This document shows, one piece after another, positions 1 to 37,619 of a stretch of 37,619 bases of DNA. Both the position numbers and the translations under genes were made by a program. This DNA is from an uncultured Candidatus Saccharibacteria bacterium (GTDB taxonomy: Bacteria > Patescibacteriota > Doudnabacteria > UBA920). Position 1 is the first letter of the stretch; every line of letters begins with the position of its first letter. The stretch covers positions 7,637 through 45,255 of the forward strand of contig CAZGCV010000003.1 in assembly GCA_964524735.1 (NCBI GenBank), in the 5' to 3' direction. The notes beneath the pieces were generated by a model. It saw nothing but the letters and a program-made list of their open reading frames with translations. It had not been told where the DNA came from and ran no database searches.

Positions 1-365
1 GAGGGGCTTTTAACCTCATAGGCGTCCTTCTCTGATTTGATTGTTGGGTTTCTTTCTAGCTCGCTCATTTTAGCAAACATAGAGATTAGAACCGTAAGCT
101 GGTATAGTTCAGGTATCCTAGATTGGACATAGATCGTGTTTTCGGGTTTTAATCCGAGAGCAAGAAGATCCAAAATCATCTCTCGTATGTTACTCTCTGT
201 TTTTCCGGAATCAGGCAGATGATCTGTAAATACTTGCATATCTGCTATTAGGAAAAAGTATTCGTGAGTATCCTGAAGACCTAAATTATCCATGAACATT
301 CCAACGTAATGACCGAGATGTAGACGACCGGTTGGTCGTGCGCCTGTAATTAGCCTTTTCTGCAT
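1..365 (-). CDS. trpS: tryptophanyl-tRNA synthetase, N-terminal part (gene runs off the left edge)
   Basis: Absent from the ORF track because it is truncated. The reverse complement from the ATG at 365..363 reads MQKRLITGARPTGRLHLGHYVGMFMDNLGLQDTHEYFFLIADMQVFTD... This shows a class-I aaRS HIGH-type motif (PTGRLHLGHY) and the following (F/L)IAD segment typical of TrpRS. A GGAG Shine-Dalgarno lies at 377..380 (minus sense). Confidence 0.7.
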   Translation of the reverse strand, partial: MQKRLITGARPTGRLHLGHYVGMFMDNLGLQDTHEYFFLIADMQVFTDHLPDSGKTESNIREMILDLLALGLKPENTIYVQSRIPELYQLTVLISMFAKMSELERNPTIKSEKDAYEVKSP

Positions 366-436
366 TGTGATAATTTCTCCTTTTGTATTGTTAAGGTGCT
401 ATAAATTCTTAGAAAACACCTAAAAATTATAATTTG

Positions 437-465
437 AAAGTACCACAAAAATGAGGATTAGTCAA
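437..465 (-). promoter_or_regulatory. putative sigma70-type promoter of trpS (TTGACT-17 nt-TACTTT)
   Basis: Minus-strand TTGACT (plus 460..465), 17-nt spacer, TACTTT (plus 437..442), about 70 nt upstream of the trpS ATG. Confidence 0.3.
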
Positions 466-612
466 GTATGAAAGGCTAGAAACTTGAGATTATAGATGCT
501 CGAATTCTTTGTACATATGCAACATATAATAGCTCAATAAAAGAGCTAAAGTTTCAAATATTTTTGGTGCCACGAGTATAATGATATCGTTTGTCAAAAA
601 AATGCATTTTAG

Positions 613-639
613 AAAAACCCCGCTCTATGAGGGGTTTTT
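613..639 (-). terminator. rho-independent terminator hairpin downstream of the receiver gene (T-runs on both sides)
   Basis: AAAAACCCC (613..621) pairs with GGGGTTTTT (631..639). It lies 12 nt past the stop at 651. Confidence 0.6.
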
Positions 640-650
640 GTTTTGCAGAA

Positions 651-1076
651 TTATTTATTACTAGGTTCTACTGTCTTGGCAGGGTTTGCCAGAACATCAT
701 TCACTTTTTTCATAATTTCTTCGGTAGTGAAATAGGCTTTTACCATGTAGGCTTGTACCTTTAAAGCCTTGGTTTTCAGAATGTCTTTGTTGCTCCAAAG
801 GTTAGAAAGTACGATGATTGGCGTATTAGCAACTTTAGGGTCTGGATTACTACGAATTGCTTCTAAAACCTGAAATCCGTCTACTTCGGGGAGCATGAGG
901 TCAAGCAAAACTATATCAGGTTTTTCCTGAATTATTAAATCTATACCTGCTTTTCCGTCATCAGCTTCTTTTACAAGAAATCCGTTTGTACTGAGTTTGT
1001 GAACAACGATTTCGCGCATAGCAACATCATCTTCGACCATTAAAATTTTCTTTTGTATTTGTTGAGCTGTTTCCAT
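651..1076 (-). CDS. stand-alone response regulator receiver (CheY-like)
   Basis: MVEDD acidic pair, phospho-acceptor Asp in IVLLDLMLP, VLSN (T/S position) and VKAY (conserved Lys). At 141 aa it has no output domain. Confidence 0.85.
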   Translation of the reverse strand: METAQQIQKKILMVEDDVAMREIVVHKLSTNGFLVKEADDGKAGIDLIIQEKPDIVLLDLMLPEVDGFQVLEAIRSNPDPKVANTPIIVLSNLWSNKDILKTKALKVQAYMVKAYFTTEEIMKKVNDVLANPAKTVEPSNK

Positions 1077-1119
1077 TTTTGCTCGTTTTTGTTTCGTGTA
1101 ACTTTTTCTTTATGTGGTT

Positions 1120-1128
1120 AGTATATCA
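1120..1128 (-). promoter_or_regulatory. extended -10-like box (TGATATACT) for the receiver gene
   Basis: Reverse complement of 1120..1128 is TGATATACT, 43 nt upstream of the ATG at 1076. Confidence 0.3.
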
Positions 1129-1164
1129 TATTCGCAGTTATGAGCGTGGTTTTGTGGATAACTA

Positions 1165-1173
1165 TGATATAAT
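1165..1173 (+). promoter_or_regulatory. extended -10 box (TGATATAAT) for the EamA-type transporter gene
   Basis: Exact TGnTATAAT at 1165..1173, 39 nt upstream of the ATG at 1213, in the divergent intergenic region. Confidence 0.35.
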
Positions 1174-1212
1174 TAATGAGTAATAATACTCACTGAAACA
1201 AACTAAAATCTC

Positions 1213-2130
1213 ATGAATTGGTTCCTTATTGCTCTGATAAATCCTGTAGTTCACGCTTTTGTAAACCACTTCGATAAATATTTAATTTCAAGATTCTTAA
1301 AAAATGGATCTGTAGGTAGTTTGATACTATTTTCAGCGCTTTTTGCTGTTGTGGCTTTACCTGTAATTTATGTATTTAAACCCGAAGTAATATATTCAGT
1401 AGGCTTTTCTGATGCGCTACTGTTAATGGTTAATGGCGCAATTTTAGTTGGCGCAATTATTTGTTATTTGTATGCACTGGAATCTGACGAAGCTTCTTAT
1501 GTGGCTCCATTTTTTCAGCTTATTCCGGTTTTTGGTTTTATATTTGGATATCTGTTATTGGGAGAAGTGCTAACTGCACGGCAGGTGCTTGCTGGTGCAC
1601 TGATTGTATTAGGAAGCTTGTTTTTATCTTTGGAGTTATCTGGGAACGGCTCACGAATAAAGTTAAAACTTATACTTTTAATGCTTGGGGCATCATTTTT
1701 GTATGCAATTAATGCCGTTATATTTAAATATGTAGCAGTTGATGCAGGATTTTTAGATTCAGTGTTTTGGGATATGGCAGGGAAGTTTATTTTCGGAGTA
1801 ATCTTATTTTTTGCTATTAAGTCTTACCGACAGCAGTTTTTAAGTTTAATTAGAAACAACGGCAAATTTGTTTTTGGATTAAATGTTGTAAATGAAATTC
1901 TTAGTTTGATAGGGGAATTTGCTTTGGTTTTGGCCGTGCTTTACGCTCCTGTAGCTTTAGTTCAATCTGTGGGTGGTTTACAACCTATTTTTGTTTTAAT
2001 AATAGGTATTATTCTTACTAAGTTCTTACCTTCTCTCGGAGAAGAAAACCTGGAGCGAAAATACTTAGTTCAAAAAATTATTGGAATAGTAATAATAACC
2101 TTCGGCGTTTACATGCTGGAGTTGATTTAA
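1213..2130 (+). CDS. EamA/DMT-superfamily permease
   Basis: 305 aa with about 10 hydrophobic helices arranged as two similar halves. Size and topology are typical of EamA-domain transporters. Confidence 0.7.
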   Translation: MNWFLIALINPVVHAFVNHFDKYLISRFLKNGSVGSLILFSALFAVVALPVIYVFKPEVIYSVGFSDALLLMVNGAILVGAIICYLYALESDEASYVAPFFQLIPVFGFIFGYLLLGEVLTARQVLAGALIVLGSLFLSLELSGNGSRIKLKLILLMLGASFLYAINAVIFKYVAVDAGFLDSVFWDMAGKFIFGVILFFAIKSYRQQFLSLIRNNGKFVFGLNVVNEILSLIGEFALVLAVLYAPVALVQSVGGLQPIFVLIIGIILTKFLPSLGEENLERKYLVQKIIGIVIITFGVYMLELI

Positions 2131-2135
2131 AGAAT

Positions 2136-3041
2136 ATGTTGCCAAATTTTCCTGAATTTAAGAAATTAGAACTTTCAGATCAATCTGAAATAGAACAATT
2201 CGCTATTTCATATGACCCTTATTCAGATTTTAATTTTGGTGGATTATGGTCATGGGATACACAGGATATTGTAGAAATTAGTGTTCTAAATAAGAATTTA
2301 GTTCTGAAAATAAATGATCATTTTTCTGATCAAATTTCTTACACTTATTTAGGCAATAATAGATCAAATGAAACTGTTAAAGAACTATTTAACTTGTGTG
2401 TTCAGGAAGGTATAAAGCCAGAGCTGAATTTAGTGCCAGAAATATCATTGGATGGACTCGATTTTAGTCAATTTATGATTGAAATAGATTTAAATAATTG
2501 TGATTACATATACGAAATTTCTGAACTCGCTTCCTACGAAGGAAACAAATTCTCTTCTAAGAGAAAGATAGCAAACAGTTTTACTAGGAAATTTCCAAAT
2601 GTAGAGGTTAGAATTTTAGATATGCAAGAAGATGACATAAAAAGAGATATTCTTCAACTGAATGATTCTTGGTCAGAAAATAAAAGCAAAGGCGATGAGT
2701 ACTTTTTCTTGCATAAAGAAGGGCAGGCTATAAAAAGATTTTTGGACGCTGATTTTAATAATTCTCTCACAGTTGGTGTTTATGTAGAAAATAAGCTCGT
2801 TGGGTTTTCTATTTATAATCTTCATCGGGATGATTTTGCGATATGTCATTTTGCTAAAGCAGATATAAAATATGCAGGAATTTACGAATATATGATGAGA
2901 GAATGTTGTTCTATACTTAAACAGAGAGGATTCAAGAAAATGAATTATGAAGAGGATTTGGGTTTGCCAGGTCTAAGGTATTCTAAAAATTCCTTCAAAC
3001 CTATTGGTTTTCTGAGAAAATATAAAATTAAGTCTCTTTAG
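2136..3041 (+). CDS. DUF2156-like protein (MprF C-terminal / aminoacyl-tRNA-dependent acyltransferase fold)
   Basis: N-terminal FKKLELSDQSEIEQF...SDFNFGGLWSWD and central YIYEISELASYEGNKFSSKRKIANSFTRKFP match, from memory, the DUF2156 pattern (...tnLf.W..., Y.Y....L..l.G.k...KRN..n.F). The gene starts 5 nt after the transporter stop. Confidence 0.45.
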   Translation: MLPNFPEFKKLELSDQSEIEQFAISYDPYSDFNFGGLWSWDTQDIVEISVLNKNLVLKINDHFSDQISYTYLGNNRSNETVKELFNLCVQEGIKPELNLVPEISLDGLDFSQFMIEIDLNNCDYIYEISELASYEGNKFSSKRKIANSFTRKFPNVEVRILDMQEDDIKRDILQLNDSWSENKSKGDEYFFLHKEGQAIKRFLDADFNNSLTVGVYVENKLVGFSIYNLHRDDFAICHFAKADIKYAGIYEYMMRECCSILKQRGFKKMNYEEDLGLPGLRYSKNSFKPIGFLRKYKIKSL

Positions 3042-3054
3042 TTTTAATTTTATT

Positions 3055-3063
3055 TGCTATAAT
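3055..3063 (+). promoter_or_regulatory. extended -10 box (TGCTATAAT)
   Basis: Exact TGnTATAAT, 26 nt upstream of the ATG at 3090. Confidence 0.35.
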
Positions 3064-3089
3064 TAATTTAAATAAGTCGTATTAATATC

Positions 3090-3917
3090 ATGCTTCAATA
3101 TTTATTAGAAGAGTTTAAGCAAAGTAGGGCATTTAAGGTTGTGGTTATTTTGTTTATCGCACTGAGTGCTTGGTGGATTAGTATCTATTTAAGAGGTCTT
3201 ACAGAAAGCCTTGAGAATGATTATTTTACAGTAATATATTGTATCTTTGCATTGTTTGGCGGCATCGCTGGATGGTCATTTGCAAAAAAGTGGGGAGGAT
3301 TAAGAAGCACCTTAGGAAGTTCTATAATTTTATTTACGGTCGGATTGCTTTCCCAATTCATTGGTCAAGTTTTATATAATTCATATATTTATATTCTTGG
3401 AATTGATGTTCCTTACCCATCGATAGGTGATGTAGCTTTTTTTGCTAGTGTAATTTTCTATATTGCGGCGTCTGTGCAATTAGCAAGAGTAGCTGGTATC
3501 AAGTTGTCTACTCAGTCAATCCTAGGGAAGCTAAAAGCTTTTATTATTCCAGTTTTGATTTTAATCGGATCATACTGGGTGTTCTTAAGAGGTTACGAAC
3601 CAGATTGGTCAGATAAGATAGTAATATTTTTAGATTTTGGATTTCCAATAGGACAGGCGATATTTGTATCTATAGCGATTTTGGCGTTGTTGATTTCTAA
3701 GAATATTCTTGGTGGTATGATGCGCAAGCCTATCCTGCTGTTAATTATTGCTTTAATAGTTCAGTATTTGGCTGATTTTTCTTTTTCCTATCAAGTTAGC
3801 AGAGAAACATGGCACGTCGGTGGATCAAATGACTATCTTTTTGCTTTAGCATATTTCCTAATGACTGTTGCACTATTTTCAATCGGCAACATGTTTTATA
3901 AAGTTCAAAAATCATAA
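3090..3917 (+). CDS. polytopic membrane protein, unknown function
   Basis: 275 aa with at least 7 long hydrophobic segments. No recognisable catalytic motif. Confidence 0.6.
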   Translation: MLQYLLEEFKQSRAFKVVVILFIALSAWWISIYLRGLTESLENDYFTVIYCIFALFGGIAGWSFAKKWGGLRSTLGSSIILFTVGLLSQFIGQVLYNSYIYILGIDVPYPSIGDVAFFASVIFYIAASVQLARVAGIKLSTQSILGKLKAFIIPVLILIGSYWVFLRGYEPDWSDKIVIFLDFGFPIGQAIFVSIAILALLISKNILGGMMRKPILLLIIALIVQYLADFSFSYQVSRETWHVGGSNDYLFALAYFLMTVALFSIGNMFYKVQKS

Positions 3918-3921
3918 AGCC

Positions 3922-4215
3922 ATGACTACAACAATGACAATTTTTGATCAAATTTCACTTCGTATAATCAAACAGCAAGAGTTGGTAATCGGGCCAATTG
4001 CTTGGGAAGAGGCTAAAAAAGTTCAGGGCTTTAAAGTTATCGATCAGGCTAAAGGTGAAGTCGCTATTGAAGGGGATGCTCAGGAAATTCTTAACCGCTT
4101 GGTCGCCCAGTATTCTCGTTTATTTGGACGTGTTTCCGAAGAGGTGTGTAAAGAAGCTGTGCAGGATCTTCTCGTTGAACTTCCACAAGGTGATGTTCCA
4201 GCAAGTTTGAAATAA
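3922..4215 (+). CDS. small soluble hypothetical protein (97 aa)
   Basis: The track ORF 3868..4215 overlaps the preceding gene. The first ATG after that gene's stop (3915..3917) is at 3922 (MTTTMTIFDQ...). No TM segment and no known motif. It sits directly upstream of the GAF histidine kinase. Confidence 0.45.
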   Translation: MTTTMTIFDQISLRIIKQQELVIGPIAWEEAKKVQGFKVIDQAKGEVAIEGDAQEILNRLVAQYSRLFGRVSEEVCKEAVQDLLVELPQGDVPASLK

Positions 4216-4259
4216 TCGAAGCGAGAAATAAAATTACAAACAAAAATTAAATTAAAGCT

Positions 4260-5651
4260 ATGTCAGCGGATGACGCTAACAATAGCCATCTTCAAGAAGT
4301 AAACGCGGAAATTTATAAGCGCAACTTGGAGCTGGCTGTTGTAAATAAAACGCTTTCGCTTTTGCGAAAGCTTTATCAAATCAGTCTTCTTTCTCTTGAC
4401 CCTGCAACTTTGTCCGAAAAGGTTTCCGATACTATTCGCGAAGACCTCAATATGGAAGCAGTGGGTGTTTTTTTGTTTGATGAAGAGAAAGATGAATTGC
4501 ATCCATTTAAGTTTTCAAAATCAGGTCGCATTGTAGAAGTGTTGGATAAAGCGTCGGTGACTGTAGATATTAACCCTATAAAAAAAGTTTCTCAGCAGAA
4601 CTTTTTGAAAAAAGTTGTAATAGATCGCCAATCAAATTTAATTTCTGGACCAAAAGAGATTTGGACGAGTATAGCACCTGCAGATAAAGTAGAGCAGTTA
4701 ATACAAGGCTCACATGTTGAAACTGTTTTGTGGTACCCGTTAATCGCTCAAGGCGAGTTGATTGGTGTTTTAGTTTTAGCTTTGAATCGTGGTTACGAAG
4801 CACTGAGTCATTTTGAGCAGGATTCAATTAATAGTTTTATAGATGTAGTAGCAGTTGCTTTAGATAAAGCTTTGCTCTATGAAAAATTGCGTGTTGCAAA
4901 TGAACAGCTTAAGGCGTTAGATAAAGCACGAGCAGAATTTATTTCCATTGCTAGTCATCAGTTGCGTACACCACCAGCAACAATCAAGTGGTATTTAGGT
5001 GCTATCTTAAACGGAGACTTTGGTAATCTTTCTGAAGAGCTTACAGCAGCTTTAAAACGAACCAATGTAACGAATGACGCGCAGATTGCAACTATTGATG
5101 ATCTTCTTAATGCTTCCAGAATTGAACGCGGCAAGCTTGAATTCTTTTTTGAATCAGCTCCGCTTGAGCCTGTTGTTTCAAACTTGGTAGAACAAATGCA
5201 GCCTTTGGCACAAATGAAGAAGATGTCTATTGAGTACCGAAAGCCAAGCGGCGTACTTCCGGATATTTTAATGGATAAAGAAAAAGTTCGTCAGGTTATT
5301 AACAACATGATAGACAATGCGATTAAGTATTCAAAAAGCGGTGTTATTAAAGTTGAGCTTAAACCTGATAGCGAAAACCTAAGCGTGCTAGTCACAGACA
5401 ACGGCAAGGGTATTGCAGCTAAGGAGTTGGGAACAATTTTTGAAAAATACACACGTGGCCATGATTCAGTTACTCATGCCACTGGCCTTGGATTGGGTAT
5501 GTATGTGGCTAAAGTTGTTGTGGAGCAACACAATGGCCTTATATGGGCAGAAAGCCCTGGTATAGGTAAAGGGTCTACCTTTGCATTTTCCCTCCCAATT
5601 AAGAGCAATTTAACGCCTACAACGGTAGACTTAGCAGCTCCGCAGGCTTAA
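4260..5651 (+). CDS. cytoplasmic GAF-domain sensor histidine kinase
   Basis: H-box FISIASHQLRTPP, N-box NNMIDNAIKYS, G1 DNGKGI and G2 GLGLGMY. The N-terminal ~200 aa are GAF-like (WYPLIAQGELIGVLVLA). No TM helices. Confidence 0.85.
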   Translation: MSADDANNSHLQEVNAEIYKRNLELAVVNKTLSLLRKLYQISLLSLDPATLSEKVSDTIREDLNMEAVGVFLFDEEKDELHPFKFSKSGRIVEVLDKASVTVDINPIKKVSQQNFLKKVVIDRQSNLISGPKEIWTSIAPADKVEQLIQGSHVETVLWYPLIAQGELIGVLVLALNRGYEALSHFEQDSINSFIDVVAVALDKALLYEKLRVANEQLKALDKARAEFISIASHQLRTPPATIKWYLGAILNGDFGNLSEELTAALKRTNVTNDAQIATIDDLLNASRIERGKLEFFFESAPLEPVVSNLVEQMQPLAQMKKMSIEYRKPSGVLPDILMDKEKVRQVINNMIDNAIKYSKSGVIKVELKPDSENLSVLVTDNGKGIAAKELGTIFEKYTRGHDSVTHATGLGLGMYVAKVVVEQHNGLIWAESPGIGKGSTFAFSLPIKSNLTPTTVDLAAPQA

Positions 5652-5660
5652 TGTTATAAT
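5652..5660 (+). promoter_or_regulatory. extended -10 box (TGTTATAAT) 6 nt upstream of the mltG ATG; implies a leaderless mRNA
   Basis: TGnTATAAT at 5652..5660, ATG at 5667, no Shine-Dalgarno in between. Confidence 0.4.
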
Positions 5661-5666
5661 TATTTT

Positions 5667-6509
5667 ATGTTTAAACGAATTATTGTTATCGCATTTTTAA
5701 TTGTGCTCCTATTTGGTTCCGTAGGGGCTTTGACTTTGTATCGTAATTATAAAGCTCGCGAAGCAGAGCGTATTGCCCGCATGCAGCAAAAAGCTGAATC
5801 CATTCCAGTAACTTTTATTGAAGGTTGGACTAATAATCAAATTGCAGCAGAACTGGAAAAGAAAGGCTTCTTTTCCAAAAAAGAATTTTTAGACGCACTG
5901 GATAATTTCGATGAGTCTCAATTTCCGCTTTTAGATAGACCAGATGGAAAACGTTTAGAAGGATACCTTTTCCCAGATACTTACGAGTTTTTCAAAAACA
6001 GCACGCCAAATGATGTAATTAAAAAAATGCTTGCTAATTATTCCCAGCGTTTAGCATCAATTGGAATTACAAATTCAGATCAGAAGCATAATGGTTTGAG
6101 TTTATATGAAATTATGACTTTAGCTTCCATTATTGAAAAAGAGAGCGGGGGAAAGGGTTCTACAACAGGCAGTATGACTTTACAGGAAGAACGTAACTTA
6201 GTTGCGAGCGTGTTTTATAATCGTCTAAAAATTGGACAAGGTTTGGAAAGTGATGCCACTGTTAACTATGTAACAGGCAAAGATACTCCTGCTGCATCAG
6301 CGGCAGACTTAAAAGTGGATTCACCTTACAATACATATAAATACGCAGGTCTTCCTCCTGGACCAATTTGTAATCCGTCCTTAGGGAGTATTCGCGCAGC
6401 AATAGACCCAGCTAAAAGTGATTATTATTTCTTTTTACATAAACAGCCATCAGGCGCAGTCGTGTTCAGCAAAACTTTTGATGAGCACGTGAGAAATAAA
6501 TTCCAGTAA
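5667..6509 (+). CDS. mltG: endolytic murein transglycosylase MltG (YceG-like)
   Basis: N-terminal TM anchor, LEGYLFPDTYEF, ASIIEKES and YNTYKYAGLPPGPICNP signatures of the YceG family. Confidence 0.9.
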   Translation: MFKRIIVIAFLIVLLFGSVGALTLYRNYKAREAERIARMQQKAESIPVTFIEGWTNNQIAAELEKKGFFSKKEFLDALDNFDESQFPLLDRPDGKRLEGYLFPDTYEFFKNSTPNDVIKKMLANYSQRLASIGITNSDQKHNGLSLYEIMTLASIIEKESGGKGSTTGSMTLQEERNLVASVFYNRLKIGQGLESDATVNYVTGKDTPAASAADLKVDSPYNTYKYAGLPPGPICNPSLGSIRAAIDPAKSDYYFFLHKQPSGAVVFSKTFDEHVRNKFQ

Positions 6510-6544
6510 ATAAGCCATTTTCATATTTTAATCATATTAATACT

Positions 6545-6550
6545 TATAAT
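6545..6550 (+). promoter_or_regulatory. -10 box (TATAAT) 6 nt upstream of the ATG at 6557
   Basis: TATAAT at 6545..6550, ATG at 6557, no SD. Confidence 0.35.
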
Positions 6551-6556
6551 ATAAGT

Positions 6557-7279
6557 ATGATTAAAACTGGACAGAAGCAAAATCAGCTTCGCATTGTAAT
6601 TACTCGGCATGGGCCCAAGGATGGACTAAACGGCGTTTTGACTCCTCAAGGTAGGGAACTTGTTTTCGCACATTATATTAACTTTACAACTCAAGAGACT
6701 AATGAGTTTAAAAACGGAATTATATTCCAAAGGAAATTGGTCAGCTCCCCAATACGCCGCGCATTGCAAACTGCTAAAATATTTAAAAATGTTTTAGAGT
6801 TAAATTTAGATTCTTCGTTGGAGATAGATATTGAGCGGGATGACAGATTAAGCGAGAAAAATTTAACTGACTTCGTTTTAAATTTACCTCCAGAAAAGAG
6901 AAGCGACTGGTTTAGATATTGGTATTATTCCTCAGACGGTAGTAAAACTATTCGTGCTTTTTGTAATTGGCTTATAGAGCAAATGCAAAACCAGAAACTG
7001 AACCGTTCCAACATTGAGATCAATGCTTTTTCTCATGGTCCGGTTATGGCTGGATTTGTTCTTCGTTTGGAAGATATGCTAGGTAAAAAAATAATCAGCA
7101 ATGAATTATCTTCTAAAGACAGAATGGATTTTGTGAAGCTTTTCGCAGCGCGCAGCAGTTTGTTTAATTATTTAGGGACTTTAGAATTAATTTTCAGATC
7201 AGATAAACCTAATTTTTTTACTTTAAATATTCAAGGGATAGAAATTGAAATCCCAGAAAGCGCACTTATGGACATTTGA
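6557..7279 (+). CDS. histidine phosphatase superfamily protein (phosphoglycerate-mutase-like branch)
   Basis: RHG motif (VITRHGPK), SSPIRRALQTA and a distal SHGPVM histidine. Confidence 0.6.
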   Translation: MIKTGQKQNQLRIVITRHGPKDGLNGVLTPQGRELVFAHYINFTTQETNEFKNGIIFQRKLVSSPIRRALQTAKIFKNVLELNLDSSLEIDIERDDRLSEKNLTDFVLNLPPEKRSDWFRYWYYSSDGSKTIRAFCNWLIEQMQNQKLNRSNIEINAFSHGPVMAGFVLRLEDMLGKKIISNELSSKDRMDFVKLFAARSSLFNYLGTLELIFRSDKPNFFTLNIQGIEIEIPESALMDI

Positions 7280-7348
7280 AAATTTTAAGTTTATGGGATA
7301 TAACTAAAGCATGATGCAGGTACGCATTTAAATTCAAGGAGGTAAATT

Positions 7349-8086
7349 ATGAGTTTAAGGCTTATGCAGGCTCAAAGTTTGACTTTGAATACTGCTTTGG
7401 AAAATCATTGGAATAAGAAATTATCAGGTAAGCGAGCGCTTGCTCCAAGGCAATTGCAGAACAGTATTACTGATGAAGATTATTCCTCTTACAATCTATC
7501 ATTTGATGATTTTTGTTCCGATTACATCCGCCTTGAACTCGAGAATATGTATTCCGAATTAGGTGGAGACTACTTGTATGAGTGTAATGTAAGTGTTCTC
7601 GGTCCTGGGTTAGGAAGAGGTTTGAGATTCATTCCTTATGCGAATCAGATTGGCATGAGAGTTGGACTTTACGATCTTTCTAAAACAGCAATAGATTTGG
7701 CAGATCAAGCTCTTAAATCTATGAACGTTTATAATCATAACTTCACTGAACAAGTAGAACTGACTGGTGAAGATGGACAAGTATCATCAGATACTATGCT
7801 GTTCGTTGTTTCGCAATTTTTACAAATACTTTCTCCTGAAACAATGAATAAAATAATGCAGATGATTGCTCGACAAATGGATAAGGTTCGAACCTGTCGT
7901 TGTATTATTGTCCATCCGTTTGATAATTCAGATGATCCAGGATGGGGAGATACGAATCCCTACACAATGAATCAACTCTTGAGTCCTATGCAAGAAATTG
8001 TTGGATGGATGCCGAAAATCATCCGAGAAGAATCGTTTTTGTATTTCGGAAAACATAATTATAAGGCGTTCACTATAATGCCTTAA
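7349..8086 (+). CDS. hypothetical protein, possibly a class-I SAM-methyltransferase-like fold with a degenerate Gly loop
   Basis: VSVLGPGLGRGL (motif I-like), GLYDLS (acidic end of beta-2) and DTMLFVVSQFLQIL (motif IV-like). Strong SD AAGGAGG lies 7 nt upstream. Confidence 0.35.
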   Translation: MSLRLMQAQSLTLNTALENHWNKKLSGKRALAPRQLQNSITDEDYSSYNLSFDDFCSDYIRLELENMYSELGGDYLYECNVSVLGPGLGRGLRFIPYANQIGMRVGLYDLSKTAIDLADQALKSMNVYNHNFTEQVELTGEDGQVSSDTMLFVVSQFLQILSPETMNKIMQMIARQMDKVRTCRCIIVHPFDNSDDPGWGDTNPYTMNQLLSPMQEIVGWMPKIIREESFLYFGKHNYKAFTIMP

Positions 8087-8094
8087 CAGCTAGC

Positions 8095-8119
8095 CAGGGA
8101 GTTATTAATTAACTCCCTG
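8095..8119 (+). terminator. 10-bp hairpin between 7349..8086 and the GGDEF-EAL gene (terminator or leader structure)
   Basis: CAGGGAGTTA (8095..8104) pairs with TAACTCCCTG (8110..8119). It ends only 11 nt before the ATG at 8131. Confidence 0.4.
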
Positions 8120-8130
8120 CATTTCTTACT

Positions 8131-9915
8131 ATGAATAAAACTACTGCAGAAAAAATTACATTATTAAACCAGCTGACTTTACAATCTTTAGGGGAGCATG
8201 ACAAGTTGAAGTTGGTTAAAAATTTTACTGAAGCGAGCATACAAATTATGGCCGCTGATTTTGGATTTGCTTGGTGGCAGCCAGCTGCAGATGCTGAATA
8301 CCAGCTAGTATATAAAAGCGACAATATTCCGTATGATCCAAATCCGCCCCGTGATCGTGGCGGTAATTATCAAGCTAGTGTAACTGGCTCTCCTGTGTTT
8401 GTAGAAGATACTTCAAAAGAAGATTACGAAGAAGAGTACGATGTCCGTCCGTATATGAAAAGCTATGTCATTATACCGATTGTTTATGAAGAACAGTTCT
8501 ATGGTAATGTTGTGCTTTGTTATGCTAATAAAAATAATTTCGATGAAGACGATCATAGTTTGGCAGAAGCGCTAGGTAATGCTATGGCCCAGTCTTTAAC
8601 TATTAGTCGATTGTATCATAAGTTGAATACAATGGCGTATTATGATCAGCTTACAGGTTTGCCAAACCGTTCATTGCTTAGCGAACGTTTGGTAGAAGCG
8701 CATGCTAAAGCTGAAGAAGATAAAAGCATGTTTGCTTTGTTTTTTGTAGATTTGGACCGGTTTAAAATTATAAACGACATTTATGGGCACCACATGGGCG
8801 ATCTGCTACTAAAGCAAGTAGCTGAGCGTATGCAAAAAGTAGTGCCTGCGAAAGCAACTCTCGCCAGAATGGGTGGCGATGAGTTTTTGGTATTGCTTCC
8901 GAATATTGATACTGTAGACGAAGCAAACCGTTGCGCGGTTGAAATGCAAAATATTTTTACTGAATATTTTGAACTGAATGAACATGAAATTTATTGTAAT
9001 GGATCAGTTGGGTTTGCAATTTATCCATTGGACGGAGTTGATAGGCATACTTTGTTGAAGCATGCAGATTTGGCTTTGCATCGAGCGAAGGAACATGGTG
9101 GCGGAAATATACAGCAGTATAGAATGGGGCAGCCACTGTTTTACACTATGCAGCCAAAATTGCAAAGCCAGCTTCGCAGAGCCATCAAGAATAATGAACT
9201 TGTTTTGCACTACCAACCAATTTTAAATTTGAAAACGAAAAAAATTATAGGCAGCGAGGCTCTTATTCGATGGAACCATCCGGAGATGGGATTGTTGATG
9301 CCTGGCGAATTCATTGGGCAAGCTGAAGAATCAGGATTGATTGTGCAAATTGGAGAGTGGGTTATTGAGGAAGTCTGCAGACAAATTAATGAATGGGAAT
9401 CAGCAGGAATACCTGCAGCTCCAGTGAGTATAAATATTTCTCCTCGGGAATTGTTGCGGCCTTCCTTGGTAAGCGGAATTGAGGAGTGTTTGAAAAAATA
9501 TAATGTTCCACCTTCGCAAATTAAAGTTGAACTCACAGAAACTTTTTTGATGAAGAATATAGATTTATCTATTTCTATTTTAGATCAGCTCCGCGCACTT
9601 GGATTAAGGATTCTTATTGATGACTTCGGAACAGGTTACGCATCTTTAAATTATTTAAAACGCTTGCCGATTAACGCAGTTAAAATAGATAAAACTTTCA
9701 CGCAAGGTGTACCAAATAGTCTGCAAGATGCGGCTTTGACATCAGCGATTATTGCTATATCTCATCAACTTGGATTGGAAGTAGTGGGCGAAGGGGTTGA
9801 AAACTCTGATCAGTATGAATTCCTGCGAGCGGCTCAATGCAATTACGGACAGGGTTATTTTTTCCACAAGCCGCTATCAGCTGAAGAATTTGCTAAATTA
9901 TTTTCCCACAAATAA
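8131..9915 (+). CDS. GAF-like sensor / GGDEF diguanylate cyclase / EAL phosphodiesterase
   Basis: Intact GGDEF (ARMGGDEFLVLL). EAL-domain motifs are also intact: SEALIRW, DDFGTGYASL, KIDKTF, EGVE and QGYFF. No TM helices. Confidence 0.9.
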   Translation: MNKTTAEKITLLNQLTLQSLGEHDKLKLVKNFTEASIQIMAADFGFAWWQPAADAEYQLVYKSDNIPYDPNPPRDRGGNYQASVTGSPVFVEDTSKEDYEEEYDVRPYMKSYVIIPIVYEEQFYGNVVLCYANKNNFDEDDHSLAEALGNAMAQSLTISRLYHKLNTMAYYDQLTGLPNRSLLSERLVEAHAKAEEDKSMFALFFVDLDRFKIINDIYGHHMGDLLLKQVAERMQKVVPAKATLARMGGDEFLVLLPNIDTVDEANRCAVEMQNIFTEYFELNEHEIYCNGSVGFAIYPLDGVDRHTLLKHADLALHRAKEHGGGNIQQYRMGQPLFYTMQPKLQSQLRRAIKNNELVLHYQPILNLKTKKIIGSEALIRWNHPEMGLLMPGEFIGQAEESGLIVQIGEWVIEEVCRQINEWESAGIPAAPVSINISPRELLRPSLVSGIEECLKKYNVPPSQIKVELTETFLMKNIDLSISILDQLRALGLRILIDDFGTGYASLNYLKRLPINAVKIDKTFTQGVPNSLQDAALTSAIIAISHQLGLEVVGEGVENSDQYEFLRAAQCNYGQGYFFHKPLSAEEFAKLFSHK

Positions 9916-9920
9916 AATAT

Positions 9921-9942
9921 ATACCGCTTAATTAAGCGGTAT
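9921..9942 (+). terminator. rho-independent terminator after the GGDEF-EAL gene
   Basis: Perfect 22-nt palindrome ATACCGCTTAA/TTAAGCGGTAT followed by TTTTAATT. Confidence 0.55.
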
Positions 9943-10014
9943 TTTAATTCATATAATCATCATAAGTCTTTCATAGAGTTAATAGGAAGAGTATTATTAA
10001 ATAAAGGAGTAAAT

Positions 10015-10686
10015 ATGGTTATTCTTCTGATTGAGGATGAGAAAAAACAGTCTGAATTTATTCAAAGGGCTTTAGAACAAGATTACTATAAAGTTGATCC
10101 AGTTTACGATGGCAAGGAAGCGATTGATCGAATTGAGGTTCGTGATTACGATTTAGTTATTGTGGATTTGAATTTGCCACAAGTGAGTGGTGAAGATATT
10201 GTGAAGCGCATACGAGAGTTAAAATTAAAAGTTCCTGTTTTAGTTTTAACGGCTAATGACGATATGAATATGAAGGTCACAAACTTGGATAATGGAGCTG
10301 ATGATTATTTAACTAAACCGTTTGCATTAGATGAGCTGCTTGCAAGAGTACGCGCATTGCTTCGACGTGAAGCAGAAGTTATTCCTCAAACTTTTAAGCA
10401 AGGTAACTTGGAATTGGTGTATTCTACTCATGAAGTTAAGATTGACGGTCAGCCAATTAAACTGACTAAAAACGAATTTCGTTTATTAGATTTTTTGAGT
10501 CGTAAGCCAGATAGAGTTTGTACGCGTGCAATGATAGAAGAGCATGTTTGGGGTTACAACTCTGAGAATGATAGCAATGTTATTGAAGCTTCGATTTATA
10601 ATTTACGGAAAAAGCTTGGTCCGAAGTATAAAAAAATGATTCAAACAGTTCAAAATATTGGTTATAGGTTTAAAGTATCAGCTTAA
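10015..10686 (+). CDS. OmpR-family response regulator (receiver + winged-helix)
   Basis: LLIEDE, DLVIVDLNLP, VLVLTA, YLTKPF, then TKNEFRLLDFL...IGYRF in the winged-helix domain. SD AAAGGAG upstream. Confidence 0.9.
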   Translation: MVILLIEDEKKQSEFIQRALEQDYYKVDPVYDGKEAIDRIEVRDYDLVIVDLNLPQVSGEDIVKRIRELKLKVPVLVLTANDDMNMKVTNLDNGADDYLTKPFALDELLARVRALLRREAEVIPQTFKQGNLELVYSTHEVKIDGQPIKLTKNEFRLLDFLSRKPDRVCTRAMIEEHVWGYNSENDSNVIEASIYNLRKKLGPKYKKMIQTVQNIGYRFKVSA

Positions 10687-10694
10687 ATTTAATT

Positions 10695-11774
10695 ATGTTC
10701 GATTCGGAATTCGCAGAAAATTTATTAGAAAAGATTGGTGGTAATTCAGCTACGTTAGTATTTTCAGATTCGGGGAAATGTTTATTTGCCAGTAGTAATT
10801 CTATTGGTGTACTAGGTGCTTCTTCTGAAGACCTTAAGACTCGCATAGTAGACCAAAGTTTTCTTGATAATTTACATCTCTATACTCTGGAAGGTGGCCT
10901 TTTAGATAAAGCCAATAACCCAGTTGCAAAAGCTTTGAAAGATAAAAATTTTATTCAAACTACTCCGTTTTTTTGTAAGTTATCAAAAGATGCAGAAGAT
11001 GTTTTAGCATTGAATACTTTTGTGATTGAAAATCAGACAGGTAATTATTTTGTTGTAGTGCAGATTCGTAAAGCAAAGCGTGAAGTAGATGTTGGTGAAA
11101 TGAAAAGTCTATTTGTTTCTTTTGCTGCACACCAGCTTAAAACACCGAGTTCTGTGGTTAAAGGATTTATTGAACTAATGATGCGACAAGGTGAACCTGC
11201 TTATTCAAAAGAACAATGGCATTTTTTGACTTCTGCTTTTGAGGCAAACGAGCAATTAATTGAAGTTTCAAAAAGTTTATTAAATATGGCTCGCTTAGAG
11301 GGAGGGTTAATAGAACCTAAAGCTGTTGAATTTGATCCTAATCGAGCTTTGCAAACAAAAATAGCTTCTTTCGCACCGCTCTATAAAACCAAAAGGGTGA
11401 ATGTAAATTTATCTGCGTCATCAGAAGAAAATTTTAACTCACTGCGCAGTGATGAGTCCTTCTTCTTAGAAGTCTTTGGGATTTTGCTTGGCAATGCAAT
11501 TAAACATTCTCCAATAGGAGAAAGTATTACTGTGTCTTCAGTTATTAGTAAGAACGGCTGTGAAGTTCATATTATGGACAATGGGCCTGGTATTGCTAAG
11601 GCTGTTCGTGAGACTTTGTTTAAATCGGAGCAAGGATCATCTGAAAAAGAAAACAGCCATGGACTAGGGCTGTTTATGGCAAAGAAATATATAGCTTTAC
11701 TGGGAGGAAGTATTGGATTAGAAGAGTCTGAAATAGGAAGTGACTTTTATTTTACAGTCCCCAATTTAAATTAA
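10695..11774 (+). CDS. cytoplasmic sensor histidine kinase, cognate partner of the OmpR-type regulator
   Basis: FVSFAAHQLKTPSS H-box, LGNAIKHS N-box, DNGPGI and GLGLFMAKKY. No TM helices. Starts 8 nt after the regulator gene. Confidence 0.85.
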   Translation: MFDSEFAENLLEKIGGNSATLVFSDSGKCLFASSNSIGVLGASSEDLKTRIVDQSFLDNLHLYTLEGGLLDKANNPVAKALKDKNFIQTTPFFCKLSKDAEDVLALNTFVIENQTGNYFVVVQIRKAKREVDVGEMKSLFVSFAAHQLKTPSSVVKGFIELMMRQGEPAYSKEQWHFLTSAFEANEQLIEVSKSLLNMARLEGGLIEPKAVEFDPNRALQTKIASFAPLYKTKRVNVNLSASSEENFNSLRSDESFFLEVFGILLGNAIKHSPIGESITVSSVISKNGCEVHIMDNGPGIAKAVRETLFKSEQGSSEKENSHGLGLFMAKKYIALLGGSIGLEESEIGSDFYFTVPNLN

Positions 11775-11782
11775 CTTTGAAA

Positions 11783-12694
11783 TTATTTGCCTAAATTTGA
11801 GCATGTAAACTCAGGGTGACCATTTAAGAAATCTTTCATTGTCATTTTATTTTTTCCAGCTAATTGCACTTCCTCAAGTTTTAAGAAAGTATTGTCTTTA
11901 CAAAGCACGATATCTTTAGCTGTGTCGGATTCATTAATGTTAGGTATTGAGCAAGAAAGTATTTTGAATGCTTCTCCTTTGTAGGTGGTCCATATTTGCG
12001 GCCAAGGAGTAAAAGCTCTGTGCATATTGAAAATAGTCTGAGCTGTTTGCTCGGCAAAATTTATTTTTCCGTCTTGCTTTGAAATTATTTTAGTCGTTGT
12101 TGCTTCTTCGTGATTTTGTTCTTGCGGAGTTATTGCAACAGCTTCGTATTTAGGTAATGTGTCTAAAATAAGAGCCGCGGAAATTTTAGAAAGCTTATTG
12201 GCTAAAGTTTCAAAATTGTCTGTAGCATCAATATCACATTCCTGGGTTGATAAAATCGGACCATGATCAACTAATTCGTCTAAAATAAAAATAGTTGTTC
12301 CGGTTTTTGTTTCGCCATTGAGTAGGGCAAACTGAATCGGTGCTGGACCCCGATATTTTGGTAGCAAGGAGAAATGCACATTAATAGTCTTGAGTTTAGG
12401 TATTTCTAATAGGTCTGCAGGAAGAATTTTTCCGTAAGAAACTACAACAAATATATGTGCGTTTAGACCGCGAAGAAATTCTAAGAATTCCGGATTGTTT
12501 TTAACTTTCGCTGGCTTGGAAACGGGAATATTTTTTTCATCTGCAAGTCTGGAAATAGGGGACGGTGTTAACACTTGCTTTCGACCAACTTTAGCGTCTG
12601 GACTAGTTATTACGTGAATGACTTCGTGTTGGTCTATTAATGCTTCTAAAATCGGAAGACCTACTTCTGATGTACCAAAGAAAACTATTTTCAT
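11783..12694 (-). CDS. fmt: methionyl-tRNA formyltransferase
   Basis: MKIVFFGTSE...P.L, INVHFSLLPKYRGPAPIQFALLNGE motif. 303 aa. Confidence 0.9.
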   Translation of the reverse strand: MKIVFFGTSEVGLPILEALIDQHEVIHVITSPDAKVGRKQVLTPSPISRLADEKNIPVSKPAKVKNNPEFLEFLRGLNAHIFVVVSYGKILPADLLEIPKLKTINVHFSLLPKYRGPAPIQFALLNGETKTGTTIFILDELVDHGPILSTQECDIDATDNFETLANKLSKISAALILDTLPKYEAVAITPQEQNHEEATTTKIISKQDGKINFAEQTAQTIFNMHRAFTPWPQIWTTYKGEAFKILSCSIPNINESDTAKDIVLCKDNTFLKLEEVQLAGKNKMTMKDFLNGHPEFTCSNLGK

Positions 12695-12695
12695 A

Positions 12696-13259
12696 TTATT
12701 TAATTGCCTTAACTAAACCTCGTAAAATTTCTGCTTCGTATTCGCAATCAACTAAGGCATCGTGTCGTCCCTCTGCTTTTTTAACCCCTAACTTTTTGCC
12801 TACATCTTCCAATGTAAAACCGGCAAACTTTTTGCGATTGTTAAGAGATTTGTGTTTCGCCATATAGAAATAGCAAAGCGGCCACAAATTGAAAGTGTAT
12901 TGTACTGTGAACGGATATTTCATTTTTACGCTGCGGAAAGCAGCGGGGAAAAAGATTATATCTAAATTCCCGCCGTACATTGTTGGAGTAACATCTGAAC
13001 CAAAAGTCTGGTTAAACTGCTTTAAGACAGTTTTCATGTCCGGGGCATCCTTTAGCTGGTCCCATTTAATTTTGTTAACTGACATTGCTTCTGGGTCACG
13101 CTTTGCCCAGCGTTTTGGCTTAACATAAGTTGCAAAAGATTTCTTTTGCTTTAAAGTCTTTTTGTCTAATAATATTGCAGCGATCTGAATTATTTCGTGC
13201 TTTGTTACATCTAGCCCTGTGCATTCCAGATCGAATAGTAAAATATCTTTTTTGAACAT
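12696..13259 (-). CDS. DEDDh (DnaQ-like) 3'-5' exonuclease
   Basis: Exo I LLFDLECTGLD and Exo III RHDALVD (H-x4-D). 187 aa. Confidence 0.65.
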   Translation of the reverse strand: MFKKDILLFDLECTGLDVTKHEIIQIAAILLDKKTLKQKKSFATYVKPKRWAKRDPEAMSVNKIKWDQLKDAPDMKTVLKQFNQTFGSDVTPTMYGGNLDIIFFPAAFRSVKMKYPFTVQYTFNLWPLCYFYMAKHKSLNNRKKFAGFTLEDVGKKLGVKKAEGRHDALVDCEYEAEILRGLVKAIK

Positions 13260-13272
13260 ATGAATATATTAA

Positions 13273-13806
13273 TTATCCGTTTACAATCTTGCGAAAAACT
13301 TCTGCTGACAAACGGGCTTTTTCTAAAGCGTTATGGGGATTTTTCAGCTTTAAGTTAAAGTGGCTAAATAAAGTTTCCATGGTGGGCATCTTTTTTAATC
13401 CATAATGCAAAGTATAGACATATCCTAAAGACCATATATCAAGAACATGACCATGATATTCAAAAGGAATCAAGTTTTTCTTAAAAGCTTGCTTTAAAAA
13501 TTGGACATTATTTACAGTGTGGGTTGCTAATAGGGGTTCATGGCCAAATTTCTTTGCAAAGTCACGAATAACATCATTTGCTTTAGGACTACGTTTTAAT
13601 TCTTCATAAGGGATTTGCAGCATGCCAGCGTGTTGCGCAATTGTATTTTCTAAAAAGCTTGCCTTAATGTATGAGTTAAAAAAGTTTTTTTCTAGCAAAT
13701 TGTCCTTGTCTAAAAGAACAGCAGATAATTGAAGAATAGAATCTCTTTCAATATTTGGTCCAGTTGTTTCAATCTGAAACAATAATATATCTTTAATGAA
13801 CTTCAT
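13273..13806 (-). CDS. DnaQ-like exonuclease paralogue with degenerate catalytic motifs
   Basis: It aligns with the neighbour (KDILLF[D/Q][L/I]E[C/T]TG; I[I/L]Q[I/L][A/S]A[I/V]LLDK). However, Exo I reads FQIETTG (Asp replaced by Gln) and Exo III reads HNALEK (Asp replaced by Lys). Start set to the ATG at 13806, 4 nt after the def stop, with GGAG 13 nt upstream. The track start at 13827 is a TTG inside def. Confidence 0.5.
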   Translation of the reverse strand: MKFIKDILLFQIETTGPNIERDSILQLSAVLLDKDNLLEKNFFNSYIKASFLENTIAQHAGMLQIPYEELKRSPKANDVIRDFAKKFGHEPLLATHTVNNVQFLKQAFKKNLIPFEYHGHVLDIWSLGYVYTLHYGLKKMPTMETLFSHFNLKLKNPHNALEKARLSAEVFRKIVNG

Positions 13807-13810
13807 TGCG

Positions 13811-14308
13811 TTACTGTTTCTCCGCAAAAGTTGGAAGCAGATTTTCTCCAGTGGTGACTTTTTCCAGCTTGTCGTAAATTAAAGTATTGTTCAGATGATC
13901 AATTTCATGTTGAAGTACGCGAGCAAGAAAAGTGTCATCAGTAATTGTGAATTTTTCTCCTTCCATATTGTAAGCTTCAACGGTAATTTTTTTAGGACGT
14001 TTAACAACGCCAAAAACTCCAGGCATAGACAGACACCCTTCTTCCATTTCTTCTGTGTCTCGAGAGGACTTTATAATCTTCGGATTGATAATAGGGAATG
14101 GGGGGATGCCTGCGTCTTCCAGGTAGATGATAGCTAAGTTTAAATTTTTGCTTATTTGTGGCGCAGCCAAGCCAACACCGTTAGCAAATATAACAGTATC
14201 CAACATGTTTTTTATAAGTCGTAACTCTGCCTTTTTTAGGGGAAATGTTAAATCTTCAACTGGTGTGCGTAGGATTTTTGCAGGAAGTTTTGCAATCGGT
14301 AAAATCAT
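13811..14308 (-). CDS. def: peptide deformylase
   Basis: GVGLAAPQI, EGCLSMPG and HEIDHL metal-binding motifs. Confidence 0.92.
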   Translation of the reverse strand: MILPIAKLPAKILRTPVEDLTFPLKKAELRLIKNMLDTVIFANGVGLAAPQISKNLNLAIIYLEDAGIPPFPIINPKIIKSSRDTEEMEEGCLSMPGVFGVVKRPKKITVEAYNMEGEKFTITDDTFLARVLQHEIDHLNNTLIYDKLEKVTTGENLLPTFAEKQ

Positions 14309-14595
14309 TTCTTGTCTTCTTTCTTATGTTCTTCGTTATACTTTTTAATTAAATAGGCAAAAAGTTTGCCAGGTGTTTTTACGTTCGGATTTTCCATTAC
14401 TTCACCAGCGATTTTTCTAAGAATATCAGGTTTGTGAGTAACAGCCATTTTTAAATAGAATCCAAAATGAGCTTTGTCGTTTAAGAGGTTTGCGAGTTCG
14501 TCGGCAAGTACATGAGAGGCCGAATGCAGGTGAGGATCTCTTTTACGGGAGAATTTTTTGCTTGCTGCGACGCTTTTTAATGAATCCATATCCAT
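14305..14595 (-). CDS. small basic hypothetical protein heading the def-fmt operon
   Basis: 96 aa, ATGA overlap with the def start. No recognisable motif. Translation may start at the second ATG (14589), which lies 6 nt downstream of a TGTCATAAT box. Confidence 0.45.
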   Translation of the reverse strand: MDMDSLKSVAASKKFSRKRDPHLHSASHVLADELANLLNDKAHFGFYLKMAVTHKPDILRKIAGEVMENPNVKTPGKLFAYLIKKYNEEHKKEDKK

Positions 14596-14604
14596 ATTAT
14601 GACA
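14596..14604 (-). promoter_or_regulatory. extended -10-like box (TGTCATAAT) for the def-fmt operon
   Basis: Reverse complement of 14596..14604 is TGTCATAAT. It abuts the first ATG (14595) and lies 6 nt from the second ATG (14589). Confidence 0.3.
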
Positions 14605-14641
14605 TATTATGCTTAAGCTCGCTAAAATGCCTGAAAAAGGC

Positions 14642-14647
14642 TATAAT
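14642..14647 (+). promoter_or_regulatory. -10 box (TATAAT) 8 nt upstream of the ATG at 14656
   Basis: TATAAT at 14642..14647, ATG at 14656, no SD. Confidence 0.35.
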
Positions 14648-14655
14648 TATTCAGT

Positions 14656-15513
14656 ATGACTCTTAAAACCTTTGCTTCTATTCTAATAGTAATTGGCTTT
14701 GCGATAGCTGCTTTGGAAGGTATTCCTCAGCGTTCTTGGGAATGGTTTAAGGGAACTCAGGTTGCGACTTCAATTTTTTCGTTGGCTGGTACGGAAGAAA
14801 AATTGCCAGGACCGTTACGTGGTATTTTAGATGGCATTGGTGGGAGTAATTTAACAACTCAGGGAATAGTGCAATCTACTAACGACCATCGTGAAAGTAA
14901 TGGTTTAATACCTCTACGTTTAAACGCAAAGTTAAGTAAGGCGGCGGAAGCAAAAGTGAATGACATGTTTGCAAAACAGTATTTTGAACATGAATCACCA
15001 GACGGTAAATCACCAGCAGATATCATTCGCGCTCAAAGTTACGAGTATATAATAGTAGGAGAAAATTTAGCGCTAGGAAATTTTAAAGATGATCAAGTTT
15101 TAGTTCAAGCTTGGATGGATAGCCCTGGCCATAGAGCTAATATTTTAAATGGAAAGTTTCATGAGATTGGAGTATATGCACGCAAAGGTATGTATGAAGG
15201 TAAAGAGGTCTGGTTAGCTGTACAAGAGTTTGGTGCTCCTTTGTCTTCATGTCCTGCGCCAAATAAAAGCATGAAACCGGAAATTGATGCTAACCGTGCT
15301 CAGCTTGAATCACAGCAAGCAGAGTTGTTGCGACAAAAATCTCAACTTGAATCCAGTCGATACGCAAATGAGCAAGACTATAATGCGGCTGTTCAAAGAT
15401 ATAACGACTTAGTGCAACGAACTAATAAGCTGTCCGAAGAAACTCAAGAATTGGTTCGCAAATACAATGAAGCTGTAAATACATTTAATAACTGTTTGGA
15501 GTCGAATTCTTAA
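14656..15513 (+). CDS. membrane-anchored/secreted CAP (SCP/PR-1, YkwD-like) domain protein with a C-terminal coiled coil
   Basis: N-terminal hydrophobic anchor, GENLALG...AWMDSPGHRANIL...HEIGVY CAP signature, and a Q/E/L-rich heptad tail. Confidence 0.7.
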   Translation: MTLKTFASILIVIGFAIAALEGIPQRSWEWFKGTQVATSIFSLAGTEEKLPGPLRGILDGIGGSNLTTQGIVQSTNDHRESNGLIPLRLNAKLSKAAEAKVNDMFAKQYFEHESPDGKSPADIIRAQSYEYIIVGENLALGNFKDDQVLVQAWMDSPGHRANILNGKFHEIGVYARKGMYEGKEVWLAVQEFGAPLSSCPAPNKSMKPEIDANRAQLESQQAELLRQKSQLESSRYANEQDYNAAVQRYNDLVQRTNKLSEETQELVRKYNEAVNTFNNCLESNS

Positions 15514-16835
15514 TGTCTGTTAAAACTGAAAAAATTGATGTAGCTGGATTATTAATTAGTCCAGTAACAAAAAAATATTTGCTTGAACAAATTCGTGAGC
15601 GTGTAAAACGTAAAGAAAAAACATTTATAGTTACGCCGTACTCAGAATTTTTGCATGCAAGTTTACATAAACCAGAATTAAAATCGCTTTTTAATAGCGC
15701 TGATTTTGCAATTGCAGATGGTATAGGTATTCTATGGGCAAATTTATATCTATCTGTTCCGTTGACTTTAAAATACTTTTATTTAAATGCCTTACAGGCT
15801 TGGTGGCAGGTCATTTGGACTGGGGCAAGTATTCTATTGCGACCGAGTTTGTTGTATAAGAATATTCCTGAAAAAATTGTGGGCGCAGATTTTGTTTGGG
15901 ATTTGGCTCAATTAGCGGCTGATAATGATTTTAAAATTTTCTTGTTGGGTGCACGAGGGGATGTTGCTGAAAGGGCAGGGAAGAAGCTAAAAGAGAAATT
16001 TCCAAATGTAAATATAGTAGGTACTTCAAACAAAGATATGACAGATTCTTCAGTTTTAGATGATATTAATGCTGTTAGTCCAGATATGCTTTTGGTTGCT
16101 TTTAAAGCGCAAGCAGCAGAAAAATGGATAGCAGATAATTTATCTAAGACAACAGCTTCTTTGGGAATTGGTCTTGGCGGTACTTTCGATTATCTAGCAG
16201 GAGAAAAAAGCCAGCCTCCTCGTTTAGTCCGCAATGCCGGTTTAGAATGGTTGTGGCGGTTGTTTACCCAGCCAAGTCGCGTTGTAAGAATTTATAATGC
16301 GTTTTGGGGGCTAATAATCTCTTTAATTAGATACAAAACATATTTGTATGCGCCTTTTCGCGCAAACGGATGCGCTGTTGTAATTAATCAGCAAGGTAAA
16401 TTTTTGCTGTGTAAACGGGTTCCTGGTCCGGAGAAGAATAGTGGTTATCATCTTTCACACTTTGACGATTACTGGCAATTTCCCCAAGGCGGATTAGATA
16501 GAAATGAAGGGCCTGTTGAAGGAACAAAAAGAGAGTTGCTTGAAGAGACTGGAATTAAGACTGTTGATGTAATAGGTCAAGCTAAATTTTTGAATGAGTA
16601 TCTTTGGAATAATGCTCGTCGATCTTTAGTTACTAGTCGGTATAAATACAAAGGACAGAGCCAGTACACAATCTTTTTTAAATTTAACGGCACAGACGAA
16701 GAAGTTAAACTGGATGATCATGAACTCGATGCTTATGAGTGGCTTACCGCTGAAGAGGTTATGAAGAAAATTGCTCCTGAGAGACGCAGACACGCTGAAG
16801 CTGTCCTTGCTGAACTAAAGGGAATTCAACTATAA
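15513..16835 (+). CDS. WecG/TagA/CpsF-family glycosyltransferase fused to a C-terminal Nudix hydrolase domain
   Basis: N-terminal part: IADGIGILWA, FLLGARGDVAE and GLGGTFDYLAGEKSQPPRLVRNAGLEWLWRLFTQPSRVVRIYN, matching the WecG/TagA signature. C-terminal part: Nudix box GGLDRNEGPVEGTKRELLEETGI. TAATG overlap with the CAP gene. Confidence 0.7.
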   Translation: MSVKTEKIDVAGLLISPVTKKYLLEQIRERVKRKEKTFIVTPYSEFLHASLHKPELKSLFNSADFAIADGIGILWANLYLSVPLTLKYFYLNALQAWWQVIWTGASILLRPSLLYKNIPEKIVGADFVWDLAQLAADNDFKIFLLGARGDVAERAGKKLKEKFPNVNIVGTSNKDMTDSSVLDDINAVSPDMLLVAFKAQAAEKWIADNLSKTTASLGIGLGGTFDYLAGEKSQPPRLVRNAGLEWLWRLFTQPSRVVRIYNAFWGLIISLIRYKTYLYAPFRANGCAVVINQQGKFLLCKRVPGPEKNSGYHLSHFDDYWQFPQGGLDRNEGPVEGTKRELLEETGIKTVDVIGQAKFLNEYLWNNARRSLVTSRYKYKGQSQYTIFFKFNGTDEEVKLDDHELDAYEWLTAEEVMKKIAPERRRHAEAVLAELKGIQL

Positions 16836-16856
16836 TTTAAAGACTTTTTAGAATTT

Positions 16857-18371
16857 ATGACAGAAAATAACAAGACAATCCGTACCAGATTTGCCCCTAG
16901 TCCGACAGGCTTTGTTCATGTTGGTAATTTTCGAACAGCTTTATTTAGTTTTTTGTTTGCGCGTCACAACGGCGGCACAAGTATTTTACGCGTAGAAGAT
17001 ACTGACCAGTCTCGATTTGTTGAAGGTGCAATGGAAAACATGATTTCTGTATTATCTCGCATGGGAGTTGAATTTGATGAAGGTGTTGTTTTTGAAAACG
17101 GACATCTCACAGAAAAAGGGGATAAAGGACCTTATACTCAATCGCACCGCTTAGATATTTATAAAAAATACGCAGAAGAATTATTGTCTGCAAAAAAAGT
17201 CTACTATTGTTTTTGCAGTCCAGAACGTTTAGACGAAGTCAGAAAAGAGCAAATGGCTTTAAAAAAGCCTGCTATGTATGACAGGTTTTGCCGTAACCTT
17301 TCTGATGCAGAAATTTCACAAAAAATGTCTGAGCTTGAATCTTCTGGTAAAAGTCCGGTTGTTCGTCAAGCAAATCCACTTGAAGGTAAAACTGTTGTGC
17401 ATGATTTAGTGTACGGAGATATTGTGTATGACAATTCAATTCTTGATGATCATGTTCTGATTAAATCAGATGGATTTCCAACTTATCATTTTGCTGTTGT
17501 GGTTGATGATCATTTAATGGAAATTTCACATGTCATTCGAGGAGAGGAATGGTTGCCGTCTGCGCCTAAGCATGTTTTGCTGTATCAGGCGTTTGGTTGG
17601 CAAGCACCTGCGTTTGCTCATATGCCATTAATTTTGAATCCAGATAAATCTAAACTTTCTAAACGCCAAGGTGATGTTGCTGTAGAAGATTTTTTGAAAA
17701 AGGGTTATTTGCCAGAAGCTTTGACTAACTTTGTAGCATTCTTGGGCTGGAATCCTAAAACTGAGCAAGAACTTTTCTCTATGCAAGATCTAATTGAAAG
17801 CTTTGATTTGGCAAAGGTGAATAAGTCAGGGGCAGTTTTTGATATTGCCAAGCTAGATTGGATTAATGGTGAATATATTCGTGCAAAGTCTAACTCCGAA
17901 CTTGTTGAATTAGTCAAACCTTACTGGCAAGAATCAGGTTTTGATCTCGCTAAGTTTGATAATAGCTATCTGGAAGGTATTATGGCTTTGGAGAAAGATC
18001 GTCTGAAAAAACTTTCTGAAATCTCTGAACGAACTAAATATTTCTTTAACTCACCGGAAATTGATGCAACGAAATTAGTTTGGAAAAAATCTACTCCTAA
18101 AGAAACTCAGCAGAATCTGCGTTTGCTTCAAGATCTGTTTCGTATTCAATCAGATGATGTAATGGGAGATATAACAAAGCTGGAAGAGGTAACAAAAGCT
18201 TTCATTGCTGAACACGAATTTGATAATGGATCTATCCTTTGGCCGTTGCGATATGTGATGACAGGAGAAGACCGAAGCCCGAGTCCTTTTGAAGTTACAG
18301 CAACCGTATTTCAAGGATGGGGTAGGGAAGAGGTAATGTCCCGCTTAGAAAAAGGCATTTCTATATTATAG
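16857..18371 (+). CDS. gltX: glutamyl-tRNA synthetase
   Basis: RFAPSPTGFVHVGNFRTALF (HIGH region), KLSKRQG (KMSKS). 504 aa. Confidence 0.93.
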   Translation: MTENNKTIRTRFAPSPTGFVHVGNFRTALFSFLFARHNGGTSILRVEDTDQSRFVEGAMENMISVLSRMGVEFDEGVVFENGHLTEKGDKGPYTQSHRLDIYKKYAEELLSAKKVYYCFCSPERLDEVRKEQMALKKPAMYDRFCRNLSDAEISQKMSELESSGKSPVVRQANPLEGKTVVHDLVYGDIVYDNSILDDHVLIKSDGFPTYHFAVVVDDHLMEISHVIRGEEWLPSAPKHVLLYQAFGWQAPAFAHMPLILNPDKSKLSKRQGDVAVEDFLKKGYLPEALTNFVAFLGWNPKTEQELFSMQDLIESFDLAKVNKSGAVFDIAKLDWINGEYIRAKSNSELVELVKPYWQESGFDLAKFDNSYLEGIMALEKDRLKKLSEISERTKYFFNSPEIDATKLVWKKSTPKETQQNLRLLQDLFRIQSDDVMGDITKLEEVTKAFIAEHEFDNGSILWPLRYVMTGEDRSPSPFEVTATVFQGWGREEVMSRLEKGISIL

Positions 18372-18376
18372 TGCTT

Positions 18377-18409
18377 ATTTCTCTAAATTATTCCCGAATT
18401 TAGAGAAAT
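18377..18409 (+). terminator. perfect 13-bp AT-rich inverted repeat between gltX and the hydrolase operon (terminator and/or operator)
   Basis: ATTTCTCTAAATT (18377..18389), 7-nt loop, AATTTAGAGAAAT (18397..18409). No T-run follows, and it abuts the -10 box at 18413. Confidence 0.35.
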
Positions 18410-18412
18410 ATA

Positions 18413-18421
18413 TGCTATAAT
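18413..18421 (+). promoter_or_regulatory. extended -10 box (TGCTATAAT) 7 nt upstream of the ATG at 18429
   Basis: Exact TGnTATAAT, with 7 nt to the start codon and no SD. Confidence 0.4.
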
Positions 18422-18428
18422 AATAGTA

Positions 18429-19724
18429 ATGTTGAATCAGAAACTTGAAACTAAAACTATCTTAAAAATATCAGGAATAGCCGCGTTAATTGGCTTAATT
18501 AGCGTTGGTGTTTTTGTGTTGTCAGCAGAAAAATTGGTTTTTGCTCAAGCAAATCAGCGTGATGTTCTAAATGATAAAATCCAACGTTTGCAACAGCAAA
18601 TTAACGCCTATCAGCAGTCTATTAATACTACTCGTAAGCAAGGAGCTAGCTTGCAGAATGAGATCAATATTTACGATAATCAGATTGCTTCTTTAGAATT
18701 ACAAATTCAGGCAAATCAAACTCAAACTGAAGATACAAATTTGCAAATTAATGAGCTGCAAACTCAGATTGATAGACGTAAAGTTGAAATTGAAGAGAAT
18801 AAATTAATATTAGGTTCTTTGGTTCGTCAAATTGCTGAATTAGACACCAACTCTTTTGTTCAAATCGGTTTAGGTACAGATAATTTTTCTGCATTTTTGG
18901 ATCAAATTCAATATAGTAGAAGCGTGTCTCAACAGGTTTACACTTTGGTTGCAAAAATTAAAGAAATTAAATCTAAATTAGAAACTCAGCAAGCAGACTT
19001 AAAGAAATCTTTAGAAAAACTTAAAGAGCTTGCAGGTCAACTGGCAATCGCAGAAGAAGCTTTAAATGAAGACCGTACTGCTAAATCAGCATTGCTTGCG
19101 CAGACTAAAGGCGTAGAAAAAAATTATCAGAACCTTTTGAAAGGTGCTTCTGCGGAACAAGATAAAATTCAAGCTGAATTATATAATTTAGACAATGCTG
19201 CTAGAGGTCGTGCTGGTAACCCAAGTATTTCTGCTAAGAAAGGTGTATTAGCTTGGCCGATGGATGGTGTGTTAACACAAGGTTATGGAAATACTGGTTT
19301 TACTTCTTTGGGCTACAATTTTCATAATGGTATAGACGTTGCTGCTCCCGCAGGAAAACCTATTTATGCTGCAGCGGATGGTACTGTTGCGCATTGTAAT
19401 TCAAGCCAGCAAGCGTATGGAAACTGGTGTACTATTTATCATACTGTAGATACTAATAATGGTGCGAGAGATATTGTGACTTTGTATGCACATATGCGCT
19501 CATATTTAATTGCGCCTGGGCAAGCTGTAAAAATGGGTGACTTAATTGGTTATGAAGGAAACACTGGTAATACAACCCGTTTGCTTTATGGCCCAGAACG
19601 AGGTTATCATTTACACTTTACAGTGTTCGATCGTAAGGGATATACAGTAACGAAGGGATCTTATGGTAATTACTATGTGCCGTCTGGAGCAACCTATAAT
19701 CCACTTAGCTTCTTAGGAAAATGA
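18429..19724 (+). CDS. coiled-coil M23 (LytM-type) peptidoglycan endopeptidase, EnvC/PcsB-like architecture
   Basis: N-terminal anchor, about 230 aa of Q/L/E-rich coiled coil, then an M23 domain with intact HNGIDV (HxxxD) and YHLHF (HxH). Confidence 0.85.
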   Translation: MLNQKLETKTILKISGIAALIGLISVGVFVLSAEKLVFAQANQRDVLNDKIQRLQQQINAYQQSINTTRKQGASLQNEINIYDNQIASLELQIQANQTQTEDTNLQINELQTQIDRRKVEIEENKLILGSLVRQIAELDTNSFVQIGLGTDNFSAFLDQIQYSRSVSQQVYTLVAKIKEIKSKLETQQADLKKSLEKLKELAGQLAIAEEALNEDRTAKSALLAQTKGVEKNYQNLLKGASAEQDKIQAELYNLDNAARGRAGNPSISAKKGVLAWPMDGVLTQGYGNTGFTSLGYNFHNGIDVAAPAGKPIYAAADGTVAHCNSSQQAYGNWCTIYHTVDTNNGARDIVTLYAHMRSYLIAPGQAVKMGDLIGYEGNTGNTTRLLYGPERGYHLHFTVFDRKGYTVTKGSYGNYYVPSGATYNPLSFLGK

Positions 19725-20857
19725 TGAAATCCTTGGTCACAAGGCGGGTTGGTCGAATTCTACTTAGTTCATTTTTAGTGCTGCAGATTTTTTTGGGACA
19801 AGCAGGGCAACTTGTTTTTCCAGTGCAGCAGGCGCAGGCGCAAGGGTTACTAAATCCTTTGGATCCTGATGTGCCTAGGACAAACGTTGAAGTCCCACAA
19901 TACACTGGGCGAGGCGTTGAAGAAAGTATTAAAGCATATTTGTGTGTTCCTGATGAATCAAATTTAGGAACGGCTTTGTATACATGTATAACAAAGTTAT
20001 ATAGATTTGGTATTGCTTTTGGTTCTATTGCTTTGGTGTTCTTTGTTGTTTACGCTGGCTATATTTATATGACTGGTGGTGAAGCTGCTAAGAAGAAGGC
20101 TAAAAGCGGTTTATTTAGTTCGTTAATAGGAATGGGTGTTATTTTGTCGAGTTTCGTTTTACTCAGTTTTATTAACCCAGAACTCATTAGGATAAAACCA
20201 ATTCAACCGCCAATTTTTACTGCTAGTAGCTTACCTTCCTGTGAGTCTGTTGGCTTTGGTGCAAATTGTATTTTACCTAGCGGGCAGGTTCATTATGCGG
20301 GTGGTAGTGGGGGCGGTGCAACTGGGAATATGCGACAGTGGCAGGCGCTTATTACTACTAATGCTCAAGCACAGGGAATCGAATATTGCGCATTGTATGC
20401 TCTAGTAGAATTAGAATCATCTGCTAATCATTTGATAGTTTCTAATGGACCTCCTCGTACTGTTAACCCTAATCATTCTGATAAAAAGTTTTATGGCTTA
20501 CCTTTTACTCGTGCTGCTACAGGAAGCTCTATTAGAGGGCATGGGATAGGATTGGGACAAATTTTTATTTATGGGCCACCAGGTGGGCCTAGTAATGATA
20601 GATGGCCAGACCCTAGTACTCCGTCTAGAGGTGGTAGGGAGTTTGGATTTGATCGAGCATTAACAATAACTGATTTAATTAATCCTGACACAAACTTAAA
20701 GGCTGCGGCTTATCACTTTGCTAAAGTGAAAATGAGAAACGTAGCACCTGGTAATTACTCACAAGGATACGCTAATTATCATGGGGCTGGTTCTATTAAT
20801 GGTATTAATGTAAAAGAAATTTACCAAACCAAGTATTTAAGATGCAAAGGTTCATAA
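19721..20857 (+). CDS. signal peptide + VirB2/TrbC-pilin-like two-helix module fused to an SLT-type lytic transglycosylase domain
   Basis: Signal peptide ending AQA-QG, then a Cys pair (C75, C89). Two hydrophobic helices are separated by the basic loop TGGEAAKKKAKSG. The C-terminus carries ALVELESSANH (catalytic Glu-Ser), GIGLGQI and NPDTNLKAAAYHF, matching the SLT pattern. ATGA overlap with the M23 gene. Confidence 0.6.
   Translation: MMKSLVTRRVGRILLSSFLVLQIFLGQAGQLVFPVQQAQAQGLLNPLDPDVPRTNVEVPQYTGRGVEESIKAYLCVPDESNLGTALYTCITKLYRFGIAFGSIALVFFVVYAGYIYMTGGEAAKKKAKSGLFSSLIGMGVILSSFVLLSFINPELIRIKPIQPPIFTASSLPSCESVGFGANCILPSGQVHYAGGSGGGATGNMRQWQALITTNAQAQGIEYCALYALVELESSANHLIVSNGPPRTVNPNHSDKKFYGLPFTRAATGSSIRGHGIGLGQIFIYGPPGGPSNDRWPDPSTPSRGGREFGFDRALTITDLINPDTNLKAAAYHFAKVKMRNVAPGNYSQGYANYHGAGSINGINVKEIYQTKYLRCKGS
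19844..20272 (+). repeat. conserved N-terminal module, copy 1 (diverged paralogous duplication with 21454..21876)
   Basis: By manual alignment the ~90-aa core YRFGIAFG...KPIQPPIF...LPSC has about two-thirds identical residues between the two proteins. DNA similarity is visible (tatagatttggtattgcttttgg vs tatagatttggaattgcattcgg). Confidence 0.6.
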
Positions 20858-20858
20858 T

Positions 20859-21371
20859 ATGTTTGATTATATAAAGTCACATTTACATATAATACTTATT
20901 ATTCTAATAATTGTATTTTTATTGATTACAATTGTTGTGTTTTTTATGCCAGCAAATCAAACAACAAATGTGAATGTAGATCAAATAACTCCAGCCGATG
21001 TTGTGGTGTTGAATGAAAATTTATCAGCTGAACAAAAATCTGCAAGTTTAGCAGCATTAGACTATTTATATACTTACGGAAACTACTCCTACGAAGATAA
21101 TAGATTGCAAAGTCTGGATGGTAATGTTACTTCAAGAATGTCTTCATTAGTAAATAATTTAGCGAATGAAATTAATAATAATCCAGATAAATTTTCTACA
21201 TTAGCTCCTGTTAGCGAAAATTACAAAGTTGAATTATCAGGTGATTCAGCAACTGTTACTATACCCGCTATACTGAGTAATAATGAAGTTCAAAATAAGT
21301 CAGTGTTAACACTGGTTACTCTTAAAATGGTTAATTCTTATTGGGTATTAGATGGCTTTGATGTTAACTAG
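20859..21371 (+). CDS. bitopic membrane protein (N-terminal TM anchor + ~135-aa extracytoplasmic domain), unknown function
   Basis: 170 aa. The hydrophobic segment IILIILIIVFLLITIVVFF lies near the N-terminus. Starts 1 nt after the upstream stop and overlaps the downstream gene by 20 nt. Confidence 0.5.
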   Translation: MFDYIKSHLHIILIILIIVFLLITIVVFFMPANQTTNVNVDQITPADVVVLNENLSAEQKSASLAALDYLYTYGNYSYEDNRLQSLDGNVTSRMSSLVNNLANEINNNPDKFSTLAPVSENYKVELSGDSATVTIPAILSNNEVQNKSVLTLVTLKMVNSYWVLDGFDVN

Positions 21372-22353
21372 ATTAAAACAAATATTATTTATTGTCTTGA
21401 TTGCTTTAACACTGGCTAATCCTGTGTTGGCTTTAGCGCAGTCTCAATCACCTGGGTTAGTGAATCCTATTAATCCGCAAGTGCAGACTACAAATGTAGA
21501 TGTGCCGGTTTATCAAAACGTGCAGCAAAGCGTTACAAACTTTTTGTGTACCCCAAGTGAAAATCCCGATGGGCGTGATTTAGAAAGATGTATTAATAAA
21601 GTTTATAGATTTGGAATTGCATTCGGTGCAATCGCTTTAGTATTTTTTGTCGTATTGGCTGGGTACTATTACATTACGGGAGGGGAAAACGGTAAAGGTA
21701 AGGCTAAAGGTATTGTTCAGAATTCTTTAGTAGGTATGGGGTTGTTACTTGGAAGTTATGTGTTGCTTAGATTTATTAATCCAGACTTAGTTGTATTTAA
21801 ACCAATCCAACCGCCAATTTTTTCTGCAGAAGATTTGCCTTCATGTGATGAGATTGGGTTGGGTAATGATTGTGTGATTGTGGCTAGCACTGAGGAGCAA
21901 ACTGATGGTAATACAGGTACTGGCGGTGGTAGTTATGCTGATTGCTCTGGAGGGGTTATACCTATTAGTGGCATACCTAGAGCTGGTAGCGGCACAAGAA
22001 TATGTAAAGAGCTTTCTGATAAAATGGTTCCTTTATTAGCTCAGTTTAAATCGCAAGCGCCTGGTTATTATTTCGCTATATCATCAACTATTAGAAACAC
22101 TAGAGCGGAAAGTAGATGTCACTATGACGGAAACTCAAAAAGCGGAAACTGCGCTGATACTGTTTTAAGAACCACTGCTGGTGCTAAAGTTCCTGGAAGC
22201 AACCCTGCGTGGGGTACTCTTTGCAGGTTGCTGCTCGGTGCTGGGTTATCATTGGCTAATGAAACTGGTTCAGCACATCAAGGTTGTAGAAACCCAACAT
22301 CGTATCAATTTACTAATGGGGCTCATTTCCATGTATATGTACCAGGTAGATAA
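21352..22353 (+). CDS. signal peptide + the same pilin-like two-helix module fused to a Cys-rich, LAS/M15-like putative zinc peptidase domain
   Basis: Signal peptide ending ALA-QS. The N-module is paralogous to 19721..20857. The C-terminus has SSTIRNTRAESRCH...GNCAD...GAHFHVYV, resembling the S.R...H...D...H.H arrangement of LAS (M15/Hedgehog-type) metallopeptidases. The start could also be the ATG at 21361. Confidence 0.45.
   Translation: MALMLTRLKQILFIVLIALTLANPVLALAQSQSPGLVNPINPQVQTTNVDVPVYQNVQQSVTNFLCTPSENPDGRDLERCINKVYRFGIAFGAIALVFFVVLAGYYYITGGENGKGKAKGIVQNSLVGMGLLLGSYVLLRFINPDLVVFKPIQPPIFSAEDLPSCDEIGLGNDCVIVASTEEQTDGNTGTGGGSYADCSGGVIPISGIPRAGSGTRICKELSDKMVPLLAQFKSQAPGYYFAISSTIRNTRAESRCHYDGNSKSGNCADTVLRTTAGAKVPGSNPAWGTLCRLLLGAGLSLANETGSAHQGCRNPTSYQFTNGAHFHVYVPGR
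21454..21876 (+). repeat. conserved N-terminal module, copy 2
   Basis: See 19844..20272. Similarity stops abruptly after the conserved LPSC-x7-C loop. Confidence 0.6.
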
Positions 22354-22441
22354 AAATGTATATTATACGACCGTCATATATAAAAAGTAATATATAAATA
22401 ATCAGGGGAGTGTTATAAAGGGGATAATAAACGATATTAAT

Positions 22442-22470
22442 TTAAAACCGCCAGTCAATGGCGGTTTTAA
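22442..22470. terminator. strong bidirectional rho-independent terminator
   Basis: AAAACCGCC (22444..22452), loop AGTCAAT, GGCGGTTTT (22460..22468), flanked by T/A runs on both sides. Confidence 0.75.
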
Positions 22471-22595
22471 ATATGTCATCATGAAAGATTAATTGCAAAA
22501 GAAATTAAATAGAATAAAAATATAAATTGTATTAACGAAGTTAAATCTACATTTATAGGATTTCAACCTTTTCAATATATACTATGTCGCAGAAG

Positions 22596-22620
22596 ATACA
22601 TTGTGCGACACGCAATGTAT
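22596..22620. other. hairpin in the convergent spacer (possible weak terminator or small-RNA 3' end)
   Basis: ATACATTG (22596..22603) pairs with CAATGTAT (22613..22620), plus 2 further pairs. On the plus strand it is followed by the T-rich TTCGATTTGTCTTGTTG. Confidence 0.25.
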
Positions 22621-22691
22621 TTCGATTTGTCTTGTTGCCTGCTTTGTTCACAGCTGATTATATATAATCAATGAAGGTATTCAAATAAAGT

Positions 22692-23915
22692 TTATATCCT
22701 AAATACTTTTCTAAGCATTGGTATGAGTTCTTCTAATGTTGATATAACGTAATTTATTTGTTGTTTAGAAGTAGACTTACCCATAGTAAATCTTACAGCA
22801 CTATATGAGGCTTGTCGGTTGTGTCCTAAAGCCCTTATGACATGTGATGGATCTGTGCTACTGGTGGCGCATGCGCTTCCTGTTGATACTGCTATTCCCT
22901 TGCTGTCCAAATAAAGCAATAAACTTTCTCCTTCAATACCATCAAAATTAATATTGATGTTGTTTGGTAATCGATTTAATCTTTTATTATTGGATATTAT
23001 TTTAGGACCATTAATAGAAATATCTTTAACTTTTTTAAATAGACGGTCGGCGAAGTATTCTTGTAAAGATACTAATTTGTTTACTTCTTTGATTAAATCC
23101 TTTTGACCGAGCTTAAGGGCTGTGGCAAGACCTACAATTCCGGGAACGTTTTCAGTTCCGCTGCGCAAATTACGCTCTTGCCCGCCACCATGAATTAAAG
23201 GTTTAAGATTAATGCCAGAACGGACAAATAGAATACCAGTTTGTTTTGGACCGTAAATTTTACTGCCGTTAAGTGTGAGTAGGTCGACTTTGAGTTCGTG
23301 TGTATCTAAAGATAGCGCTCCACCAGCTTGGCATGCGTCTGTATGAAAAGCAATGGTGTTTAATTTTTTCTGAACGCGAGCTTTATTTAAACCACTTACC
23401 CACTTCCCTATTTCTTCAATCGGCTCAATGGTACCAATTTCGTTGTTGGCGTACATAATTGAAATTAGCGCCGTATCTTTTTTTACCAACTTTTTAAGTT
23501 CCGCAAGCGAAACAAATCCCTCTTTGTCTACTTTAACAATACTGATTTTCCAACCTTCTTCTTTTAATGAATCAACTGCATGAAGTACAGAATGATGTTC
23601 GATCGCGCTAGTGATAATGTGACCTGGTTTGCCATGCTTATTTTTGTATGCTTTAGCAACTCCAAAAATAGCAAGGTTGTTGCTTTCTGTTCCACCGGCG
23701 GTGAAAATTATTTCCGCAGGTTTGCAATTTAAAATTTCAGAAATTTCAGCACGCGCATTATTGACTGCTGATTTGGCTTCTAATCCAGATTTATATAGCC
23801 CAGAAGGATTGGCGAACTTATCAGACCAGTATGGTTGCATAGCTTTAAGAACACGTGGGTCAACAGGTGTTGTTGCTGCATGATCTAGGTAAACGAGCTT
23901 TTTTGAAGGTTTCAT
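22692..23915 (-). CDS. cysteine desulfurase (class-V aminotransferase, NifS/IscS family)
   Basis: YLDHAATTP, FTAGGTESNN, HTDACQ, the PLP-lysine context LNGSKIYGPK, and the catalytic Cys loop STGSACATSS. Confidence 0.9.
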   Translation of the reverse strand: MKPSKKLVYLDHAATTPVDPRVLKAMQPYWSDKFANPSGLYKSGLEAKSAVNNARAEISEILNCKPAEIIFTAGGTESNNLAIFGVAKAYKNKHGKPGHIITSAIEHHSVLHAVDSLKEEGWKISIVKVDKEGFVSLAELKKLVKKDTALISIMYANNEIGTIEPIEEIGKWVSGLNKARVQKKLNTIAFHTDACQAGGALSLDTHELKVDLLTLNGSKIYGPKQTGILFVRSGINLKPLIHGGGQERNLRSGTENVPGIVGLATALKLGQKDLIKEVNKLVSLQEYFADRLFKKVKDISINGPKIISNNKRLNRLPNNININFDGIEGESLLLYLDSKGIAVSTGSACATSSTDPSHVIRALGHNRQASYSAVRFTMGKSTSKQQINYVISTLEELIPMLRKVFRI

Positions 23916-23922
23916 AGCCTTA

Positions 23923-23931
23923 ATTTTAGCA
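23923..23931 (-). promoter_or_regulatory. extended -10 box (TGCTAAAAT) 7 nt upstream of the desulfurase ATG
   Basis: Reverse complement of 23923..23931 is TGCTAAAAT, with 7 nt (TAAGGCT) to the ATG at 23915. Confidence 0.4.
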
Positions 23932-23941
23932 AAATACAGCT

Positions 23942-24343
23942 TTAGCGACTAGACTTTGTATACCCAGCAGCTTGAGCTTCAGATTCTGTTGCAAAGCATT
24001 GAGCAGCATTTGTTCGGTCATAAAAACTTCCACCAGCAATATGATAAATCTTGCTTTTACTTCCTTTAATTGGACAGTCATTTGTTGCTGTTGTCTGTGT
24101 AGTTTTTGGACTTATATCTGTATTGGTATTTTTAGATTCAGTCTTTTTTTCAGTAGAATTTGTGTTATAATTATTCAAAGTTCTTTTGGTTGGAGCATTC
24201 GAAGTAACTGCATTATTGCTGTACATATTTCCTGCACCGAATCCTGTTGTAAATACTACAACCAAACATGCCGCTGTAATACCAATTGGTTTTACATGAG
24301 CTAATATTTTTTGAAGGTCTAAATTTTTTAAATTATCAAACAT
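23942..24343 (-). CDS. membrane-anchored protein with low-complexity T/N/S linker and a small C-terminal Cys-containing domain (sunset-domain-like)
   Basis: TM segment GITAACLVVVFTTGFGAG. The C-terminus CPIKGSKSKIYHIAGGSFYDRTNAAQCFATESEAQAAGYTKS resembles, from memory, the YH.pg..yY....CF.se.eAq.AGYr motif. Confidence 0.45.
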   Translation of the reverse strand: MFDNLKNLDLQKILAHVKPIGITAACLVVVFTTGFGAGNMYSNNAVTSNAPTKRTLNNYNTNSTEKKTESKNTNTDISPKTTQTTATNDCPIKGSKSKIYHIAGGSFYDRTNAAQCFATESEAQAAGYTKSSR

Positions 24344-24374
24344 AATTATCGGAGGGGTTAATAAAAGGTTACAT

Positions 24375-25658
24375 ATGCAATATGCTTTTGTACTAGGACG
24401 TGTTTTTACTCTCTCACTTGCGGAGTTGTTCTCTTATTTTAAAACTCATAATATTGAAGTTAGTATTGTTGATTGTTCTCCAGAAGTTTTAATAGTAGAG
24501 GTCCCTGCTCAGCTCGATATCCAAAAAATTCAAAAGGAGCTTGGTGGTGTTGTAAAGATTTTGCGCATCGTTGATGTTAAAACTAAGCGCGAAACAGATT
24601 CTATTAACTTCGCATTGCAGCATTACTTTAAACCTAGCAAGTTAAAAACTGATTTCTTAAAGAATTACAAAGGGAAGATTCAATTTGGGGTTAGTGTGTA
24701 TTTGCTTGAAAGCAATGTTCAAGCCTTTGGTGAGCCGAAACGTTTGGGTATGTTCATAAAACGTTCAATGCAAGACAGTGGGGCTAGTATACGTTTGGTG
24801 TTACCAGAATTTAATTCTCTTGCTTTAGCTTCTGTGGTGGTGACTAAAAATCTATTACTAGATAAAGGTGCAGAAATTTGTGTAATAGCTAGCAACACGC
24901 AAATTTATGTTGCAAAGACTTTAGCGGTGCAAGACTTTGAAGATTACGGTCGTCGCGACTACCAGCGTCCAGTTAGAGATGATAAGCAAGGTATGATTCC
25001 TCCAAAAGTAGCACAGCTTATGCTGAACTTTGCTGAAACAAAATTGGGAGAGACTATGCTTGATCCGTTTTGTGGTATTGGTACAGTGGTACAAGAAGGG
25101 GTTTTGCTTGGTTATCGCATGCTTGGCAGTGATATTAATTCAGTTGCAATTTCCGGTAGTGAGAAAAATCTTGAATGGTTCAGAAACCGTTACAAAATTT
25201 CTCCTGGTAAATTCCATGTTGAAGTTTCTGATGCAAAAGAAGTTTCTAAGCTTGTTGAGAACTTAGAAAAAATCGGAGCGTTCAAGAGTATTTCAGGAAT
25301 AGTTACTGAAGGATATTTAGGTCCAATGTATACAAAGTTCCCTACCCCGCCTGAGATAGAGAAAAACTTTAACGATCTAGAAGAATTATATACAGCCTCC
25401 TTTCAAGACTGGTTAAAATTTTTATCAAAAGGTGATAAAGTTGTTATTTGCTTCCCTTCTTACAAACATAATAAGGGTTACACAGGCTTCCCTAACCTTG
25501 ACTTTATTACGAAACTTGGATATAATACTGTAGATCTCATTCCCTCTATTTTGGCCGAATCTATGCCGTTTTTAAGACTTACGGATCGAAAAACAGCAAT
25601 TTATGATCGGAAAGACCAAATAGTCGCCAGGGAAATCGTGATTTTTGAAAAGAACTAA
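24375..25658 (+). CDS. putative RNA methyltransferase (UPF0020 / Trm11-Trm14-RlmL-like SAM-dependent N-methylase)
   Basis: MIPPKVAQLMLNFA followed by LDPFCGIGTVVQEG and GSDIN (motifs I/II of the UPF0020 family). The N-terminal ~190 aa could be a THUMP-like RNA-binding module. Confidence 0.55.
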   Translation: MQYAFVLGRVFTLSLAELFSYFKTHNIEVSIVDCSPEVLIVEVPAQLDIQKIQKELGGVVKILRIVDVKTKRETDSINFALQHYFKPSKLKTDFLKNYKGKIQFGVSVYLLESNVQAFGEPKRLGMFIKRSMQDSGASIRLVLPEFNSLALASVVVTKNLLLDKGAEICVIASNTQIYVAKTLAVQDFEDYGRRDYQRPVRDDKQGMIPPKVAQLMLNFAETKLGETMLDPFCGIGTVVQEGVLLGYRMLGSDINSVAISGSEKNLEWFRNRYKISPGKFHVEVSDAKEVSKLVENLEKIGAFKSISGIVTEGYLGPMYTKFPTPPEIEKNFNDLEELYTASFQDWLKFLSKGDKVVICFPSYKHNKGYTGFPNLDFITKLGYNTVDLIPSILAESMPFLRLTDRKTAIYDRKDQIVAREIVIFEKN

Positions 25659-25716
25659 ATTTAAGAATTAACCTTAGAAAAGTCGGCTGCCTTAATCGGT
25701 AAAGATTTGATGAGGA

Positions 25717-25722
25717 TATTAT
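25717..25722 (+). promoter_or_regulatory. -10-like box (TATTAT) 8 nt upstream of the rpmA ATG
   Basis: TATTAT at 25717..25722, ATG at 25731. The only SD-like GAGGA is about 14 nt away. Confidence 0.25.
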
Positions 25723-25730
25723 CGAGATAA

Positions 25731-26081
25731 ATGGCTCATAAGAAAGCCGGAGGATCAACCAGTTTAGGCCGAGACTCCGTATCAAAACGTTTAGGTGTAA
25801 AAATCTTTGGCGACCAGTGGGTTAACAAAGGCGAAATCATTGTTCGTCAGCACGGAAATAAATTCCATGCTGGTGATAATGTAAAAACTGCCGGTGACTC
25901 AACTTTGTACTCTCTTGTAAATGGAGTTGTAAAATTCCAGAACAAAATGATGCGTAAGTTTCATGGCAACCTTCGCAAGACACGCGTTGTAAGTGTTGAA
26001 CCAGTTGCTGTTAAAGGTCAGCGTGATGCTGTCCCAGCTAAGACTGCAAAAGCAGAAAAAGCTGAAGTTGTTACTGAATAA
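25731..26081 (+). CDS. rpmA: 50S ribosomal protein L27 with a ~25-30 aa Lys/Ala/Glu-rich C-terminal extension
   Basis: [29 protein letters not shown]...[15 protein letters not shown]. 116 aa. Confidence 0.93.
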
Positions 26082-26094
26082 TTACATCAAAGAT

Positions 26095-26125
26095 AAAAGC
26101 CGCTCCAATTAAGGGGCGGCTTTTT
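26095..26125. terminator. bidirectional terminator between rpmA and pyrG
   Basis: AAAAGCCGCTCC / GGGGCGGCTTTT stem (12 pairs including one G-U), loop AATTAA, flanked by A-run and T-run. Confidence 0.7.
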
Positions 26126-26126
26126 A

Positions 26127-27833
26127 TTATCTGCTTTTTACAATAGCGCGGATGAATTCTACAAACAATGGATGTGGACTAAATGGACGAGACTTAAACT
26201 CTGGATGGAATTGAGTGGCAACAAAGAACTTATGTTCTTTTAATTCAATAATTTCGACCAAGCTGCCGTCTGGAGTTGTTCCTGCAATTGTCAGGCCCGC
26301 AGCTTCAAGGCGTTCTCGATACTCATTGTTAAACTCATAGCGGTGTCGATGACGTTCTGAAATTGTATTTGCATTCCGGCCACGACTACCAGGAGAAATC
26401 CAGCCGGCTTTAGCATAAGCCTTCTCTGTTTTGGTTCCAGGAGCCACAACGCAATCCCAAGATCCAAGGCGCATTGTAGCGCCATATTCTCGCTTTAGAA
26501 GCATTTTTTCTTGTTCAGGCATTATATGTATAACAGCGTGTTTTACATTCTCCTGTACCTCTGTGGTGTGAGCATTTCTAATTTTTGCAACATTGCGAGC
26601 AAATTCAATGCTAGCTAACTGCATTCCATAGCAAAGTCCTAAATACGGAATATTCTTAGTACGTGCGTATTTAATAGTTTCAATTATCCCATCAACTCCC
26701 CTGCTGCCGAAACCTCCTGGTACACAGATACCATCAAATTCAGATAAAACTTTTGCTGCGCCTTTCTTTTCAATTTCTACGCTTGATATCCAGTTCAGGT
26801 TTATTTTAGCTTTATTTGCCCAGCTGGCGTGTTTTAACGCTTCGATTACTGAAACGTAAACATCTGCAAGCTGATATGAACCAGTTTCAAAATATTTACC
26901 TACTACAGCAATTTCAAGCTGAGATTTTTGCTCAGCTGTTTTTGTAATGTCTGAAACCAGTTTATTCCACTGTTTCATATCTTTTTTGCGTGGAGGCATA
27001 TTGAATTGTTTGAGTAATTTGTCCGCCAAGCCTTCTTTATCAAAATTTACAGGGACACGGTAGATGCTATCTACATTAGGCGCTGCAATAATATTCTCAG
27101 CTGGAATATTTGTAGTCCAGGCTAATGTTTGTTTGCGCCTGTCATCCATTTTTTCTTCTGCGCGAGCAATAAGAAAATCTGGCTGAATGCCAGAAGCAAC
27201 TAACTGCTTAACAGAATTCTGTACTGGCTTTGATTTCATTTCCCCGATGCTCGGTGGAGTTGGTAAATAGCCAACATGAACGTGGGCGGTGTCGCGACCG
27301 TCTCGATACTTCATTATGCGATTAGCTTCAATGAACAAAATATTTTGATATTCACCTACTGTACCACCAACCTCACAAATTACAAAATCCGCTTTGCGTG
27401 CACGTGCAGCTTGCTCTAGTCGATTAATAATTTCTTCTGGGACATGCAATGCAACTTCTACATCCTCACCTTTAAATTCAAAATTTCTTTCCTTTTGAAT
27501 TATTGTTTGATACAGCTGTCCATTGGTTAAATAGTTTGCTTTGGAGAGGTCAGTATTAAGAAACCTTTCATAATTTCCTAAATCTTGATCTGTTTCCATG
27601 CCGTCATCAGTAACAAAAACTTCCCCGTGTTCTTGTGGACGGATTGTACCAGCATCCACGTTTAAATATGCGTCGCATTTTACAGGCGCAACGCTGTAAC
27701 CACGCGCTTGCAGTAAAGCTGCGATTGCTGAAGTAGTGACACCTTTTCCGACCCCAGAAATAACTCCTCCGGAGACAAAAATAAACTTAGTGTTGAGTTT
27801 CTTAGCTTTGCGTGCTTTTACGTGGTATGACAT
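26127..27833 (-). CDS. pyrG: CTP synthase
   Basis: KFIFVSGGVISGVGKG, the glutamine amidotransferase GLCYGMQ catalytic Cys, and QFHPEFKS. 568 aa. Confidence 0.95.
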   Translation of the reverse strand: MSYHVKARKAKKLNTKFIFVSGGVISGVGKGVTTSAIAALLQARGYSVAPVKCDAYLNVDAGTIRPQEHGEVFVTDDGMETDQDLGNYERFLNTDLSKANYLTNGQLYQTIIQKERNFEFKGEDVEVALHVPEEIINRLEQAARARKADFVICEVGGTVGEYQNILFIEANRIMKYRDGRDTAHVHVGYLPTPPSIGEMKSKPVQNSVKQLVASGIQPDFLIARAEEKMDDRRKQTLAWTTNIPAENIIAAPNVDSIYRVPVNFDKEGLADKLLKQFNMPPRKKDMKQWNKLVSDITKTAEQKSQLEIAVVGKYFETGSYQLADVYVSVIEALKHASWANKAKINLNWISSVEIEKKGAAKVLSEFDGICVPGGFGSRGVDGIIETIKYARTKNIPYLGLCYGMQLASIEFARNVAKIRNAHTTEVQENVKHAVIHIMPEQEKMLLKREYGATMRLGSWDCVVAPGTKTEKAYAKAGWISPGSRGRNANTISERHRHRYEFNNEYRERLEAAGLTIAGTTPDGSLVEIIELKEHKFFVATQFHPEFKSRPFSPHPLFVEFIRAIVKSR

Positions 27834-27846
27834 TTATATTTCGATT

Positions 27847-28872
27847 TTAGTTTGTGAATTTAACTGATTGAACTATGTTTTCTGCTATTTCGACTTGTTT
27901 GGCGTAAGGGATGAAATCTTTCTCTTTCTTGTAATTTAATACTACGTTTTCGTTAATATACTTGTGATACAACATCAATACTTTTTGATTTGGCATTTCA
28001 ATAAAGTAGTACTCAATTCCCTCGCCTTCGGCTCCTTGGGAAAGAATAAGCGTTGTGTTTGTGCCAAATGTCCTCGCTTTTAGCTGGTCACCTATGTTAC
28101 TTCTTTGAATATCTGTAATTGAATCTTCTAGTAACACGGCCCCAAATTTCATATCAATTGTGTTTGGCGTACATTGTCCAGAAGCACCGCAGTATTGAAC
28201 TGGAATTTGATGAAACAATGTGATTTGAGAATACGACATCTTATCGTAATTATAAGGAATGTATATATTCTCGCCATATTCTGCAGCGAATGTATTAGTT
28301 GGATACTCGAATTCGTAAATCAAATCTTTATTTATACTTCTGAAAGTTCGCAGCTTAGGGTTTTCTTCAATATCAAAAAACTTGATGCTTTTTTGAACTG
28401 CTTTTCCTTCATCTTCATGACCTTCCATGTAGTCATCGGCAAAACGAGTGTAGAATTTATAAGCATTGTTTTCGCCGATTGATTCAGTTACAGCAGCACA
28501 TTCAGCCCAATATCTATTAGGGTCTGGAGTTTTACATAGTGCTTCTTGTTCTATCGCTTCACTCATTGGGATAGCTGTCACATATATTATAGGACCATAT
28601 TTATATCCAACATTTTTGTATTGACCATCTGCAGGAATATAAAACATAATACTATGCTCTGATTGTGATACTTGATACCCTTCCCAAGATTCAGGAAGTG
28701 TTAGGCTGAATCCGAATTCTTCATTTCTATAATCTATCCCTTGAACAAATTGCTCTGCGTTACTACCTTGGTTTGAACTAGGGTTTTTAAACGCAACAAT
28801 ATAAATTAAGGTAAGGATTGCTGTGAGTGCTATTACGGCTCCAATTATAATTAAGGTTTTAAATTTACTCAT
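27847..28872 (-). CDS. membrane-anchored extracytoplasmic hypothetical protein
   Basis: 341 aa with N-terminal TM segment LIIIGAVIALTAILTLIYIVAF and no recognised motif. It is wedged between rplI (3-nt gap) and pyrG (13-nt gap). Confidence 0.55.
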   Translation of the reverse strand: MSKFKTLIIIGAVIALTAILTLIYIVAFKNPSSNQGSNAEQFVQGIDYRNEEFGFSLTLPESWEGYQVSQSEHSIMFYIPADGQYKNVGYKYGPIIYVTAIPMSEAIEQEALCKTPDPNRYWAECAAVTESIGENNAYKFYTRFADDYMEGHEDEGKAVQKSIKFFDIEENPKLRTFRSINKDLIYEFEYPTNTFAAEYGENIYIPYNYDKMSYSQITLFHQIPVQYCGASGQCTPNTIDMKFGAVLLEDSITDIQRSNIGDQLKARTFGTNTTLILSQGAEGEGIEYYFIEMPNQKVLMLYHKYINENVVLNYKKEKDFIPYAKQVEIAENIVQSVKFTN

Positions 28873-28875
28873 AGT

Positions 28876-29322
28876 TTACAAACTTTCCAAATTAATTTTA
28901 GTTTTTGCAGTAATGCCCTGTCCTAATTTTATAGTAATGCGATGCTCTCCAATAGTCTTGATTCCGTGAGGGGTATCAATTTGATTTTTTTCCAATTGGA
29001 TTTTAGTTTTCTGGAAAACTGCTGAGATGATATCTTTTTCATTTACCCCGCTAAATACCTGACCCTTGTCACCTGTTTTTACTTTAATAGTAAAAGTTCT
29101 TTTTTCCAGTTCTGCTCGATTTTTTTCTGCTTTCTCTTTGGCTTTTGTGGTTGCGTCGGATTTAGACTTTTGTTCTTTAGCTAATTTAGATTGAGCGTCC
29201 GTGGTTGCCAGACTAGCTAAGCCTTTTTTAATCAGCATGTTTTTAGCAAATCCATCTGCAACATTTTTGATCTCCCCTTTTTTACCAATCTTCGGCACAT
29301 CTTTTAGTAAAATAACTTTCAT
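28876..29322 (-). CDS. rplI: 50S ribosomal protein L9
   Basis: [36 protein letters not shown] matches the L9 N-terminal domain. 148 aa. Confidence 0.85.
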
Positions 29323-29350
29323 AATTTTCTGTTAAAATTGCAAAAAATAA

Positions 29351-29374
29351 AAAACCCTCAGGTTTGAGAGTTTT
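29351..29374 (-). terminator. terminator-like hairpin after ftsX, lying inside the only possible rplI leader
   Basis: Minus sense AAAACUCUCA-AACC-UGAGGGUUUU (10 bp, one mismatch) followed by UUAUUUUUUG. It lies 44 nt past the ftsX stop and 28 nt before the rplI ATG. Confidence 0.5.
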
Positions 29375-29417
29375 GGCTCTTTTTTATTATACACGATTTA
29401 TTAAAGGGGGCAAAATT

Positions 29418-30332
29418 TTATTTTTGCAAGTATTTGCGCATTGCTAATACGCTAGAAATAGTACTCAAAGTGAAAGCAATCAGTAATTGAATTAATACCA
29501 AGACAAAGAATATTGCTAAGTTTCCTGTGAATGTAGCACCTGATGATGTTAGATATACGCTTATTCTTGGTAATAATCCTGTATATACAGGGAAGAGTAG
29601 AGAGCTTGTAATTATAGTCGCAAGAATGCTATAAATTAATGCTTCAATAATAAACGGTCCTCGAATATACCAATTCGTAGCACCAACTAAACGCATGATC
29701 TCTACTTCTTCTTTGCGGTTATAAATTGTCAAAGTAATTGTATTGAATATTACCAAAACTGCAATTGAAGAAAATACTGCAATTAAAATTATTCCAACAG
29801 TGATGATGAATTTTAAGAGGTTGTTAAGACGATCTATTAAGACTCGATTGTCTTCAAAGTTTACTTTTTCAATTGCCGCACTATAACGTTCTTCGCCAAG
29901 CATTTTAGCTACTTCTGGATAATCCTCTAATTTTGTAGCTTTAATTTGCAGTGTTGCAGGCAAAGGATTTTCATTCAACTCGCTAACAGATTCCAAAAGT
30001 AATGGGTCATTTTGGTGATCTTGTTTAAATTTAGCAAGAGCTTCTTCTGCAGATACATAGCGTACCTGCTCAATTCGGCTATCTTGTTGTATTTGATCAC
30101 GAATCACAAAAATCTGACTTTCCGCTAAGCCATTTTTAAAGTAAGCGGAAATATCTACACGCTCTTGAATAGTTTTAACAGAAGAGTTCGTAATTACGAA
30201 AAGCAAAGAAAGCACTGAAAGAATAATCAGTGTAATTGTCATGATGAGTGTAGACGCACTTGCCAGCCAAAGATTTCGGCGGAAGTTAGTCAAACCCATT
30301 TTAATAATTCGGAAAAATGAAATAAAGTTCAT
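29418..30332 (-). CDS. ftsX: cell-division ABC transporter permease-like protein FtsX
   Basis: Four TM helices with a large first extracytoplasmic loop, plus the conserved EVEIMRLVGATNWYIRGPF segment. Confidence 0.85.
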   Translation of the reverse strand: MNFISFFRIIKMGLTNFRRNLWLASASTLIMTITLIILSVLSLLFVITNSSVKTIQERVDISAYFKNGLAESQIFVIRDQIQQDSRIEQVRYVSAEEALAKFKQDHQNDPLLLESVSELNENPLPATLQIKATKLEDYPEVAKMLGEERYSAAIEKVNFEDNRVLIDRLNNLLKFIITVGIILIAVFSSIAVLVIFNTITLTIYNRKEEVEIMRLVGATNWYIRGPFIIEALIYSILATIITSSLLFPVYTGLLPRISVYLTSSGATFTGNLAIFFVLVLIQLLIAFTLSTISSVLAMRKYLQK

Positions 30333-30347
30333 TGAGGTTAGACGGCT

Positions 30348-31025
30348 TTATAGTTTGTACTTGCCTTTTTGCTGTTCCAGAGTAATCTGGCCGCCTTCGA
30401 TTGTTATTACACGTTTGTTTATTTTGTTTACCAGTTCCGCTGCATGAGTTGCTAGTAGTACAGTAGTTCCAAGTTTGTTTATTTTGAGCAATAAATCTAA
30501 AACTTCAGCGGCATTTTCTGGATCTAGGTTACCTGTCGGCTCATCTGCTAATAGTAAAACAGGACGATGTGCTAATGATCGAGCGATTGCAACACGCTGA
30601 CGTTCCCCACCAGACATTTCATGAGGAAAGGAATCTTTTTTATGTAATAGTCCTACTAGTTCTAAAATTTTTGGAACATCTTTATTGATGCGATCTTTTG
30701 TATGTCCAGAAACTTCCATTGCAAAAGCAACATTTTCAAATGCTGTACGACGAGGTAAAAGCTTGATATCTTGAAACACCATTCCGATCTTACGACGAAG
30801 ATAAGGAAGGTCAGACTTTTTTACACGAGTCATATCTATTTCATCAATAAGAATACGCCCATCGTCTACAATTTCTTCGCCGATGAGCATTTTCATTAAG
30901 GTAGATTTACCAGCGCCAGACATTCCTACAACAGAAATAAACTCCCCATGGTTAATGTGGAGGTTGATATTATTCAAAGCTTTATTTTTGCCGTAGTATT
31001 TTGTTACGTTGTCGAATCGAATCAT
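30348..31025 (-). CDS. ftsE: cell-division ATP-binding protein FtsE
   Basis: Walker A GMSGAGKST, signature MSGGERQR, Walker B VLLADEPTGNLD. 225 aa, immediately upstream of ftsX. Confidence 0.92.
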   Translation of the reverse strand: MIRFDNVTKYYGKNKALNNINLHINHGEFISVVGMSGAGKSTLMKMLIGEEIVDDGRILIDEIDMTRVKKSDLPYLRRKIGMVFQDIKLLPRRTAFENVAFAMEVSGHTKDRINKDVPKILELVGLLHKKDSFPHEMSGGERQRVAIARSLAHRPVLLLADEPTGNLDPENAAEVLDLLLKINKLGTTVLLATHAAELVNKINKRVITIEGGQITLEQQKGKYKL

Positions 31026-31033
31026 GTAGATTA

Positions 31034-31042
31034 ATTATATCA
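31034..31042 (-). promoter_or_regulatory. extended -10 box (TGATATAAT) 8 nt upstream of the ftsE ATG
   Basis: Reverse complement of 31034..31042 is TGATATAAT, with 8 nt (TAATCTAC) to the ATG at 31025 and no SD. Confidence 0.4.
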
Positions 31043-31072
31043 TATTGTTATATTATTTTAGAAACCCAGTAT

Positions 31073-31101
31073 TTGACTTTTCTATTAAATTATAGTATAA
31101 T
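31073..31101 (+). promoter_or_regulatory. near-consensus sigma70 promoter (TTGACT-17 nt-TATAAT) for ORF 31151..31621
   Basis: TTGACT at 31073..31078, exact 17-nt spacer, TATAAT at 31096..31101. An ACGGAGGA SD sits at about 31131..31138. Confidence 0.55.
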
Positions 31102-31150
31102 TTAATAGTTCGATTTTAAAATAAAAAACTACGGAGGATTTATTATTAAT

Positions 31151-31621
31151 ATGGCAAAAAGTAATGCGGGTACAGCATGTATAATGCTGATTTTAGGTGG
31201 AGAAGGTTTGACTGTTTCGGAAGACATTCTATTATCAGGATTGCGTAATCTATATGGTTATCCGAGCGTTGTGTCCTTTTCTTCTGTGGCAAATGCGCAG
31301 AGGTATTCCGTAAATCACGAAGTTCCAAAGTTTGTGGCTTGTGTTATAACTGCTGTAAATCGCGAAGAAGTCGTAGATTTTTTTGAACAATTATCTTCTG
31401 CCGCGCCTCAATCGGAAAAAGTCTTGATTATAGAATCTGATTCAGGTATCGTTAACCCTTGCGTATCAGTTAATGATGACCTTGGGCAAGATAACTGTCT
31501 ATTTTTTGGGGAACAGAAGCAAGGGGATCTATTTTTCAGAGAGTTAAGGCAAACTTTCGGTATTGAAGAAGACTCGCGTCTGCCGCCGGAGATAATGGTT
31601 AATAGCGCCACTACCACTTAG
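31151..31621 (+). CDS. soluble hypothetical protein (156 aa), monocistronic
   Basis: It has its own consensus promoter, SD and terminator. No TM segment and no known motif. The alternating beta-alpha-like hydrophobic pattern (CIMLILGGEG / KFVACVITAV / KVLIIESDSG) is faintly receiver/flavodoxin-like but lacks the acidic pocket. Confidence 0.5.
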   Translation: MAKSNAGTACIMLILGGEGLTVSEDILLSGLRNLYGYPSVVSFSSVANAQRYSVNHEVPKFVACVITAVNREEVVDFFEQLSSAAPQSEKVLIIESDSGIVNPCVSVNDDLGQDNCLFFGEQKQGDLFFRELRQTFGIEEDSRLPPEIMVNSATTT

Positions 31622-31646
31622 TGGTTCGTATCACCATTTACAATAA

Positions 31647-31675
31647 AAAAACGTTGTTTTTAAAACAACGTTTTT
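31647..31675. terminator. bidirectional terminator between 31151..31621 and prfB
   Basis: 29-nt palindrome AAAAACGTTGTTTT-T-AAAACAACGTTTTT centred on 31661. Confidence 0.7.
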
Positions 31676-31678
31676 ATT

Positions 31679-32770
31679 TTATTTAATTTGGCTTTCTAGA
31701 TATTTCTCGATGAAATTATCTAGCTCTCCATTTAAAACTTTATCTGGATCAGTCTCTTCGTAGTTGGTTCTATGATCCTTAACCATTTTGTAAGGATGCA
31801 AAACGTAAGATCGGATCTGATTCCCCCATTCTGCAGATTTAAATTCCCCGCGGAGTTCTTTTTTTTCTTCAGCAAGTTTTTGGTCTTCTACTTCTTGTAC
31901 CCGAGCAAGCAAAATTTTCATTGCTAATTCTTTGTTTTGATGCTGGCTTCTTTCGTTTTGAATACTAACTTTTATTCCAGTTGGTTTGTGGGTTATGCGA
32001 ATTGCAGAATAAGTTGTGTTAACACTTTGTCCACCGTGACCAGAAGACGTCGTTGCTTCAATTTCTAAATCTTTAGGATCCAATTTAACAGCTTCTTGTT
32101 CTTCTAATTGAGGTAATAGTTCTAAAAGCGCAAAAGAGGTCTCTCGAGTATGAGCGGGGTTAAATGGCGACAAGCGAACTAATCTATGCACCCCCGCTTC
32201 ACTTTTCAGTAGACCGTAAGCAAATGCGCCATGAACGGAAACAGTAACAGATTTGATACCTGCTTCCCCACCTTTGCTTTGATCTATAATTTCAGCTTTC
32301 AGGCCGCGACGTTCACAAAAACGCAGGTATTGTCTTAGTAAAATTTCTGCCCAATCTTGCGCATCGGTTCCCCCAGCCCCAGCATGTATTGAAAAAATTG
32401 CATTATGGTCATCATATTGTTTTGACATTAAAACAATTAATCGGTTTTGGGAATAGCGCTTTTCTAGGTCGTCTACTTGAGAAATTAAAAATTGCTCAGT
32501 TTCTTCTGAGTGGTCTGTGTTACTGGAAATTAATTGCTGTAGTTCAGATATATTGTCTTCAATCTTTTCCCAAAAATCCGAAAATTCTCTTAGAGCATTA
32601 TATTCCTGAGTCACGCTTTGAGCAGTTTCGGGATCATTCCAGAAATCAGCATGCTGCATGTGTTCTTCCAGTTCTAAAGTTTTTTGCTGCTTTTGTTCTA
32701 AATTTAAGTGTGATTTTAAATTCTGAACTTGTTCCAACAGTTGTTCAAGTCTTTTTAAGAGATCGTTCAT
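31679..32770 (-). CDS. prfB: peptide chain release factor 2 (single uninterrupted ORF)
   Basis: SPF tripeptide (RLSPFNP) and GGQ (SGHGGQSVNTT). The 363-aa ORF is continuous, so no +1 frameshift site is needed. Confidence 0.93.
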   Translation of the reverse strand: MNDLLKRLEQLLEQVQNLKSHLNLEQKQQKTLELEEHMQHADFWNDPETAQSVTQEYNALREFSDFWEKIEDNISELQQLISSNTDHSEETEQFLISQVDDLEKRYSQNRLIVLMSKQYDDHNAIFSIHAGAGGTDAQDWAEILLRQYLRFCERRGLKAEIIDQSKGGEAGIKSVTVSVHGAFAYGLLKSEAGVHRLVRLSPFNPAHTRETSFALLELLPQLEEQEAVKLDPKDLEIEATTSSGHGGQSVNTTYSAIRITHKPTGIKVSIQNERSQHQNKELAMKILLARVQEVEDQKLAEEKKELRGEFKSAEWGNQIRSYVLHPYKMVKDHRTNYEETDPDKVLNGELDNFIEKYLESQIK

Positions 32771-32777
32771 AATATTG

Positions 32778-32783
32778 ATTATA
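32778..32783 (-). promoter_or_regulatory. -10 box (TATAAT) 7 nt upstream of the prfB ATG
   Basis: Reverse complement of 32778..32783 is TATAAT, with 7 nt (CAATATT) to the ATG at 32770 and no SD. Confidence 0.35.
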
Positions 32784-32802
32784 CTTTATATTGGAATATA
32801 AA

Positions 32803-32834
32803 AAAATGGTCAAGTAATTAAACTTGACCATTTT
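32803..32834 (-). terminator. rho-independent terminator of the dcd-tmk-thyA-folA transcription unit
   Basis: 13-bp stem AAAATGGTCAAGT / ACTTGACCATTTT with loop AATTAA. On the minus strand it is followed by UUUAUAUU. Confidence 0.7.
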
Positions 32835-32843
32835 CGTGTTGAA

Positions 32844-33359
32844 TTAAGATTTCAACTCGTAATGCACAACATCGTATCCGAAATCAGGGAATGATTCTCG
32901 GTTAATTATTTTCCACTCAGATTTATCGAATTTGGGAAAATATACATCGCCTAGAAAATCATCATGAGTTTCAGTTAGTATCATTTCATCAATGACTTTC
33001 GTTTTAAAACCTTCTTCAATGATTCCGCTGCCGCCAATCAAAAAGATTTTCTCAGTTTGATTTTCGTAGCTTTGAATAGCCGCAGATAGTGTTGAAAATT
33101 TTCGAAAACCTTCAGGCGCTTCCCATTTTGGATTGCGAGAAACAACTAAATTTATTCGGTCAGGCAAAGGTTTTTTGAATATTTCACAGGTGCCTCTGCC
33201 CATAATTACAACATGACCGGCAGTTAATTTTTTAAATCTTGGTAAGTCGCCTTCTAGCTTTTGCCAAGGTAAAAACCAAGGTTGATTTGCCGTGTTACCA
33301 ATTACACCTTGTGGTGTTAGTGCCATGGCAACTATTATTTTTGTGTTCTTTTTCTCCAT
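32844..33359 (-). CDS. folA: dihydrofolate reductase
   Basis: GVIGN...LPW...DLPRFKKLTAGHVVIMGRGT and IFLIGGSGI motifs. A GGAG SD overlaps the thyA stop codon. Confidence 0.85.
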   Translation of the reverse strand: MEKKNTKIIVAMALTPQGVIGNTANQPWFLPWQKLEGDLPRFKKLTAGHVVIMGRGTCEIFKKPLPDRINLVVSRNPKWEAPEGFRKFSTLSAAIQSYENQTEKIFLIGGSGIIEEGFKTKVIDEMILTETHDDFLGDVYFPKFDKSEWKIINRESFPDFGYDVVHYELKS

Positions 33360-33368
33360 ACTTTTCTC

Positions 33369-34253
33369 CTATACAGCTACTGGTGCTTCGATTTTGTCAT
33401 GCGGGTTGTATCCGTTGAGCTTGAAATTTTCCCACGTGAACCCTAATAACCCTTCCAGTCCTTTGCCAATTAAATGATCGGCGTTTACAATTTCTAAGGT
33501 TGGTAATTCTCGCGGCTCCCTTGATAATAATTCATCAACTGGGGATTTTTCTTTTCCCGGAGTTGGAATGAGATGATTTAGATAAACATGAGCGTCCCCA
33601 AAAGTGTGAACGAAGGTTCTTGGTTTCATACCCATTACATGGGCAATCATGCATGTTAATAAAGCATAAGAGCTAATATTAAATGGAACCCCTAAGAACC
33701 AATCAGCACTTCTTTGATAAAGTTTGCAAGATAGATGCTTTTCATCATCTATTAGATCTACTTTAAACTGAAACAGTGTGTGGCAAGGAGGTAGTTCTAC
33801 TTGATCAGCAGTATTTGGATCCCAGCCAGAGACGATGTGTCTTCTAGAGTTGGGTTTATTTTCTAAGTCATTCATTAACCTTTTGATTTGGTCGTAACCA
33901 TTTTTTTCAGGGTAGTCACCTCCAAATGATCTCCATAGATATCCATATACGGGACCTAGATCTCCTTCTTTTCTTCCGAATTTAGCAGTCATTTCTGCTG
34001 TAGCCCATTCTTCCCAAATGCTAATATTCAATTCACGCAATTTCTTCTCATCTGTATCTCCTCTTAGAAACCACATCAATTCTTCAAATACCCATCTAAG
34101 TGGTATTTTCTTAGTTGTCATGATAGGAAAACTTTTTGATAAATCAAAAGTCATTTGTGGTCCGAACAAAGAAATTGTGCCTACGCGTGTTCTGTCTTCG
34201 TGTTTGATACCGTTTTCTAAAATTTCGGATAAGGTATTAAGATATTGTTTCAT
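33369..34253 (-). CDS. thyA: thymidylate synthase (ThyA type)
   Basis: DRTRVGT, LRWVFEELMWFLRGDT, PPCH catalytic Cys, and YQRSADWFLGVPFNISSYALL. Start set to the ATG at 34253 (MKQYLN), 6 nt after the GGAGGA SD. The track start at 34265 is a TTG that forms part of that SD. Confidence 0.95.
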   Translation of the reverse strand: MKQYLNTLSEILENGIKHEDRTRVGTISLFGPQMTFDLSKSFPIMTTKKIPLRWVFEELMWFLRGDTDEKKLRELNISIWEEWATAEMTAKFGRKEGDLGPVYGYLWRSFGGDYPEKNGYDQIKRLMNDLENKPNSRRHIVSGWDPNTADQVELPPCHTLFQFKVDLIDDEKHLSCKLYQRSADWFLGVPFNISSYALLTCMIAHVMGMKPRTFVHTFGDAHVYLNHLIPTPGKEKSPVDELLSREPRELPTLEIVNADHLIGKGLEGLLGFTWENFKLNGYNPHDKIEAPVAV

Positions 34254-34298
34254 AATTTCCTCCAATTTAAGCTAATTTTTGCTTTTAAAGCTGTCTTT

Positions 34299-34327
34299 AG
34301 CTTAAAGAGGTTAATGGTTGTTGTCAA
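34299..34327 (-). promoter_or_regulatory. putative internal promoter for thyA-folA (TTGACA-17 nt-TAAGCT)
   Basis: Minus-sense TTGACA (plus 34322..34327), 17-nt spacer, TAAGCT (plus 34299..34304). Confidence 0.3.
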
Positions 34328-34347
34328 TAAAATAAACCACCTTAAAA

Positions 34348-35085
34348 TTAAGGCAGTTTATTAGGTTCTACATCCTTTAATGTAATCCGACGTACCAATT
34401 CCCATACTTTTGCGTGTATTTGCATTGGTGTTAGAATTTGACCGTTTTCAGAACATTCTATTAAAAAAGTGTTTGGGAACAACTCTGCAATTTCCATATA
34501 AACACGCTCCGCATTTTTTAAATGCTCAATATCCTGATCGTGCATATCTGGTTTGGTTCCTTTGGCTTCGTGCCCTTTCTTAATTAACTCTAAAGAAAGT
34601 TCAACTGGTAAATGCAGGATTATAGTTAAGTCTGGCTTTGGAATACTAAATGTATTGAATTCCAAATCCGTAAGCCATTTGTAAAAATTAATGCGTTTGT
34701 TGTGGTCAGTAATTTTACCGCCTTGATGACCAGCATTAGAAGTTACATAGCGATTTGTTAAAATGATTTGGTCGTTTTTAATCTTTTCTTTTAGCTTGAT
34801 GCTGGCGTCAAATCTATCAACTGCATATAGTATTGATGCTGCTTTGGCATTTAGATCTCCAAATTCACCTGCTAAGTATTTTTCCAGCATTGCAGCAGAT
34901 GGCTGTCCGTATTGCGGAAAGTCGAACAATTCGTGATTGTATCCAGATTCTCTTAGAGTTTTTGCTAGCAAATCCACTTGAGTTGTCTTGCCTGTTCCAT
35001 CAGTACCATCAATTACAATTAAACGACCATTTAGGTCTTTATTTAAGTCTTTTACAGGCTCTTCTTTTTTACTAAAAAATCCCAT
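34348..35085 (-). CDS. tmk: thymidylate (dTMP) kinase
   Basis: P-loop IVIDGTDGTGKTTQ and the DRF/NRYVTSN segment. At 245 aa it is longer than typical. AAGGAGG SD upstream. Confidence 0.8.
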   Translation of the reverse strand: MGFFSKKEEPVKDLNKDLNGRLIVIDGTDGTGKTTQVDLLAKTLRESGYNHELFDFPQYGQPSAAMLEKYLAGEFGDLNAKAASILYAVDRFDASIKLKEKIKNDQIILTNRYVTSNAGHQGGKITDHNKRINFYKWLTDLEFNTFSIPKPDLTIILHLPVELSLELIKKGHEAKGTKPDMHDQDIEHLKNAERVYMEIAELFPNTFLIECSENGQILTPMQIHAKVWELVRRITLKDVEPNKLP

Positions 35086-35101
35086 TTTAAATAACCTCCT
35101 T

Positions 35102-35129
35102 ATAGTATAATTATGTCTAATGCTATCAA
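35102..35129 (-). promoter_or_regulatory. putative promoter for tmk (TTGATA-16 nt-TACTAT)
   Basis: Minus-sense TTGATA (plus 35124..35129), 16-nt spacer, TACTAT (plus 35102..35107). Confidence 0.3.
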
Positions 35130-35162
35130 TAAAGTCATGTTATTTCAAGTTCGTATTTAAAG

Positions 35163-35771
35163 TTAATTTAATTTGTCCGTTGAGTCAAAAGTCAGCCACT
35201 CGTTATTTTTAGTAAAGTTTTTATGATATTGAGATGCTTGAGGCTCCATTGCACCATAGTATTTACTACCTAAATCATTTTGCCCATAAGGTTTTTCTGC
35301 TTTGGTAGAAAGTTGAATGAAAGTCATTTGACCAATTGGCATTTTGTAGTAAAGCTTAATTGGTAGTTCAGAAATATTGTGCAATTCCAAAGTAATTCTA
35401 AGTTTGTTTCCAGGGTCTATGTATCCAGCAGTTGCATGTACGATCAAACCTATTCTCCCTAAAGATGATTTTCCATCTAGATGTCCTACAACATCATCTC
35501 CTAGGCCAACTACTTCATAAGTCATCCCTAAAGCAAATTGTCCAGGATGCAAAATGAACTGTTTGTTCTCATCAATTTTAACTTTGTCCATCATGTCATC
35601 AATATTCTTTTGCGGGTCAATGCATATTTGGTCACGGGTTTTGAAAACCATAAAATCTGCTCCTAAATGCACATCCACACTTGCTGGTTGGATCGAATTA
35701 GGAAAAAGTGGGTCTACGACTATCCTGCCGTTTTCAAGGGATTTTTTGATGTCGATGTCTGAAAAAATCAT
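35163..35771 (-). CDS. dcd: dCTP deaminase
   Basis: MIFSDIDIKK...SIQPASVDVHLG and DGKSSLGRIGLIVHATAGYIDPG motifs. 202 aa. Confidence 0.9.
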   Translation of the reverse strand: MIFSDIDIKKSLENGRIVVDPLFPNSIQPASVDVHLGADFMVFKTRDQICIDPQKNIDDMMDKVKIDENKQFILHPGQFALGMTYEVVGLGDDVVGHLDGKSSLGRIGLIVHATAGYIDPGNKLRITLELHNISELPIKLYYKMPIGQMTFIQLSTKAEKPYGQNDLGSKYYGAMEPQASQYHKNFTKNNEWLTFDSTDKLN

Positions 35772-35858
35772 ATTGTATGATTTAATTGTATATTTATGTT
35801 ATTGTATCACAGTTTGCTTACCTCGAAAATTGGCTTTTTTAAGCATTAATATAAAAAT

Positions 35859-35880
35859 AAACAACCCTTTCGGGTTGTTT
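35859..35880 (-). terminator. rho-independent terminator after rplA
   Basis: Minus sense AAACAACCC-GAAA-GGGUUGUUU followed by AUUUUUAU. It lies 14 nt past the rplA stop. Confidence 0.75.
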
Positions 35881-35893
35881 ATTTATGAGTAGG

Positions 35894-36577
35894 TTAAGCT
35901 TTGAATTTAATGCCAGGACCCATTGTAGAGTTTAGGCTCATGCTAATAACTAAAGCTTTTTTAACTGCTGCTGGCTTGCTTGCTTGCAAAGCATCAACAA
36001 AAGTTTTCAAGTTTTCTTCTAGTTTTGCAGAATCAAAGTCTGTTTTACCAATTGCTTGGTGAACGTTTCCAGAATTATCATTCTTGAAGTTAATTTTACC
36101 ACCAGCAATTTCTGTAATTGCAGCTGTGATGTTTTCAGAAACAGTTCCAGTTTTTGGGTTAGGCATCATGCCGCGAGTACCCAAGATTTTAGCAATCTGA
36201 GCAAGCTTAGGCATCATAGCTGGTTCAGCTACAGCAATGTCGAAATCTGTTTTTTCAGTTTCTTTAATTTGCTTGATTAGCTCTTCCCCGCCAACAACTG
36301 TAGCACCAGCTGCTTTAGCAGCAGCTTCATTAACTTCAGTTACGAATGCAGCAATTTTGCGAGTCTTACCAGTACCATGAGGTAAAGTTACAGAACCGCG
36401 AATTGCCTGATCTGTTTTCTTGGCATCAATTGAAGTTTTAACATGGACTTCGATTGAACCAGTAAACTTTGTTGTAGCAGTTTTCTTAGCAAGTTCAATT
36501 GCTTCAGCTGCTGAGTAAACATTATCTTTGTTTACTTGTTCCAAATTAGTCTTGGAGCGTTTTGACACATGTGCCAT
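35894..36577 (-). CDS. rplA: 50S ribosomal protein L1
   Basis: MAHVSKRSK...KFTGSIEVHVKTSIDAKKTDQAIRGSVTLPHGTGK is a typical L1 sequence. Start set to the ATG at 36577, preceded by an AAAGGAA SD. The track start at 36628 would add 17 non-conserved residues across a hairpin. Confidence 0.92.
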   Translation of the reverse strand: MAHVSKRSKTNLEQVNKDNVYSAAEAIELAKKTATTKFTGSIEVHVKTSIDAKKTDQAIRGSVTLPHGTGKTRKIAAFVTEVNEAAAKAAGATVVGGEELIKQIKETEKTDFDIAVAEPAMMPKLAQIAKILGTRGMMPNPKTGTVSENITAAITEIAGGKINFKNDNSGNVHQAIGKTDFDSAKLEENLKTFVDALQASKPAAVKKALVISMSLNSTMGPGIKFKA

Positions 36578-36590
36578 TTGAATTCCTTTC

Positions 36591-36626
36591 GTGGTAGGAC
36601 GAGCTTGAATTAACAAGCTCTCCCAC
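36591..36626 (-). promoter_or_regulatory. structured leader element immediately upstream of the rplA SD
   Basis: Minus sense GUGGGA-GAGCUUG-UUAAUU-CAAGCUC-GUCCUACCAC. It has a 7-bp apical stem, and the flanking GGA/UCC and GUGG/CCAC pairs form an irregular extended helix. Confidence 0.3.
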
Positions 36627-36644
36627 AAACGGTTAATAAATTAT

Positions 36645-37019
36645 TTAAGATTCTTTGCGAGCCAGTTTCCAGTGATAGTAAAACACAGGGGCTGCAACAA
36701 TAATCATTGCAATTGCAGTAGCGGCATCACGCTGTTTTTGGGCAGCACGACGATCCATTTCTGCTTTGCGTTCATTTTCCACGTAGTTTGGATCACTACA
36801 TCCAGGATCTACATAAATGCCCTCAGATTTGCTGGCATCATCTGGTAGGTTTGCTGGACAATCTAACTTAGGTGGATAGTAGTAGCTATCATCAGCTTTT
36901 GTGAAAACCCAAGTTTTCAAAGCCAAATTAATTAGCATAATGCTGGCAATTACTAGAATTACCAACGAAATTAGCGATACAAGGTAAAGATATACCTTTT
37001 TAATCCAAGATAGATTCAT
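36645..37019 (-). CDS. small two-TM membrane protein inserted between rplK and rplA
   Basis: 124 aa. Hydrophobic helices lie at both ends (VYLYLVSLISLVILVIASIMLINLAL and ATAIAMIIVAAPVFYYHW). The central acidic loop contains two Cys. Confidence 0.55.
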   Translation of the reverse strand: MNLSWIKKVYLYLVSLISLVILVIASIMLINLALKTWVFTKADDSYYYPPKLDCPANLPDDASKSEGIYVDPGCSDPNYVENERKAEMDRRAAQKQRDAATAIAMIIVAAPVFYYHWKLARKES

Positions 37020-37072
37020 AGGTTTTATTTTAATTACCTATATTATACTACTTTTTTAGCGGATGGTAACGA

Positions 37073-37498
37073 TTATTCAGTTACATCAACGCCCATTGAG
37101 CGAGCTGTACCACGAATAATTTTTTCAGCCTGTTCCAAATCATTTGCATTAAGGTCAGGCATTTTCTTTTCTGCGATCTCGCGAATCTGCGCTGCAGAAA
37201 TTTTTCCTACTTTAGTTGTAAGTGGGTTTCCACTTCCCTTTTGTAGGTTAATCGCCTTCATGATCAAGTTTGATGCAGGCGGAGTTTTAAGGATGAATTC
37301 AAACGTACGATCTTCGTAAATTGTCATTTCAACCGGGATGATCAAGTCACCCATTTGACCTGTACGGTCGTTAAACTGTTTTGTGAAATCTGCAATGTTT
37401 AAACCATGGGGTCCAAGCGCAGTACCTACTGGAGGTGCTGGAGTTGCTTTACCTGCTGGTAATTGCAGTTTCACCATTGCTTTGACTTTTTTAGCCAT
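37073..37498 (-). CDS. rplK: 50S ribosomal protein L11
   Basis: [43 protein letters not shown] is a canonical L11 N-terminal domain. 141 aa. Confidence 0.95.
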
Positions 37499-37506
37499 TA
37501 TGGTGA

Positions 37507-37558
37507 GTAGTAATCCTTATTAGGGACGAGACTGCGGACGTATCCGCGCGCCGACTAC
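37507..37558 (-). promoter_or_regulatory. GC-rich structured element in the rplK leader
   Basis: Minus sense GUAGU...ACUAC outer stem enclosing GCGGA-UACG-UCCGC (plus 34..47 of the 375xx block, i.e. 37534..37547). This is a locally very GC-rich patch in an AT-rich genome, and the outer stem also encloses the AAGGA SD. Confidence 0.3.
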
Positions 37559-37619
37559 TTATTAATAATTGCAAGTCTTCTAGACTTGATAAGGAGCTTG
37601 ATCATTTCAAGCCCCGTAC

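Follow-up and report, generated by a model that had tools for sequence, protein, structure and literature searches.

A conserved four-gene operon of Patescibacteria predicted to encode three enzymes that cut the cell wall, two as fusions to a T4SS_pilin-family membrane hairpin

The window analysed here, meaning the whole 37.6-kb stretch of DNA, comes from an ultrasmall bacterium of the Patescibacteria and contains four tightly packed genes at 18429..22353. A conserved extended -10 box precedes them and a strong terminator-like hairpin follows. The features of this operon are as follows:

18413..18421, plus strand: extended -10 box TGCTATAAT, 7 nt 5' of the g1 ATG
18429..19724, plus strand: g1, 431-aa EnvC-like protein (Pfam PF01551, EnvC alignment)
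19721..20857, plus strand: g2, 378-aa hairpin::lytic transglycosylase (Pfam, AF2/Foldseek, invariant residues)
20859..21371, plus strand: g3, 170-aa bitopic protein (hydropathy)
21352..22353, plus strand: g4, 333-aa hairpin::LAS-type zinc peptidase (N-module identity, AF2/Foldseek, invariant residues)
22442..22470, no strand assigned: intrinsic-terminator-like hairpin, 14-bp perfect stem flanked by an A-tract and a U-tract

The four open reading frames and their junctions are exactly as given in the initial annotation, with an ATGA overlap between g1 and g2, a 1-nt gap between g2 and g3 (20857 and 20859), and a 20-nt overlap between the start of g4 and the end of g3 (21352 and 21371). The promoter box proposed there is also borne out, as TGnTATAAT is present at equal spacing to the start codon in approximately 17 of 21 orthologous loci, a recurrence that is far above chance. 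The 7 nt spacing from the g1 ATG, kept in most of the orthologues, implies that the g1 mRNA is leaderless or nearly so. A generic promoter scan does not pick up the box because it has no -35 element. The hairpin 3' of g4 is real, with an RNA fold of -22.7 kcal/mol and z = -7.3, but it had been called the strongest in the window and is instead one of the two strongest, the 40-nt local fold at 26092..26131 being slightly better. It separates g4 from a convergent Aminotran_5 gene (22692..23915, minus strand) and probably acts as a terminator in both directions. Based on sequence and structural models, the operon appears to encode three different cell-wall-cutting enzymes, two of which are fused to a membrane hairpin of the T4SS_pilin family.

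The product of the first gene, g1, carries a signal peptide or anchor near its N-terminus (aa 14-32), then a long coiled coil (approximately aa 37-260) and a Peptidase_M23 domain (PF01551; aa 298-401, nt 19320..19631) scoring 80.9 bits. The M23 motifs HNGID, YAHM and HLHF are present, in keeping with the HxxxD/HxH claimed for it, and alignment to active M23 structures shows that H300/D304, H352 and H393/H395 are all kept. Residues 37-384 align to the Vibrio cholerae EnvC of the FtsEX-EnvC complex (chain 8tzk_E). Judged by these alignments, g1 resembles EnvC over its full length and is a coiled-coil M23 peptidase whose active site is intact. In this it differs from the EnvC of E. coli, in which the M23 active site is degenerate. 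Other coiled-coil hydrolase or activator systems controlled by FtsEX include PcsB, CwlO and RipC. Candidate genes for FtsEX lie 7 kb from the operon and are not members of it:

29418..30332, minus strand: ftsX (listed ORF; syntenic genes in related loci L001 and L051 have FtsX_ECD/FtsX domains)
30348..31025, minus strand: ftsE (listed ORF; syntenic genes in L001 and L051 have an ABC_tran domain)

FtsEX may regulate the EnvC-like g1, the grounds for this being the FtsEX-EnvC homology and the 7-kb proximity. Neither the likeness of g1 to EnvC over its full length nor the nearby FtsEX featured in the initial annotation.

The second and fourth genes share an N-terminal module of approximately 180 aa that is 49% identical between them (E 2e-58). 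In it, two hydrophobic helices come after a segment resembling a signal peptide, and there are four conserved cysteines; an AQA-type signal peptide site, a GGExxKxKAK inter-helix loop, and Cys pairs on either side of both helices are conserved. As single sequences, g2 and g4 score 21.5 and 15.3 bits against Pfam T4SS_pilin, below its cut-off of 26.6. Across the family, 25 of the 27 N-modules match PF18895 (best E 1.7e-12) and 7 match TrbC/VirB2. The module also shares 37% identity (E 1e-13) with a stand-alone pilin encoded next to VirB4, a likeness that extends to the SY..L.FINPDL motif, which is not hydrophobic, and to the Lys-rich loop. A search of the solved structures by sequence with the N-module profile matched no VirB2 or TraA structure. 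On this comparison, the hairpin of g2 and g4 is homologous to the Patescibacteria T4SS_pilin family PF18895, which upholds the VirB2/TrbC-like hairpin proposed earlier. The signal peptide and the positively charged inter-helix loop predict that the enzyme domains lie outside the membrane, as had been suggested; the N-terminus would be out, the Lys-rich loop in, and the enzyme domain out on a flexible Gly-rich linker.

The VirB2-like pilins of PF18895, for instance those of Southlakia epibionticum SEML1_0014-0019, an essential array of six genes, and of the 'VirB2 arrays' (Quinonero-Coronel et al. 2025), have the same signal peptide, two hydrophobic helices, short basic loop and SY..L.FINP motif. 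The paralogues are likewise in tandem or one non-pilin gene apart, and the PF18895 matches range from weak to strong. Unlike these pilins, which are approximately 100-150 aa, g2 and g4 are 333-378 aa with peptidoglycan-hydrolase domains at the C-terminus and additional conserved flanks that contain Cys, have no T4SS gene nearby, and score individually below the Pfam cut-off.

In g2, the signal peptide ends at approximately AQAQ (aa 40) and the N-module (aa 56-185, nt 19886..20275; T4SS_pilin E 2.5e-4) leads through a Gly-rich linker to an SLT-fold domain (aa 200-378, nt 20318..20854). The ELESS, GLGQI and AAAYHF motifs cited for an SLT domain are present. The single sequence reaches 14.1 bits (E 0.034) against SLT, below the cut-off of 21.3; its orthologues carry PF01464. 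The AF2 model of the domain has pLDDT >90, its best Foldseek matches are MltE, MltC and Slt, and E232-S233, G277, L278 and Q280 are invariant among 39 sequences. An SLT/lysozyme-type lytic-transglycosylase fold with an invariant Glu-Ser is supported for the modelled domain. Profile searches fell short of the cut-offs for single T4SS_pilin and SLT sequences, for both of which family-level and fold evidence provides the support.

In g4, a signal peptide precedes the PF18895-type N-module (aa 47-176, nt 21490..21879), which a linker joins to a Cys-rich domain with a predicted Hedgehog/DD-peptidase fold (aa 192-333, nt 21925..22350). The AF2 pLDDT is approximately 95 for the hairpin and >93 for the C-terminal domain. 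Foldseek finds the N-domains of Shh, Ihh and Dhh first (E 3.6e-4, TM 0.55-0.59), then the VanY-like LdcB; Pfam gave no M15 or VanY match and none of the phage endolysins compared was alike. H257, D269, E304, H327 and six Cys are invariant among 45 sequences. The model supports a Hedgehog/LAS zinc-peptidase fold with an invariant His, Asp and His, in agreement with the second hairpin and LAS-like domain first read here. It shares with the LAS/Hedgehog-DD-peptidases (Sonic hedgehog N-domain, LdcB, VanX, M15) the fold, the H...D...H(xH) arrangement and a conserved Glu, but has a longer His-Asp spacing, with 11 residues between, and six conserved cysteines.

The third gene encodes a bitopic protein, as described before, whose TM segment spans aa 11-29 by hydropathy and whose extracytoplasmic domain comprises approximately 140 aa. 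A word-based database search found no homologues of g3; its positional orthologues are homologous by jackhmmer and fast-evolving. Hints of a likeness to NTF2-like proteins and to IseA are both weak. The gene is always directly 3' of the first hairpin-enzyme gene, and the g3 subtypes change together with the C-domain class of that enzyme. It may be a cognate partner, or an inhibitor or regulator, of the upstream enzyme.

The order EnvC-like M23, hairpin::enzyme, g3, hairpin::enzyme is kept in at least 21 related genomes, and in all 21 of the loci with enough sequence the EnvC-like gene is directly 5' of the first hairpin gene. Pilin likeness, predicted hydrolase folds with their residues, and co-conservation of the genes, on which the initial annotation had staked its reading, were all found. 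The operon is always in a single housekeeping slot, fmt-def-CAP-wecG-gltX, operon, Aminotran_5 ... pyrG-rplI-ftsXE, which is kept in genomes down to 44% identity. The remainder of the window is also housekeeping, and includes MltG. A neighbour search for T4SS genes found none within approximately 10 kb in 28 related loci, and the window contains no T4SS, T4P or pilus genes in the 18 kb upstream or 15 kb downstream of the operon. At this fixed locus the enzyme domains of the hairpin proteins are swapped between genomes, with at least 14 C-domain classes, including SLT, M15, VanY, amidase, CHAP, M23 and glucosaminidase. Swapped enzyme cassettes and a fast-evolving downstream gene make a pattern that also resembles effector/immunity systems. 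The pilin-hairpin::hydrolase arrangement was not found described in the literature and is widespread in sequence databases.

There is about an even chance that the operon encodes a membrane-tethered set of autolysins acting on the cell's own wall, with g1 probably linked to FtsEX. The likeness of g1 to EnvC over its full length and the FtsEX genes 7 kb away point to own-wall or division hydrolysis. One related operon (L051) contains a hairpin::Amidase_2, which counts in the same direction because EnvC activates such enzymes in E. coli. The operon would differ from EnvC-FtsEX systems in that the co-encoded enzymes are a hairpin-tethered SLT and LAS rather than soluble amidases. The peptidoglycan-cleaving enzymes would be anchored on the outer side of the cytoplasmic membrane, g1 docked on FtsEX and g2 and g4 exported via a cleavable signal peptide and then retained by the PF18895 two-helix hairpin, with the cell's own wall as the presumed target. 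Acting together, they could cleave both the glycan strands and the peptide stems or cross-links, whether to let the cell grow, to separate daughter cells or to open the wall locally, g3 most likely being a cognate partner or inhibitor.

A modest probability, well under even, can be given to the enzymes being a wall-opening module for a T4SS or another envelope machine, the hairpin::hydrolases being the VirB1-equivalents of Patescibacteria T4SS. The hairpin would recruit hydrolases to a VirB4/VirB6 machine, the cell's own wall would be opened locally for channel or pilus assembly, and in this lineage the genes would simply have relocated from the T4SS cluster. Such a link to T4SS is plausible since the closest relatives of the hairpin outside the lineage directly adjoin VirB4 and PrgI. 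Fifteen loci of other Patescibacteria have VirB4, PrgI and TraC-N 1-3 kb 5' of homologous hairpin genes. Hairpins of these other classes occur both as stand-alone proteins and as fusions to SLT, M15/VanY or M23, and the SLT and M15/VanY fusions beside VirB4 lend the T4SS reading indirect support; 27 hairpin proteins, most of them VirB4-linked, come from the distant loci L029-L048 and include fusions to SLT, M15, VanY and M23. Locus L043 has the order PrgI, split VirB4, bitopic protein, T4SS_pilin fusion, bitopic protein, T4SS_pilin+SLT, and in the last of these genes each domain scores above its Pfam cut-off. The T4SS locus of S. epibionticum brings together a lysozyme/CHAP protein, an M15B peptidase, an NTF2-like bitopic protein and PF18895 pilins (PMC10633639). 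Few VirB1 homologues near virB4 were reported in a survey paper, a gap that such fusions would fill. Counting against this reading are the lack of T4SS genes in the window and within approximately 10 kb in the 28 related loci, and the EnvC-like rather than T4SS gene at the head of the operon.

The VirB1 analogues of Gram-positive-type T4SSs, PrgK (pCF10), TraG (pIP501) and CwlT (ICEBs1), have a counterpart in S. epibionticum in the lysozyme/CHAP and M15B pair SEML1_0006/0007 (PMC10633639), and in ABY1-like loci a hairpin::SLT takes this role beside VirB4. The operon enzymes would resemble them in being membrane-anchored and extracytoplasmic and in combining glycosidase and peptidase activities. 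However, these known enzymes have a single N-terminal TM segment and several catalytic domains per chain, whereas g2 and g4 are each on their own pilin-family hairpin, in an operon that is unlinked to T4SS genes and headed by an EnvC-like gene.

It is unlikely that the variable hydrolases instead breach the envelope of a host on which the cell feeds, g3 being a self-protecting immunity protein. A T4SS would extract the hairpin modules into, or to the tip of, a VirB2-like filament, or cleavage at the conserved IQPPIF segment would release the enzymes. The constant N-module with its interchangeable C-domains, the small fast-diverging membrane protein just downstream that co-varies with enzyme class, and the Cys-rich extracytoplasmic domains are consistent with such attack. 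In parasitic Paceibacteria, proteins with a T4SS-pilin domain rank among the extracellular proteins with the highest expression (PMC10936435), and the T4SS and pilin array are essential for the epibiotic growth of S. epibionticum (PMC10633639). Against this, no PF18895 protein is known to form a pilus, and a VirB2-type helical polymer could hardly accommodate a globular domain of 150-200 aa on each subunit. The EnvC-led operon is in a T4SS-free housekeeping neighbourhood, and the autolysins of monoderm bacteria, too, commonly exchange their catalytic domains as modules.

Finally, it is very improbable that the pilin likeness is functionless, the hairpin being a generic two-helix anchor matched to PF18895 through hydrophobic composition and at least one C-domain being catalytically dead; the sub-cut-off scores, the lack of a match to a solved VirB2/TraA structure and the spurious matches that hydrophobic profiles draw, as seen with other membrane families, would fit this, but they are set against the PF18895 and TrbC/VirB2 matches across the N-modules, the identity to a VirB4-linked pilin beyond the hydrophobic helices, and catalytic residues that are invariant across 39-45 orthologues.

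The four open reading frames that the initial annotation had read as a single operon, here g1 to g4, are present in the window sequence, and the junctions claimed for them, an ATGA overlap, a 1-nt gap and a 20-nt overlap, are as described. The genes and the signals considered with them are:

18413..18421: extended -10 box TGCTATAAT, 7 nt 5' of the g1 ATG
18429..19724, plus strand: g1, 431 aa, M23 peptidase domain
19721..20857, plus strand: g2, 378 aa, two-helix hairpin and predicted lytic transglycosylase domain
20859..21371, plus strand: g3, 170 aa, bitopic by hydropathy
21352..22353, plus strand: g4, 333 aa, two-helix hairpin and predicted LAS-type domain
22442..22470: terminator-like hairpin with a perfect 14-bp stem and A-tract and U-tract flanks, between convergent genes (-22.7 kcal/mol, z = -7.3)
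26092..26131: hairpin, strongest local fold of the window (-20.4 kcal/mol in 40 nt)

A TGnTATAAT box with equal spacing to the start codon is found in about 17 of 21 orthologous loci (among them, at the matching position, L003, L004, L008, L012, L014-L016, L019-L022, L024, L025 and L027, all from the window's own lineage), which points to an extended -10 promoter conserved in the lineage. There is no Shine-Dalgarno sequence between the box and the g1 start (18413..18431). As the box lies 7 nt from the ATG, g1, the first gene of the operon, is probably translated from a leaderless mRNA. The hairpin that closes the operon, said to be the strongest in the window, does fold strongly, but is one of the top two local folds rather than the first. 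A generic sigma-70 promoter and terminator scan of the window missed this hairpin and also the box, the latter because it has no -35 element; each was verified separately. The hairpin at 26092..26131 is another candidate for a bidirectional terminator, with the L27 gene (25731..26081, plus strand) on one side and pyrG (26127..27833, minus strand) on the other.

The g1 product matches Peptidase_M23 (PF01551) with 80.9 bits against a cut-off of 28.7. Its residues H300/D304, H352 and H393/H395 line up with the HxxxD, catalytic His and HxH of active M23 enzymes, and residues 37-384 align to EnvC of the Vibrio cholerae FtsEX-EnvC complex (8tzk_E). This alignment and the profile matches also indicate an N-terminal coiled coil, and ftsEX is within the window. 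By the full-length EnvC match and the aligned M23 residues, g1 has an EnvC-like architecture, yet with its catalytic residues retained.

In the products of the second and fourth genes, the N-terminal 180 aa or so form a common module (49% identity, E 2e-58), after which the C-termini are unrelated. The module begins with a signal-peptide-like segment that ends in a conserved AQA-type site. There follow a conserved stretch in which two cysteines are invariant, a pair of hydrophobic helices with a conserved GGExxKxKAK loop between them, a conserved INPxL..KPIQPPIF segment, a second cysteine pair and a Gly-rich linker. In the AlphaFold2 models the helices span residues 84-118 and 121-151 of g2 and 76-109 and 111-142 of g4, with a hairpin pLDDT of about 80 and about 95, respectively. 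Hydropathy, the modelled helices and the conserved loop and AQA-type site together predict a signal peptide that is cleaved off and, after it, two transmembrane helices with a short basic loop, as is characteristic of the T4SS_pilin family, PF18895. With the signal peptide cleaved and the loop between the helices basic, the enzyme domains of g2 and g4 should be extracytoplasmic, in agreement with the topology first proposed.

The signal for membership of this module in the pilin family is consistent across its homologues. The PF18895 scores are 21.5 bits for g2 (23.8 for the N-module alone) and 15.3 bits for g4, against a cut-off of 26.6. PF18895 is matched by 25 of 27 N-modules (best E 1.7e-12), by 79 of a further 108 representatives of 50%-identity clusters and by 26 of the 27 hairpin proteins from distant Patescibacteria loci. 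TrbC/VirB2 is matched weakly by 7 of the 27 N-modules, and TrbC is matched by 8 of the 108 representatives (best E 7e-26). In addition, the complete Ca. Campbellbacteria genome CP011215.1 encodes, two genes 3' of VirB4, a stand-alone protein of 137 aa to which the g4 module has 37% identity (E 1e-13), in an alignment that spans both helices, the loop and the FINPDLV motif. A search with the N-module profile returned 6,698 cluster representatives at E <= 1e-10 and about 38,000 at E <= 1e-3, the latter count needing caution because the profile is hydrophobic. The same profile matched no solved VirB2 or TraA structure in the PDB by sequence, and sequence searches of the PDB with g2 and g4 gave nothing meaningful. 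The small stand-alone form of about 100-150 aa beside VirB4 is found at the distant loci L033 and L041; it is not the form of the window proteins, which are 333-378 aa and carry enzyme domains. Judged from these sequence comparisons, the N-module would belong to the "T4SS pilin" family of Patescibacteria, either as an ordinary member or as a subfamily that has diverged. To our knowledge, no PF18895 pilus has been visualised to date.

In some homologues (P0117, at L050 2284..3669, and P0197, P0205, P0217, P0246 and P0281) a single chain contains 3 to 7 hairpins in tandem, and P0117 ends in an Rpf-like 'AGCESAG...CGLFQ' lysozyme motif. With 6-14 membrane crossings, such chains would be difficult to explain as simple pilins.

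The C-terminal domain of g2 is modelled with a pLDDT above 90. Its Foldseek matches are MltE (2y8p, E 1e-3, probability 1.0), MltC, Slt, MltF and hen lysozyme, and the model thus predicts a lysozyme-like fold of the family-1 lytic transglycosylase kind (SLT, GH23). The SLT profile PF01464 scores 14.1 bits against a cut-off of 21.3 in g2 itself, and a precomputed PF01464 match exists for many orthologues. Across 39 orthologues E232-S233 and the G277, L278 and Q280 of GLxQ are invariant, and Y350 and Y353 nearly so, in line with the E-S motif of the catalytic Glu, the GLxQ motif and the AYNxG-like motif of the family. The window also encodes a YceG/MltG endolytic transglycosylase 12 kb upstream (5667..6509, E 1e-69), so the genome has at least one glycan-strand cutter besides g2.

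The C-terminal domain of g4, likewise with an AlphaFold2 pLDDT above 90, has no Pfam or NCBIfam match and so stands outside the M15 and VanY families by sequence profile. Its structural matches in Foldseek are the Hedgehog domains ShhN, IhhN and DhhN (E 3.6e-4 to 1e-2, TM 0.5-0.59), then the VanY-like LdcB (4jid/4mph, E 0.06), with nothing significant among viral structures. The modelled fold is that of the LAS / Hedgehog-DD-peptidase group. Invariant across 45 orthologues are H257, D269, E304, H327 and six cysteines, with H325 mostly conserved; H257, D269 and H327 form a putative His...Asp...His zinc triad, with E304 as the candidate catalytic Glu. Many g4-type proteins are longer, at about 510-550 aa (P0125, P0080 and P0132-P0136 among others; L008 9947..11509, L014 10001..11644), and have an extra C-terminal region of about 200 aa past the LAS domain that has no Pfam match.

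The bitopic g3 lies between these two enzymes. In a word-based homology search its sole match was itself, yet its positional orthologues are mutually homologous. A g3 profile found nothing meaningful in the PDB, including no VirB8/NTF2 link by sequence, and a Pfam scan of 13 orthologues gave scattered weak and inconsistent matches (DUF4440, NTF2_YvbJ, IseA inhibitor). Two types can be distinguished among the window protein (20859..21371) and its positional orthologues in L001-L026. Type A is 170-184 aa with a YWLVxxI end; type B is 146-152 aa and has C-terminal cysteines, and one more bitopic gene, of about 245 aa, usually comes after it. The type co-varies with the class of C-domain on the hairpin enzyme encoded upstream, a pattern to be expected if g3 were a cognate partner or inhibitor. 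This pairing of g3 and enzyme recurs at L050, adjoining P0117, which there has three tandem hairpins and the Rpf-like motif.

The operon is conserved, and this is solid. It occupies a fixed slot with fmt-def-CAP-wecG/NUDIX-gltX on one side and Aminotran_5 ... rpmA, pyrG, rplI, ftsX, ftsE on the other, even where the g2 orthologue is just 44-65% identical. Over 28 loci the layout is an EnvC-like M23 gene, a hairpin fusion, g3, an optional bitopic gene of about 245 aa, a second hairpin fusion and an optional third; the M23 gene is directly 5' of the first hairpin fusion in all 21 loci with enough sequence. What changes between genomes is the domain on the hairpin. Among 197 homologues sharing the N-module there are at least 14 unrelated C-terminal classes, with Pfam labels including SLT, Glucosaminidase, Amidase_2, CHAP, M23+VanX, M15_4, C39_2 and GDSL/SGNH. 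At L051, in the identical chromosomal slot, the order is hairpin-SLT, g3, hairpin-Amidase_2 and hairpin-(M23+M15). An origin from a mobile element or phage was rejected because the slot is fixed among housekeeping genes in all relatives. The metagenome-assembled genomes with the operon are labelled Ca. Doudnabacteria, Ca. Saccharibacteria or "Patescibacteria group". Several of the binchicken genomes, including those of L005-L012, are titled 'uncultured Candidatus Saccharibacteria', and some distant loci 'Gammaproteobacteria' or 'Bdellovibrionales'. As these record labels look coarse or wrong, the lineage is kept at the level of Patescibacteria, within which it is probably Doudnabacteria-like.

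The operon encodes three plausibly active peptidoglycan hydrolases of differing predicted bond classes. It is also solid that two of the three are carried by a hairpin with homology to pilin-family proteins linked to the T4SS. The most likely reading, given about an even chance, is that these enzymes form an autolysin set that is tethered to the membrane, works on the cell's own wall and is coupled to FtsEX by way of the EnvC-like g1. This is because an EnvC-like gene always leads the operon, because the operon is amid housekeeping genes and near ftsEX, and because one of its enzymes can be an amidase, and amidases are what EnvC activates in E. coli.

The T4SS associations of the hairpin raise a second reading, in which the operon is a displaced equivalent of VirB1. 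In 15 loci of other Patescibacteria the T4SS genes for VirB4, PrgI and TraC-N are 1-3 kb 5' of the homologous hairpin genes, and the hairpin-SLT genes of the distant loci L038 and L042-L046 are encoded inside the T4SS cluster, as VirB1 would be. The order at L043 is PrgI, a split VirB4, a 199-aa bitopic protein, a 338-aa T4SS_pilin fusion, a 423-aa bitopic protein, a 459-aa T4SS_pilin+SLT protein with both domains above their cut-offs, radA and recG, and a radA/recG neighbourhood has been described for the class ABY1 (PMC12102498). The partner domains among the 27 hairpin proteins of distant loci include SLT (4), M15 (3), VanY (2) and M23 (1). The window operon is not encoded in such a cluster: VirB4, PrgI and TraC-N are absent from the 37.6-kb window, which is wholly housekeeping, and from about 10 kb around the operon in the 28 loci of its lineage (L001-L028). 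A VirB1 role for it is rather unlikely. The M15/VanY-type domains on the VirB4-linked fusions are missed by the g4 C-domain HMM, and in hhalign the motifs of the two line up in a weak match (E 0.006, probability 6%); the same superfamily is claimed for them, and orthology is not. The hairpin itself is, on this distribution, a general carrier for cell-wall enzymes across Patescibacteria, a solid conclusion. In the T4SS locus of S. epibionticum, the same functions are spread over separate genes, which encode a lysozyme/CHAP protein, an M15B peptidase, a bitopic protein of NTF2-like type and a set of six small pilins of PF18895 (Table S2, PMC10633639).

Somewhat less likely again is an arsenal against the host wall, with the PF18895 'pilin' module as the delivery scaffold by which an epibiont would drill its host with interchangeable wall cutters, and g3 as an immunity protein. 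The hydrolases could be displayed if the T4SS pulled the hairpin-hydrolase subunits out of the membrane and placed them on a VirB2-like filament or at its tip, or they could be released by a cut at the conserved IQPPIF segment. Cassette swapping and the fast evolution of g3 fit such an arsenal, but they equally fit ordinary autolysin modularity. If true, it would be an enzyme-armed conjugative-type pilus, for which we know of no precedent. That the pilin resemblance is without function is very improbable.

A large part of bacterial diversity belongs to the Patescibacteria, which live attached to other microbes. VirB2-like pilins and "VirB2 arrays" of the group have already been published (PMC12102498, PMC12857230, PMC10633639), its T4SS and "pilin" arrays proved essential in the only species in which this has been tested (PMC10633639, PMC11665869), and high expression of extracellular proteins with T4SS-pilin domains has been noted (PMC10936435). 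The survey of T4SS in the group treats VirB1 and VirB2 apart, finds VirB1 homologues scarce near virB4 and concludes that VirB1 is dispensable for pilus biogenesis (PMC12102498). A literature search found no description of fusions of the pilin family to hydrolases, and database annotation of the family is "pilin" or "SLT domain-containing". Many of its members are not bare pilins but bear peptidoglycan hydrolases, which between them cover nearly all known classes; some lie beside VirB4 and others, as in the window, in an EnvC-led housekeeping operon. The reported "VirB2 arrays" need to be reread in this light, and the hairpin-hydrolase proteins are a possible answer to the scarcity of VirB1 near virB4 (PMC12102498). 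The operon varies known kinds and is not a categorically new system; its relevance is to the CPR and T4SS fields. It provides testable candidates for remodelling of the own wall and breaching of the host wall by ultrasmall cells, and the hairpin is a compact modular anchor that is potentially usable for surface display.

Two further observations concern neighbouring genes. VirB4 is apparently split at L043 (6453..9046) and at the equivalent positions in L038, L042, L044-L046 and L048, into two ORFs next to each other, one for about 230 aa matching the N-terminal part of TraC_F_IV and one for about 630 aa with the P-loop part (TraG/AAA_10). In the window, 14656..15513 encodes a protein that has a CAP (cysteine-rich secretory protein) domain and, at its C-terminal end, an OmpH-like coiled region, and this gene is kept just 5' of wecG-gltX in all syntenic relatives.

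Follow-up and report, generated by a model that had tools for sequence, protein, structure and literature searches.

Two proteins of an uncultured Candidatus Saccharibacteria bacterium, p1 and p2, are probably surface-displayed hydrolases mounted on a pilin-type targeting or assembly module, with their enzymes swapped by recombination after a C-x8-C loop, a reading that is given a probability of about 0.6. They are encoded in a stretch of 37,619 nucleotides, referred to here as the window, where the M23 gene, p1, pm, and p2 appear to form a four-gene operon, with overlapping or abutting frames (Table 1).

Table 1. Features of the pilin-module array and its upstream partner in the window.
Feature	Coordinates	Strand	Remarks
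M23 protein	18429..19724	+	Upstream operon partner; stop overlaps the p1 start (ATGA)
p1	19721..20857	+	ORF; array gene 1, pilin-module protein with lytic transglycosylase
p1 N-module, aa 42-186	19844..20278	+	Cys75/Cys89 segment, helix 1 (~92-118), loop TGGEAAKKKAKSG, helix 2 (~129-158), PIQPPIF segment
p1 C174-x8-C183 loop	20240-20269	+	Within the N-module
p1 Gly-rich linker, aa 184-203	20270..20329	+	ILPSGQVHYAGGSGGGATGNMR; similarity to p2 lost here
p1 C-terminal domain, aa 204-378	20330..20854	+	Family-1 lytic-transglycosylase-like
pm	20859..21371	+	Small bitopic membrane protein, 170 aa, N-terminal TM helix; between p1 and p2
p2	21352..22353	+	ORF; array gene 2, pilin-module protein with LAS-type zinc peptidase
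p2 N-module, aa 35-177	21454..21882	+	Cys66/Cys80; helices 76-109 and 111-142 (AF2)
p2 C165-x8-C174 loop	21844-21873	+	Within the N-module
p2 Gly/Thr-rich linker, aa 175-194	21874..21933	+	pLDDT <50 at 176-191
p2 C-terminal domain, aa 195-333	21934..22350	+	Cys-rich, LAS (Hedgehog/DD-peptidase fold)

A Shared N-Terminal Module with Unrelated Enzymes

The comparison of p1 (378 aa) with p2 (333 aa) by BLASTP recovers a single significant segment (residues 4-185 and 2-176, respectively), with 49% identity and a composition-corrected E of 2e-58, and no other match below E 6.9 outside it. The N-terminal homology proposed in the first-pass annotation thus extends over ~180 residues, and the core described there as two-thirds identical, which starts at YRFGIAFG and ends on the loop's second Cys, has 59 of 90 identical residues (65.6%), without gaps. 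Both Cys pairs are kept, as had been observed (C75/C89 and C174/C183 in p1, C66/C80 and C165/C174 in p2), and a Cys loop does mark the junction, although its spacing is C-x8-C, rather than C-x7-C. The abrupt loss of similarity reported just past this loop was also recovered, the alignment ending at residue 185 of p1, and the C-terminal halves proved to be non-homologous, as claimed, with an hhalign probability of 0.2% between the two tail classes, and different folds in Foldseek (a lytic transglycosylase versus a Hedgehog/DD-peptidase). No third copy of the N-module was found in the window by tblastn.

The p1 tail, a putative family-1 lytic transglycosylase, belongs to a class that is also found at the same position in six related loci. 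It is matched by Foldseek to MltE/MltC/Slt70, and its class is related by hhalign to the strong-SLT tail class (probability 96.6%, E 6.5e-10), while Pfam SLT scores only 14.1 bits in p1 itself and 25.7 bits in a relative of the same class. Among the motif residues, E232, G277, and Q280 are invariant and S233 and L278 nearly so, with an insertion of ~45 aa separating the E-S from the G-L-x-Q motif. The preceding linker has low pLDDT at residues 193-200 of the predicted structure.

The p2 tail, in turn, is a putative LAS/M15-like zinc peptidase, which is modeled with a pLDDT of ~84-98 (means of 10-residue blocks) from residue ~200 onwards, and is matched by Foldseek to the Hedgehog N-domain (E 9e-4, TM-target 0.56) and the VanY-like LdcB. 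The pattern C-H...G-x-C-x-D...H-x-H is conserved in a 40-sequence alignment, relatives with this tail class occur in L001, L003, L004, and L008, and H257, D269, and H327 (of H325-F-H327) are the putative Zn ligands.

Relationship of the N-Module to the T4SS Pilins

The N-module, which the first-pass annotation had not assigned to a family, is a divergent hairpin of the VirB2/T4SS_pilin type. Behind a signal peptide and a disulfide segment come two hydrophobic helices, with a Lys-rich loop (GGE..K...K) between them, and then the C-x8-C loop, which leads into a Gly-rich linker. In an alignment of 34 sequences, 21 columns are invariant, including all four Cys; within the inter-helix loop, E80, K83, and K87 are invariant, and G79 is nearly so. 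The profile of the module recovers 12,690 cluster representatives at E<=1e-3 and 85 at E<=1e-30, and finds bona fide PF18895 proteins, such as P0093 (96.5 bits in Pfam) at E 4.7e-29. Against Pfam T4SS_pilin, p1 and p2 score 21.5 and 15.3 bits, both under the cut-off of 26.6, which is exceeded by three relatives from the slot (P0139, 31.9 bits; L021, 28.1; L020, 26.9), and there is a weak NCBIfam match to a pilin-like conjugal transfer family.

Relatives of the N-module occur in real T4SS loci. In L016, for example, PrgI, TraC, and VirB4 precede three large T4SS_pilin proteins, beside yidC and dnaA, and in L010, a pilin+NlpC/P60 gene is followed by a 4x-pilin+SLT gene. No VirB4, VirB6, or other T4SS genes were found within the 37.6 kb of the window. 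Among relatives of the same class, the N-part is 49-67% identical, versus 28-51% for the tails. The N-module, loop included, is more conserved than the enzymes, and would therefore have a specific role in targeting or assembly, in common with the T4SS pilus pathway, rather than being a passive anchor.

Cargo Diversity and the Fixed Junction

The tails were compared in 150 proteins, namely p1, p2, and 148 representatives from the top 150 of the library. A tail of at least 40 aa is present in 145 of these. At least 10 classes with no relationship to one another can be told apart among the tails, so that the module is neither confined to stand-alone proteins nor tied to a single partner. The enzyme tails fused to it span 110-640 aa, and every recognizable one is predicted to be a peptidoglycan hydrolase (SLT, SLT_3(+GDSL), glucosaminidase, CHAP, Peptidase_C39_2, NlpC/P60, M23, M15, M15_4, LAS, or Amidase_2). 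No published description of pilin-hydrolase fusions was found, including in PMC12102498, PMC10633639, and PMC12857230.

Unrelated tails are borne by proteins with N-modules that are 88-91% identical. Across 3,697 pairs from different tail classes, the median end of the alignment lies 8 residues past the second Cys, and the N-module tree does not group the proteins by tail class. This fixed break, the near-identical N-parts with unrelated tails, and the variable cargo of the slot all support the domain shuffling at a fixed junction that had been suggested for p1 and p2. Exact tracts of 259 and 239 nt are common to adjacent array genes with unrelated tails in two MAGs, tracts that come from metagenome assemblies and may be artefacts. 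There was no sign of orphan or silent cassettes.

The Chromosomal Slot

In Saccharibacteria MAGs, the array lies in a slot in the order GltX, coiled-coil M23 peptidase, array, and IscS, and consists of one to three pilin-module genes with differing cargo; syntenic homologues are found in nine independent genome assemblies. The window slot reads c5-pm-c0, where c5 is the SLT-like tail class of p1, while other slots read c5-pm-c3 (L002), c5-pm-c6-c0 (L003), c5-pm-c7-c0 (L004), c5-pm-(M23+C39_2) (L005), and c1-pm'-DsbA-c1-c3 (L007). In L014, the slot holds one Amidase_2 fusion alone, while in both L020 and L021, a fusion follows a gene without a tail.

The upstream M23 protein has an N-terminal membrane anchor (hydrophobic at residues 10-41), a long coiled coil, and a Peptidase_M23 domain (Pfam E 7.7e-23), an EnvC/PcsB-like layout, the matches to coiled-coil families being weak (E 0.002-0.9). 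Its gene lies directly upstream of the array in all nine related loci, L001-L009 (62-84% identity), and in four further M23-slot loci (L014, L018, L020, and L021). The neighborhood is of the housekeeping type, rather than a secretion-system locus, with FtsEX 7 kb away.

Proposed Mechanism and Alternative Explanations

The Saccharibacteria are ultrasmall, host-dependent bacteria. Under the preferred reading, p1 and p2 would be exported by a Sec signal peptide and inserted into the membrane, with the enzyme domain outside it. Their common chassis would be a two-helix hairpin of the VirB2/T4SS-pilin type, with a disulfide-bonded extracytoplasmic segment on either side, and then the Gly-rich linker. 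The enzyme part may be exchanged, gained, or lost by homologous recombination, with the N-modules as the region of homology and the exchange resolving just past the C-x8-C loop, which would give each species its own set of cell-wall hydrolases on display at the cell surface. The N-module may be handled by T4SS or pilus machinery, and the enzymes may act at the epibiont-host interface.

Some observations run against the pilus reading. In addition to the lack of T4SS genes in the window and the Pfam scores of p1 and p2, the operon starts with an EnvC/PcsB-like M23 protein, not far from FtsEX, which fits ordinary cell-division autolysins, and a globular domain of 150-450 aa on each subunit would be hard to fit into a VirB2-type filament.

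It is possible, if rather unlikely, that the proteins are housekeeping autolysins, which, in partnership with FtsEX and the coiled-coil M23 protein, remodel the cell's own wall and separate daughter cells. The hairpin would then be an anchor that derives from a single recruitment of a pilin gene, and the cargo turnover would reflect autolysin redundancy. The conserved housekeeping site, the T4SS-free window, the SLT-like c5 tail of gene 1 in most related genomes, and a cargo composed entirely of classical autolysin domains are all consistent with this, but a hairpin and loop that outconserve the enzymes are unexpected of a passive anchor. The make-up of the array also varies among genomes with flanking genes that are 60-95% identical, and the close relatives of the N-module in T4SS loci are hydrolase-fused there too.

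An improbable alternative is a precursor from which pilin maturation removes the enzyme part by a cut at the C-x8-C/Gly-rich junction or beyond it, as in the case of the TrbC C-terminal extension. This would leave a normal-sized pilin and free a VirB1-like hydrolase at the site of pilus or channel assembly. The C-terminal processing of TrbC/VirB2 pilins is established, and is in favor of this view, as are the sharply bounded junction with its flexible linker and the tail-less modules (179 and 208 aa) of L020 and L021. A recognizable VirB1 is also missing in most VirB2-bearing Patescibacteria genomes (PMC12102498). Even so, the window showed no gene for a maturation peptidase, and no conserved cleavage motif was identified beyond the Cys loop.

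The polymorphic effector family proposed in the first-pass annotation stands as a resemblance of layout, with a constant N-terminus, variable C-terminal enzymes, and a sharp junction, but not in the immunity-like gene per cassette or the secretion-system locus. It is quite improbable that the hydrolases are delivered to competitors or the host as antibacterial effectors, with pm as the cognate immunity protein or inhibitor. The pm position is occupied by a gene in every related locus, which is fast-diverging (14-27% identity to the window pm, versus 46-96% for most flanking genes), and the type of pm changes along with the tail class that gene 1 carries. The c5-type proteins match each other, and the c1-type pm of L007 matches that of L018 (E 1.8e-11), with no c5-type match below E 0.04; this co-variation is based, however, on just these two c1 loci. 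In addition, pm has only weak NTF2-like hints of fold and no match above noise to known immunity or inhibitor families, it is the only small gene of the array, following the first array gene, with none between genes 2 and 3, and dedicated secretion genes are absent nearby.

There is next to no probability that the similarity arises by chance, from low-complexity hydrophobic sequence, or through an error of annotation or assembly, even for a module that is partly hydrophobic helix, and this reading is refuted by the composition-corrected E value, the invariant columns, the 85 representatives at the strictest threshold, and the synteny in nine assemblies.

Comparison with Known Systems

The N-module resembles the VirB2/TrbC-type pilins (PF18895) in its signal peptide, two hydrophobic helices, and short charged loop, and profile searches show its homology to the VirB2-like pilins, arrays of which are known from the Patescibacteria, including the Saccharibacteria. 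Those pilins are small and encoded in a T4SS cluster, with genes of 381-435 nt in Southlakia (PMC12102498; PMC10633639; PMC12857230). The p1/p2 module, by contrast, has two added disulfide segments and enzyme tails, and its array occupies a slot of its own, preceded by an M23 gene.

The VirB1-like hydrolases of Gram-positive T4SSs (PrgK of pCF10, TraG of pIP501, TcpG, and CD419/Orf14) are also membrane-anchored, extracytoplasmic, modular sets of SLT, CHAP or NlpC/P60, LytM/M23, and glucosaminidase domains. They are encoded within the conjugation locus and are not known to include a pilin hairpin, whereas each enzyme in the p1/p2 arrays has a pilin module of its own.

The polymorphic toxin and effector systems (CDI CdiA-CT, Rhs, LXG/T7SS, and PAAR/T6SS effectors) share the constant N-terminal part, variable enzymes, sharp junction, and locus cargo that differs among relatives, and some of them are known to carry cell-wall hydrolases. 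Unlike these systems, the p1/p2 arrays have no immunity gene per cassette or adjacent secretion apparatus, and what stays constant in them is a membrane module of two helices, not a trafficking domain of the soluble kind.

Modular T4P pilins with a C-terminal functional module, such as PilB and PilC of Streptococcus sanguinis, likewise carry a globular module, grafted onto their pilin scaffold, that the filament would display. Their modules are adhesive, not enzymatic, however, and the p1/p2 module comes from an unrelated superfamily (T4SS). A precedent from the same phylum is the swapping of wall peptidases on a constant, membrane-anchored coiled-coil N-terminus, the architecture of the gene upstream of p1, for which two alternative cargo types have been described; in p1 and p2, the constant module is a pilin hairpin instead.

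Gene Organization of the Locus

The two genes that share the N-terminal module (p1 and p2), together with a coiled-coil Peptidase_M23 gene upstream (M23cc) and a small membrane-protein gene between them (pm), are part of a run of four ORFs on one strand, with overlapping or abutting ends, which spans positions 18429-22353 of the window. The start of p2 is ambiguous (21352-21363); its homologues open with MQKLKQ, which makes the ATG at 21361 (M4) a candidate for the real start, and the overlap with pm would then shrink. The remainder of the window is composed of housekeeping genes, which include GltX, Def, Fmt, IscS, PyrG, ribosomal proteins, FtsEX, thymidylate genes, and two-component systems, and the flanking genes share 46-96% identity with their counterparts in metagenome-assembled genomes labelled Candidatus Saccharibacteria, which places the window on a chromosome of the Saccharibacteria (Patescibacteria/CPR). 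No gene of a type IV secretion system (T4SS), virB4 included, was found within the 37.6-kb window, nor any other secretion gene, nor a third copy of the module.

The M23cc protein has the architecture of EnvC/PcsB, with intact HxxxD and HxH motifs, and the genes of FtsX and FtsE are located 7 kb away; M23cc is possibly an FtsEX-controlled hydrolase. Elsewhere in the window, a GAF-GGDEF-EAL protein (c-di-GMP turnover) is present in a reduced Saccharibacteria genome, and the corresponding place of one related locus (L008) contains an EAL-only gene alone. Two tandem, divergent paralogues of the RNase_T family of exonucleases are located between fmt and def, and are retained in the related loci that reach across this region.

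Features of the window and of related loci in other genomes or contigs (L numbers)
Feature	Location	Strand	Description
GAF-GGDEF-EAL gene	window 8131-9915
RNase_T-family pair	window 12696-13827
M23cc	window 18429-19724		coiled-coil M23 protein
p1	window 19721-20857		378 aa
pm	window 20859-21371		170 aa
p2	window 21352-22353		333 aa
FtsX and FtsE	window 29418-31025	opposite to M23cc
Tail-less N-module gene	L020:9001-9540		179 aa; first in the M23 slot, tailed fusion next
Tail-less N-module gene	L021:4807-5433		208 aa; first in the M23 slot, tailed fusion next
DsbA-like gene	L007:11507-12211		inside the array
DsbA-like gene	L012:1-618		directly upstream of an array gene
Exact 259-nt tract	L007:12359-12617 and 13489-13747		adjacent array genes
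Exact 239-nt tract	L003:11588-11826 and 12695-12933		adjacent array genes
GIY-YIG gene	L005:10209-10478	-	directly after the array
GIY-YIG gene	L007:14975-15280	-	directly after the array
GIY-YIG gene	L008:13180-13431	-	directly after the array
Multi-repeat T4SS_pilin genes	L016:1465-10463		other Patescibacteria
Multi-repeat T4SS_pilin genes	L010:2-3217		other Patescibacteria

A Shared Module of the T4SS Pilin Type

The first-pass annotation proposed that the N-terminal parts of p1 and p2 are homologous, with around two-thirds identity in the core, and both points are borne out. The sole segment aligned by BLASTP pairs residues 4-185 of p1 with 2-176 of p2 (49% identity, E 2e-58), and 59 of 90 positions are identical, with no gap, from YRFGIAFG to the second cysteine of the loop. 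The two cysteine pairs that it described as conserved are indeed invariant at all four positions in an alignment of 34 module sequences, although the spacing of the loop was out by one residue, being C-x8-C rather than C-x7-C.

Both proteins open with a signal peptide ending in A-x-A, and the module then runs from a segment with a cysteine pair through two long hydrophobic helices around a lysine-rich loop, the stretch FINP..KPIQPPIF, and the C-x8-C loop, to a glycine-rich linker. The hydrophobic stretches of p1 lie at residues 13-31, 92-118, and 129-158, with the inter-helix loop TGGEAAKKKAKSG, and the AF2 models place the helices at 82-118 and 121-151 in p1, and at 76-109 and 111-142 in p2. 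This layout agrees with that of the T4SS_pilin (PF18895) and VirB2-TrbC pilins, in which a cleavable signal peptide precedes a pair of hydrophobic helices with a short charged loop between them. Both proteins fall below the PF18895 gathering cut-off of 26.6 bits (21.5 bits for p1 and 15.3 for p2), and there is a weak NCBIfam match to a mycoplasma pilin-like conjugal transfer family. Three relatives of the module that share the chromosomal slot between the M23 gene and IscS exceed the cut-off (P0139, 31.9 bits; L021, 28.1; L020, 26.9), and a module HMM, which recovers 12,690 proteins at E<=1e-3 in an exhaustive HMMER search of 1.84 billion cluster representatives, matches a bona fide PF18895 protein with three repeats (P0093, 96.5 bits in Pfam) at E 4.7e-29. 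The module is thus homologous to T4SS_pilin, but divergent, and this homology is based on the HMM, the relatives, and the T4SS loci, which are stronger evidence than the sub-threshold Pfam and NCBIfam matches. Word-indexed protein searches are insensitive for the module, returning one truncated relative with a single N-module query, and 15 proteins, mostly short or partial, with the 34-sequence alignment; sequence searches of the PDB found no meaningful match for the N-module, either tail, or pm.

By the positive-inside rule, and as in VirB2, the hairpin would have both of its ends facing outward, which would make the enzyme domains extracytoplasmic. Twenty-one columns of the module are invariant in the 34 sequences, among them the loop residues E80, K83, and K87, with G79 nearly so, and relatives of the same tail class are 49-67% identical in the N-terminal part, in comparison with 28-51% in the enzyme tail. 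The conservation of the N-terminal part and its loop above that of the tails argues against a passive membrane anchor, and is consistent with a module that needs to be recognized or assembled. The genes of DsbA-like thioredoxins are found within or beside the array in two related loci, and the protein of L007, where the whole gene is visible, is membrane-anchored, which is consistent with the formation of disulfides in the cysteine-rich extracytoplasmic parts.

The Enzyme Tails

The C-terminal halves of p1 and p2 had been described as impossible to align, and the profile-profile comparison of their two tail classes agrees, with a probability of 0.2%, which rules out their being divergent homologues.

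The tail of p1 scores 14.1 bits (E 0.034) against the Pfam SLT family (PF01464), short of the cut-off of 21.3 bits, while a relative of the same class (P0007) exceeds it, with 25.7 bits, and the p1 class matches the strong-SLT tail class with a probability of 96.6% (E 6.5e-10, hhalign). When aligned with the strong SLT members (15 sequences), E232 is invariant and S233 nearly so, as in the catalytic Glu-Ser motif, and the G-L-x-Q motif has an invariant G277 and Q280 and a nearly invariant L278. The top Foldseek matches of the AF2 model, which is of moderate quality (pLDDT 70.9, with block means of 59-96 across the tail domain), are MltC, MltE, Slt70, MltF, and the g-type lysozymes, that is, a lysozyme-like or goose-type fold (probability 1.00, E 1.7e-3 upward, TM-target about 0.44). 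On these grounds, the tail of p1 is a predicted family-1 lytic transglycosylase, with an insertion of roughly 45 aa.

The tail of p2 has no match in Pfam, the M15 models included, nor any sequence match in the PDB, and its class is unrelated to the Peptidase_M15_4 tails (0.3% probability, hhalign). An alignment of 40 sequences of this class contains the conserved pattern C-H...G-x-C-x-D...H-x-H, in which H257 and D269, of a putative zinc motif, are nearly invariant, and the C-terminal H325-F-H327 aligns with the H-x-H of most members. Eleven residues (x11) separate the histidine from the aspartate in p2, and six (x6) in the shortest relatives, of which P0034 is one; about x6 is expected of the motif. 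The AF2 model (pLDDT 81.9 overall, with block means of around 84-98 from approximately residue 200) recovers the Hedgehog N-domain (2wg4, E 9.2e-4, TM-target 0.56) and the VanY-like LdcB carboxypeptidases (4jid, 4mph, and 4ox3) in Foldseek. Fold and motif together identify a predicted zinc peptidase of the LAS type (Hedgehog/DD-peptidase fold), of a lineage that lies outside the reach of Pfam. This is the most common tail, found in 57 of the 150 proteins compared, and the family thus defines a new, Pfam-unrecognized class of LAS-type tails.

Diversity of the Cargo

The comparison covers 150 proteins, namely p1, p2, and 148 of the 150 top-ranking library representatives from the module search. 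A tail of at least 40 aa follows the module in 145 of them, and the tails are divided into at least 10 classes by all-against-all BLAST, which confirms the expectation that one module is attached to different C-terminal domains. These classes are also mutually unrelated at the profile level, except for two SLT classes and, possibly, c0 and c2. The Pfam domains assigned to representatives of the classes are SLT, SLT_3 (sometimes with GDSL), glucosaminidase, CHAP, Peptidase_C39_2, NlpC/P60, Peptidase_M23, Peptidase_M15, Peptidase_M15_4, and Amidase_2, and all the recognizable cargo is thus made up of peptidoglycan hydrolase domains. The names of the fusion proteins in the databases are either missing or describe the enzyme part alone.

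Nine loci were found in GTDB genomes with a 3-sequence alignment, and further contigs were obtained by exact look-up. The slot is syntenic with the window (Def, CAP, WecG/NUDIX, GltX, M23cc, the array of N-module genes, IscS), and its contents vary. In three related loci, the array is immediately followed, on the opposite strand, by a small GIY-YIG nuclease gene. Such genes are absent from the window, and are possibly linked to recombination at this site.

Order of the genes in the array; tail classes are c5 (weak SLT, p1), c0 (LAS, p2), c1 (SLT_3-like), c3 (Peptidase_C39_2), c6 (Peptidase_M15_4), and c7 (CHAP)
Locus	Array
Window, L001	c5 (SLT) - pm - c0 (LAS)
L002	c5 - pm - c3 (C39_2)
L003	c5 - pm - c6 (M15_4) - c0
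L004	c5 - pm - c7 (CHAP) - c0
L005	c5 - pm - (M23+C39_2)
L007	c1 - pm' - DsbA - c1 - c3
L008	c5 - pm - c0 (long)
L014	single Amidase_2 fusion
L018	c1+GDSL - pm'
L020, L021	tail-less module gene, then fusion

Recombination at the Junction

The neighbour-joining tree of the N-module is discordant with the class of the tail, and some N-terminal parts are almost identical in front of unrelated tails, as in P0099 (c0) and P0101 (c4), which are genes 2 and 1 of a single contig (91% identity), P0034 (c0) and P0037 (c3), with 88.6% over residues 1-224, and P0020 (c0) and the second array gene of L002 (c3), with 87.7%. In the pairs of different class (n=3,697), the alignment stops a median of 8 residues past the second cysteine (interquartile range 2-18), whereas it continues for a median of 150 residues in the pairs of the same class. 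Adjacent array genes with unrelated tails have exact tracts of 259 nt (L007) and 239 nt (L003) in common, within N-modules whose identity is otherwise about 60%; these tracts look like the footprints of gene conversion, or artefacts of the metagenome assemblies. No recent conversion between p1 and p2 was found in the window, their nucleotide identity reaching at most 73% over any 20 codons. The discordant tree, the abrupt junction, and the exact tracts indicate that the N-modules are the substrate of recombination, with the exchange being resolved at the boundary between the cysteine loop and the linker. The family represents a clean natural case in which domains are shuffled at one defined joint, with the footprints of recombination still visible.

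The Small Membrane Protein

In all the loci examined (the window, L001-L005, L007, L008, L011, and L018), the gene next after gene 1 encodes a bitopic protein of 168-184 aa. The proteins of the related loci are only 14-27% identical to pm of the window, diverging much faster than the flanking genes, and their type co-varies with the enzyme class of gene 1, a pattern that includes two c1 loci only. The c5-type proteins match one another, and those of the c1 type, from L007 and L018 (pm'), match each other (E 1.8e-11), with no match to the c5 type below E 0.04. This is the pattern of a cognate partner of the gene-1 enzyme, such as an inhibitor, an immunity factor, or a chaperone, and pm could also be VirB8-like; its fold gives only weak NTF2-like hints.

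Function and Significance

The reading favoured here, with a probability of about 60%, is that these genes encode a species-specific surface arsenal of wall hydrolases, in which the enzymes would be displayed at the cell surface on a T4SS-pilin-type module that serves as their targeting or assembly mount, and the enzyme set would be re-assorted by recombination at the fixed joint.

The alternatives differ in the wall that is cut and in the fate of the tail. The array enzymes may be linked to the T4SS or to the host, with the host wall as their substrate, as suggested by the constraint on the N-module, the turnover of the cargo between close relatives, the pilin-hydrolase fusions found within T4SS loci, and the occurrence of lysozyme-like, Cys-proteinase, and Hedgehog/DD-peptidase folds in the essential T4SS locus of Southlakia as well. 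They may also act on the cell's own wall (autolysis), to which the EnvC/PcsB-like architecture of the neighbouring M23 protein, the proximity of the FtsEX genes, and a window free of T4SS genes all point. It may also be that cleavage of the precursor releases the hydrolase during the maturation of the pilin.

An extension of the host-directed alternative, which appears unlikely, is that the T4SS pili bear the enzymes themselves, as VirB2-type subunits that would be handled by the T4SS with hydrolases on their outward C-termini. These subunits would enter the pilus as minor or tip subunits, or their tails would be cleaved off at the assembly site, and the target would be the thick wall of a Gram-positive host, with the exchange of cassettes re-assorting the cargo so that it tracks the chemistry of the host wall. 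This would provide the Saccharibacterial T4SS pilin family with a concrete job. Epibiotic growth of a cultivated Saccharibacterium requires both the T4SS and its pilin array (PMC10633639). A 2024 perspective describes the role of that T4SS as “completely unknown”, and mentions a proposal that the envelope of the host is breached by lytic transglycosylases (PMC11665869). A large family of T4SS-pilin modules fused to interchangeable hydrolases, as in the favoured surface arsenal, joins these two themes, and raises the questions of whether the fusions depend on the T4SS, whether they are sited at the contact with the host, and how the cargo repertoire relates to host range. No earlier account of pilin-hydrolase fusions, or of their behaviour as cassettes, was found in the literature outside subscription-only papers.

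Comparison with Known Systems

The layout had been likened to that of polymorphic effectors, and the module family does share with the polymorphic toxin systems a constant N-terminal region, variable C-terminal enzymes, and a sharp junction. The likeness ends at the immunity gene, which follows each cassette in those systems, whereas the arrays here have one small gene (pm) after gene 1, and genes 2 and 3 abut or overlap, with no small gene between them.

Arrays of VirB2-like pilins are already known in the Patescibacteria (PMC12102498; PMC10633639; PMC12857230). The T4SS_pilin and VirB2-TrbC pilins are encoded together with virB4 in a T4SS cluster, whereas p1 and p2 are found in a window without such genes. 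Those pilins are also small subunits without partners that polymerise into a pilus, while p1 and p2, at 378 and 333 aa, bear enzyme domains; forms of 179 and 208 aa that lack a tail are found in the same slot of L020 and L021. The VirB1-like hydrolases of monoderms (PrgK/TraG/TcpG type) are anchored in the membrane, and a T4SS locus both encodes and requires them. Their domain types match those of the array cargo; the window copies are outside any T4SS locus, although a relative (P0092, below) is placed where such a cluster lies in L016. In a survey of T4SSs, the VirB1 homologues often have additional wall-related domains, and VirB1 is missing from most of the VirB2-bearing genomes (PMC12102498). 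In other Patescibacteria, multi-repeat T4SS_pilin proteins of 370-891 aa are encoded near dnaA and yidC, together with hydrolase fusions. In one of these loci (L016), three large T4SS_pilin proteins come after the genes of PrgI, a TraC-like protein, and VirB4, and adjoin jag, yidC, rnpA, and dnaA, and in another (L010), a pilin plus NlpC/P60 protein is followed by P0092, with four pilin repeats and an SLT domain, which adjoins jag, yidC, and rnpA, in the position held by the T4SS cluster in L016.
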